A stretch of 64,000 nt of DNA from Eledone cirrhosa. Its lineage: Eukaryota. The translations under genes and the position numbers were made by a program. This document shows, one piece after another, positions 1 to 64,000 of this stretch (its first letter is position 1; every line of letters starts with the position of its first letter). The stretch is from positions 19,716,001 through 19,780,000 of the forward strand of contig OZ024748.1 in assembly GCA_964016885.1 (NCBI GenBank), in the 5' to 3' direction. The notes under the pieces were generated by a model that was not told the DNA's origin, did not search any database, and saw only the letters and a program-made list of their open reading frames with translations.

Positions 1-190
1 TATGTCTGACTGTGTCTGTGTGTTTTTGTATGTCTGACTGTATCTGTGTATTTTTGTATGTCTGACTGTGTCTGTGTGTTTGTGTATGTCTGACTGTATC
101 TGTGTATTTTTGTATGTCTGACTGTGTCTGTGTGTTTTTGTATGTCTGACTGTATCTGTGTATTTTTGTATGTCTGACTGTGTCTGTGCC
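1..190. repeat. 28-bp minisatellite (TATGTCTGACTGTRTCTGTGTRTTTTTG), runs off window start
   Basis: Unit recurs at 1, 29, 57 and onward with alternating variants. Confidence 0.9.
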
Positions 191-684
191 TGTGTCGGTG
201 TCTGTGTGTTTGAATATGTGTTTTCCTGCAGTTAGTAGAACATCCTACATATATTAAATTAACACTGGTTATATCAGGTTAGATATTGTTATATGATTAA
301 CCAGGCACTATTAAGATATATTCAACTTAATGATATCCATATCATATTTACTACCTGGATCAACTGTGAAGTATTAGTAAATCGATCAACTTTTGTGAAC
401 TTAAATACTAGGAGTTATTTATCTTCTTGAATGTTTACTTTTTGCGAGATCACTTGTCCTGTTAGAAAAATTGCAAGGTCGCTCTCAATGGCTCAGGGTT
501 TAATCTAAGGAGATGTTACATCTGTACACATCTTTGAGGTAGGTGGCCATAGCATAGCACTTGATATTCTCGGAGTCTAAAAATCATTTGTAATGACTAT
601 GCTGAAGATTGTGTGCGTGTCTTAAGCTTCTTTATCATCATGTAGTGTGTAACCACATGAAGAGTTTTAAAAAAATGTAAACTT

Positions 685-1210
685 ACTGCACATAATAGAT
701 TTAGAACTGAACTGCACAAAAGTAGATTAATACTGCACAAAATTATATTTAAAACTGCACAAAATTATACAGAATTGCACAAAATTAGACAAAACTGCAC
801 AAAATTAGATATAAACTGCACAAAATTAGACGAAACTGCACAAAATTAGATATAAACTGCACAAAATTAGATTTGAAATTGCATAAAATTCGATTTTAAA
901 CTGCACAAAAGTAGATTAAAACTGCACAAAATTAGAGTTACCACTGCACAAAAGTAGATTTAAATCTGTACAAACGTAATTTTAAACTGCACAAAGGTAG
1001 ATTTAAAACTGCACAAAATTAGATTAAAAACTGGACAAAATTAGATTTAAAACTGTGCAAAATTAGATTTAAAACTGCACAAAATTAGATTTGAAACTGC
1101 GCAAAAGTAAATTAAAAAAATTGCCCAAAATTAGATTTAAAACTGTACAAACGTAGATTAAAATCTAAACATGATTAAATTTAGTACTGGACTGCACAAA
1201 CATAGATTTA
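685..1210. repeat. Degenerate ~21-22 bp minisatellite (AAACTGCACAAAATTAGATTT)
   Basis: About 24 imperfect tandem copies of ACTGCACAAAA...AGATT. Confidence 0.85.
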
Positions 1211-1435
1211 AATGTTTAGAAGCAGCAGTCAAATTTTAGAAATTCACGAATTTTTTAGGCGAGTACCATGACCTCTTGTACGATATTTTATAATATGGTC
1301 AATAAATATATATCATTGGTATTCCTATAGCAACCTTTTCCAGTATACTTAAAAGGGTAAATCTACACCAGTGAAATGAACTCAGTAACTTGATGGACCA
1401 AGCATGATATTGTAATATATATATATATACTGCAC

Positions 1436-1466
<31 letters not shown>

Positions 1467-2022
1467 ATTGTACAGTAATTGCACCGAATGCTACTAACAC
1501 CTTCTTCTTTATAAACAATGCAGATGCCATACTATGTATATAATTATATAAATACAAACATACATACACGACACACTCAGACAAACACACACACACACAC
1601 ATTTATATATGTATATATATATATATATATATATTCATATATACATATATATACACATATACATACACACACACATATATATGTACTTCCATATATATAT
1701 ATATATATATACTATTATAAATGTACATATATATATATATATATATATAAGTATATATACATTTATATATATATACACACACACATATATGCATGTATGT
1801 ATATATTAATATATATTTCTAACCTACTAAGAAAACATATACAAGCTACAAGCCATAATTGCCCTATTTTACATTCATTTATCAATTTGACTCACTTTAA
1901 AAATTCATTTTTTTAATTTTATTTCATCTTACTTTATGTAAATTACTTTCGCATTGCCGCGCTCTGTGTATCATAATGTCCTCGAAGAAAATCATGGCAT
2001 TTTAGAACAGACGGTGTATATA

Positions 2023-2086
<64 letters not shown>

Positions 2087-2340
2087 ATATATACATGTAT
2101 TTACTTATATATATATATATATATAATGTATATATACATGTATTTACTTATATATATATATATATATAATGTATATATACATGTATTTACTTATATATAT
2201 ATATAAATATATATATATATATGTATAGATATATATATGTATATGTATATATTTATATGTATATATATATATTTATTTATATATATATACATATATACAT
2301 ACATACATATATATATATATATACATACATAAATATATAT

Positions 2341-2429
<89 letters not shown>

Positions 2430-2791
2430 GTGCTCATTGTCTCCTAGAATGTCACAGTGAACCGCAGCTGACTTCTCCCCCACATACGTCAGAAATATCC
2501 ATTACATATGTAAACCTATACTGTCTCTTAAAATGTGTTAATTCAGATGATATGTTACGAACGCTTAATTCAATAACGTACGAGAAAGAAGAGAGAAACA
2601 CAAACAGAACTTAATATAAACTGGATGGAAATTGATGTCTGTATTTACATAAATATAATTATATATATAAATATATATGTATGTATATGTATATGTATAA
2701 GTATATATATATATATATACATATAAATATATATGTATATATATATATTTATATATATATGTGTGTGTATTTATGTATGTATGTATGTATG

Positions 2792-2825
<34 letters not shown>

Positions 2826-2840
2826 TGTTTATCCAATGAT

Positions 2841-3170
2841 GGTATCCAATGATGTTGACTTGTTCTTCTTTTTTGGTAAATATCATCTTGGTTAAGAGAG
2901 TGGGACTGGCTTTGTGCAGTGCCTTTGCTCACTATAAAAGCTTCACGGCACAGGCATTGCTTTATATCTGGAGATCTCTTTGCACTTGTCGTCACATGGT
3001 ACCATGGGCCCAGCACTATGTGTCAATAATTGTCACAAGTGTAGTGTTTGTACCAGAGTTTTCAAGCCGCTGGCTGGACTAAACAGTCACACTCGTTCAG
3101 CGCATCGGTAGGGGTTCTCCTACATGGATATAAAGTAGTGGCCGTACTCGAAAACGAGTTGGCAGCCACC
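2841..3170 (+). mobile_element. Non-coding retroposon family inserted in (TATG)n, 5'-truncated copy
   Basis: Near-identical to the reverse complement of 22403-22730, 23033-23350 and 62269-62590; ends GAGTTGGCAGCCACC then ATGT repeats. Confidence 0.8.
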
Positions 3171-3303
3171 ATGTATGTTTATATATATATAAATATATAT
3201 GTATGTATACGTATATGTATATGTATAAGTATATATATATATACATATAAATATATATGTATATATATATTTATATATATATGTGTGTGTATGTATGTAT
3301 GTT

Positions 3304-3384
<81 letters not shown>

Positions 3385-3840
3385 GTATAATATATATATA
3401 TATGTATGTATATATGTGTGTATGTACATAGGAAAACATGTGGGCCACAGTGCAGATAACTATGAATCATTTTTGAAGAGGTTGTGTAAAATACGCCTGG
3501 ATATGGAAGCAAGTGAAAAAAAGACTCTTGCGGGTAAAAAATTCTCTCTCTCTCTCTACACACACACACATACACACACATACACACACACATACATACA
3601 CACAAACACATGCTTACGCACGTGCTCAAGTATAGCTCTTTTTACAAAACGTTTTTTTTTTTCATTTCAGGTAGATGCGTTCCATCATCCAATTTTCTAA
3701 AAAACAAATCATACACAAAACACCAGCATCAACAGTTTTACAAGAGGTGTCAACATGAATGGACCTATTATTTTTATCTAAAGACATGTTTTCCAATTCC
3801 ATCCCGCCCGTCCCCTCAATCTATTCTATTTCTCATTCTT

Positions 3841-3876
3841 TCTTCTGATGAAGGACTAGCGTCCGAAACGTTAAGA
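3841..3876 (+). ncRNA. Minimal type I hammerhead ribozyme motif (Penelope pLTR type)
   Basis: tctt CTGATGA a ggac tagc gtcc GAA ACGT T aaga: stem I tctt/aaga, stem II ggac/gtcc, palindromic ACGT in place of stem III. Confidence 0.75.
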
Positions 3877-3975
3877 CCCTCTTCCTGCTATATTAAGCGT
3901 TAACCTAATATATACCTTTCATATACTGTTCCGATTGTGTTATTATTTCTGTTTACCTTTTACATACATATATAT

Positions 3976-4189
3976 CATCATCATCATCGTTTAACGTCCG
4001 TGTTCCATGCTTGCATGGGTTTGGACGGGAGTTTTCCCACTTGAGGCAAGAGTGGTTGTCTTGCTCGCATAGGACTGTCTGGCGGGTTTTCTACAGTTGG
4101 ATGCCCTTCCTAACACCAACCACATTTACAGTGTGGGGCTGGGAGGTTTTTACCGTGTTGCCTACACGGCCACATTACAGCGTGGACCG

Positions 4190-4190
<1 letters not shown>
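3976..4190 (-). mobile_element. SINE/RTE-tail-like retroposon fragment with (TGA)n tail
   Basis: (CAT)n run followed by CGTTTAACGTCCG and GGATGCCCTTCCTAACACCAAC, motifs I recall from invertebrate SINE 3' parts. Confidence 0.5.
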
Positions 4191-4256
<66 letters not shown>

Positions 4257-4259
<3 letters not shown>

Positions 4260-5270
4260 TGTAGTTAATACGAAGCATATGGAGATATGTAGTGAAAGAT
4301 CGATAATTTTTAAAAGCCGGTACAATGCAGTAGAAAAATGCAGCAAATGAAACATCACCAAACAAAGTAATATTTTACCCACCGTATTTCAGCCTGATAT
4401 TTCGGGGCTAAACTCCCTTCTCAGACGCAAAGTTGAAACAAACAAAACAAAAACGGTCAATCGTAATATTCTTCCTTAACTGGTCTGTGTGTCTGCAAAA
4501 CGCATGCGCTGGTTCCCTACAGTACCCTTTATGCCTTATGAATTTCTGACCTATTATTTATCCCTAGTCTTATGCGGTTGATTAAAATGGTCACTTTAAT
4601 ATCTAAATTGACTATATTCCTTTCCTATCAGTCGCCCAAAATGGTATCCTCAATGTTTTAACTGTGGCATATGTCAAGATAATTTTAACGGAAGAGGCTC
4701 TTGTTGTCACGTGCTCCTTGATCCATATATGTAGCCACCTTATGTCTAAACATTGCCACTAAACATTATAACTGTCATAGGTGCTACCACCTAAACAGCT
4801 TTCTAACGGAAATTACAACATCAACGAAATAGAACTACCAGGAAACTAGAAACAAACCATGTATAACCGATCTATCTGGCTTGCTAATCAAGAGAATAGG
4901 GATTAAGCTATGGACCTAAATTCATCACACTTACACATACATACGCCACTCCGAAAATATAAAACTTGCCATAGAGGCCAGCTTCTGTAGGAAGGCATAC
5001 CAGTTAAAGTGGGGGACAGCCTTAACATCCATGGCTGTCATTACTAAAGTTGGCACCACTACAACAACAAACATCAAACAACACCAAGAGAGAGTGGAGG
5101 GAATAAAGTTCAATAGAGTGGATGAAATATGAGGTGGAAGAACGAGAATGGTACGAGACTGAAGTTGTGGAAACGAAAGTAACAGGACGAATATGTAAAA
5201 TAATCTCACAAGACGTATTATAGAGAAGGTGATACCGGAATGGAAAATATAGAAAATGGCGTCGATATAT
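4257..5270 (-). mobile_element. Decayed Penelope-like element 3' region (GIY-YIG C-terminal remnant plus pLTR with degenerate hammerhead), flanked by (TA)n
   Basis: Minus-strand pieces IRWLHIWIKEHVTTRASSVK (about 4685-4743) and NLDIKVTILINRIRLGINNRSE (about 4544-4610) resemble the GIY-YIG RxxEH and LxIKEAILI..IN motifs; hammerhead-like gcgt CTGAGAA ggg..ccc GAAATATC aggc at 4392-4428. Confidence 0.6.
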
Positions 5271-5288
5271 AAATATATATATATATAT

Positions 5289-5329
<41 letters not shown>

Positions 5330-5461
5330 TGTGTGTGTGTGTGTGTACACACGAACCTCGTCCCGCACCTCCCACTCTCAAGCGTAAACTTAATACTAAC
5401 ACTTTTGACTGCACTCTTCGCTTTGATTTTGTTTTTTGTTTTCTGTTTTAACTATATTACA

Positions 5462-5572
<111 letters not shown>

Positions 5573-5742
5573 GTATATATATATTAGATCATATCATATC
5601 ATATATAAATAATTCAAAAACAAATTTGTATAAGAAAGCAAGATGTCTAAGAATTATTGGTAAGACTCACAAGATAAAGTAAATATACACCAGTGTAACA
5701 AGAAATACAGACACACACACACACGCAGGCACACGCACGCAC

Positions 5743-5825
<83 letters not shown>

Positions 5826-6360
5826 TATATATATATATATTACTTGACGCTTGAAAGTTTAACAATACATACATACATTTATATATACATGCATATATAC
5901 ATGCATATATGCATACATATACATACATATGTATGTATGTATGTAGTTCTCCGTTCCACCAATTATTTTCACTAACACATACACTGGAGTCACTGAGTAC
6001 TCCTACCAGGTTTTGTTAAATTATTTCTTCATGCGCTGTACAAATATATATATGTGTATATGTGTTCATGTGTGTATATATATATGATGCATGTTTTGTG
6101 AGTATGTGTGTATATATAGCATTTATATATGATATGTGTGTGTGTGTATGTGTGTGTGTGTGTCAGTGTGTATGTATGTGTATATTTAATGCATACTTTT
6201 GTGAGTGTGTGTGTATATATAACATATATACATGTGTGTGTGTGTAAGTGTATATGTATGTGCATATCTAATGTGTGTGTATATATATGTGTGTGTGCGT
6301 GTATGTGAGTGTTTGTGTGTAAGTGTGCATGTATGTACATATTTAATTCATGCTTTTGTG

Positions 6361-6421
<61 letters not shown>

Positions 6422-6662
6422 TATATATATAGTATATATATATATAGTGTGTGTGTACGTGTGTGTTAGTGTGTGTGCGTGTATAATGAAAAAGAAACGC
6501 TTTATCCAATTGTGTTGGCCACAATATTGATCAATTATTTCACTGAAACAGTAACATGGCGGCGGTGCCCCAGCATGGTCTCAACTCTGCGGCTGGAACA
6601 CAATAAAATACTAATTTCTTACACAAACTATGCATTAGTGGAGGTAGAGGATCTACGGCGAT

Positions 6663-6779
<117 letters not shown>

Positions 6780-6977
6780 TTTATATTTTTATATTTCTAT
6801 ATTTTTATATCTCCAAACGTTTTTAATATATATATCCAAATGTTTATATATATGTGGAAAAACATGTTTTTTTATATATATGTGGAATAACCTATGGTTT
6901 ATGCTTTAAATATATTCTTAAGATGAATTTTTTAATGTTTTAATTTTAATTTTAAAGTTAATGTTTGAACTTTATAG

Positions 6978-7560
6978 CAAGTAAATTTATGACTTCGTAT
7001 AAAATAACATATGGTTCATGTTTTAATTATATTCTTAAGATAAAAAATGTTGTACATTTTTTAACTTTATAACATTTAATCCTTTTGTAAACTCTCGTAA
7101 GTTTTTCATAAATTTAGAATTATTTGGATGTTTAAATTTTGACTTACAACTTTTAATAAAATAAACTATATTAGTTTTGCTCTAATGTAAAATACTATAT
7201 ATATACACCTATACAAGTAAATTTATGACTTCGTATAAAATAACATATGGTTCATGTTTTAATTATATTCTTAAGATAAAAAAATGTTTAACTTTTTAAC
7301 TTTATACCATTTAATCCTTAGAGTCATCTGAGTTCTTAAAAAATCACTTCTAACTTCCTTTATACTCCCTTACTATTCTTAAAAAATCACTTCTAACTTC
7401 CTTTACACTTCCTTACTGGTTTTATAATATAACTAAGTGGTTATTCCTTTGTAAACTCTCGTAAATTTTTCATTAATTTAGAATTATTTGGATGTTTAAA
7501 TTTTGATTTACAACTTTTAATAAAATAAACTATAATAGTTTTGCTCTAATGTAAAATAAT
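6978..7560. repeat. Local direct duplication of a ~220-bp AT-rich block, second copy with an insertion
   Basis: CAAGTAAATTTATGACTTCGTATAAAATAAC at about 6978 and 7214; the downstream halves also match. Confidence 0.8.
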
Positions 7561-8539
7561 ATATATTTATTTAAATAATTTATAATCCTTAACATTTAAA
7601 CTAATTATTAATATTAAATTATTAAATTAAATCTTTAATATTAAGGTAAATTTTAATCTTTAATTTTGATTTCTAATTTTTAATTTTAATTTAATTTTAA
7701 TCTAATTTTTCAACCTATCATTATTATATTCAGTATTATAATCAAAACGTAATGAATCCTGCATTATAAATATTATTCTTCCACGTTATTCTCATTCCTT
7801 CTCTCTTTTAGATATACTCACGCTGTTTATCTATTCATGCACTCTATTTTCACTATCAATATATATAATCGTTCTTTCTTTCCTCTTCTATCTTTCTTCT
7901 TCCTTTTTCTTTATTTTATTTTTTATTTTAATTTTATTTTTTTATCTATTTTTTTCTCTCTCCCTCACATATCACCTTCTTCCAACAGTTTAATTTAAAT
8001 AAACCGTTATCTTTTCAACCTTTCGGACACTCATTTGCATACTCACTCATAATTTTTTATTACCCTCAATAAATGTAATATCTCCACTATCCAGTAAGCT
8101 CCAACCGTTAAGGTTGTCTTTTTTTCCGGGTATGTCAATATATATTTATAAAACAAATCTGTATTTTATCTGATGAAAGCGCGCCATAATTTGCCTTGGT
8201 TGCCCTTGAAATATGTATATAAAATAAATATGGTTTTATATATATATTTTCTATTTATTAATATATTGTATATATATATATATATATACAATCCACACAG
8301 CACACCAGCGACTTTAAAACTACATACATACTACACATTACTTACACAAGCAATATACATAGATATAATCTATATAAGCATAAATAATATTTTTGTACCG
8401 AATCTATGTAAGCTTGGTTTATCTGAGGTTACTGATAAACAATAAAAAATAACAATTCATAAAAAGTGTTGTATTCTTGCTATATTTGTCTGTGTGTATT
8501 TTATTTCCATGAAAAGCGGTCAATATACAAAATATGGTG

Positions 8540-9700
8540 AGGGTAATGTAGTAGTTGGTTAAAGGGAGTGTTTAAGGACTTTATAATCTCCCCGTCCACC
8601 AGAATGATGAGGTTAATGGTTGATGTATCTCATGTTTTCAGACACTATAGTCCTCCCCCACCAGTGTGGTGAGGTTGTAGTTAGTGGTTAGAAGGAGTGA
8701 TCACAAACTTTGCAGCCCCTCCTCCAATCAGTAGGGTGAGTTTGGTATAGTTGAGAGCTAATGGGAGTGACAGATTAGTGTATGGTCCATCCTTTAAATA
8801 TGGGGAGGTGTATTCAGTTGGTGGCTAGAGGGAGTGTCTAAAGACTTTGTAGTACCTCCTCCTTTTAGTGAAAGGAGGTTGATGAAGTCGAGAGACAGAG
8901 GCGTGATCAAATAGTGTATAGCCCCTGCCACAATAATTAAATTGCCGCAGATGATGGTGAGGATGACCGTCCAAAGTATGTAGAACTCCTTCAACGGAGG
9001 CTAAGTTGATGTAGCGGATAACTAAAGGGAGTGTCCAGAACTTTTATAGACCTTCCCCACAGAGATGAAGTTGATAGAGTCGATAACTAGACTTTGTAGC
9101 CCCTCCCAGAGTTGTGAGGTTGATGAAGATATCTTCAGGGAGTGTCCAAAAGCTTTATAGTACCTCTCACCAGAGAGGTAGAGTAGATGCAGGTGAGAGT
9201 TAGGGAGAAGGTCCAATGTCTCTACAGCCCCTCCCAAAGTGATGAAGTTGGTACAGTTGATTGTTAAGGGGAATGATTAAAGGGTTAATAGCCCCTTCTC
9301 AGTATGGTGAGGTTGGTACAGTTGATTGTTAAGGGGAATGATTAAAGGGTTAATAGCCCCTCCCCAGTATTGTGAGGTTGGTACAGTTGATTGTTAAGGG
9401 GAGTGACTAAAGGGTTAATAGCCCTTCCCAGTCTCTTTAGCTCCTTCCATGTAGTAGTGAGCTTGATGACTAGAGGGAGTGTCCAACGGCTCTTTAGCTC
9501 CTCCCATGCAGTAGTGAAGTTGGTGACTAGAGGGAATGTCGAACGATCCTTTAGCTCACCCCGCTCCCCATGCAGTAGTAAGGTTGATGACTAGAGGGAG
9601 TTTCCAACGACTCTTTAGCTCCTCCCATGCAGTAGTGAAGTTGATGACTAGAGGGAGTTTCCAACGAAACTTTAGTTCCTCCTCCAAATAGTGAGGTTGA
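8540..9700. repeat. Diverged ~65-bp minisatellite grading into a 57-bp sub-array
   Basis: GGTACAGTTGATTG at 9250, 9315, 9380 (65 bp); CTTTAG at 9435, 9492, 9549 (57 bp). Confidence 0.8.
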
Positions 9701-10177
9701 TACAGATACGGAGTACTTTGGGTCTCCATAGATTGATACATATAGGGAAAATGTATCTACGAAAACTGGGAGTATGGCTCATGATCCCAATTGATCCCTA
9801 TTCTTGCAACGCAATGAATCTCTTTAAATGTCAGCCAAGACGCAGGCAGTGATATGATCCTGGATCACAATTTAATATCTCCAGGCAGAATGAACTGTAT
9901 CAAAGCTACGCTGGGTTAGGTACTGTTTGAATAGTGTTAAACAACATAGTGTATAAAAACTCTACCAGTAAAAAATGTCATTTGTCATATATATTGGTGT
10001 GAAAAGATTTCAACCCAGAATCACAAACATGCAACAACAGCAACAACCGCAAAAACAAACACAAAAATAACGAAAAAAAAAAAGAAAACCAACAGCAACA
10101 AAATCTAACCACATTGATGTCGCATGATTCATGGCGCATGATCTCGTTAACTGCATTATTTGTTGTGGGGTTCAGGG

Positions 10178-10266
10178 TCAACGAGAACATTCGACAGCCA
10201 AATCGCTTTGGTGCATTCCATGGTTGTATCTTCTTTCAACCTTTGCAGTCTTAAGAGTATTTCTGG
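10178..10266 (-). CDS. Weak candidate terminal coding exon (ARNTLKTAKVERRYNHGMHQSDLAVECSR*)
   Basis: Non-repetitive island; AG acceptor (tttgtttctgaag) phase-compatible with 14727-14877; no recognised homology. Confidence 0.2.
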
Positions 10267-10438
10267 CTTCAGAAACAAAGCAATGTTTAGACTAGTTGCT
10301 TTCAAGCATAAACAGACATAATACTCTTTCACTTTTGTATTCCAAAGTGTTTAATATCATTGAATGTGTGTGCGTGTGTATGTATGTGTACGTGTATGTG
10401 TATGTAGTGTATGTGGATGGATAACCTAGACGTTTTTA

Positions 10439-10533
<95 letters not shown>

Positions 10534-10538
10534 AATAA

Positions 10539-10631
<93 letters not shown>

Positions 10632-10715
10632 GAGAATGTATAACAGACAAAACGAAGAGTGCAAAAAGAAGGTTTTGTGTGGGTTTTGTGATATCTGCAA
10701 AATTCGTACACACAC

Positions 10716-10864
10716 TGAATGTGTACATATTACATAGAATAATATGTGCCTCCATAATCATGCGTATATACACCTATTTATTAACGGACACACACACACA
10801 TATATATATATATACATATATATGTATATATTATATGTATATATATATATATAAATATATATAC

Positions 10865-10909
<45 letters not shown>

Positions 10910-10956
10910 CATATAATATATACATATATATATACATATATACATATAGTATATAA

Positions 10957-10990
<34 letters not shown>

Positions 10991-11076
10991 GTGTGTGTGT
11001 GTGTCCGTTAATAAATAGGTGTATATACGCATGATTATGGAGGCATATATTATTCTATGTAATATGTACACATTCA
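10716..11076. repeat. Inverted duplication (~75-85 bp arms) centred on a TA-rich microsatellite
   Basis: TGAATGTGTACATATTACATAGAATAAT...TTAACGGACAC is mirrored at about 10991-11076. Confidence 0.9.
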
Positions 11077-11185
11077 AGCGTTATATATACAAACATGTCA
11101 GCATGTCAATTGTACATTAATATAACTAAATATGCAACTATGCATATTTATGTATGCATATATATATATATATATATATACATAA

Positions 11186-11258
<73 letters not shown>

Positions 11259-11834
11259 TGTATATATATGCATAGTTGCATATGTATGCATAGTTTCACA
11301 TGTATGTATGTATATATATATGCATATATATATAGTATATGCATATATATATATGTATGCATATATGTACATATATATGTATATATCAGTCTTTCTAAAC
11401 CTGTAATTGCTGTGAATATGGAAATATTTGAAAGAATACAAATACAGAATTTTATGGAACTCATAATTTCTGTTTTAACTCCCATACTTCATTTAAACTG
11501 CACTTAACAACCGGTTTGTCAAATGTTATTGTTTATTTCGATAATAGAATGTTACTTGAAATTAAAATCAATGAACTATATATAGACTTTATTCATTGAT
11601 TTCTCGTCCCTCATCTAAATTGATCTCCTCACTAAGTTTCAATCACCTATATGTTCTTTATACAATAATTGAACAACTATGATTCTACAGGGACAGGTAA
11701 AGGCTTGTTAGAGGGTGTGTCGGTACCCAGGGTCGGACTTTTCACCTATATGAAATTTGAGGCTCTTCTCTAAACATTTTCTGGTAAAAGAAATTAAAAT
11801 AATTATGCATGATTATATACATATATATATATAC

Positions 11835-11929
<95 letters not shown>

Positions 11930-11935
11930 AAAAAT

Positions 11936-12102
11936 ATGAAATCGAAAATGCAACTGGAGTCTTATTTCTAACAAAAAACCACAGACCCTCCATCTCAACT
12001 CTACTTTTGAAAAACAGAAGAACTGCGAAACCGGTAAAGGAACCAAATAAATATATATATTTAAAAAAAAAATAAGACTCCAGTTGCATTTTCGATTTCA
12101 TC
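11936..12102. repeat. TA-flanked element with ~32-bp inverted arms
   Basis: ATGAAATCGAAAATGCAACTGGAGTCTTATTT versus AAATAAGACTCCAGTTGCATTTTCGATTTCAT; right part recurs at 54593-54668. Confidence 0.8.
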
Positions 12103-12172
12103 TTTTTTTCTTTATACTTTCACTCGTGTAGGACATCTCGGTTATTTTTCATTTTGTAAAAAAAAACCTCAC

Positions 12173-12215
<43 letters not shown>

Positions 12216-12216
<1 letters not shown>

Positions 12217-12545
12217 AATGGTAAAGACCCCTTCGGTCACAAATGAGCAAGTGATTTGTACCTAGAAATTGCCCCCTACGAGGTACAATTCCGGGCAAGT
12301 TTTTTTTTGTGGAAAACCACCAGTTACCCATGCACACCACCCGGTCTCCCCTCTCCACGCCATCGATGTTGTCCAAGAGAAAGGCAATGGCCGATACAGC
12401 GTGGTATCAGTGACGTCGCAACTCATTTCTACAGCTAAGTAAATTAGAGCAACATGAAATAAAGTGTCTTGCTGAAGGACACAACGTACCACCCAGTCCG
12501 AGAATCGAATTCACAAACTCCCGATTGTAAAAGCCCAATACTCCA
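12216..12545 (-). mobile_element. tRNA-derived SINE with CORE-like domain
   Basis: Reverse strand has B-box-like GAATTCGATTC and GTCCTTCAGCAAGACACTTT; head shared with 53051-53271 and 57698-57905. Confidence 0.7.
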
Positions 12546-12930
12546 GGCTAAATAGCGAGACTTGTTACCCTGGAGTTTCACCTGTTATCTGTTATTACTT
12601 GCACATTTATTTAAAGAGAGCCGATTGTTTCGTTGATGGAATAACTGGAAATACCATCGTCGAAACTAACGGAGGTCCATTCCACATTCCACATTCCACA
12701 TTCCATATTCCATACTCAATATTCCATTTTGAATATACATTCAAGACGTTCGTTCTTTAACTGAAATGGATTAAATTCAAGGAATTTCAAGTCGTATTTT
12801 ATCTCAGAATTATGAAGATGGAATTGTTGTTAATGTTATTGAATTACCCTGCACTTTTATCAGAGATATCATTTCCAATAGGTTAGGTTATCTAATTATA
12901 TTCTATTAGAGAACAGCATTATAGAACAAG

Positions 12931-14560
12931 GGTGGTGGATTGGCAGTATCGGTAGAGGGTCGGACGCCATGCTTTGCAGCAAAGAGTTACGGCCCTTTAT
13001 GGTCTGAGTTCAAATCCCGCCGAGGTTAACTTTGCCTTTCATCCTTACGTGGTCGATAAAATAAAGTACCAGTAATACACTGGATCTCAAGAGACCATAA
13101 GGTCCGCCATGTTCAAGAAAGAACACACATATACACACACATACATTTTTAGGTGTTTAGACTTGAGATGTACTTATATTGAGAGAATCTTCCTTAGTAT
13201 ATGGGCAGTTCCCATTAGTACTATCCTTTGTATTTTTTCTATACGCAGGTTTCCTGGGATTTGGGATAAGTAATCATCAGACCCCTTAGGTATCATTCAT
13301 AGAGCGCCTACAACGTCTGGTATTGTTTTAGTTCTCAATTTCCACATTTTTCCAATTTCTATCTCCAGGTCCTTATACTTGCTCAATTTTTCAAATGTTT
13401 TATAGATACATTCTTGTCTATTGGAACGGACATATCAATTAGCAGGCATACCCTCTTTTTATTATTATTATTATTATTATTATGAGTTCAAATCCCGCCG
13501 AGGTTAACTTTTCCTTTCATCCTTACGGGGTCGATAAAATAAAGTACCAGTAATACACTGGATAATTGCTGGCCTTATGCCTAAAGTAGAAACAATTATA
13601 TTATTTAATTATATGTAGTTATAGAATTAATATCGTTGTTGACTTTGCCTTTCATCCTTACGGGGTCGATAAAATAAAGTACCAGTAATGCACTGGGTAA
13701 TTGCAGACCTTGTGCCTAAAGTAGAAACAATTATTTTATTTTATTATATGTAGTTATAGAATTAATATCGTTGTTGACTTTGCCTTTCATCCTTACGGGG
13801 TCGATAAAATAAAGTACCAGTAATGCACTGGGTATTTGCTGGCCTTGTGCCTAAAGTAGAAACAATTATTTTATTTAATTATATGTAGTTATAGAATTAA
13901 TATCGTTATCCTTATTCAGCGGATTGGCAGAATCGGACAGGTTTCGCGGCTTAGAATTACATCCCTTTTCGTTCTGATTTCCGATTCCGCCGAGGTTAAC
14001 TTTGCCTTTTATATAGTGATTAAAATAAATATTGTCGATAGAATAAACAACCAGTTTCCACCCTCCCTCCAATCGACTTCCCCTCCCCTTGTGCCTTAAT
14101 CAGAAATCATTATTGTTATTATGTAGCGGTGGAATGACAGAATCTTTAGAGTGTCGGACATTATGCTTAGCGAAAACAGAGTTACGGACCTTTACATTCT
14201 GAGTTCGAATCCCGCCGAGGTTAGCTTTGCTTTTCATCCTCACGAGGTCGATAAAATAAAGCACCAGTAAGGCACTGGGGTCGATTTAATAGACTTTCCC
14301 CCCTCCCCAAATTACTGGCTTTGTCCCTCTAGTAGAAATCATTATTATTGGATGTGACCTCAGTAGATTAGCAGAAATCGGTTGAGCGTCAGACAAAATA
14401 CATTGCGATAGTTATTTACGACTTTCTACGTTCTAATTTCGAATTCCATCAAGATCAACTTTGCTTTTCTTTGCTCAGGTGTCGATAAAATAAAGTACCA
14501 GTTAAATACTTTCCTCTTGCCCCCAAATTGCTGTCCTTGTGCAATATATGTCAAAACTAA
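12931..14560 (+). mobile_element. Head-to-tail cluster of the dominant tRNA-derived SINE family (about 7 full or partial copies, including ~135-bp tandem 3' duplications)
   Basis: Repeated TGGCAGTATCGGTAG (A-box-like), GAGTTCAAATCC (B-box), GCCTTTCATCCTTACGGGGTCGATAAAATAAAGTACCAG and ATT tails. Confidence 0.85.
13085..13458 (-). mobile_element. Truncated, diverged copy of the R4/Dong-like LINE 3' end
   Basis: Reverse complement aligns by eye to about 33470-33845; abuts (TTA)n at 13459-13483. Confidence 0.9.
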
Positions 14561-14726
14561 TAATTATTATCAGATTTATTGTAATATACTCCTTCTTTGT
14601 TTGTTCAAGTGCTTTTGAAATTTCATTTTATTCATTTAATTTTTATTTATCTATCCATTTATTTAACTTTAGACACCAAAGAAGTTATGCAGCAAACTAA
14701 TAAAACAAAGTTTTCCAGCGCATTAC

Positions 14727-14877
14727 CATCTTCCAGGGAAACGCCTTCTCTATTCTGCCCGTCGGGGCCATGGGGCGCCAGCGCGTGGGACCCCATTTGC
14801 TCATAATAGTGAGAGATGGGGAGGGCGAAAGAGATGGAGGTGATGACAGTGGGAGTACGGTTCGTCTGTATTCGGAT
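14727..14877 (-). CDS. Candidate coding exon (IRIQTNRTPTVITSISFALPISHYYEQMGSHALAPHGPDGQNREGVSLED)
   Basis: GC-rich unique island, open frame with C/G-rich third positions, cag acceptor and GTAATG donor; a plus-strand exon 14719-14882 is about equally possible. Confidence 0.3.
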
Positions 14878-15217
14878 CTGGCGTACGTGTATGTGTATGT
14901 TTACTTCTAGTCAAAGTAACAATAATGTTTAATACAATACTTAAAAGAACTTCCTATCATATTGCAAAAAAAAAAAAAACTAAATAAAACAAAGTGATAC
15001 TGGATAATTTATTCCAAATCTTCCAAATGAAAAAAAACGCAACAACTAAAAAAATACAGGGATCAAAATTAGAAGCAGAAGGTTGGCATCAAAATATCCC
15101 ACATTCCTGGAATGGATCATCGTCTGGTTTCGACGATGGCTCACGAAGTGTCTCGGTCTTTTAACCTAGCGGAGCACATTTTTCTCTTCAAGTCGGACCA
15201 CATCCGATTTCTCCCAG

Positions 15218-15347
<130 letters not shown>

Positions 15348-15862
15348 AAGAGAGTATGTGTGATAAAGGGAAAAACCCGACTGCAGCACTGGACGGGACT
15401 GGTACTTCATTTATCGACCTCGAAAGGATGCAATGGAAAATTGACCTCAACGGAATATGAACCTTTACAGCCACAATAAGCGGGAACAAACATCAAGACA
15501 CTGGTAGTTAAACGGTCGCTTTAACAACACTACCATTTCGCTGCTTTCAGAACAGAAGGTTGACATCAAAATGCTAAGAATTTCTACAGTTACATTATCA
15601 CACGTTGTATTATTTGTCGATTATGTTCTACAACATAATAAAATAAAACGTAAAATATGTCAAGCAATGGGAATTTGGAAGCTATAACACGTTTAAAATG
15701 TCTATAATTGAAAATATGGATATACATTATTATAACTTTGGCTTTCATCCTTATGGGATTGATAAAATAAAGTACTAGTAATGCACTGGGATAAATCCAG
15801 GCCTTGTGCCACAAGCACAATCAATTATTATTATTAGTGTTATTATTAGTGTTATTGTTATT

Positions 15863-16481
15863 GTCAGGGTAACTGTGGCCTTTTAATGGGCTTTCTCCAC
15901 AAATGTCCCTCCAAAGTCTCCCCCCTATTGGGGAATTTTTCATTGTTATTTTTTTGTTACATACTCTGTTTTTGTTTTTTTACACGCAGAAATGCCCATT
16001 TGTACCGTCCTGTATTGTCCTGCACTGTTCTTAATGTCTACTTTATGTAAACCCGTGTAGTTAATAAAGAAATCGTTATTATTGTTATTATAACTTTTTC
16101 AAATTTCATTTGAAAAGGAAAGTCAGGGTAGAGAGGGAAGTGCTCTCTTCCCAGCATTTTGTTGAAAGATGGGTGAGAGAAGCAAGTATGGCCCAAGTGA
16201 ATGGACCTACTCTGAGTATGTGTCTGTAAATTAAAGGTGGAAAACTGGGAGAGGGTACTTTCCCTGGTGGTCAGGGTCACTGTGGCCTTTTAATGGGCTT
16301 TCTCCACAAATGTCCCTCGAAGTCTCCCCCCTATTGAGGAATTTTTCATTGTTATTTTTTTGTTACATCCTCTGTTTTTTTGTTTTTTTACACGCAGAAA
16401 TGCACATTTGTACCGTCCTGTATTGTCCTGTACTGTCCTTAATGTCTACTTTATGTAAACCCTTGTGGGTAATAAAGAAAG

Positions 16482-16518
<37 letters not shown>
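15863..16518 (+). mobile_element. Two tandem 3' ends of a Tx1/L1-like LINE with (TTA)n tails
   Basis: 16092-16229 reads NFFKFHLKRKVRVEREVLSSQHFVERWVREASMAQVNGPTLSMCL*; the 3' UTR ends AATAAAGAAAGC(ATT)n and is duplicated at 15863-16075; clade assignment is from memory. Confidence 0.55.
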
Positions 16519-16519
<1 letters not shown>

Positions 16520-16716
16520 GCGGTGGATTGGCAGTATCGGTAGAGCGTTAGAGACAATGCTTTGCAGCATAGAGTTACAGCCCTTTATGTTCAGAGTTCA
16601 AATCTTGCCGAAGTTAGCTTTACCTTTCATCCTTACGGGGTCGATAAAATAAAGTACCAGTAATACACTGGGATAATTGCTGGCCTTGTGCCAAAAGTAG
16701 AAACCATTATTATTAT
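16519..16716 (+). mobile_element. Full-length dominant-family SINE
   Basis: A/B-box-like motifs, central motif and ATT tail. Confidence 0.85.
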
Positions 16717-16863
16717 TTAAATTTTTTAGATAGATCCACTTAAATATTCAGAAATTCTCATCAAGAAATTTACAGGCATCAAGTTACTACTTGCTTTCTT
16801 TCTTTTCTTTCTATTATCTGTGTGTGTGTTTCTATATATGTATATATATATATATATATATAA

Positions 16864-16952
<89 letters not shown>

Positions 16953-17219
16953 TAGATGTGTGAGTGTTTGTAGTAGAGTGTGAGATGTAAACTACGAGAT
17001 AAGATTAGTTATAATATTCCTGATGAAAGAATGTTATTGCATCCTGATGTCTAAACGATTTTAATTTCTCAATTTAACAGAGATGTTTTTTATGAGGAAA
17101 AAATTGAAATAAACACTAATGAATACACAAATTATATATATATATGTGTGTGTGTGTGTATGTGTGTGTAGGGGGGGGGGTACATGTGTCTGCGTGGTAT
17201 GTGTGTGTATGTATGTATG

Positions 17220-17282
<63 letters not shown>

Positions 17283-17407
17283 TGCATATATATATATGTA
17301 TATATATAAGTATTGTATATAATACTTATACAGCTGCCAAGGGAATGATCGTAGCATATTCTACATATGTATAGGTATATACATATATATATCTATATAT
17401 ATATATG

Positions 17408-18105
<698 letters not shown>

Positions 18106-18229
18106 AATATATATATATATATATATATCCTGATGTCTAACAAGACAACCCAAGACAAAACATCATCAAGGAAACTTATTGCATAATGATTACACAAATG
18201 TATGTATGTTCTTCTGGTTTTATAATATT

Positions 18230-18274
18230 TCTAGACCACAGCCCCCGTGACCCAACGGGCCACGTATAGTCTAG
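18230..18274 (+). mobile_element. Helitron-like 3' terminus
   Basis: Hairpin CCCGT gaccca ACGGG, 11 nt spacer, then CTAG followed by T. Confidence 0.45.
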
Positions 18275-18352
18275 TTATATATATATACCATCACCCTCGT
18301 TACTACCACCCTCGCCACCATCACATGAATAAAGGATGCTGTTAAAACGAGT

Positions 18353-19176
18353 TGTGGACATTTGACCACCAGATATTTCCAATATATTACTGTGGACATT
18401 TGACCACCAGATATTTCCAATATATTAATGTCGACGTTTGACCACCAGATATTTCCTATATATTAATGTGGACATTTGACCACCAGATATTTCCAATATA
18501 TTACTGTGGACATTTGACCACCAGATATTTCCAATATATTAATGTGGACATTTGACCACCAGATATTTCCAATATATTACTGTGGACATTTGACCACCAG
18601 ATATTTCCAATATATTAATGTGGACATTTGACCACCAGATATTTCCAATATATTACTGTGGACATTTGACCACCAGATATTTCCAATATATTAATGTGGA
18701 CATTTGACCACCATATATTTCCAATATATTACTGTGGACATTTGACCACCATATATTTCCAATATATTACTGTGGACATTTGACAACCAGATATTTCCAA
18801 TATATTACTGTAGACATTTGACAACCAGATATTTCCAATATATTAATGTGGACATTTGACCACCAGATATTTCCAATATATTACTGTGGACATTTGACCA
18901 CCAGATATTTCCAATATATTACTGTGGACATTTGACCACCAGATATTTCCAATATATTACTGTGGACATTTGACCACCAGATATTTCCAATATATTAATG
19001 TGGACATTTGACCACCAGATATTTCCAATATATTAATGTGGACATTTGACCACCAGATATTTCCAATATATTACTGTGGACATTTGACCACCAGATATTT
19101 CCAATATATTAATGTGGACATTTGACCACCAGATATTTCCAATATATTAATGTGGACATTTGACCACCAGATATTT
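18353..19176. repeat. 38-bp minisatellite, about 21.7 copies
   Basis: TGTGGACATTTGACCACCAGATATTTCCAATATATTAM; unit starts at 18353, 18391 and on to 19151. Confidence 0.95.
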
Positions 19177-19292
19177 ACATCATCACAAGACATTAGGTAT
19201 CACTATAAAATGGGGACTAGTATTCACTCCCAGGGGCAACGGGTGCAAGACATCCAGCTCAAAACTGACCACAGCTGCTGGTATGGATTTTT

Positions 19293-19362
<70 letters not shown>

Positions 19363-19558
19363 TGTGTGTGTGTGTGAGTGTGTGTGTATGTACGTGCGTG
19401 CGTGTGTGTTTTAATAACCTTGGTTTTCCTGGGCCCACGGATAATCCGATAGATGAGTGGTTAATATGTTCAAGAGAAGAGCAAGCTGGCAAGTGATAGG
19501 ATTGTACAGAGTATCTCTGAGATGTATTGCTGCGTCACCAAACGCCGAAATTCCTTAC

Positions 19559-19702
19559 CACGCTTAGCCTAAACACGCATAGTGCCTCGTGTCGCTTTGG
19601 AAAGAACGTTGGCATGAGTCTGGGTGAAGGGAGGGCTCTGTGTGGTGGTAAGTAAGATTTATATACTCGACTGTTTCTTAGCACTACACATGGGTGATCC
19701 AG
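19559..19702 (-). CDS. Candidate 144-nt coding exon (LDHPCVVLRNSRVYKSYLPPHRALPSPRLMPTFFPKRHEALCVFRLSV)
   Basis: Strong acceptor ttttcttgtttccag and donor GTG|gtaagg; open in phase 0; no recognised homology. Confidence 0.3.
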
Positions 19703-19879
19703 CTGGAAACAAGAAAATTACAAACAGATGGAAATAAAGTTACCCACCACCACCACTACTAACAACAACAGAAACAACAACTAAACATTTTTTCACTATA
19801 CCTAATGCTTCATTCATTGTATATACATAATGTCTCAAAATTGATAAATCAACACATACGCACGCAAACACACACATTC

Positions 19880-19934
<55 letters not shown>

Positions 19935-20006
19935 CACATACATATAATTATATACATACATTTTTCACACACACACAAACACCCACACACCCACACACAC
20001 ACACAC

Positions 20007-20059
<53 letters not shown>

Positions 20060-20060
<1 letters not shown>

Positions 20061-20193
20061 GTTATTCCGGGTTGAATCGGAGGTAACCACAGTAAATAAG
20101 GTACTCAATACATAGCAGAGTATAACAGTTTTAATATAGATGAGATTCTACAGGACTAGAACTGTTTCATTCATTAGAAATCATCAGGAATCT
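20060..20193 (-). mobile_element. TA-flanked Penelope pLTR-like fragment with hammerhead-like motif
   Basis: Minus strand agattc CTGATGA tttc taat gaat GAAAC agttcta GTC; same family at 24125-24250, 30355-30470 and 44929-45115. Confidence 0.65.
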
Positions 20194-20206
20194 ATATATA
20201 TATATA

Positions 20207-20547
20207 TACAATATATTAATAAATGGAAACTATATTTCAAGGGCCACCAAGTCAAATTATGGTGCGCTTTCATCAGATAAAATACAGATTTGTTTTATAA
20301 ATAAATATTGACATACCAGGAAAAAAAAGACAACCTTAACGGTTGGAGCTTCCTGGATAGTCTATCCAGGTAGCTCCAACCGTTAAGGTTGTCTTTTTTT
20401 CCGGGTATGTCAATATTTATTTATAAAATAAATCTTTATTTTATCTGATGAAAGCGCACCATAATTTGCCTTGGTGGCCCTTGAAACATGTATAATAAAA
20501 TAAATATGGTTTTATAAATATAGTTTCCATTTATTAATATATTGTGT
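20207..20547. repeat. Long palindrome centred at 20361 within a TA-flanked element
   Basis: CCTGGATAG t CTATCCAGG centre; arms about 150-185 bp with few mismatches; single-arm copy at 8088-8270. Confidence 0.9.
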
Positions 20548-20637
20548 ATTTACTCCACTAATTTGTTGAGTGCTTTATATCAGTTATAAAAAATGTTAAG
20601 CTTGTTGAATCCCAACACATTAAATATAACCTCTGCA

Positions 20638-20693
<56 letters not shown>

Positions 20694-21210
20694 AATTTTA
20701 GTACAGCATTAACGAAGGTTTTGGCTGCGGCTAAGCTAACGAATGCAGATTCGGAATGCAGCTTAGCACTCGATGGAGAATAATACCCCAGAGTTATAAC
20801 AATACGTTTAGGCAGCTTTGCAAATCAAATATAGCGCCCGACAGTCCAGCCGCATTGCCATAGTAACGAAAAAAACTGAACTCAGGAAAATATTTTGACT
20901 GACCTGGACCATTACATGGACATCGAATGCAATACATAACGCATCCCGTATAGTATATAATATATACATCACATATAACATACAACATACACGCTAGGTT
21001 TCTGTAAATCCGAGATCGACAAATTCCGCTTGCAGGGGTCTGCAAGTTAATGGCCTTTGACGACACAACAAAGGATTTACTTAGTCAACAAGTCTTGTGT
21101 TCTATAGCCTCGGCGGGTGTGTTTTCTAGCAGTAATTTTCGCTATAGACACGTGTTTTCCCAAAGGGAGGTAACCCCCGTTTTGGCAGTCAATTCGAAAT
21201 TTGGGACAAA

Positions 21211-21290
<80 letters not shown>

Positions 21291-22402
21291 TATCCATTTT
21301 AAAGTGTAATTCTAGAATATCTAAGTCGATATTAATGGCTTCTTGAAGAATTATATAACCTGACTCTAATATTTGATCTTGTGTATCACGTGCTGTTAGC
21401 TAAGTAACTTCAACATTTAGGAGAATCAAGCCAGCATAAGTTCATGTATACTGGACACAACAGAGGCTCATGGTCAGATTGTACCCTAATGTTTTACATT
21501 ACAACCGATCTTTTCTGATCGTCACTGATTCCTTACTCCCGATCAACAGGATATGGGAACCATTTTTAAAGCAGGAAGGCCACATTAAAATTAACCGATA
21601 ACTAATGAGGCCATATTTTGAAAAAGAAATATATATCTTTTCTCGTTAAACCTCGGTTATTTGCGAAGCTAATTATAAATGTAAATAAAGAAACATAAGT
21701 CGGTTTTGAACGACATTAAAATTAGTTAAAAAGATAAACATTACATAAAATCAAATCAGCAAACATATATTCCAATATGAAGCTGTAACTTCGAAACTTT
21801 GAATATATGTTTACAGAAGACAAGTAGTCATATGACCGCAGTTCCCCACCCCAACCCTTGCGCTACAACAATAACTAATATTTCTCAGTTAGCTGCTTCT
21901 GTATCATCAACACTTCACCGTCGGTCTTGAAAGAAAACAGCCCTCTCCAGATCTGGAAATGACGTGGGTTCTTCCAAGTTTATAGTGGCCAAGATATGCC
22001 GTATATCACTACGGTGCTCATAAGACCTTATCAGAAGTTCCGCGTCCATACAGACATACAAACATATATACATACATACTACATAGATGATGGCTGCAAA
22101 CTCTGTTAAGAGTATTGCAATCGCTTTTAACAGATCCTGAACAAGCAATGTCTGTGCTTTGAAGGTTTTTTTAAGTGTGGAAAGGCCTTGCATTTGACCA
22201 TTCCCCCTCTCTAAACATCGAAGTTTACCTCTATTAGAAAGATGTCGTGACAACAACTGGGGCCCTTTCACTCCCATGTGAGGGAAAATAAACTACTATT
22301 TGGATAGCCGTTGATTCTGCTGAGTTCCTCCGCCCTTTGCCGGATCTTGTGTTTCATCCTGCAGGGTGTCCAAATATAACATACATACATACATACATAC
22401 AT

Positions 22403-23350
22403 GGTGGCTGCCAACTCGTTTTCGAGTACGGCCACTACTTTATATCCATGTAGGAGAACCCCTACCGATGCGCTGAACGAGTGTGACTTTTTAGTCCAGC
22501 CAGCGACTTGAAAACTCTGGTACAAACACTACACTTGTGACAATCATTGACACATAGTGTTGGGCCCATGGTACCACGTGATGACAAGTGCAGAGAGATC
22601 CCCAGATATAAAGCAATGCCTGTGCCGTGAAGCTTTTATAGTGAGCAAAGGCAATGCACAAAGCCAGTCCCACTCTCTTAACTAAGATGATATTTACCAA
22701 AAAGAAGAACAAGTCAACATCATTGGATACCATCAGGGTTGCAGGTGTTATATCAGAGTTTTCCTTCTCCTAGAATTCTGCCTTGACAAAGGCTAAGAGG
22801 TCATCTCTCCCGGTGATTTTAGATGGCCATTGACTCTTAAGAGCTCCTTTGCCCTTTTGACAGGTTTTGTTTTTAGTCCTGTAGGATGTCCAAAGTCACC
22901 CTCCTCACCAAGAAACCTTGGTGGGGTTGCCAGTTTAGTCGCCAACGACCCGACCATGAGACAGGTTGTACTGGGATACATGTTACCAGTAGCAGCAACA
23001 TACATACACACCAACATACATACATACATACATGGTGGCTGCCAACTCGTTTTCGAGTACGGCCACTACTTTATATCCATGTAGGAGAACTCCTACCGAT
23101 GCGCTGAACGAGTGTGAATTTTTAGTCCAGCCAGCGACTTGAAAACTCTGGTACAAACACTGCACTTGTGACAATTATTGACACATAGTGCTGGGCCCAT
23201 GGTACTATGTGACGACAAGTGCAGAGAGATCTCCAGATATAAAGCAATGCATGTGCCGTGAAGCTTTTATAGTGAGCAAAGGCACTGTACAAAGCCAGTC
23301 CCACTCTCTTAACCAAGATGATATTTACCAAAAAGAAGAACAAGTCAACA
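22403..23350 (-). mobile_element. Two tandem copies of the (TACA)n-associated non-coding retroposon (about 600 bp and 320 bp)
   Basis: Both start GGTGGCTGCCAACTC after CATA repeats; the longer copy contains AGTTTTCCTTCTCCTAG and GTTGCCAGTTTAGTCGCC, reminiscent of RTE 5' UTR-derived parts. Confidence 0.8.
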
Positions 23351-23422
23351 TACATACATACATACATACATACATACATACAAACATACATACATACATA
23401 CATACATACATACATACATACA

Positions 23423-23453
<31 letters not shown>

Positions 23454-23580
23454 GGGTAGCATGACTGTCCATTTATCATAGACATATATAATCGATAGAA
23501 TCAAACATTCTCAAACTAATAAAAAATACATTGGTAATCTGTTTTGATTCCCAATAATAATAATAATAATAATAATAATA

Positions 23581-23742
23581 ATTGTTTCTGCTTTGGCACA
23601 AGGCCAGCAATTACCCAGTACATTACTGGTACTTTATTTTATCGACCCCGTAAGAGTGAAAGGCAAAGTGAACCTCGACGGGATTTGAACCCAGACCGTA
23701 AAGGGACGTAACTATGCAAGAAAGCATGGCGTCCGACATACA
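23581..23742 (-). mobile_element. Dominant-family SINE
   Basis: Reverse complement of family consensus; (TAA)n tail at 23553-23582. Confidence 0.8.
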
Positions 23743-23819
23743 ACTGTGTGGTGTATATATGCCCATGTACACACACACACACACATATAAATATGCATAC
23801 ATATATGATATTTAAAAAA

Positions 23820-23881
<62 letters not shown>

Positions 23882-24411
23882 GTTGTCTAATCTGATTAGT
23901 GTTTTCGTTGTTTTGGTATTGTGTCGCTAGGTCTGCATGCCGCAATTTAAAATTTGTCAAGCTGTCTAAACGTATGTTGTTACTCTAAGGCCCGACCTTA
24001 TTGAGTGGTTTGCTACTCATTCCTTATTGTAGGTCGACTTTGCTTGGCCGCAGTCAAAGCTTCGATTTTACTAAGCTTCCACTTGTATATATATATACAC
24101 ACACACACACACACATATATATATGATGATTTCTAATGAATGAAACAGTTCTAGTCCTGTAGAATCTCATCTATATTAAAACTTTTATACTCTGCTATGT
24201 ATTGAGTACCTTACTTACTGTGGTTACCTCCGATTCAACCCGGAATAACGTACATATATATATATATATATATAACAAAGGAGTTGTGGTAAGGAACCAG
24301 ATGGACCATAACGCACCAGAGTACTCAATACTTAGGGTAGTAGAGTGGGAAATTTAGTCCAGAAATAGCCGTCGAAACGGCTTGAGCTCTGCCGTCGGTG
24401 TAATACTTTTT

Positions 24412-24467
<56 letters not shown>

Positions 24468-24659
24468 TACTTCATTTCTCTCACCAAAATATTTCAACTA
24501 TGTTAATGTGTTATATATTGTATCTATTAAGTTTCATTCTCGGATAATATTTTTTTTTTACAATCAATTCATTTGAAATACATTTTCTCTGGTGAATGTT
24601 ATAGGAGCAGTGATAGGGTTTGTTTTTATTACTGTTGTTGTTCTTGGTAGAGGTGGTTA

Positions 24660-24690
<31 letters not shown>

Positions 24691-24851
24691 GCTGTTGTTG
24701 TTGATAATGTTGCTGTACATTGATAACTAGAGTCGCTCTGGATAACGATAGCCATATTCTGTTTATTTTCAAGTATTTATGTTTTCAGCGATAATGAAAT
24801 GACATCCATATTCACACAAACACAGACCCATAAAACATATATAGTTATTTG

Positions 24852-24952
<101 letters not shown>

Positions 24953-25024
24953 GTGTGTATATAAGTATATATATATATATATATATACACATATATATAT
25001 ATACACATATACATATATACATAT

Positions 25025-25073
<49 letters not shown>

Positions 25074-25161
25074 TATATATGTATATTATATATTATATAT
25101 ATATAATATAATATATATGTACATATATACCCATTAGACATTCAACATAAATAGTATATAT

Positions 25162-25227
<66 letters not shown>

Positions 25228-26398
25228 ATATTTAATTGTGTCATACCTCTTCTTTCACGGAGATAACATTTTTTTCCCTTTAATTACGTGTCCCACTCGA
25301 CTCAAGGGGACAATATTTTACATCCCGTCTGATCACCAGACACCAAGTTTCACACCAGTTGAACATATCACTTAGTATCAAGTTTTTCACTTGTAATTTT
25401 TCTTATATAACCAAATCATATTCTTCTGCCACCATGATATATTTTCTTCTCGTTAAGTAAGTACTGACAAAGATTTTATCTCGAAACCCTTAAAGGAATT
25501 CTTCTAAAAAGTAGAAACTTGCAATAATTATTATGACTTTGAGTAGTCAATATTTTTCAGGAATTTCTTCGTAAAATATTTCCCAAAGAAGTAATTAAGA
25601 TTGCTATCTATTTCGTTATTCTCGAGAAGAAGGTGGTAGAATGACTAAGGCGATGACTTGGCAACGTTGTTAGATCTGCTGATATACTATATTTTGTGGT
25701 ATTTGTTCTGGTTATCTGTGTTCTGAGTTCAAATCACGCTGATATCAAACTTGCCTTTAATTTATTTGTCGGGGTCCATGAAATAAAATATTTATCAGTC
25801 GACAGTGTTGGATACTTAAAATTGGTAGAGAATCAGAGGGGAGGGGCTATACCTAGTGATAATTGTTGTCTTTCTCTCTCCTTTTACAATGATGTTTGTT
25901 TCTGTTAAATCTTCTTCATAAAACAGTAAAAGAAAACTCTGCATGAAGAGGACAAATGAAATAGGTGCAATGTTTCAGTACATTTCTCTCTCTATTTCTC
26001 TCTCTCTCTCACTCTCACTTCTTATTCTTCATTAACGCCTGGAAGGACAAACAGTTAAAGCCGACATATGCAGTCCTTGATTGCGGTCACGAAACCAAAA
26101 TTATATTATCCCGTATATAATGTTTTCTAATTTAATTTCAAGACTGGCATTTTATACTTGATTATTCAGTGGATTTGTGGTTTACTGAGGAACCTACCAA
26201 TATTAGTATTCAATGCTACAGCCAAGCGCGTATATATATATATATATATATATTTGAAAGAAGGAAAAGATGACTTCACTTGTAGTTCTAAACAATTTGA
26301 TTTAATTTTATATCAAAATAAATCAAATTGTTTATAGCTACAAGTGAAGTCATTCTTTTCCTTTTTTCAAATAATTGTACCAAGGATTTCACACATTT

Positions 26399-26463
<65 letters not shown>

Positions 26464-26548
26464 TATATATATATAAATATATATGTATGTGTGTGTGTGT
26501 GTGTGTAATATATATAAACCGAAACCGTATATATATATATATATATGT

Positions 26549-26620
<72 letters not shown>

Positions 26621-27139
26621 ATGCATACATTCATACAAACATATATTAAAATATGCAGCCTGCCTTCAAATACATGCTTCATTATACGCAAGGAAGTGAT
26701 AACGTATACATACATGTGATACGAATTGATATCTAAGTATTCATGACTGTGTCTAGACACACAACTGCTCCTATAGTGTTCTATATTATTCTAATTAACC
26801 AGTTTATTGATTTTATTTTATTTTATTATACTTCATTGTATTTTCTTGCCTTTATTTCTTCAATTTGTATATAAATGCATGTATGGTCCCATACGTTTTG
26901 AGGAAGCCGTAGAGGAAGCCGCATTGACAAATAGCGTTTCTAGGGCATTTTAAAACATGGCGGGGCCCAATCCTCTCCAGGTCTGAATACACCAGATTTC
27001 TTCCAGAGAAAGATAGCAGTGAAAGAATGGAAGTGAGAAAGAGAATCGACCCTAGCATTTGACTGGTACTTTTTTTTTATCAACCTCGAATGGACGAAAG
27101 GCAAATTTGTCCTCAGTAGGATTTGGTCTCGGAGAGTAA

Positions 27140-27461
27140 AGAGCTGGAAGAAATACCTCAAAGTACTCTATCTGGCAAAATCTATGGCAAACTCCCTCGA
27201 GCCTCTGCCCTTCTAAAATCCCGGAGAGCTCAATTTGCTGGCCACTGTCACCGTGCCAGCAATGAAATCATATCCGCTCTCTTGCTCTGGAACCCTGACT
27301 CCAGCCTGACTAGGAGTAGGAAGCTGTCATTCCCTGACGTTATCTCTAGGGATGCGGGAAATCAGTAGACAGGACCTGGGGGCAGCGATGGGGGACGGGG
27401 AATTCTGGGGCATGAGAGTGAGATCCATCATCTCGACAGTAGTCGACGAATGATGATGATG
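27140..27461 (+). mobile_element. RTE-like LINE 3' fragment with (TGA)n tail
   Basis: IYGKLPRASALLKSRRAQFAGHCHRASNEIISALLLWNP matches the RTE ORF C-terminal RR..AGH..R....LLW.P pattern. Confidence 0.75.
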
Positions 27462-27680
27462 CTGACTCTATCTGACGTTCTAACGACTCTGCCAAGTCTC
27501 CACCTGAACTTTGTATATACGAGATATAAATTGCATCTGCATTTCAGAACTTTAAGTGTCTATGTTGATGTTCAAGCAGTCATGAAAATATTTTATATTA
27601 TGTAAATCTAGGGATTAACTATAATATATAGAAATACGCATGGGAATATGTTTGGTAGATAAAATTATGTGCACACACAC

Positions 27681-27771
<91 letters not shown>

Positions 27772-27846
27772 CAGATTAATATATACATAAGTATATATAT
27801 ATATATATACATAATGTATATATACATTATATATATATATACATAT

Positions 27847-27922
<76 letters not shown>

Positions 27923-27949
27923 AGATACATTATATATATATACATATAT

Positions 27950-28781
<832 letters not shown>

Positions 28782-28896
28782 TATATAAACATAATGTTTA
28801 CATTTTAGATTATATACATATATGTTTCTCTGTGTGTATATATGTGAGTGTGTGAGAGTATTATGACATTTATATACACACACACACTCATATGTA

Positions 28897-28946
<50 letters not shown>

Positions 28947-29353
28947 CTTTCTTGTGTTTGAGAATATGTACTCTTTCAAATGGCGTGCATATTTTTGTTA
29001 AATGAATATATATATTATATATAATGACTTCTGTCATAACCCCACCCAACATCGAAATATAGGTAAACTCACCCTAGCCACGACCCACTTCACACAGCCG
29101 AACATACTCAGGGTTTTAATAATCATAGCACCCATATATGAATGAATAAATGCACTACAGTTATCGCCCTTAGTGTAGCCAACACGAAATAATTAACCAG
29201 ACCATGCTAACCCTTTAAAAGCATAATTACATCTTCAAGATGATGTCACATATTCACTCATCGTCGGTAAACATAGCTTTGACCACGAGGCATTCATGTC
29301 GTCAGACGGTGTACAATGTTCATTAGCTGTTTTGACTCTCAACTGTAACTCAC

Positions 29354-29448
29354 TCTCGCTGCTGGGCCAGATCAGCAGTGCTGGCTAAATTACTGATGAT
29401 CTTACTCCACTGGCCTTCAGCCCAACTGATCTCTCCTACTCCAAAGCC
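29354..29448 (-). CDS. Candidate exon (GFGVGEISWAEGQWSKIISNLASTADLAQQR)
   Basis: Acceptor tattcaag and consensus donor GA|gtgagt; only one frame open; no recognised homology. Confidence 0.3.
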
Positions 29449-29502
29449 CTTGAATAATACCAAGGAATCAGAGCCGTATGCGCAGTACATACAGAATGAA
29501 AC

Positions 29503-29576
<74 letters not shown>

Positions 29577-29742
29577 ATTCTGAGTTCAAATCCCGCCGAG
29601 GTTAACTTTGTATTTCATCCTTACGGGGTCGATAAAATAAAGTACCAGTAATGCACTGGGTAATTGCTGGCCTTGTGCGAAAAGTACAAACAATTAAATG
29701 AGGAAAATTAATTTTAAAAAAATTGTTCTATCATTTCCCTTG

Positions 29743-29794
<52 letters not shown>

Positions 29795-29799
<5 letters not shown>

Positions 29800-30120
29800 A
29801 ATGAATAATAACAGGTAGACATCATAAAAAGGTAGTTTATTCCGTGTGCTTACAAGTGTTTCCGCGGTGGTGCTGCAGCCTAGTTCCGCTACGTGCAAAT
29901 TCACAAGTATTTGCAGAACTCGAATATCCAATGCTGTGACCACTGTTTCCTCATTCTGCTCTGAGGAAACAGTGGTCACAGCATTGGATATTCGAGTTCT
30001 GCAAATACTTGTGAATTTGCACGTAGCGGAACTAGGCTGCAGCACCACCGCGGAAACACTTGTAAGCACACGGAATAAACTACCTTTTTATGATGTCTAC
30101 CTGTTATTATTCATTCTTTA
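29795..30120. repeat. Perfect palindrome, 159-bp arms, 8-nt spacer, in a TA-flanked element extending to 30263
   Basis: 29795-29953 is the reverse complement of 29962-30120; the ORF track shows the same peptide on both strands. Confidence 0.97.
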
Positions 30121-30260
30121 TATACACTCCGGAACACTGAAGGATCAGGAACTAAGTTTCTTGAACAATTCTTCCATAACTCGTAGAGTAACCTCTTACC
30201 GTACGTCAACCATATCCAGTGTAGTAATTAACCATCACTACATCTTGGATAATCCTATAC

Positions 30261-30348
<88 letters not shown>

Positions 30349-30525
30349 CATAAATGAGTCCCGGGTTCAATCCGGGGTAACCACAGTTATTAAGGTACTT
30401 AATGGGTTTCCTGATGATATCTTTTAAAAGAAACAGTTCCAGTCCTCTATATGTCATTTCTACATTAAACATGATATATATATATATATTGTTATACTTG
30501 GGGAGGCTCATATTGTTGTAATAAT

Positions 30526-30700
30526 TGTTTCTACTATTGGCACAAGGCCAGCAAATACCCAGTACATTACTGGTACTTTATTTTATCGACCCCGTAAGGA
30601 TGAAAGGCAAAGTTAACCTCGGCGGGATTTGAACTCAGAATGGCAAGGGCTGTAACTCTATGCGTCGAAGCATGGCGTCCGACCCTCTACCGATACTGCC
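30526..30700 (-). mobile_element. Dominant-family SINE with 9-bp TSD, nested in a TA-flanked repeat
   Basis: TGTAATAAT at 30517-30525 and 30701-30709; empty-site paralog at about 56047-56075. Confidence 0.9.
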
Positions 30701-31028
30701 TGTAATAATATTGCCAGAATTAATAACAGAACACACTCACTGTTTGATTGGTTTTTCGCTTCTGTATCTTTTATATCACTTAACTTAATTTATTCGGTGT
30801 GTGTGTGTATGTGTGTGTATGTGTGTGTATGTGTGTGTGTATGTGTGTGTGTGTGTGTATATATATATGTGTGTGTGTGTGTATACATAAATATAATTTA
30901 TTATATCATATAACCAGACGTAATCCTTGTATATTTTCCATGGCCATATAAATATGTTGTCGGATACACACACACACACACACATATTAACACACAAACA
31001 TATATATATATATATAGATGTATGTATG

Positions 31029-31073
<45 letters not shown>

Positions 31074-31591
31074 CTATGTATGTATGCACATATATATATA
31101 TGTCAATGCACCATATGTGTATATATTATAAAAGCAGAGGTAGTGGTTGCTTATTTTCCATAATCACATGGATATGATGTATATTTTATATGGGAGGTGA
31201 TTGTGACAACTTGCTACATCTGACACACAATCTACCTACCTCCACCCCTCTCTTCGCCCCACCCCACCTTCCGTTCCTAAATACCCCCCCCCCCCTTCCA
31301 TCCCTCTCCTCATATCTTCTCCCCTTCTTTATGGGTTACATGTCAATATATTGGTGGATTAATTAAGTCAGTAGACTGACATACCAAAATGTCTTGTGAG
31401 ATTTAACTTAGCTGTTGAAATTCCGCTGAGTTATCACCCCTGTGTGATTAATGCTTACAGTACCAGTGACGTAGTGAGGTCGTCTCTATATCACCAACTC
31501 TTCCTCTTCTTCTTCTTCTTGTTTTCACTCATGTGTTTTTGCGATTCTCTTAGGAGACATTTTTGTGTAATTAGCAAATCATAATGTGAAT

Positions 31592-32262
31592 AATTGTTTC
31601 TACTTATGGCACAAGACCAGTAATTATCCCAGTACATTGCTGGTACTTTATTTTATCAACCCTGTAAGGATGAAAGGCAAAGTTAACCTCGGCGTGATTT
31701 GAACACAGAACGAAAAGGGCCATAACTCTGTGTTGCAAACATGGTGTTTGCCGCTCTACCGATACAGCCGATCCACCACCAATTATAATGCAAATAATGG
31801 TTTCTGATTTAGGCATAAGGCCAGCAATTATTTTTGGTGGATAGAAGAAGGAAAGGTCGATTAAATCGACCCCAGTGTGTTACTGGTACTTTATTTTATC
31901 GACCCAGTAACGATCAAAGGCAAAGCTAACCTCTGTGCGATATGAGCTTAGAACATAAGGACCGTTACGCTAAGTGGCAAAGCATGTTTTCCGACGCTCT
32001 ACCGATTCGGACAATCTACCACCCACAATATCAGATGAAATAAGAGTTTCTGATTTAGGCACAAGGCCAACAATTTTAGAGGAGAAGAAAGTTAATTAAA
32101 TCGACCCCAGTGTTTTACTGGTACTTTAATTTAACGACCCCGTAAGGATGAAATGCAAAGATAAGCTCGGCGGAATTTGAACCTAGATCGTAAAAAGGAC
32201 GTAACTACATTGCGCGAAGCATGTTGTTCAACGCTTTACTGATTGCAGCCAATCCACTGCTC
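31592..32262 (-). mobile_element. Three tandem dominant-family SINEs
   Basis: CTGGTACTTTA...ATTTGAAC-type motifs repeated three times. Confidence 0.85.
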
Positions 32263-32410
32263 TTAGTGTAAATAAGGATGGGTTTTCCGTCGATTTAGAC
32301 GATGGACATTCAATTGTTTAATCAATTAAACATCTACCTCGTGTTACTAGTTACATGTAAACGCCTTCTGTATTTAATAGACACGTGTATCCTAAACATT
32401 ATTAATTGCC

Positions 32411-32411
<1 letters not shown>

Positions 32412-32458
<47 letters not shown>

Positions 32459-32478
32459 CAGCAGCAGCAGCAGCAGTG

Positions 32479-32521
<43 letters not shown>

Positions 32522-32550
32522 CAGCAGCAGCAGCAGCAGCAGCAGCAGTG

Positions 32551-32617
<67 letters not shown>

Positions 32618-32622
32618 CAGCA
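32412..32622. repeat. Compound (AGT)n/(AGC)n microsatellite
   Basis: Direct reading; explains the poly-S/V/T/L ORFs. Confidence 0.95.
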
Positions 32623-32737
32623 GGGGTAGGAGGGGGATGGGGAGGGGGAATACAATACATACTGTGCTGAATTCTAATGAGAAATTTAAAATTAATGACA
32701 TTATGTTAATATTCCATGACAGATGCTGCCAAAATAA

Positions 32738-32790
<53 letters not shown>

Positions 32791-32791
<1 letters not shown>

Positions 32792-33897
32792 CACATGATT
32801 GGATGATCAAACTCGTTTTGAAACACGAAAGCACCAAAAGATCATATTCCATTACAAAAGATGCACAAAGATACAGTAATGGACTACAAATTTCAGAAGT
32901 CCCATTTACTGCTGAAATGGAAAACACAGAAAAAGCAAAGCAGGTAAAAGTAACTGCAAAGAAAGAACTGCTACAGAAACTGGCTAAGAAATGGCAAGAA
33001 AAGCCTCTGTATGGAAAATACCCAGAGCGAGCTAACAATCCTGATGTTGACAAAACTTTAACCCATCAGTGGTTGGCATCCTCTGGACTGAAATCGGAGA
33101 CTGAAGGACTGATTATATCCGCACAAGATCAGTGTCTGCCAACAAAAAATTACCAAGCCAACATAATAAAAAATGGGTGCAGCCCATTATGCCGTGTATG
33201 CAAAAAACAACCAGAGACCATTGACCATATAATTTCAATGTGCAGTCCTATAGCTCCAACCGAATACCTAAACAGGCATGACAGAGCTGCACAATACATA
33301 CATTGGATAATGTGCAAGCATTTTGACCTGCCCCATCAAAAGAATTGGTGGGAGCATCAACCACCTCCCATACTTGAAAAAGATCACATCTCAATCTTGT
33401 GGAACTTTAGCATCCAAACAGACCGAAAAATAGATGCAAATAGACCTGATATAATATTGAAGGACTTTCAAAGGAGGGTATGCCTGCTAATTGATATGTC
33501 CGTTCCAATAGACAAGAATGTATCTATAAAAACATTTGAAAAATTGAGCAAGTATAAGGACCTGGAGATAGAAATTGGAAAAATGTGGAAATTGAGAACT
33601 AAAACAATACCAGTGGTTGTAGGCGCTCTGGGAATGATACCTAAGGGGTCTAACGACTACTTATCGCAAATCCCAGGAAACCCGCGTATAGGAGAAATAC
33701 AAAAGATAGTACTAATGGGAACTGCCCATATACTAAGGAAGATCCTGTCAATATAAGTACATCACAAGTCTAAACACTAAGGATGCATGTGTGAATATGT
33801 GTGTTCTTTCTTGAACATGGCGGACCTTGTTGTCTCTTGAGGTCACTGGTTGTGACTTGGTGATAACTCGTATAAACATAAAGCAAGATAAATGCAA
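32791..33897 (+). mobile_element. 5'-truncated R4/Dong-clade non-LTR retrotransposon inserted in (TAA)n
   Basis: (TAA)n on both sides (32735-32790 and 33898-33917); RLE-type ORF plus ~140-nt 3' UTR; Dong elements are established TAA-repeat targeters. Confidence 0.9.
32803..33756 (+). CDS. C-terminal part of an RLE LINE protein: CCHC zinc knuckle plus PD-(D/E)xK endonuclease (RT domain absent)
   Basis: AQDQCLPT, CRVCKKQPETIDHIISMC, RHD, RPDIILKD, LLIDMSVP, KLSKYKDL, PVVVGALG motifs; uninterrupted for 317 aa. Confidence 0.9.
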   Translation: MIKLVLKHESTKRSYSITKDAQRYSNGLQISEVPFTAEMENTEKAKQVKVTAKKELLQKLAKKWQEKPLYGKYPERANNPDVDKTLTHQWLASSGLKSETEGLIISAQDQCLPTKNYQANIIKNGCSPLCRVCKKQPETIDHIISMCSPIAPTEYLNRHDRAAQYIHWIMCKHFDLPHQKNWWEHQPPPILEKDHISILWNFSIQTDRKIDANRPDIILKDFQRRVCLLIDMSVPIDKNVSIKTFEKLSKYKDLEIEIGKMWKLRTKTIPVVVGALGMIPKGSNDYLSQIPGNPRIGEIQKIVLMGTAHILRKILSI

Positions 33898-33917
33898 ATA
33901 ATAATAATAATAATAAT

Positions 33918-34012
33918 GATTTCTTTATTGGCCACAAGGGCTGACATCAAGAAAAAACATTATAGACGGCACAAGACGGTACAGGACGGTACGATGTGGG
34001 TTTTGTGCGTGT
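33918..34012 (-). mobile_element. Tx1/L1-like LINE 3' UTR end
   Basis: Reverse complement resembles 16405-16482 (GTACCGTCCTGTA...CCCTTGTGG..AATAAAGAAA). Confidence 0.6.
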
Positions 34013-34081
34013 AAATATTTTTATTATTTATATAAGAAAAGAAAAAAAAAAGGACATAGAAACATATATATATATAAACAA

Positions 34082-34249
34082 ATAATTGTTTCTACTTTTG
34101 GCACAAGGCCAGCAATTACCCAGTGCATTACTGGTACTTTATTTTATCGACCCCGTAAGGATGAAAGGCAAAGTCAACCTCGGCGGAATTTGAACTCAGA
34201 TCGTTAAGGGACGTAACTATGCTGGAAAGCATGGCGTCCGACCCTCTAC
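34082..34249 (-). mobile_element. Dominant-family SINE
   Basis: Family motifs on the reverse strand. Confidence 0.85.
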
Positions 34250-34284
34250 AGAGAGTCACTTCAGTTAGAGTCACTACATCTCCA

Positions 34285-34930
34285 AATTGAGAGATCACAG
34301 CTCCGATACTATGGGCATGTGGTTAGAATGTCTTAGGAAAGAATCTCGGAATTGAGAGATCACAGCTCCGATACTATAGGCATGTGGTTAGAATGTCTTA
34401 GGAAAGAATCTCGGAATTGAGAGATCACAGCTCCGATACTATAGGCATGTGGTTAGAATGTCTTAGGAAAGAATCTCGGAATTGAGAGATCACAGCTCCG
34501 ATACTATAGGCATGTGGTTAGAATGTCTTAGGAAAGAATCTCGGAATTGAGAGATCACAGCTCCGATACTATAGGCATGTGGTTAGAATGTCTTAGGAAA
34601 GAATCTCGGAATTGAGAGATCACAGCTCCGATACTATGGGCATGTGGTTAGAATGTCTTAGGAAAGAATCTCGGAATTGAGAGATCACAGCTCCGATACT
34701 ATGGGCATGTGGTTAGAATGTCTTAGGAAAGAATCTCGGAATTGAGAGATCACAGCTCCGATACTATGGGCATGTGGTTAGAATGTCTTAGGAAAGAATC
34801 TCGGAATTGAGAGATCACAGCTCCGATACTATGGGCATGTGGTTAGAATGTCTTAGGAAAGAATCTCGGAATTGAGAGATCACAGCTCCAATACTATGGG
34901 CATGTGGTTAGAATGTCTCAGGAAAGAATC
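34285..34930 (+). repeat. 65-bp tandem array (10 copies) derived from an RTE LINE coding fragment
   Basis: Unit starts at 34285, 34350 and on to 34870; flank + unit + flank translate to LQIERSQLRYYGHVVRMSQERIVGQILRAKPTCRRP. Confidence 0.9.
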
Positions 34931-34984
34931 GTTGGACAGATTTTACGGGCAAAACCAACCTGCAGGAGACCCAAGTGTTCACGC

Positions 34985-35300
34985 ATCAACCAACAGTTAA
35001 AGGGTTAATTTATCAGCCACCAGTCAAAAGGTTAAGCCACAAATCACCAGTCATAGGGTTAAATCTACCAGCCACCAATCAAAGGATTAATCTATCAATC
35101 ATAGGGTTAATTCACCAGCCTTCAACTTCAGGGTAAAGTTACACACCATCATTCATAGGGTTCCTCTATCAACCAACAGCTAAAGGGTTAATTCACCATC
35201 CACCAATTAAAGGGTTAATTTATCAGCCACCAGTTAAAAGGTTAATTTATCAGCCACCAGTCAAAGGGTTAACCCAGCAGCCATCAACTTCAGCGTTAAT
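34985..35300. repeat. Degenerate ~27-bp minisatellite (AAAGGGTTAATTTATCAGCCACCAGTC)
   Basis: About 11 imperfect copies. Confidence 0.75.
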
Positions 35301-35509
35301 CCAACATTTATGATGGTTATTTGAAACATTTTAAGAGTGTTTTAAATCGTTTACACATCATCTACCTTGTAAGCGCATGTACGATTTGACACAAAATATA
35401 AATTTAGTGCAAAGCAGGGGTCAACAGTACGTTAAACTAGACCCTGTTGATAACTAATGACTTTGGTGCCTTTGGGAAATTTATTGCACCCCAGTAAGTC
35501 AACACTCAC

Positions 35510-35611
35510 CTTTCTCCATGTTTCCTCTGTTTCAACTAATATATATTTAGATGGTGTTTGAACTATGGTTAGAGTGAGAGGTAACGTCTGCTGTATTATT
35601 ACGACTGTTGA
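35510..35611 (-). CDS. Weak candidate exon (STVVIIQQTLPLTLTIVQTPSKYILVETEETWRK)
   Basis: ctacttcag acceptor and consensus AAG|gtgagt donor; 102 nt open; phase-compatible with 29354-29448. Confidence 0.2.
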
Positions 35612-35926
35612 CTGAAGTAGTCTTGAGAAACGCCTTCCCTACCTTGTGTAGTTCTTTCATACATTCTTGATAAATTCTTCAGCTTATCTTAGCTTTCATC
35701 ACACTGAGCAGTTATGTTTTCTCAGATGATTTTCAACCGCAGGTTTTGTTCCATAGGAGGATTTACATCAACACTGTAAATTAATTACAATGTGAAATTA
35801 ATATGGTGAGGGCTTGGTTTCATACACTGATATAGTGTAGTATATTGATATATCGCACTGTACAGTATATTACAGCCGTCACTCGAAATCGAGTATGATT
35901 TCGTGTAAGTACTATGCTTTCGTTAA

Positions 35927-36158
35927 CCTTTTAGCATTTACAATGCACTATATATACACTATTATGTTTTCGCGGTAAATGCTTTATCTCACATAATATC
36001 TCACATAATATCGAATCTATGAGATTTTGATATTATTGATTTTGAGAACAAAACCTTAACATTAGTATGAGTAACCAGTTACGGCCAGTTGGAACAGAAA
36101 GAGGTGAGAGAATTCTGACCGGATACAACCGGATACAACCGGTTTAAATGCTAAAGGG
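35927..36158. mobile_element. piggyBac-type MITE
   Basis: TTAA on both sides; TIRs CCTTTTAGCATTTA / TAAATGCTAAAGGG (13 of 14 match). Confidence 0.8.
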
Positions 36159-36829
36159 TTAAATGATTTTAGGTGGTCTTGCAGTCACGAACAGACACAG
36201 ATACCTGTTCCATCCTTCGTTCCTCCTTGGATCTAGCGGAATATAATGGATGTTCCGCTAGATCCAGGGAGTTAGGATCAGCTAGAAGGAGGGAGGGGCT
36301 GTACCAGCAATGAGCAATGTGCTAGTACTTTCTTTGTCGACATTGAACGGATGAAAAGCAAAGTGGACACCGCGGCGGGATTTGAATTCAGAAGAGCGGG
36401 GCCTGAAAACAAAACCCAAAGCTTTAACGAATCTACCAAATCGACCGCCTTATTGTACTATATTGAACTTACTTAAGACTTAGAAGCTCCCGCGTCTTAA
36501 GAGGCATGAGGCTGCCAAAGTGCTCCAATTACCACGGTCAGTTGTATCTATCACTACATCGTACCAGCATTTGTCGACGGTTTTCAGGTCTCTGTCGATT
36601 TTTTTGTAGTGTGAGGTGCTGTATAAGGTTTGACTTGTTTTGCTTCCACTACTTAGAGGGAAGAGCAAAGTTTGTTACGTTTTCAAACTATCTAAAACTG
36701 TAGTGGTGTTGGTGGCGATGCAATGTGTGCTCAGCTTCCTGCAGACAAAACGTGAGTAGATGTGTTAGTGTAGATTGTTTAGGGTGTAAAGGGAGTTTAG
36801 TTGTGGTGTCTCTACTTCACTACATTTCA

Positions 36830-37030
36830 AGGTGGTAGAATGGTGGAACCATGATTGGGTCGGATGAAACAGATTGAAGTATTTTATTACGGCCCTCTAC
36901 GTTCAAAGTTCAAATCCCACCGAGGTCAACTTTGCCTTTCGTCCTTCCGGTTTCGATAACATTAAGTACCAGTAAAGTGCTGGGATCGATATAATTGACT
37001 TTCTCCTCCTATTACATTTGCTGGTCTTGT
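36830..37030 (+). mobile_element. Diverged dominant-family SINE (another diverged copy on minus at 36322-36450)
   Basis: GTTCAAATCC B-box and GCCTTTCGTCCTTCCGGTTTCGATAA. Confidence 0.7.
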
Positions 37031-37089
37031 ATCTGATGGGCGTGTCTACTGGTCTTGTGTCTGATGGGCGTGTCGATGGGTGTATAATA

Positions 37090-40000
37090 GGTGTGTCTAC
37101 TGAAACCAGTGTGTCGTAGGTGTGTCTACAGAAATTGGTGTGTAGTAGGTGTGTCTACTGAAATCGGTGTGTAGTAGGTGTGTCTACTGAAATCGGTGTG
37201 TAGTAGGTGTGTCTACTGAAATCGGTGTGTAGTAGGTGTGTCTACAGAAATTGGTGTGTAGTAGGTGTGTCTAGTGAAACCAGTGTGTCGTAGGTATGTC
37301 TACAGAAATTGGTGTGTAGTAAGTGTGTCTACTGAAATCGGTGTGTAGTAGGTGTGTCTACTGAAATCGGTGTGTAGTAGGTGTGTCTACTGAAATCGGT
37401 GTGTAGTAGGTGTGTCTACTGAAATCGGTGTGTCGTAAGTGTGTCTACTGAAATCGGTGTGTAGTAGGTGTGTCTAGTGAAACCAGTGTGTCGTAGGTGT
37501 GTCTACTGAAATTGGTGTGTAGTAGGTGTGTCTAGTGAAACCAGTGTGTCGTAGGTGTGTCTACAGAAATTGGTGTGTAGTAGGTGTGTCTAGTGAAACC
37601 AGTGTGTCGTAGGTGTGTCTACTGAAATTGGTGTGTAGTAGGTGTGTCTACTGAAATCGGTGTGTCGTAAGTGTGTCTACTGAAATCGGTGTGTAGTAGG
37701 TGTGTCTACTGAAATTGGTGTGTAGTAGGTGTGTCTACTGAAATCGGTGTGTAGTAGGTGTGTCTACAGAAATTGGTATGTAGTAGGTGTGTCTACAGAA
37801 ATTGGTGTGTAGTAGGTGTGTCTACTGAAATCGGTGTGTAGTAGGTGTGTCTAGTGAAACCAGTGTGTCGTAGGTGTGTCTACAGAAATTGGTGTGTAGT
37901 AGGTGTGTCTACAGAAATTGGTGTGTAGTAGGTGTGTCTACTGAAATCGGTGTGTAGTAGGTGTGTCTACTGAAATCGGTGTGTAGTAGGTGTGTCTACA
38001 GAAATTGGTGTGTAGTAGGTGTGTCTAGTGAAACCAGTGTGTCGTAGGTGTGTCTACAGAAATTGGTGTGTAGTAGGTGTGTCTACTGAAATCGGTGTGT
38101 AGTAGGTGTGTCTACTGAAATCGGTGTGTAGTAGGTGTGTCTACTGAAATCGGTGTGTAGTAGGTGTGTCTACTGAAATTGGTGTGTAGTAGGTGTGTCT
38201 ACAGAAATTGGTGTGTAGTAGGTGTGTCTAGTGAAACCAGTGTGTCGTAGGTGTGTCTACTGAAATCGGTGTGTAGTAGGTGTGTCTACTGAAATCGGTG
38301 TGTAGTAGGTGTGTCTACTGAAATCGGTGTGTAGTAGGTGTGTCTACTGAAATCGGTGTGTAGTAGGTGTGTCTACTGAAATCGGTGTGTAGTAGGTGTG
38401 TCTACTGAAATTGGTGTGTAGTAGGTGTGTCTACTGAAATCGGTGTGTAGTAGGTGTGTCTACTGAAATTGGTGTGTAGTAGGTGTGTCTACAGAAATTG
38501 GTGTGTAGTAGGTGTGTCTACTGAAATCGGTGTGTAGTAGGTGTGTCTACTGAAATCGGTGTGTAGTAGGTGTGTCTACTGAAATCGGTGTGTAGTAGGT
38601 GTGTCTACTGAAATCGGTGTGTAGTAAGTGTGTCTACAGAAATCGGTGTGTAGTAGGTGTGTCTACTGAAATTGGTGTGTAGTAGGTGTGTCTACTGAAA
38701 TCGGTGTGTAGTAGGTGTGTCTACTGAAATTGGTGTGTAGTAGGTGTGTCTACTGAAATCGGTGTGTCGTAAGTGTGTCTACTGAAATCGGTGTGTAGTA
38801 GGTGTGTCTACTGAAATTGGTGTGTAGTAGGTGTGTCTACTGAAATCGGTGTGTAGTAGGTGTGTCTACAGAAATTGGTATGTAGTAGGTGTGTCTACAG
38901 AAATTGGTGTGTAGTAGGTGTGTCTACTGAAATCGGTGTGTAGTAGGTGTGTCTAGTGAAACCAGTGTGTCGTAGGTGTGTCTACAGAAATTGGTGTGTA
39001 GTAGGTGTGTCTATAGAAATTGGTGTGTAGTAGGTGTGTCTACTGAAATCGGTGTGTAGTAGGTGTGTCTACTGAAATCGGTGTGTAGTAGGTGTGTCTA
39101 CAGAAATTGGTGTGTAGTAGGTGTGTCTAGTGAAACCAGTGTGTCGTAGGTGTGTCTACAGAAATTGGTGTGTAGTAGGTGTGTCTACTGAAATCGGTGT
39201 GTAGTAGGTGTGTCTACTGAAATCGGTGTGTAGTAGGTGTGTCTACTGAAATCGGTGTGTAGTAGGTGTGTCTACTGAAATTGGTGTGTAGTAGGTGTGT
39301 CTACAGAAATTGGTGTGTAGTAGGTGTGTCTAGTGAAACCAGTGTGTCGTAGGTGTGTCTACTGAAATCGGTGTGTAGTAGGTGTGTCTACTGAAATCGG
39401 TGTGTAGTAGGTGTGTCTACTGAAATCGGTGTGTAGTAGGTGTGTCTACTGAAATCGGTGTGTAGTAGGTGTGTCTACTGAAATTGGTGTGTAGTAGGTG
39501 TGTCTACTGAAATCGGTGTGTAGTAGGTGTGTCTACTGAAATTGGTGTGTAGTAGGTGTGTCTACAGAAATTGGTGTGTAGTAGGTGTGTCTACTGAAAT
39601 CGGTGTGTAGTAGGTGTGTCTACTGAAATCGGTGTGTAGTAGGTGTGTCTACTGAAATCGGTGTGTAGTAGGTGTGTCTACTGAAATCGGTGTGTAGTAA
39701 GTGTGTCTACAGAAATCGGTGTGTAGTAGGTGTGTCTACTGAAATTGGTGTGTAGTAGGTGTGTCTACTGAAATCGGTGTGTAGTAGGTGTGTCTACTGA
39801 AATTGGTGTGTAGTAGGTGTGTCTACTGAAATCGGTGTGTAGTAGGTGTGTCTACTGAAATTGGTGTGTAGTAGGTGTGTCTACTGAAATCGGTGTGTAG
39901 TAGGTGTGTCTACTGAAATCGGTGTGTAGTAGGTGTGTCTACTGAAATTGGTGTGTAGTAGGTGTGTCTACTGAAATCGGTGTGTAGTAAGTGTGTCTAC

Positions 40001-40761
40001 TGAAATCGGTGTGTAGTAGGTGTGTCTACTGAAATCGGTGTGTAGTAGGTGTGTCTACTGAAATTGGTGTGTAGTAGGTGTGTCTACTGAAATCGGTGTG
40101 TAGTAAGTGTGTCTACTGAAATCGGTGTGTAGTAGGTGTGTCTACTGAAATTGGTGTGTAGTAGGTGTGTCTACTGAAATCGGTGTGTAGTAAGTGTGTC
40201 TACAGAAATCGGTGTGTAGTAGGTGTGTCTACTGAAATTGGTGTGTAGTAGGTGTGTCTACTGAAATCGGTGTGTAGTAGGTGTGTCTACTGAAATTGGT
40301 GTGTAGCAGGTGTGTCTACTGAAATCGGTGTGTAGTAGGTGTGTCTACTGAAATTGGTGTGTAGTAGGTGTGTCTACTGAAATCGGTGTGTAGTAGGTGT
40401 GTCTACTGAAATCGGTGTGTAGTAGGTGTGTCTACTGAAATTGGTGTGTAGTAGGTGTGTCTACTGAAATCGGTGTGTAGTAAGTGTGTCTACTGAAATC
40501 GGTGTGTAGTAGGTGTGTCTACTGAAATCGGTGTGTAGTAGGTGTGTCTACTGAAATTGGTGTGTAGTAGGTGTGTCTACTGAAATCGGTGTGTAGTAAG
40601 TGTGTCTACTGAAATCGGTGTGTAGTAGGTGTGTCTACTGAAATTGGTGTGTAGTAGGTGTGTCTACTGAAATCGGTGTGTAGTAGGTGTGTCTACTGAA
40701 ATTGGTGTGTAGTAGGTGTATCTACTGAAATCGGTGTGTAGTAAGTGTGTCTACTGAAATC
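37090..40761. repeat. 29-bp satellite, about 126 copies, with degenerate flanks to about 41060
   Basis: ACTGAAATYGGTGTGTAGTAGGTGTGTCT; period 29 (37157 to 37186). Confidence 0.97.
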
Positions 40762-41308
40762 TGAGGGTGTGTCTACTTAAATCAGTGGGTGTTGTGGGTG
40801 TTGTGGGTGTGACTACTGAAACCAGTGTTTGGTGGGAGTGTCTACTGAAGCTTGTGTATGTAGTGGGTGTGTTGGCAAATGCCGGTGTATATATGGTGGG
40901 TGTGTCTATGAATGCTTGTATGGTGGTTGACTTAATTCCTGTGGGTATATGGTGGTTACGTCTACGGATGCTTGAATATCTTGGGTGTGATTATTCAGGT
41001 TTGTGTGTAGGTGTGTCTACTGATGGCTGTGTAGTGGATGTGTCTGCTAAGGTCTAAGTATGTGTGTGTATAGGGGTGACGCTGAAACAGCTCCACCCCA
41101 CCCACACCTCATTCGACTTCCCTAAGAAAAGTTTATCAATTAATCTAACCACAGAGATTGCTTTCCTCAATAAATCTTTTTGCTTTTTATTTATTAATAT
41201 ACTTATATATTTGTTTTATTTCTCACTAAGTAATTAGCAATTTAATTAATTTAATTATTTTTATGATCTTAAATATTTATTTTGTTTATTTTTAAAGTTT
41301 TATTTTAT

Positions 41309-41487
41309 TGGCAGTATCGGTAGAGGGTCGGACGCCATGCTTTCCAGCATAGTTACGTCCCTTTACGATCTGAGTTCAAATCCCGCCGAGGTTGACTTTG
41401 CCTTTCATCCTTACGAGGTCGATAAAATAAAGTACCAGTAATGCACTGGGTAATTGCTGGCCTTGTGCCTAAAGTAGAAACAATTAT
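41309..41487 (+). mobile_element. Dominant-family SINE, young copy
   Basis: Near-identical to the reverse complement of 34082-34249. Confidence 0.85.
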
Positions 41488-42484
41488 TTTATTGTTTTCC
41501 TGTAGAAGGTTCTAAAGATCCCAATTGGAATTTTTGGTCACCAAAGTCGACTTTGTCTTTCATGCTTCCGGGGAGTGGCCCTGGTGGTAGTTGAAATAAT
41601 AATTACCAGTTATACACTGGGGTTGATTCAGTAACGTCCAAATAGGCCCCACCGTTCTAAATTTCACCGTCCTTTTACTAATGTATCATAAATGGTCAAC
41701 ATGATATACAACATAACATATGCAAATTTTGGTGGGTTGGAGAAATATGCAACCGGTTTATGATGGAAGGATAATGAGATGTTGTAACATTCATTCATTT
41801 CTCAAATATAGAAATAACGTTAACAATCATGTATTATCCGAGTAATTATAGTAGAGCAGTGTTTCTCCAAAGTGAGTTCCTTAGGAATCTACTGTTCTAT
41901 GAGATAAGATGTCTATTGATAAAATTGAATACACAAAAAAAGAAAAAAAGAAATTATTATTTGTTTGAAATTTAAAAGTGTGACAGTCCCAAACACAAAG
42001 AAATAACTAAAAGCAGGCAATTTCTGTAGATAATAGTTGAGAAAATTGGGTAAATTACCCTTAGTGGCGGATAAAGTGGACAAAGACGATTCTGTAATTA
42101 AGTAATAAAAGGTGGGCTTGTTTTAGGGGTAAAAGCTGTAGGAACCCTGTGAAACTAATGACTGTTTCGTCAGGTCATAATAGTTTCTGTTTTATAAGTA
42201 TTACAGTAATGAAAGATAAATCATAATTAGAATCAAACATTTAAATTGACACTTTACTTTCTGAGTTACTTACACAAATATTATCCACACAAACATTATA
42301 TTAATGAATTCCTGTTTACTGACAACCTGGCGAAATGTTTGTATCTACCAAGGTAGATAGACAGTTAGTTAAACTGACCCAATTATATTCCTATTATGTA
42401 CGATGTAAAGGATAGTGGTTTTTGATGTTGTTCAGTCTCAGATCATCTCAGGTCATCTCTGGTGTATAAAAAATAACCTATGAT

Positions 42485-42683
42485 CAGGGCCATATTTAGA
42501 CCTTTACGAGTCCAGGGTAGTTTAAGTTTGGGGGGTATAGGGCAGTTGAGATTTGGGAGGCCCAGTGCAATTCAGGTTTGGGGACGCGAGGTTTGAAAGG
42601 GGCAGGGCTGTTTTTAGAGGGAGCCTTGTTCGATACGGCGTACCCAGGGCATTTGACTCCCCCTTCCGTTAAATCCGGCTCTG
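42485..42683. mobile_element. hAT-type MITE with 8-bp TSD
   Basis: TSD CCTATGAT at 42477-42484 and 42684-42691; TIRs CAGGGCCATATTTA / TAAATCCGGCTCTG. Confidence 0.88.
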
Positions 42684-44269
42684 CCTATGATAAATTAAAC
42701 GAAAAGAAATTCCAGCAATGACAATCCTGCCTTCTGTGACACTGTGTTTACAACTACATGCTATAACAAGGCCTATATTTTTCAAGACAGCAGGGTGCGG
42801 GAGGGAGATATGAGGGAGATTTGACTGCTTGCTATTTCTATTTCTGTTATAGAGAGCTTATTTATTTTAGAAGAGCTAACAAAAAAAAAAAATAGATGCA
42901 GGCAGAATTTGAACTGGGAACCTCTTTATACAGAAATAAATCCTGTAAAATATTTAATGCTATGTTGTTAAGTCTCTTTCATCTACCACCATCTTTGATT
43001 TAAACCAAAGAAAAATAGAAGGAAAGAAAATCAAAATATTTCAAATTAACTATTTTTAAATGAGTAAAATTATAAAATTTCTTTCAATTTTAAAATACTA
43101 AGTCTATAATTATTTTTCATCAAATTATTTTAAAGTTAAAACTATGAAATTATTTCAAATTAAGGCCTTTTAATCAGTAAAACTATAATTATTTCAAATT
43201 ATAATTACTTCCCACTGGATCTCCCAGAGAACTATATTAAGGATACATGTGTTTGTGGAATACTCAACCAGTTATAAGTTAATTTTATGATCAAATTGTT
43301 CCATATTTGAAATGTAAAATTATAAGATTATTTCAAATTCAGTATTTTTAACTGCAAAACTATAACATTAAGTACATGACTATAGAGCATCGTTGGAGTA
43401 TCGGAAAAAAAGCTTCACGCCTTTTCATTATAACTCTTTACGTTCTGAGTTCAAATCCCTCCACGGTCAACTTTAGTTTTCATCCTTCTGGGCTCAATTA
43501 AATAAAGCACCAATCAAGTACTGGGGTAGATTTTTATAGACTTTTCTATAGTGCCAGTCTTGAAATTAAAGTAAATAACATTATATACGGGATAATATAG
43601 TTTGGGTTTCGTGACCGCAATCAAGGACTGCATGTGTCGGATTTAACTGTTTGTCTTTCTCGCGTTATTGAAGAATAAAGGAATAAAGAGAGAGAGAGAC
43701 AGAGGGAGAGAGAGAGGAATGTACTGAAACATTGCACCTATTTCCTTTGTCTCGTCATGCTCATTTTCTTTTTTTTTTACTGTTTTTTTTTTACTCATTT
43801 TCATTTTTTTTTACTGTTTTTAACAGAAACAAACATCATTGTAAAGTTAGATTATTTTTAATCGTCAAACTATAAATTGTAAACATTATTTCAAATTGAA
43901 GAACTTTAAGTAGTAAAAGTATAATTATTACGTTTATTTGTAAATACGTTTATTTGTAAAACAATAAAATGATTTCAACTTAAGTATTTTTAACTGAAAA
44001 GCTACTAATTTTTCTTTTTCAAATAATAACTACAACTTGTTTTAAGTTAATTATTTTAAACATGTACATTATAAAAATAAGCAACCAAGCAAATTGCGAA
44101 CTCAGTGACACCGGAGGTATTTTAATATTGTTGTCAATGTGTAATGTTACGGAATTGGAAGCAAAAACGACATGAGTTTTGCATAAAAAACAGGATTACT
44201 TGATACTCAACCACACAAAACACACACACACACACACGGACACACACACATATATATATATATATATAC

Positions 44270-44300
<31 letters not shown>

Positions 44301-44354
44301 CATATATACACACACACACATATATATATATGTATATGGACACACACATAGACA

Positions 44355-44433
<79 letters not shown>

Positions 44434-44539
44434 ATATATATATTTATATGTATGTATGTTTTAACCTATGTAAATGTATGACTTTACTACTGCCATAAAT
44501 CCATCAAACATTCTCCCCAACACACTCTCTCTCTCTTTA

Positions 44540-44575
<36 letters not shown>

Positions 44576-44746
44576 TTCGTTTCTGAATTTGTTTAGCAAG
44601 ATTCTTTATCTGAAAACGTGTGTTGAAACCGATATTGCTATGCTTTGGGAGGGTCATGTTGCCAATAAGAAACACACCCACCAGTTGCCTCACTCCAATT
44701 TATTATAAATTAAATTTATAAATTTATAAATTTCCGGTTGGTTGGT

Positions 44747-44804
<58 letters not shown>

Positions 44805-44877
44805 TCATTCTCTGCTCTTACAGAGCAGAGAGTGCTCAACCGACATACCGCCTATGGAAGCATCTTAGCTACCATCA

Positions 44878-44928
<51 letters not shown>

Positions 44929-44929
<1 letters not shown>

Positions 44930-45044
44930 ATATAGAAAGGCTTCTACAGGACTAGAACTGTTTCATTCGGGAGAAATCATCAGGGCTTCCCAATGATTTC
45001 TCCCGAATGAAACAGTTCTAGTCCTGTAGAAGCCTTTCTATATT
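44929..45044. repeat. Palindrome (52-bp arms, 12-nt spacer) folding at a hammerhead-like core
   Basis: 44929-44980 versus 44993-45044; minus strand reads CTGATGA tttc tccc gaat GAAAC agttcta GTC. Confidence 0.9.
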
Positions 45045-45141
45045 TAAATATTTACACTCTGCTTCGTATTGAGTACCTTACTTACTGTGGTTACCCCCGA
45101 TTGAACCCGGGTTAAACTTATCTGTCTCTCTCTCTTTCCCC

Positions 45142-45253
<112 letters not shown>

Positions 45254-45325
45254 GGACGTGTGGTAAGGAACCAGATGGACCATAAAGCACCAGAGTACTC
45301 AATACTAAGGGTAGGAGAGTGGGTA

Positions 45326-45441
45326 ATAGGAAAATGTTTAACTCCTACGGCAGAGCTCAAGCCGTTTCGACGGCTATTTCAGTCTAGAAATAGCCGTCAA
45401 AACGGCTTCAGCTCTGCCGTCGGGGTTAAACATTTTCCTAT
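45326..45441. repeat. Palindrome (55-bp arms, 6-nt spacer) in a TA-flanked element 45250-45441
   Basis: CGGCTATTTC agtcta GAAATAGCCG centre; family members at 24277-24415, 54213-54330 and 54394-54556. Confidence 0.88.
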
Positions 45442-46259
45442 ATATATATATATAGTAATAATAATGAATTTGAAGACTAAAAACCAAAGAGGGCTCGATA
45501 AGCATAACTATATATCAAATATATAAGTACCCTAGAGCAAATATTTATTAAAATAGCAGATTATATATATAAGGTGTAGGCCAGGTTCTCTCAGCTAGTG
45601 GTACTATGCAATTCAATACAACCGGTCTCATGGGTGGTCTGCAACTAAAGCGATTCTCCTTCCATTCTACTGGGTAAACAGTTTGTGCGGGCACCCAACA
45701 TGTGACCAAAGTTATTAGAGTCTATCCCAGAGGAATCGACAACCAATTACGCCCCAGGCAGGAGACAGGAGACAGGAACTGAATTTGTTTGCGATTATTG
45801 AAATACATATGAACAGGACCGGGCGGCAAAATCAAAGAAATAATAAATTAAAGAAATATATATATAATAACTGTTTCTACTTTTGGCACAAGGACAGCAA
45901 TTATTCTAGTGTATTACTTGTACTTTAATAATACAAATAATAATTTCGAATTTTGGGATACATGACCAATAATTAAGAAGTTGGTTGGATATCAATTATA
46001 ATGATACCGGTACTTAACCGGTCCTTTATTTTATGGGCCCTGGGAAGATGGAAATCAAAAATGATCATGGCGGGATTTTAACTCAGAATGTAAAGAGACA
46101 TAACTACATACTTTAAGGGATTTTGTCCGACGCTCTACCAATTCTGCTGATTCTAATTCAAAGACACGAGGCCAGCAAATTTAAATGAGGGGGAAAGTCG
46201 ATTTAATTGTGTAAACATCATACAAATTATCCCCACCATTTCAACTATTTTCAACTATC

Positions 46260-46358
<99 letters not shown>

Positions 46359-46484
46359 ATTATTAAAGGACTTGAACATCTGAAACTACTTCGCTTTTCC
46401 TTATTCGATATTTACTCCGTCACTCCTATGTGGAAAAAGTACGTTGAGTGCTTGAATTGAATTGCATCAATATTTACCCTAATA

Positions 46485-46573
<89 letters not shown>

Positions 46574-47507
46574 ATAATATAATAATTAATGTGAAGACTA
46601 TAATCCAAAGAGGACTCGATAAGGATAAATATATTCCCGTTAAGGGTGAAAAAGCGATTCTTTGCTGAAACTTTAATCTGTTATTTTAATATATATATGT
46701 ATATATATATATAGAAGTGGTTACACAACAGTTAGTTCACCATACCGAGAATAATTGTTTCACCTTAGTGGATCCTCAGCTTGTAAACTATATATGACGC
46801 TATGAAACTTCCTCAGTCAAAAGACTGCTGGAATTTCAAATTTGGCGGTCATTCGATGCGTGAAGGAGCAGCTTAGCAGACACGATTTTTAACTGCGGTA
46901 AGAATTTTTTCTTATATCAAAGTTTAATGGGCTTCCACTGAAGATTTATAAGTGCCTACTTAAATATATTCTTACATGAATATATGTTAGGCGTCTACAT
47001 AAACTGGAAACATTCTCCCAATTTGTAGAAAACTTATAATGAAACAATTGTTTGGAAAGAGAGATATATTTTAACTTTAATTATATCTCATAAAATAATA
47101 CAACTGGCTTTCAACAAAATACATATAGTTAGCACCCCAAACACTTAAATTGGGTTTATACTAACATATAACCTAGTGTTTGTTGAGTGAGATGGTTACC
47201 AGTCGGAGTTTAGCTTTAAGCTATCTCTGTTATTGTATTAAATATATATATATATATATACGATATTAAACAAATGGAAACTATATTTATAAAACCATAT
47301 TTATTTCGTTATATATATTTCTGGGATATCTTATTAAAAATATGTTATGCCTTCCTCAGACAAAATACAATACATAAGCTGTTTTATAAATAATTAGTGA
47401 CATACCTTTTGAGAATGCAACTTCCTTTTAAAAAAGTTGATTTGCTTTTATATCAGTTATAAAATATTTACTCGTTGTAACCCAACAATCTTAAATAAAA
47501 CTTTTGC

Positions 47508-47573
<66 letters not shown>

Positions 47574-47585
47574 TGTTGTTATAAT

Positions 47586-47985
47586 AATGATTTCTAGTAC
47601 AGGCACAAGGCCAGCAATTTTAGAGGAGGGGAAAATCGATTAAATCGAACCCAGTCTGTTACTGGTACTTTATTTTATCGACCCCGTAAGGATGAAAGGC
47701 AAAGTTAACCTCGGCGTGATTTGAACTCAAAACGTAAAGGACCGTAACTCTATGCCCCAAAGCATGACGTCCGACTCTATACCGATACTGCCAATCCACT
47801 GCCCCTATACCCTTGCTATAATAATTGTTTCTACTTTTTGGCACAAGGCCAGCAATTATTCCAGTGTATTACTGGTACTTTATTCTATCGACCCCGTAAG
47901 GATGAAAGGCAAAGTTAACCTCGGCGGGATTTGAACTCAGAATGGCAAGGGACGTAACTCTATGAGTCAAAGCATGGCGTCCGGC
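47586..47985 (-). mobile_element. Two tandem dominant-family SINEs
   Basis: Family motifs twice on the reverse strand. Confidence 0.85.
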
Positions 47986-48149
47986 TATAATAATAGTCAT
48001 TCGTACACAGAAATATTTGACAAGTTGTCCTTCCCTGATGACGCCATGAAACATTTCATAGTGAAGACTTCGTATTAAGAAACAGTTGTTCTATCGAATG
48101 GAATATACCTTAAACTCTCTCTCTCTCTCCCCTATCTCTCTCTCTTTCA

Positions 48150-48206
<57 letters not shown>

Positions 48207-48253
48207 CACACACACACACACACACACGCATACACACATATACACATACACAC

Positions 48254-48299
<46 letters not shown>

Positions 48300-48391
48300 T
48301 TAAAACAAAAACAAAATAAAACGAAGAGTGCAGTACAAAGTGCTAGTATTGGGTTCACGCTTGAGAGTGGGGGGGCGTATATGTATATATA

Positions 48392-48501
<110 letters not shown>

Positions 48502-48530
48502 GAGAGATAGGGCTCAAAATTGTGTGCGTG

Positions 48531-48566
<36 letters not shown>

Positions 48567-48590
48567 CGTGTGTGTGTGTCTATGTGTATG

Positions 48591-48626
<36 letters not shown>

Positions 48627-48650
48627 CGTGTGTGTGTGTCTATGTGTATG

Positions 48651-48688
<38 letters not shown>

Positions 48689-49027
48689 GCTGTGTATGTA
48701 TCTGTGTGTATGTGCGTGTGTATGTATGTATATATAGACTGGTTATCTGCGTCAACCTAAACATGCCATGTAGATATATATACATATGCCTTTGAGTGTC
48801 ATCATCATTTATTATATAATAAACTTTATTCCCGATGAAACTAGTGTGTCGAAACCCTTTTAAGTCTGCACTAGACGACCTCATAAAAGTTGCACTTAAT
48901 GACATCGCTATGTTATGCACTTGTTGACACTTGAAACCATCTTGAGTGACATAAATAGTTATTCCGAGACCCTCGCCCCATGAAAACTGCGCTAAACACT
49001 TGACAGTTTATCTCTACACGCACGTGC

Positions 49028-49092
<65 letters not shown>

Positions 49093-49097
49093 CATAA

Positions 49098-49128
<31 letters not shown>

Positions 49129-49259
49129 CACATATATATATATATATATACATATATGTATACATACATATATATATATATATATATTTAGGTATATTTA
49201 TAGGTATCTATGTATGCATAAGCATATAAGTATATACAACCGAAGATAGGTATATATAC

Positions 49260-49328
<69 letters not shown>

Positions 49329-49355
49329 AATATATATATATAAATAAATATATCA

Positions 49356-49445
<90 letters not shown>

Positions 49446-49446
49446 T

Positions 49447-49479
<33 letters not shown>

Positions 49480-49550
49480 TTGTATATGTATATATATATG
49501 TATATATATAAGTATATATATATCTGTGTGTGTGTGTGTGTGTGTGTGCT

Positions 49551-49614
<64 letters not shown>

Positions 49615-49879
49615 CATTATCCATCTTATACATTATCATTAGCTGTCTTCCTTGCTTCTGATTTTGGTCATTTCTCACACTCTTTAACCCTTAAATACAC
49701 ACACACACACTCATACACACACACTCACTCACACACACACACACACATATACACATACACATATACACATCTATACATACACACACACACACATATATAT
49801 ATACATGTGTATGTACGTAGGTTTGTGTGTTTATTTGTATTGCAATAATTTGTATGTGTATGTCATGTGTTCGTGAATA

Positions 49880-50795
49880 AATGTGTATCTGCATGTATGT
49901 ATATATCTATGTATGTGTATGCGTATGTCTATGTATGTGTATGTCTATGTATGTGTATCTGTAAGGTATGTATATGTATGTGTATGTGCATGTATGTGTA
50001 TGTCTATGTATGTGTATCTGTAATGTATGTATATGTATGTGTATGTGCATGTATATATATATCTATGTATGTGTATGTGTATGTCTATGTATGTGTATCT
50101 GCATGTATGTATATGTATGTGTATGTATGTGTATGTGCATGTATATATATATCTATGTATGTGTATCTGCATGTATGTGTATGTATATGGCTATGTATGT
50201 GTATGTGTATGTATATGTATGTGTATCTGCATGTATGTATATGTATGTGCATGTATGTATGTGTATGTGTATGTGCATGTATGTATATGTCTATGTATGT
50301 GTATCTGCATGTATGTATATATCTATGTATGTGTATGTGTATGTCTATGTATGTGTATCTGCATGTATGTATATGTATGTGTATCTGCATGTATGTATAT
50401 GTATGTGTATGTGCATGTATGTATATGTCTATGTATGTGTATCTGCATGTATGTATATGTATGTGTTTCTGTAATGTATGTATATGTATGTGTATGTGTA
50501 TGTATGTATATGTCTATGTATGTGTATTTGCATGTATGTATATATCTATGTATGTGTATGTCTATGTATGTGTATCTGTAAGGTATGTATATGTATGTGT
50601 ATGTGCATGTATGTATATGTCTATGTATGTGTATCTGCATGTATGTATATGTCTATGTATGTGTATGTCTATGTATATGTCTATGTATGTGTATCTGCAT
50701 ATATGTATATGTGTATGTGTATGTGCATGTGTATGTATATGCATATGTCTATACATGTGTATGTGTATGTATGTGTGTGTCATGTGTATGTGTGT
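49880..50795. repeat. Complex cryptic microsatellite (TATG/TGTA/TATCTGCA variants)
   Basis: Direct reading; produces the long spurious CVYM-rich ORFs. Confidence 0.9.
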
Positions 50796-51584
50796 GTAAC
50801 CATAGAGACATGTCAATATTAACCAGACAACACGGTTTATTTCCATAATTAATTACCATTTTCATTTGGCTTATTTTAAATGCATCAAAGTTTAATATTT
50901 TTCGCTAAATTACTCAAATTCCGAGACTAACCACTTGATATGGGCATCTCAGAGTCTTTGTGGCGTCAGATTAAATTCCCCAGGGTTTTATTTCGTCTGT
51001 CTGTGCTCTGATTTCAGAATACCCGAGGCCATCTATGCCTTTCATCCTTTCTATGTTGATAAATAAAGGTATCGGCAGAGAAAAGATGGTGGTTTATTCC
51101 GGATTTCTCCTCTATGAGTTCAAATCCTCCACTGGCAAATTTGCTTTCATTTCTTTTTTGTATTTTCAGGGCCGATAAATAGAGTAACAACCCAGTGGTT
51201 GTCCATTAACGGAATCCCTAAATAAAGAGTCGCACAGAATGTTTTATGGCACCTGATGTGGGTTGAGTTTAAATAACTTCAAACCTCGTCTTCTGTTAAA
51301 AAGCGATGATGCTCCTACTATAGAAAGACAAATTAAAACATAGTTTCTTTGTTCCAATCAGATAACCGGCAGGCAGTATCTGCAATAGAAAGGTCAATAG
51401 AATCATAGATTTAGTGTTCCACTCTAACAACTAACAGATAGTGTCTGCAATAGAAAGACCAAAGTAATCTTAGATTACTTGTTCCAATCTGACGTCTAAC
51501 AGACTGTGTCTGTAATAAAAAGACCAATGGAATAATAGATTTCTTGTTCCAATCTAACGACCGATAGATAGTATCTGACCAGCA

Positions 51585-52298
51585 GATAGTATATGTAATA
51601 GAAAGATCAATGAAATCACACTTTCTTTTGTCTGATCTTACAATCAGTAGATAGTATCTGTAATAGAAAGACCAATGAAATCACACTTTCTTTTGTCTGA
51701 TCTTACAATCAGTAGATAGTATCTGTAATAGAAAGACCAATGAAATCACACTTGCTTTTGTCTGATCTTACAATCAGTAGATAGTATCTGTAATAGAAAG
51801 ATCAATGAAATCACACTTTCTTTTGTCTTATCTTACAATCAGTAGATAGTATCTGTAATAGAAAGATCAATGAAATCACACTTTCTTTTGTCTGATCTTA
51901 CAATCAGTAGATAGTAACTGTAATAGAAAGACCAATGAAATCACACTTTCTTTTGTCTGATCTTACAATCAGTAGATAGTATCTGTAATAGAAAGACCAA
52001 TGAAATCACACTTGCTTTTGTCTGATCTTACAATCAGTAGATAGTATCTGTAATAGAAAGATCAATGAAATCACACTTTCTTTTGTCTGATCTTACAATC
52101 AGTAGATAGTAACTGTAATAGAAAGACCAATGAAATCACACTTTCTTTTGTCTGATCTTACAATCAGTAGATAGTATCTGTAATAGAAAGACCAATGAAA
52201 TCACACTTGCTTTTGTCTGATCTTACAATCAGTAGATAGTATCTGTAATAGAAAGACCAATGGAATCATAGTTTATTTGGTCTGATCTGACAATCAGC
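51585..52298. repeat. 65-bp tandem array, about 10 homogeneous copies plus degenerate copies from about 51330
   Basis: AATGAAATCACACTT starts at 51609 and 51674; the final unit starts at 52259. Confidence 0.93.
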
Positions 52299-52773
52299 TC
52301 TTTGTTTTTACCCATTTACCATTCCATAAACCTCCCTAATGGTGTGTTAAATTATTTCTGGTCAATTATTCCTATAGAATACTTAGACCAATTCTATCTT
52401 GTCTTTTGCGTGTTTTTCTCTTTGATTTTATATCAATGACTATGTCTGTTGTAATCTTAAGATAGTTTATTTCATTTTTACCGTGATATACAAATAGATT
52501 GAGGGAGGGGGGAGGAGTAGAGAGAGGTGGAGAAAGACAGAGAGGTGGAGAGAGAGAGAGAGAAAAAGAGCGAGGTGGAGAAAGAGAGAGAGATGGAGAA
52601 AGAGAGAGAGGCGGAGAAAGACAGAGAGGTGGATAAAGAGAGAGAGAGAAAAAGAGAGAGAGAGAGAGAAAGAGAGAGAAGAGAGAAAGAGAAAGAGAGA
52701 GAGAGAGAGAGGGAGAGAGAGGGGGAGGAAGTGAAGGGAATATTCGTTGAGCTATATAATGGATATACAACAT

Positions 52774-52962
52774 AACTGTTTCTACTTTTGGCACAAGGCC
52801 AGCAATCATCCCAGTGCATTACTGGTACTTTATTTTATCGACCCCGTAAGGATGAAAGGCAAAGTTAACCTCGGCGGAATTTGAACTCAAACTGTAAAGG
52901 GCCGTAACTCTGTGCTGCAAAGCATGGCGTCCCATGCCTCTACGGATATTGCCAATCCAGCG
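52774..52962 (-). mobile_element. Dominant-family SINE
   Basis: Family motifs on the reverse strand. Confidence 0.85.
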
Positions 52963-52968
52963 CCCTTA

Positions 52969-53001
<33 letters not shown>

Positions 53002-53050
53002 TGTATATCTATATATATATATATATATATTATATATATTTTTTTTTTTT

Positions 53051-53270
53051 AAGGAACGATCGACTTTCGTCAAATCGGACCGAGGGAACAATGTTTCCGT
53101 TGGTCTTTCCAATTGCTAATACTATCTATCGGTCGCAACTCCAGGTAGAAGGAGCAACGTGAAAATAAAGTGTCTTGCTCAAGGACATAACGCATCGCCT
53201 GGTCCAGGAATCGAACTCACAACCCTACGATTGCGAATCCAATTCTCTAACCACTCAGCCACACGCCTTC

Positions 53271-53271
<1 letters not shown>
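53051..53271 (-). mobile_element. tRNA-derived CORE-like SINE inserted in (TA)n
   Basis: Reverse strand GGCGTGTGGCTGAGTGGTTAG (A box), GAGTTCGATTCC (B box), GTCCTTGAGCAAGACACTT. Confidence 0.85.
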
Positions 53272-53301
<30 letters not shown>

Positions 53302-53996
53302 TACATATATATATATTTATATGTATGTATGTATATAATAGATATACAACATATTCTTCAATCCAGAATTATTTATTATACGTACATATATGTAAAGAGT
53401 TAAACTATACTGACCTTATGTTATATGTGGTATAGCTAGTGGACTGTTTATAACCATGAATACTTGGGATAATTAGGATTAAGATATTATTTTATTAATT
53501 ATATTTGTCTTAGTATCAATTAAATACGATTCTCTACCTAGATTTAAATCTATAAATCTAAAGTTAAGCTATTTAATTCGATAGATAAAACTTTAAATAT
53601 ACTTTCTAATTCACACAGATTAATATTTGCAAAGAAACCTAAAATTACGGTCCGTTATTTTAGTACAGAGAGAAGCCTTAAAAACTTAAATATAATTTAT
53701 AAGTATTTTGCCATTGAGGAGAAAATATTTTAAACTTTAAAACGCACAATCACTCAAAAACCCTCCACACACAGACACATGTTCAGGGATTATATATATA
53801 TATATATTATATATATTATATATATATATAAATATATATATATATTGTTATACTTTGGGAGGGTCATGTTGCCAATAAGAAACACACGCACCAGTTGCTT
53901 TCACTTCAATTTAATTTATTATATATTTATAAATTTACAAATTTATAAATTTCTGGTTGGTTGGTTCCACAACCAGATAGTTGTTTATATATATAT

Positions 53997-54041
53997 AGTC
54001 ATAGTTCTTTCGTCACACACTCTGTGACCTCTTCAGTGACT
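53997..54041 (-). ncRNA. Type I hammerhead ribozyme motif
   Basis: agtca CTGAAGA g gtcac agagtgt gtgac GAA AG aa CT A tgact: perfect 5-bp stem I, 5-bp stem II, CUA triplet. Confidence 0.78.
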
Positions 54042-54329
54042 GGGGATTTCTTTCTTCGTTTCTGTGCCTTTCCTTTCTTCTATCCTACGCCATTTTGTTT
54101 CTTATTGGCAACATGACCCTCCCAAAGTATAACAATATCGGTTTCAACACACGATTTCAGATAAAGAATCTTGCTAAACAAATTCAGAAACGAAATATGT
54201 ATATATATATATATAGGAACCAGTAAGACCCCAGGGGTCTTACTGGTTCCTATTACCCACTCTACTACCCCAAGTATTAAGTACTTTGGTGCGTTATGGT
54301 CCACCTGGTTCCTTACCACATTTCCTTCG

Positions 54330-54396
<67 letters not shown>

Positions 54397-54665
54397 AAAA
54401 GAGTCAGGACCCCGACGGCTGAGCTCCAGCCGTTTCAAAACGGCCGGAGCTCAGCCGTCGTGGTCCTGACATGTTTTCTATTATTCACTCTACTACCCAG
54501 TATCGAGTACTTTGGTGCGCTTGCTCCACCTGGTTACTTACCTCACTTCCTACGTTATATATATATATGTATATATATACATATATATATATAAGGAACC
54601 AAATAAATATATATATTTAAAAAAAAAATAAGACTCCAGTTGCATTTTCGATTTCATCTCTTTTT

Positions 54666-55230
<565 letters not shown>

Positions 55231-56152
55231 TTCAGGTACACTTTTCTAAAAAATAAATCATACAGAAAACGCCAATAGTTTTGCAGTATTCTTTTCACCT
55301 TAGCGAATCCGGTGCTTTACGATTTGAACACATATATGTATATGTCTGTGTTCGTTTTTCTTTTATATTCTATTATAATATACGGCTCGGAAATATCTCT
55401 TTCTTAGAGGTATTTTGTTGTAAGAGACTATTTTGAGTTCCTAACTCAATATATACCTTTGATATCTCTCTCTCTATATATATATATAAATGAAAAGTAT
55501 AGAAATTGTTGTAGCGAGAAGCTAACAGTATTCCATAACATATATACGACTATAGCGTCAAAATGGGAAAATAGTTAACATAAGATATGGGAAAAATAAT
55601 TCAGACTCAGTTCAAAAGGAATCAGGATATAGATTCATCCAACAGAATTTAGAGAAATCCAGGGAAAAATCAATAGAGCCTTAACTCATGATAAAACAAA
55701 GTCTAAAGTACTCAACCTTCAATTTGGGACAACTTCAAATGCTCTGTATAGTCTTGAAAAGACTATTTCACGAAAACTTTCAGTGGATATATATATATAT
55801 ATATATATATACATTTTAAACCGTGCTAATGATCCGAATAAGTTGAAACAATTGTTTACCGGAAATGGTGAACTAACTGTTGTGGAACTACTCCCACCAA
55901 ACTCGTCCCATGGACTGAGTGCTCTACTACTACGGATATAACCCACTAGTGTTCTACTATTATATATATATATATATTTGTTTTGTGAGGTTTTTGATAT
56001 GAAATCGTGTGTCGAAACAAATATTGTTATACGTGGGGAGGGTCATATTGTTGTAATAATACTGCCAGAAATAATAACAGAACACACTCACTGTTTGGTT
56101 GGTTTTCGCTTCTGTATCTTTTATATCTCCACGGTTAATTCATTTGGTCCTC

Positions 56153-56312
56153 AATATCGGTAGAGGGTCGGACGCCATGCTTTAACGCATAGAGTTACGG
56201 CCCTTGCCATTCTGAGTTCAAATGCCGCCGAGGTTAACTTTGCCTTTCATCCTTACGGAGTCGATAAAATAAAGTACCAGTAATTTCTGTGCTTGTGCCA
56301 ATAGTAGAAACA
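56153..56312 (+). mobile_element. Dominant-family SINE
   Basis: Family motifs. Confidence 0.8.
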
Positions 56313-56647
56313 AATATTTATCATTAACTGACCAACGCTCAAAAATACGGAAATAATATAGATATAAACACATATATATAGTCTAACAAAGTTATATACA
56401 TATATATATAGTCTAACAAAGTTATATACACAAGCACAATAACAACAAACACATATAAACACACACTAGTAAACTAAGATAGAATACAATAACCAAAACA
56501 CAGTCACCCAAACGCGAACACACACCAAACACTATACATACACGCAAACGCATGTGCAGAGAACAAGACAAAAATAAATAAATAAATAAATAAACAGATA
56601 AAATAAAAATGGCGTAGACATACAATACCACAGGAGGAACATAATAG

Positions 56648-56692
56648 TACCACTGATGATGTTGCAGATGTGCAACGAAAGAACTGTGAGTG
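56648..56692 (+). ncRNA. Hammerhead motif with non-cleavable triplet (likely inactive)
   Basis: tacca CTGATGA t gttgca gatg tgcaac GAA AG aa CT G tgagtg; N17 is G. Confidence 0.55.
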
Positions 56693-56892
56693 TGTTCTGT
56701 TATTATTTCTGGCAATATTATTACAACAATATGACCCTCTCCAAGTATAACAATATATATATATGTGTGTGTGTGTAGGGGGAGAAAGGGAGAGAGATGG
56801 AGAAAGAAAGGAAGTGAGAGATGCGGAAGTGAGGAGAATATTCATATATATATATATATGTGTGCTCATGTGTGTGTGTATGTGTGTGTATG

Positions 56893-56954
<62 letters not shown>

Positions 56955-57633
56955 AATACATATACGCATCCATATGTATGTGTGGGCGTGCATTTGTATA
57001 CGCACGCGCACACACATAAACACACACACAAACACACACACAAACACACACACATATATATGTACATTCATATACATGCACGTATATTTATGTACACTTA
57101 AAAATTGAAATCTACAAACACGCACATACACACACAAATACACACACAAATACACACACAAATACACACACATCGAGACATGTACGATTTCATTAAAAAT
57201 TGTGAACCGTGAAGCTCGACTTAATTCTAAATTATTTATGTAGATTAAAAATATGACTTTCAAAGCATGAGACAGCGAACTGCTAGCATGTTATCAAGTA
57301 CATCATGTACATTATGCTCGGGTTGTCGACCCCTTAACCAACACCCACCCTGGGAAACGAATGGGCTCTTAACTCTCGATGGAGTTGTAGGGAGCGTCGC
57401 TCTAACATACCATCTACCTCGGTTACTGTAAACACGATGGTGCCTATAATTCTATAGATTATGAGAGTGTAAGGGAAATATAAATATATATATATATACA
57501 CGCACACACAAACACACTCATACATACATACATAAATATATATACATATATATATATGATATAAACTCCGTCACTCCTATGTGGAAAAAGTACGTTGAGT
57601 GCTTGAATTGAATTGCATCAATATTTACCTTAA

Positions 57634-57695
<62 letters not shown>

Positions 57696-57697
57696 TT

Positions 57698-57905
57698 GAA
57701 GGCGTGTGGCTGAGTTGGATTCGCAATCGTAATGTTGTGAGTTCGATTCCTGGACCAGGCGATGTGTTATGTCCTTGAGCAAGACACTTTATTTCACGTT
57801 TATCCTTCTACCTGGAGTTGCGACCGATAGATAGTATTAGCAATTGGAAAGACCAACGGAAACATTGTTCCCTCGGTCCGATTTGACGAAAGTCGATCAT
57901 TCCTT
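57698..57905 (+). mobile_element. tRNA-derived CORE-like SINE inserted in (TA)n
   Basis: Near-identical inverted copy of 53051-53271. Confidence 0.85.
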
Positions 57906-58825
57906 TATATATATACTTAAATGGCATAGAATGAAACGAAATTTCATTTCTCACTCTTAGTACGGCACTTACTTAAATGTAAGTATGTATGTATGTATGT
58001 ATACGTACATACATATATGTATACAGACGTACAGTAGTATGTATATATATACATACAACATACATGCACACATATATATATGCACGTATCGGTTTACCGA
58101 ACATTTATTATAATGCTCGGTTTGTTTGTATATATATATATATATATATATATACTTAAATATATTTTTCAAACCTCTCTACTCCCTCATCCCTCCTGAT
58201 TTTCCTCTATTTTCTTTTCATATTCCTTACCTATCTTTCCATATCGCCTACGATATATTTCCCCCCTTCTCTCCTTTTCTACACATATCTTTATTGTTAT
58301 TAATATCATATTTAATACGATAGGTTGATTTCGTATAGTTGCCGATTATACTTTTAACTATATATTAGTTCCTTCTTTATCTCTTTCTTCCTCATTTCCA
58401 TATGACTCCCTTCCTCTGTTTATTTATCATTAACACTAGTATTAACGTAATAATTTGAATTTTTGAGTTTACCGTTACGCATATATTTATATTTACTTTG
58501 GATCTCCGATGAAATCCTATGTTTATATGTATTGTAAGTTGATTTGTACATCTCCAGTATTTAGCAATTTATAGACAATTCTACCATGGAAACAATTGTA
58601 AGATTATAATTAAATACACTTATTTGTTTTGTCAACCATGTTATTCTTAACTTTATTCTTAACTTTTATATAGATATATATACTTAGGTTAATAGGAGTT
58701 AGGTATTGTATACCCGTGTCCCATTAAGGTATTGGCAGCATAATAATTAGCTCTATGCTTTGGAGCAGAGCCGTATATATGAAAAAGAACACAAGAGCGT
58801 CTACAACATCAAAAGATTTTTATTG

Positions 58826-58870
58826 GCTTACAATGTTTCTTCCTTACGTAATCGTAGGATTCGTCAGAGC
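58826..58870 (-). ncRNA. Type I hammerhead ribozyme motif
   Basis: gct CTGACGA a tcct acg atta cgt a agga a GAA AC att GT A agc; GUA triplet. Confidence 0.65.
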
Positions 58871-59705
58871 TATAAAAGGGGTTTGATTGGTGTTATGGAC
58901 TCTACCAACCAAACATTCAAGAACAAAGAGTAAAGAGAGTAAAGAGCAAAAGTAGGGGACGATAAGTCTAATTTTGGTGCGGGAGGGTGGGGTGTGGGTC
59001 CTTGTATATATATATATATATAAATACAATATCGGAGAAAGCTTTTTAGCGATACTCCGGCCAAATTCCAACTCACTCAACAAACATTAGGAAATAAGTG
59101 ATTATATTCCTAATTATGCGTTCGGGGTGCTAACTAAAAGTATTGCGTGGAAAAATGGCTATATTATTTCATATGAGACATATCGAATATATCTCTTCCC
59201 ATATATATATATAAATGCAAAAGTTTTTCAAATGCAAAAGCTTTTCAAATATTAATAATAAAATTCGATTCGTTTGCAATTATCTAAACAGCCACATTTT
59301 TAAAGCCATGTCAATAAAATGAGCCCCTCATTCTTGCTCTTGTGTTGGCATGTAAACAGAACTGCAGGCACTAATGTTTCTGGGTATCACCCTTCATCAC
59401 TTCAGTTCACTGTTCACCTGCCAACTGTCAGAGCTAGTGAAAATATATTATATTTTTTTTAATATGCAGTGACTGATCGACCTGATTTGCATATTAGCAG
59501 ACTGATCAGCCAGATTAGCATATCAGCAGACAGGCCAGTCACTTTCCTGTATATGAACGATTAATGGCCGGCTTTGCCATATTCAAATAAAAAAAAAAAA
59601 TGATCGCTCTACGTCCCTGAATACAATAAATGTAATCTGAGATTTTCGAATTTTTATATATATATATATATAAATCTCATATATATATATATATAATTTC
59701 GAAAA

Positions 59706-59804
<99 letters not shown>

Positions 59805-59893
59805 GCCTTAGTTGTTTACCGACACTTCAGTATGGATGTTGGAGCTCTCAACGAAGTGCCCAGGCCGTTCTGTTTACTCTCGAGTAATGAAAG

Positions 59894-60064
59894 AACATTT
59901 TCTGTTCAGTTCTTACTGCTTGATGAGGTCATAGCTGTTGAATAATGGCTATCACTGAAATATACATAGCAGTGAATATGAATAAACGAAGTTAATTTTA
60001 CCCTTGTTGACTTATACCTCTTGTTTATATATATAGATATATATATAGAGAGAGATATACATAA

Positions 60065-60120
<56 letters not shown>

Positions 60121-60163
60121 ATTTATGTATATATAGCTATATATATATATATATTTGTGTATT

Positions 60164-60238
<75 letters not shown>

Positions 60239-60257
60239 GTATTTATGTATATATATC

Positions 60258-60326
<69 letters not shown>

Positions 60327-60455
60327 AAGAGGTGTAAGTCAACAAGGGTAAAATTAACTTCGTTTATTCATATTCACTGCTATGTATATTTCAGTGATAG
60401 CCATTATTCAACAGCTATGACCTCATCAAGCAGTAAGAACTGAACAGAAAATGTT
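59894..60455. repeat. Inverted duplication, ~132-bp arms, centred on a ~300-bp TA-rich tract
   Basis: 59894-60025 versus 60323-60455; about one mismatch seen by eye. Confidence 0.93.
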
Positions 60456-60675
60456 AGTACAGCATTGACGAAGCTTTAGAATACGGCCAAGCTAGCGTAT
60501 GTGCATAATCGGTCTGTAGCTTGAGCACTCAGATGAGGAAAGACCCCAGAGTAATAACATTACGTTCAGACAGCTTAGCAAATCAGATATAGCGGTCGGC
60601 AGTCCGGCCGCTTCACAAGTGCAACGAAAATACAGGACCCAGGAAAAGATTTTATACTGACCCGGACATAGCGGT

Positions 60676-60782
<107 letters not shown>

Positions 60783-61330
60783 ATACTTTGGGAGGGTCAT
60801 GTTGCCAATAAGAAACACACGCACCAGTTGCTTTCACTTCAATTTATAGATAAAGAATCTTGCTAAACAAATTCAGAAACGAAATATATATATATAAATT
60901 AGCGAGAATCGTATTTCAGCACAGGAATTAACGAAAATCAACATCCGATATGTGTGGCAAGCGCTCGATGATTCAGTGAATCAGAGGTACAACAAACCTT
61001 AAAGGCCAAACACACTGAGATGATGGTTAAACATATCATCCGCACAGCCAAAACAAACGACCAAGTAATTCGGGTCAAACAATAAAAATATATGTGTTGA
61101 TACTTTCCCGGACCCTGGAATGATGGTAAAATCCAGTATTTGGTTTCTGCGACTCCAAAATCAGGTACTGTCCGCCTCCATAAAGAATGTTTGGCTTCAG
61201 GTAAGATGATGAACAAGGAAGTCGTGTTATCAACGGGTTTAGTTCTAGGATATATATATATATATATATATATAAATGTAAGTATGTATGTATACGTACA
61301 TACATATATGTATACAGACGTACAGTAGCA

Positions 61331-61428
<98 letters not shown>

Positions 61429-61740
61429 CAGGTACACATACATATATGCACGTATCAGTTTAGCGGACGCTTATTATAACGCCGCTTTGTTCGTTTGTAA
61501 ACAAACTGAACAGCCTGAATTTATGCCATACTGTGTTAAGGCAACCACGTCACCTTTTTGTTCAACACTGACACAGGAACGATGTACTAGTTTCAAGCTT
61601 GTTAGCTATCATCACCACCGTATACCCTTCTGCCAGATAGTTGAACGTTCGAAAGTATATACTTTCCTTATGAAAATTAACGGCTGAGCAGCCTAATTTG
61701 CATATCGAGTGGGTTAAATCGGTCAGGCATACCGAAAACG

Positions 61741-61857
61741 ATAAGTTAAAATAAAATGAAAACGAAATTTCATTTCTCACTCTTAGTACGGCACTTACTT
61801 AAATGTAAGTATGTATGTATACGTACATACATATATGTATACAGACGTACAGTAGCA

Positions 61858-61919
<62 letters not shown>

Positions 61920-62036
61920 TGCTACTGTACGTCTGTATACATATATGTATGTACGTATACATACATACTTACATTTAAGTAAGTGCCGTACTAAGAGTGA
62001 GAAATGAAATTTCGTTTTCATTTTATTTCAACTTAT
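61741..62036. repeat. Near-perfect palindrome, ~120-bp arms, centred on pure (TA)n
   Basis: The ORF track gives the same 83-aa peptide on both strands. Confidence 0.95.
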
Positions 62037-62054
62037 ATATATATATATACATAA

Positions 62055-62119
<65 letters not shown>

Positions 62120-62124
62120 CATAC

Positions 62125-62173
<49 letters not shown>

Positions 62174-62268
62174 CAAACATATATACATACATACATATAT
62201 ATATATACATACATATATACATAGATACGTACATATATATATACATACATACATACATACATATATAT

Positions 62269-62871
62269 GGTGGCTGCCAACTCGTTTTCGAGTACGGCCA
62301 CTACTTTATATCCATGTAGGAGAACTCCTACCGATGCGCTGAACGACTGTGACTTTTCAGTCCAGCCAGCGACTTGAAAACTCTGGTACAAACACTACAC
62401 TTGTGACAATTATTGACACATAGTGCTGGGCTGATGGTACCATGTGACGACAAGTGCAGAGAGATCTCCAAATATAAAGCAATGCCTGTGTCGTGAAGCT
62501 TTTATAGTGAGCAAAGGCACAGCACAAAGCCAGTCCCACTCTCTTAACCAAGATGATATTTACCAAAAAGAACAAGTCAACATCATTGGATACCATCAGG
62601 GTTGCAGGTGTTATATCAGAGTTTTCCTTCTCCTAGAATTCTGTCTTGACAAAAGCTAAGGGATCATCTCTCTCGGTGATTTTGGATGGCCATTGACTCT
62701 TAAGAGCTCCTTTGCCCTTTGACAGGTTTTCTTTTTAGTCCTGCAGGATGTCCAAAGTCACCCTCCTCACCAAGAAACCTTGGTGGGGTTGCCAGTTTAG
62801 TCGCCAACAACCCGACCATGAGACAGGTTGTACTGGGATACATATTACCAGTAGCACCAACTGGTGACCTG
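62269..62871 (-). mobile_element. (TACA)n-associated non-coding retroposon, ~600 bp
   Basis: Collinear with 22403-22998. Confidence 0.85.
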
Positions 62872-62973
62872 ACATATATATATATATATACATACATACA
62901 TACATATATATACATACATATATACATACATACATATATACATATATACATACATATATACATACATACATAC

Positions 62974-63006
<33 letters not shown>

Positions 63007-63052
63007 ATAAATAAATAACAAAGAACGCTTATAGCATATGCATATCTTTACT

Positions 63053-63098
63053 TGCTAACATTGTTTCATCCACACTATAAGTGGGACTCATCAGAGCA
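63053..63098 (-). ncRNA. Type I hammerhead ribozyme motif
   Basis: tgct CTGATGA gtcc cacttatagtgt ggat GAA AC aat GT T agca. Confidence 0.75.
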
Positions 63099-63187
63099 TA
63101 AAGGTTAATTACATACCATACAAGCAATAATATACATACATATATACATACATATATATATACATACATACATATATATATACATAC

Positions 63188-63268
<81 letters not shown>

Positions 63269-63305
63269 CTCATTCTTTGATATACTCACTGAATCTTGTT
63301 TAACT

Positions 63306-63393
<88 letters not shown>

Positions 63394-63401
<8 letters not shown>

Positions 63402-63542
63402 TAAAATAACAGATTAAAGTTTACGCAAAGAATCGCTGCTTTCACCCTTAACGGGATCTTCTGAAACTGTTTCAGAAGATCCCGTTAAGGGTGAAAGCAG
63501 CGATTCTTTGCGTAAACTTTAATCTGTTATTTTAATAAATAT
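63394..63542. repeat. Perfect palindrome, 74-bp arms, 1-nt spacer, beside a degenerate hammerhead-like motif
   Basis: Centre CTGAAAC t GTTTCAG at 63468; right arm CAGAAGA tccc gttaa gggt GAAA; family member at 46575-46690. Confidence 0.93.
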
Positions 63543-63624
63543 TTGCTCTACGGTTCTTATATATTTGATATATATTTTCCTTATCGAGCCCTCTTTGGAT
63601 TTTAGTCTTCAATTTTATTATTAT

Positions 63625-63669
<45 letters not shown>

Positions 63670-64000
63670 TGTGTATATATCAGTGAACAAAGAATGCATT
63701 GCTTATCATTTGTATGGAATATGAATGCTTTATGTTTCAACTGTATGATGTACGCCATTAGTGGAGGTCACTGGCGTACAGATAATATATTATTGTACGC
63801 ATTTTAAAAACCAATAATGAGGTTAAAGATTTAAATTTTCTTTGTGTATGTTGCACAACCTCCATATGTAATATATATCTGATTGCAATTCGACAATTTT
63901 TCTACGTGAAGCTTCTAGCTAAGTCTTAGAAATCACACAGAAGTAATTTCCTTCAAAATCTACCTCATTATAGGAATAATAATACTTCTGTAATATAGTT

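What the first reader, a model, noticed from the sequence alone, without database searches (positions are those of the whole stretch)
29795..30263. Perfect 326-bp palindrome and a recurring fold-at-the-ribozyme architecture
Seen: 159-bp identical arms with an 8-nt loop, TA tracts at both ends and a longer right arm. The centre lies just 5' of GAAACAGTGGTC, which resembles the 3' half of a hammerhead core. The same asymmetric head-to-head design, centred at or beside a hammerhead-like motif, recurs at 44929, 45326 and 63394 in different families. Established: PLE insertions often have inverted pLTR arrangements. Inference: both ends of a cut in (TA)n prime cDNA synthesis (or the cDNA snaps back), with termination at the ribozyme structure. 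This would mass-produce hairpin loci able to yield perfect dsRNA for ADAR or Dicer.
Basis: partly seen in the sequence, partly recalled or inferred. Interest (0 to 1): 0.75.

Follow-up and report, generated by a model that had tools for sequence, protein, structure and literature searches.

The report
Penelope palindrome centred on RNA start
This palindrome is two head-to-head stumps of a common Penelope-type jumping gene sitting in a TA repeat, a known layout, and its centre lies at the element's likely RNA start (some copies carry a likely cap-derived extra G there) rather than at the predicted ribozyme's cut site, so both halves were likely copied separately from the two ends of one DNA break.

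Summary
The palindrome is confirmed: 159-bp identical arms (163 with TA), 8-nt loop, longer right arm. It is one insertion of a ~3.2-kb Hydra-clade Penelope-like element with over 1,200 ends in this genome. Of 81 inverted insertions, 68 pair one arm ending at the element's end with one ending 139 nt earlier. In 37 of 81 each arm holds sequence the other lacks, which excludes simple snap-back. GAAACAGTGGTC is not the hammerhead's 3' half: it is the end of CUGANGA plus stem II. The 3' half lies 85 nt downstream. Arm ends pile up at an initiator-like A just 5' of helix I (hazard 0.026/nt), not at the predicted cut site (0.003). Some carry a non-templated G, as do 5 of 6 informative ends in the 44929 family. 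Best reading: twin priming, run-off at the capped RNA start, microhomology joining. The layout is published; I did not find the cap and run-off evidence in the papers searched. This scan reached the same start-site reading on other loci. No RNA data, and no read bridges this locus.

The parts
29743..29790 (.). Left (TA)n target tract
29791..29953 (-). Arm B: inverted stump of the element's front segment, +10 to +172 of the inferred RNA (-301 to -139 from the element end). It lacks helix I 5' strand and C3, so it holds no complete hammerhead. It ends on an internal TATATA that meets the TA tract
   Evidence: -139 end on TA in 1,213 exact matches and in raw reads
29952..29953 (.). CA/TG 2-nt microhomology joining the two arms; the same junction recurs in another subfamily (L054) and flipped (L097)
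29953..29953 (+). Inferred RNA start (+1, A of initiator-like CCATTC), peak of arm 5' ends; non-templated G before it in other copies
29954..29961 (+). 8-nt loop = bases +2 to +9 of the inferred RNA, present only in arm A
29953..30263 (+). Arm A: direct stump, +1 to +311 (pLTR / 5' UTR of a Hydra-clade PLE), 99.7% identical to the ORF-bearing copy L032
29957..30068 (+). Predicted type I hammerhead with long stem II: helix I 29957-29960/30065-30068, CUGAGGA 29961-29967, stem II 29969-29976/30044-30051 enclosing ~65 nt, GAAAC 30053-30057, GUA 30062-30064 (predicted cut after 30064)
   Evidence: activity untested
30125..30263 (+). 139-nt one-sided tail between the two fixed 3' ends (inferred RT start sites)
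30264..30352 (.). Right (TA)n target tract
44929..45118 (+). Second family, same layout; canonical hammerhead (helix I GGCUUC/GAAGCC); TATAAATA 30 nt before the helix I G in longer copies; extra G at 5 of 6 microsatellite-adjacent ends. ORF link not shown here
45251..45441 (-). Third family, same layout (long arm on the left); centres at TTAGTCCAG in listed copies; no CUGANGA core seen
   Evidence: not quantified
63394..63628 (+). Fourth family, same layout; degenerate core CAGAAGA...GAAAG next to TTAGTT; one longer copy (L263) carries a PLE endonuclease end upstream

Best explanation
The palindrome is one insertion of a Hydra-clade Penelope-like retrotransposon, two head-to-head stumps in (TA)n, likely made when both ends of one cut primed reverse transcription at two fixed internal sites of the element's RNA and both copies likely ran to, or nearly to, the capped RNA start before being joined by a 2-nt microhomology. 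Shown: two fixed 3' ends 139 nt apart, one per arm; arms often not nested; both arms share source-specific variants; 5' ends peak at one A; extra G there; short overlaps at junctions. Inferred: a double-strand cut, the TSS and cap, one RNA molecule versus two from one source gene, and the joining step. The hammerhead coincides with the centre because it begins 4 nt after the RNA start. Its fold likely adds secondary stops but does not set the main one.
For: ORF: 784 aa with RWK, DKT, YRDD, CxCX5C, YQC..YIG, CxxC, CxH, the Hydra diagnostics in PMC8557442 section 11. End rule: 68 of 81 inverted insertions are (0,-139), 1 is (0,0), none is (-139,-139), 12 unresolved (L109 reclassified by eye). 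In 37 of 81 arm B extends >30 nt 5' of arm A while A alone has the tail. Arms differ by 1.1-1.7% within a locus vs 4-5% median to other loci, with 28 rare shared variants, in 50 loci with overlap. Hot spot: 24 of 162 ends in -316..-300, hazard 0.017/nt vs 0.0038 downstream and 0.0011 upstream; -313..-307 0.026 vs cut site -201..-195 0.003. Non-templated G in 7 of 52 ends starting at A(-310) vs 1 of 59 at -309/-311, p=0.025 (counted by eye after removing 10, 4 and 13 point-mutant rows). L286 and L287 are (TA)n-G-(+1..+311)-(TA)n and (TA)n-G-(+1..+172)-(TA)n solo stumps. 44929 family: TATAAATA at -30 in 3 of 3 long copies, extra G in 5 of 6 microsatellite-adjacent ends. 48 of 81 junctions overlap by 1-8 nt. 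Two RT start sites bounding the tail, and HHR cleavage dispensable, are reported in vitro for an anole PLE (PMC11167929).
Against: The 5' edge is soft: 7 ends lie at -318..-328, 8 fold-backs lie wholly 5' of -312 vs 36 in the window spanning +1, and 59 sampled copies read through. This family has no TATA box at -30. Of arms longer than one unit, the three that reached -300 in the upstream copy all passed it. Termination is also raised across the hammerhead body, with peaks near -219 and -248, so structure contributes. 16 of 81 insertions are near-symmetric vs 5.1 expected, including deep ones (-2304/-2292), which snap-back of one cDNA would also give. Only 2 of 14 TA-adjacent ends at -310 carry the G. 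All is inferred from genomic copies; the sample is from contig C1 only.
Confidence: 0.7

Rival explanations
1. Twin priming as above, but RT stops because it has just traversed the hammerhead fold or its own protein-binding site; the start site is incidental.
For: Hazard is raised across -299..-200 (0.0038 vs about 0.001 on either side) with peaks at stem II and the inner hairpin. Centres sit at helix I in the 44929 family too. PLE protein assists HHR folding in vitro (PMC11167929).
Against: The peak is 5' of the entire fold, not at its 3' face or the cut site. A non-templated G is not explained by structure. The 45326 family folds at a similar Inr-like site with no CUGANGA seen.
Confidence: 0.12
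2. For near-symmetric cases such as this locus, one cDNA folds back on itself at the RNA start and copies itself (snap-back), then is captured by the second target end or the second cDNA.
For: Here arm B is nested in arm A and both share a private T-to-C change at 30051/29864. Near-symmetric insertions are 3-fold enriched, 16 of 81 vs 5.1, maximum 14 in 20,000 permutations.
Against: It cannot make the 37 of 81 non-nested insertions. Among symmetric ones the loop belongs to the short-tailed arm about as often as to the long one (L097 is this junction flipped). Asymmetric insertions share variants just as well.
Confidence: 0.12
3. Self-priming on an antisense template, the published proposal for head-to-head PLE palindromes.
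For: Proposed in PMC3846280 Discussion from rotifer elements with bidirectional promoter motifs.
Against: Both outer ends are fixed sense-strand sites abutting TA, and the inner ends carry a sense-strand cap-like G, as expected for sense-RNA templates.
Confidence: 0.03
4. Assembly or library fold-back artefact.
For: Arms are identical here; no read bridging this centre was seen.
Against: Flanks are not mirrored, and both arms end at family-specific sites. Sister palindromes have diverged arms (L097: 7 differences). Raw reads of other samples show the -139/TA end and an opposite-strand joint at -306/-233, and contigs show an inversion joint.
Confidence: 0.03

Closest known systems
Hydra clade of EN+ Penelope-like elements, incl. 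Hydra-1_Obim (Craig et al. 2021, PMC8557442; passages, section 11 and supplement look-ups seen)
   Same: Single ORF with RT and C-terminal GIY-YIG; RWK, DKT, CxCX5C, CxxC and CxH motifs; (TA)n target; hammerhead in the pLTR; N-terminus resembles Hydra-1_Obim by eye.
   Different: A different family: five short motifs from this element and the 44929 family gave no hit in the supplement. Unit 3.18 kb vs generally <3 kb. Hammerhead halves 85 nt apart vs a canonical short stem II. Tail 139 nt vs 30-40 nt.
Typical EN+ PLE insertion: inverted 5'-truncated pLTR with one-sided tail and palindromic junction (PMC3846280 passages and Discussion; PMC8557442 Fig. 2 legend)
   Same: Head-to-head layout, tail on one side only, microhomology junctions, palindrome at the junction.
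   Different: There explained by self-priming on an antisense template or by endonuclease resolution; here genomic counts favour two sense-RNA primings and run-off at a capped start.
PAc/Poseidon of Anolis in vitro (Frangieh et al. 2024, PMC11167929; parts 1-2 of 4 read)
   Same: Both strands cut and extended, AT-rich target, two internal RT start sites bounding the tail, HHR cleavage not required.
   Different: PAc start sites lie inside the ORF and are used on both strands alike in vitro; here they lie in the 5' UTR, 139 nt apart, with one of each per insertion in 68 of 69 resolved cases. The parts read do not address where cDNAs end or how inverted copies form.
LINE-1 twin priming (recalled; only search listings seen)
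   Same: Second target end primes internally on the RNA, giving an inversion joined by microhomology.
   Different: L1 inverted and direct segments are adjacent, non-overlapping parts of the RNA; here the same segment is copied twice and both start sites are fixed.
Minimal PLE hammerheads (Cervera and De la Pena 2014, PMC4209133; parts 1-2 of 4 read)
   Same: Type I, 4-bp helix I, extra base after A9, short helix III.
   Different: Stem II here encloses about 65 extra nt with an inner hairpin and lacks the G10.1-C11.1 pair.

Membership tests
Hydra-clade PLE | Single ORF, RT followed by C-terminal GIY-YIG endonuclease | tested here: met
   784-aa ORF in L032 with YRDD at 355 and YQC..YIG at 665. 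Pfam gave no hit at E<=0.001, so the call rests on motifs.
Hydra-clade PLE | RWK and DKT motifs | tested here: met
   RWK at 46, DKT at 124; definition
Hydra-clade PLE | CxCX5C linker; CxxC and CxH around the conserved E/N | tested here: met
   CNCHLPERC at 644, CRLC at 742, CNH at 770
Hydra-clade PLE | Insertion into (TA)n | tested here: met
Hydra-clade PLE | Canonical hammerhead in the pLTR | tested here: inconclusive
   All core bases and helices I-III present, but stem II is long and non-canonical; Rfam reported no hammerhead among the 150 rows shown of 249
Hydra-clade PLE | Placement in the Hydra clade on an RT tree | not tested
   Reference sequences were only visible as supplement text; compared by eye
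Neptune-clade PLE | CX2-5CxxC linker, CCHH in the endonuclease, DKG motif | tested here: not met
   Linker is CxCX5C and the RT motif is DKT; my early note calling it Neptune was wrong
Type I hammerhead ribozyme | CUGANGA and GAAA core, NUH site, helices I-III | tested here: met
   92.5% of cells paired vs 24-39% for slid controls on 16 chosen copies; N7 varies G/U/A; 0 of 21 core and helix I positions vs 21 of 151 others show subfamily-level change, p=0.08
Type I hammerhead ribozyme | Covariation supporting the fold | tested here: inconclusive
   Only 1 pair with a two-sided change, not above shuffles; the fold is 5-6 kcal/mol above the MFE for the window and L032 copies
Type I hammerhead ribozyme | Self-cleavage | not testable with these tools
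   Needs in vitro assay
Palindromic non-autonomous element (MITE or retrozyme) copied as a unit | Copies share one fixed junction and length | tested here: not met
   Junctions vary from -16 to beyond -3000 across 81 loci; the 36 fold-backs have many different centres

The most novel reading that the evidence does not exclude
Hydra-clade PLEs integrate by an obligate two-primer reaction: one RNA, or a pair from one source gene, is copied from two fixed sites 139 nt apart, one for each end of the break, and both copies run through a cap-proximal long-stem-II hammerhead and off the cap. That would settle how PLE head-to-head insertions and tails arise, make palindrome centres a genomic map of PLE start sites, and make PLEs a standing source of perfect hairpins behind the octopus's exceptional dsRNA and hyper-editing load.
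Probability: 0.4. Interest if true: 0.7.

Novelty: new variant of a known kind. Interest (0 to 1): 0.45.

Why it matters
How PLEs form tandem and inverted insertions is named as an open task in PMC8557442, and the published proposal invoked antisense self-priming (PMC3846280). This family gives countable genomic rules (one of each end per insertion, shared template, cap-like G at the centre) that translate directly into an in vitro test with an existing assay format (PMC11167929). It also offers a hammerhead form that short-spacer descriptors would miss. About a fifth of inverted insertions (16 of 81) are near-perfect hairpins. Octopus has an unusually high dsRNA potential and hyper-editing signal, and the lizard Penelope is heavily edited (PMC5625713 passages), so the link is testable but not shown. 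The locus itself is an ordinary recent insertion.

Tried and rejected
Rfam scan: only simple-repeat miRNA matches among the 150 of 249 rows shown, no hammerhead. Pfam missed the ORF; the RVT_1 hit is an unrelated neighbouring element in L048. No RNA holder listed, so expression, editing and small RNAs were not examined. Laying reads and contigs on this locus gave no record bridging its centre; all 47 raw reads at 30051 carry the family base, not this locus's variant. Reading GAAACAGTGGTC as a stem-II-less hammerhead was dropped once GAAAC...GUA and helix I were found downstream. Neptune assignment dropped. Cut-site run-off: 3 ends in -201..-195, no excess over neighbours. An ADAR imprint in cDNA copies: shared variants were A>G in 5 of 28, private in 16 of 116, no clear excess. 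Spliced-template signature: no upstream exon seen at junctions (by eye). First structure count was mis-registered and redone. Sequence look-up in earlier scan notes found nothing for this family. Literature searches listed no paper on cap-derived G, start-site run-off or twin priming in PLEs; most subscription papers are not in the library, and the older Penelope structure and promoter papers were not read.

Full report
Observation. (TA)n lies on both sides and the right arm runs on to 30263. The three other palindromes named are present. The window lies in a 3.0-Gb assembly. Earlier scan notes call it octopus; I did not test the species.

What the arms are. The right arm is the end of a repeat with at least 792 exact ends on TA. 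Longer copies give a 3,176-nt unit (L032:4382-7557) with a 784-aa ORF. Its motifs (RWK, DKT, YRDD, CxCX5C, YQC..YIG, CxxC, CxH) are those listed for the Hydra clade of Penelope-like elements (PMC8557442 section 11). In tandem copies the same ~310 nt sit directly upstream of the ORF, so they are the pLTR/5' UTR. Counting back from the element end (0 = 30263), the right arm A spans -311 to 0 and the left arm B spans -301 to -139 inverted, joined by a CA/TG overlap.

Family rule. I anchored on 92 ends of the -139 type (from the first 90 of 1,213 listed places) and 70 ends of the 0 type (of 792), all on contig C1. After removing duplicates and ends without a directly adjoining inverted partner, 81 insertions remained. 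Of these 68 pair a 0 end with a -139 end, 1 has two 0 ends, none has two -139 ends, and 12 are cut off or broken. The asymmetry is thus a fixed 139-nt one-sided tail. A 30-40-nt tail on one side of an inverted copy is the published PLE layout (PMC8557442; PMC3846280), and in vitro the tail equals the distance between two RT start sites (PMC11167929). In 37 of 81, B reaches more than 30 nt further 5' than A while only A has the tail, so neither arm can be a copy of the other. Yet arms of one locus differ by 1.1-1.7% against 4-5% to other loci and share 28 rare variants (50 loci with overlap), so both come from one source. 48 of 81 junctions overlap by 1-8 nt, 8 are blunt, 25 have inserted bases.

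The ribozyme. The other half, GAAAC..GTA, lies at 30053-30064 and is followed by AGCA, which pairs with TGCT just before the core. This gives a type I hammerhead with 4-bp helix I, 2-bp helix III and an 8-bp stem II enclosing about 65 nt. On 16 chosen copies 92.5% of cells pair against 24-39% in slid controls, but there is only one two-sided change and no excess over shuffles, and the fold is not the MFE for the window copy. Core and helix I show no subfamily-level change (0 of 21 vs 21 of 151, p=0.08), while N7 varies. It is a likely, untested ribozyme. The predicted cut is after -199, about 110 nt from the centre.

Where arms stop. 24 of 162 arm 5' ends fall in -316..-300, 0.017 per nt at risk, against 0.0038 in -299..-200 and 0.0011 in -400..-317. 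The cut site shows no excess (3 ends, 0.003). With subfamily-aware matching 15 ends lie at -308..-316, 8 at -298..-303, 7 at -318..-328, and 59 copies read through. Genome-wide, 36 fold-backs lie in the 30-nt window spanning this site and 8 wholly 5' of -312. Raw-read depth also drops several-fold 5' of about -317, though subfamily divergence may contribute.

Start site or structure. The peak base is the A of CCATTC, an initiator-like motif (consensus recalled). If this is a capped 5' end, RT should sometimes add a base read from the cap (recalled from other retroelements). Among ends starting exactly at A(-310), 25 of 52 are preceded by G, against 3 of 20 at -309 and 12 of 39 at -311. Counting only Gs not explained by the partner arm gives 7 of 52 vs 1 of 59, p=0.025 (my counts by eye, after dropping 10, 4 and 13 rows that are point mutants of read-through copies). 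Two loci are bare: (TA)n, G, the first 311 or 172 nt, (TA)n. Against this, only 2 of 14 TA-adjacent ends show the G, and there is no TATA box at -30. The 44929 family is clearer: 815 matches start at the helix I G with a non-template base before it; among the first 100, 5 of the 6 next to a G-free microsatellite have an extra G; and 3 of 3 longer copies have TATAAATA 30 nt upstream. The 45326 family folds at TTAGTCCAG with no CUGANGA in the copies listed (not counted), which separates the fold point from an intact ribozyme.

Mechanism. Likely: the endonuclease cuts both strands in (TA)n; one end primes at +311 and the other at +172, each using a short TA-like match in the RNA; when the 5' copy of the pLTR is used, both cDNAs run to or near the cap and are joined by microhomology. 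Here arm A is complete to +1 and arm B lacks nine bases, which form the loop. Near-symmetric insertions are enriched (16 of 81 vs 5.1), even deep in the ORF, which fits one RNA molecule with one 5' end copied twice but also snap-back of one of the two cDNAs; for this locus alone the two cannot be separated. Secondary peaks near -219 and -248 suggest the fold adds stops.

Artefact. Flanks are not mirrored, sister palindromes have diverged arms, the same junction recurs in another subfamily and flipped, and independent samples show the -139/TA end and inversion joints. This locus's own centre was not seen in reads.

Consequence. A read-through transcript would form a 159-bp perfect hairpin that masks the ribozyme. 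Arm A starts at +1, so the hairpin needs a host promoter. Octopus is reported to have exceptional dsRNA potential and hyper-editing (PMC5625713 passages). Nothing here tests expression or editing.

Novelty. The layout is known. The 139-nt tail, the long-stem-II hammerhead, the one-of-each-end rule and the cap-like G were not found in the papers listed by my eight searches, which miss most subscription journals. Papers seen: PMC8557442 (passages, section 11, supplement look-ups), PMC11167929 and PMC4209133 (parts 1-2 of 4), PMC3846280 (passages, Discussion), PMC5625713 (passages), bioRxiv 10.64898/2026.07.22.740005 (part 1 of 5; its supplements are closed). Earlier notes of this scan reached twin priming and start-site run-off at other loci of this genome; they prompted my start-site test and are not independent support.

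Noticed in passing
window 61741-62036: Palindrome with 148-nt arms (1 mismatch) centred on a (TA)27 tract, the opposite layout to the finding; the same sequence flanks L001. Its origin was not worked out.
   Followed up: partly
window 30355-30475: A stump of a relative of the 44929 family inserted in the right TA tract: short inverted end, one extra G, then a hammerhead-bearing arm. Nested PLE insertions in TA tracts are common around the sampled loci.
   Followed up: partly
window 63469-63530 family (L256-L285): Hammerhead-like fold with a conserved non-canonical core (CAGAAGA...GAAAG...CGU) in most of 30 copies; either a core variant or a decayed ribozyme kept as a structure.
   Followed up: partly
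window 45326-45441, 54403-54470, 24373-24450: Very abundant family with stem AGCCG/CGGCU and no CUGANGA core; many palindromes centred at TTAGTCCAG.
   Followed up: partly
L032:7308-7373, 7375-7464, 7461-7523: Raw reads show short parts of the pLTR embedded in unrelated AT-rich sequence at fixed boundaries; possibly blocks conserved in more distant families or a library effect.
   Followed up: no
window 20322-20400, 26270-26353, 54213-54253, 36223-36271: Further short non-TA palindromes; the first is at the centre of a longer head-to-head repeat also seen beside L005 and L029.
   Followed up: no
window 37079-40761, 18353-19176, 34278-34930, 51580-52297, 13503-13907: Tandem arrays with periods 29 (127 copies), 38, 65, 65 and 135; the last is a tandem of the abundant SINE-like repeat also at 29575-29690.
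   Followed up: no
L011/L012 (C1:249.17 Mb and 247.93 Mb), L079/L080, L091/L092, L116: Identical insertions at paired places, pointing to segmental or tandem duplications; counted once.
   Followed up: partly
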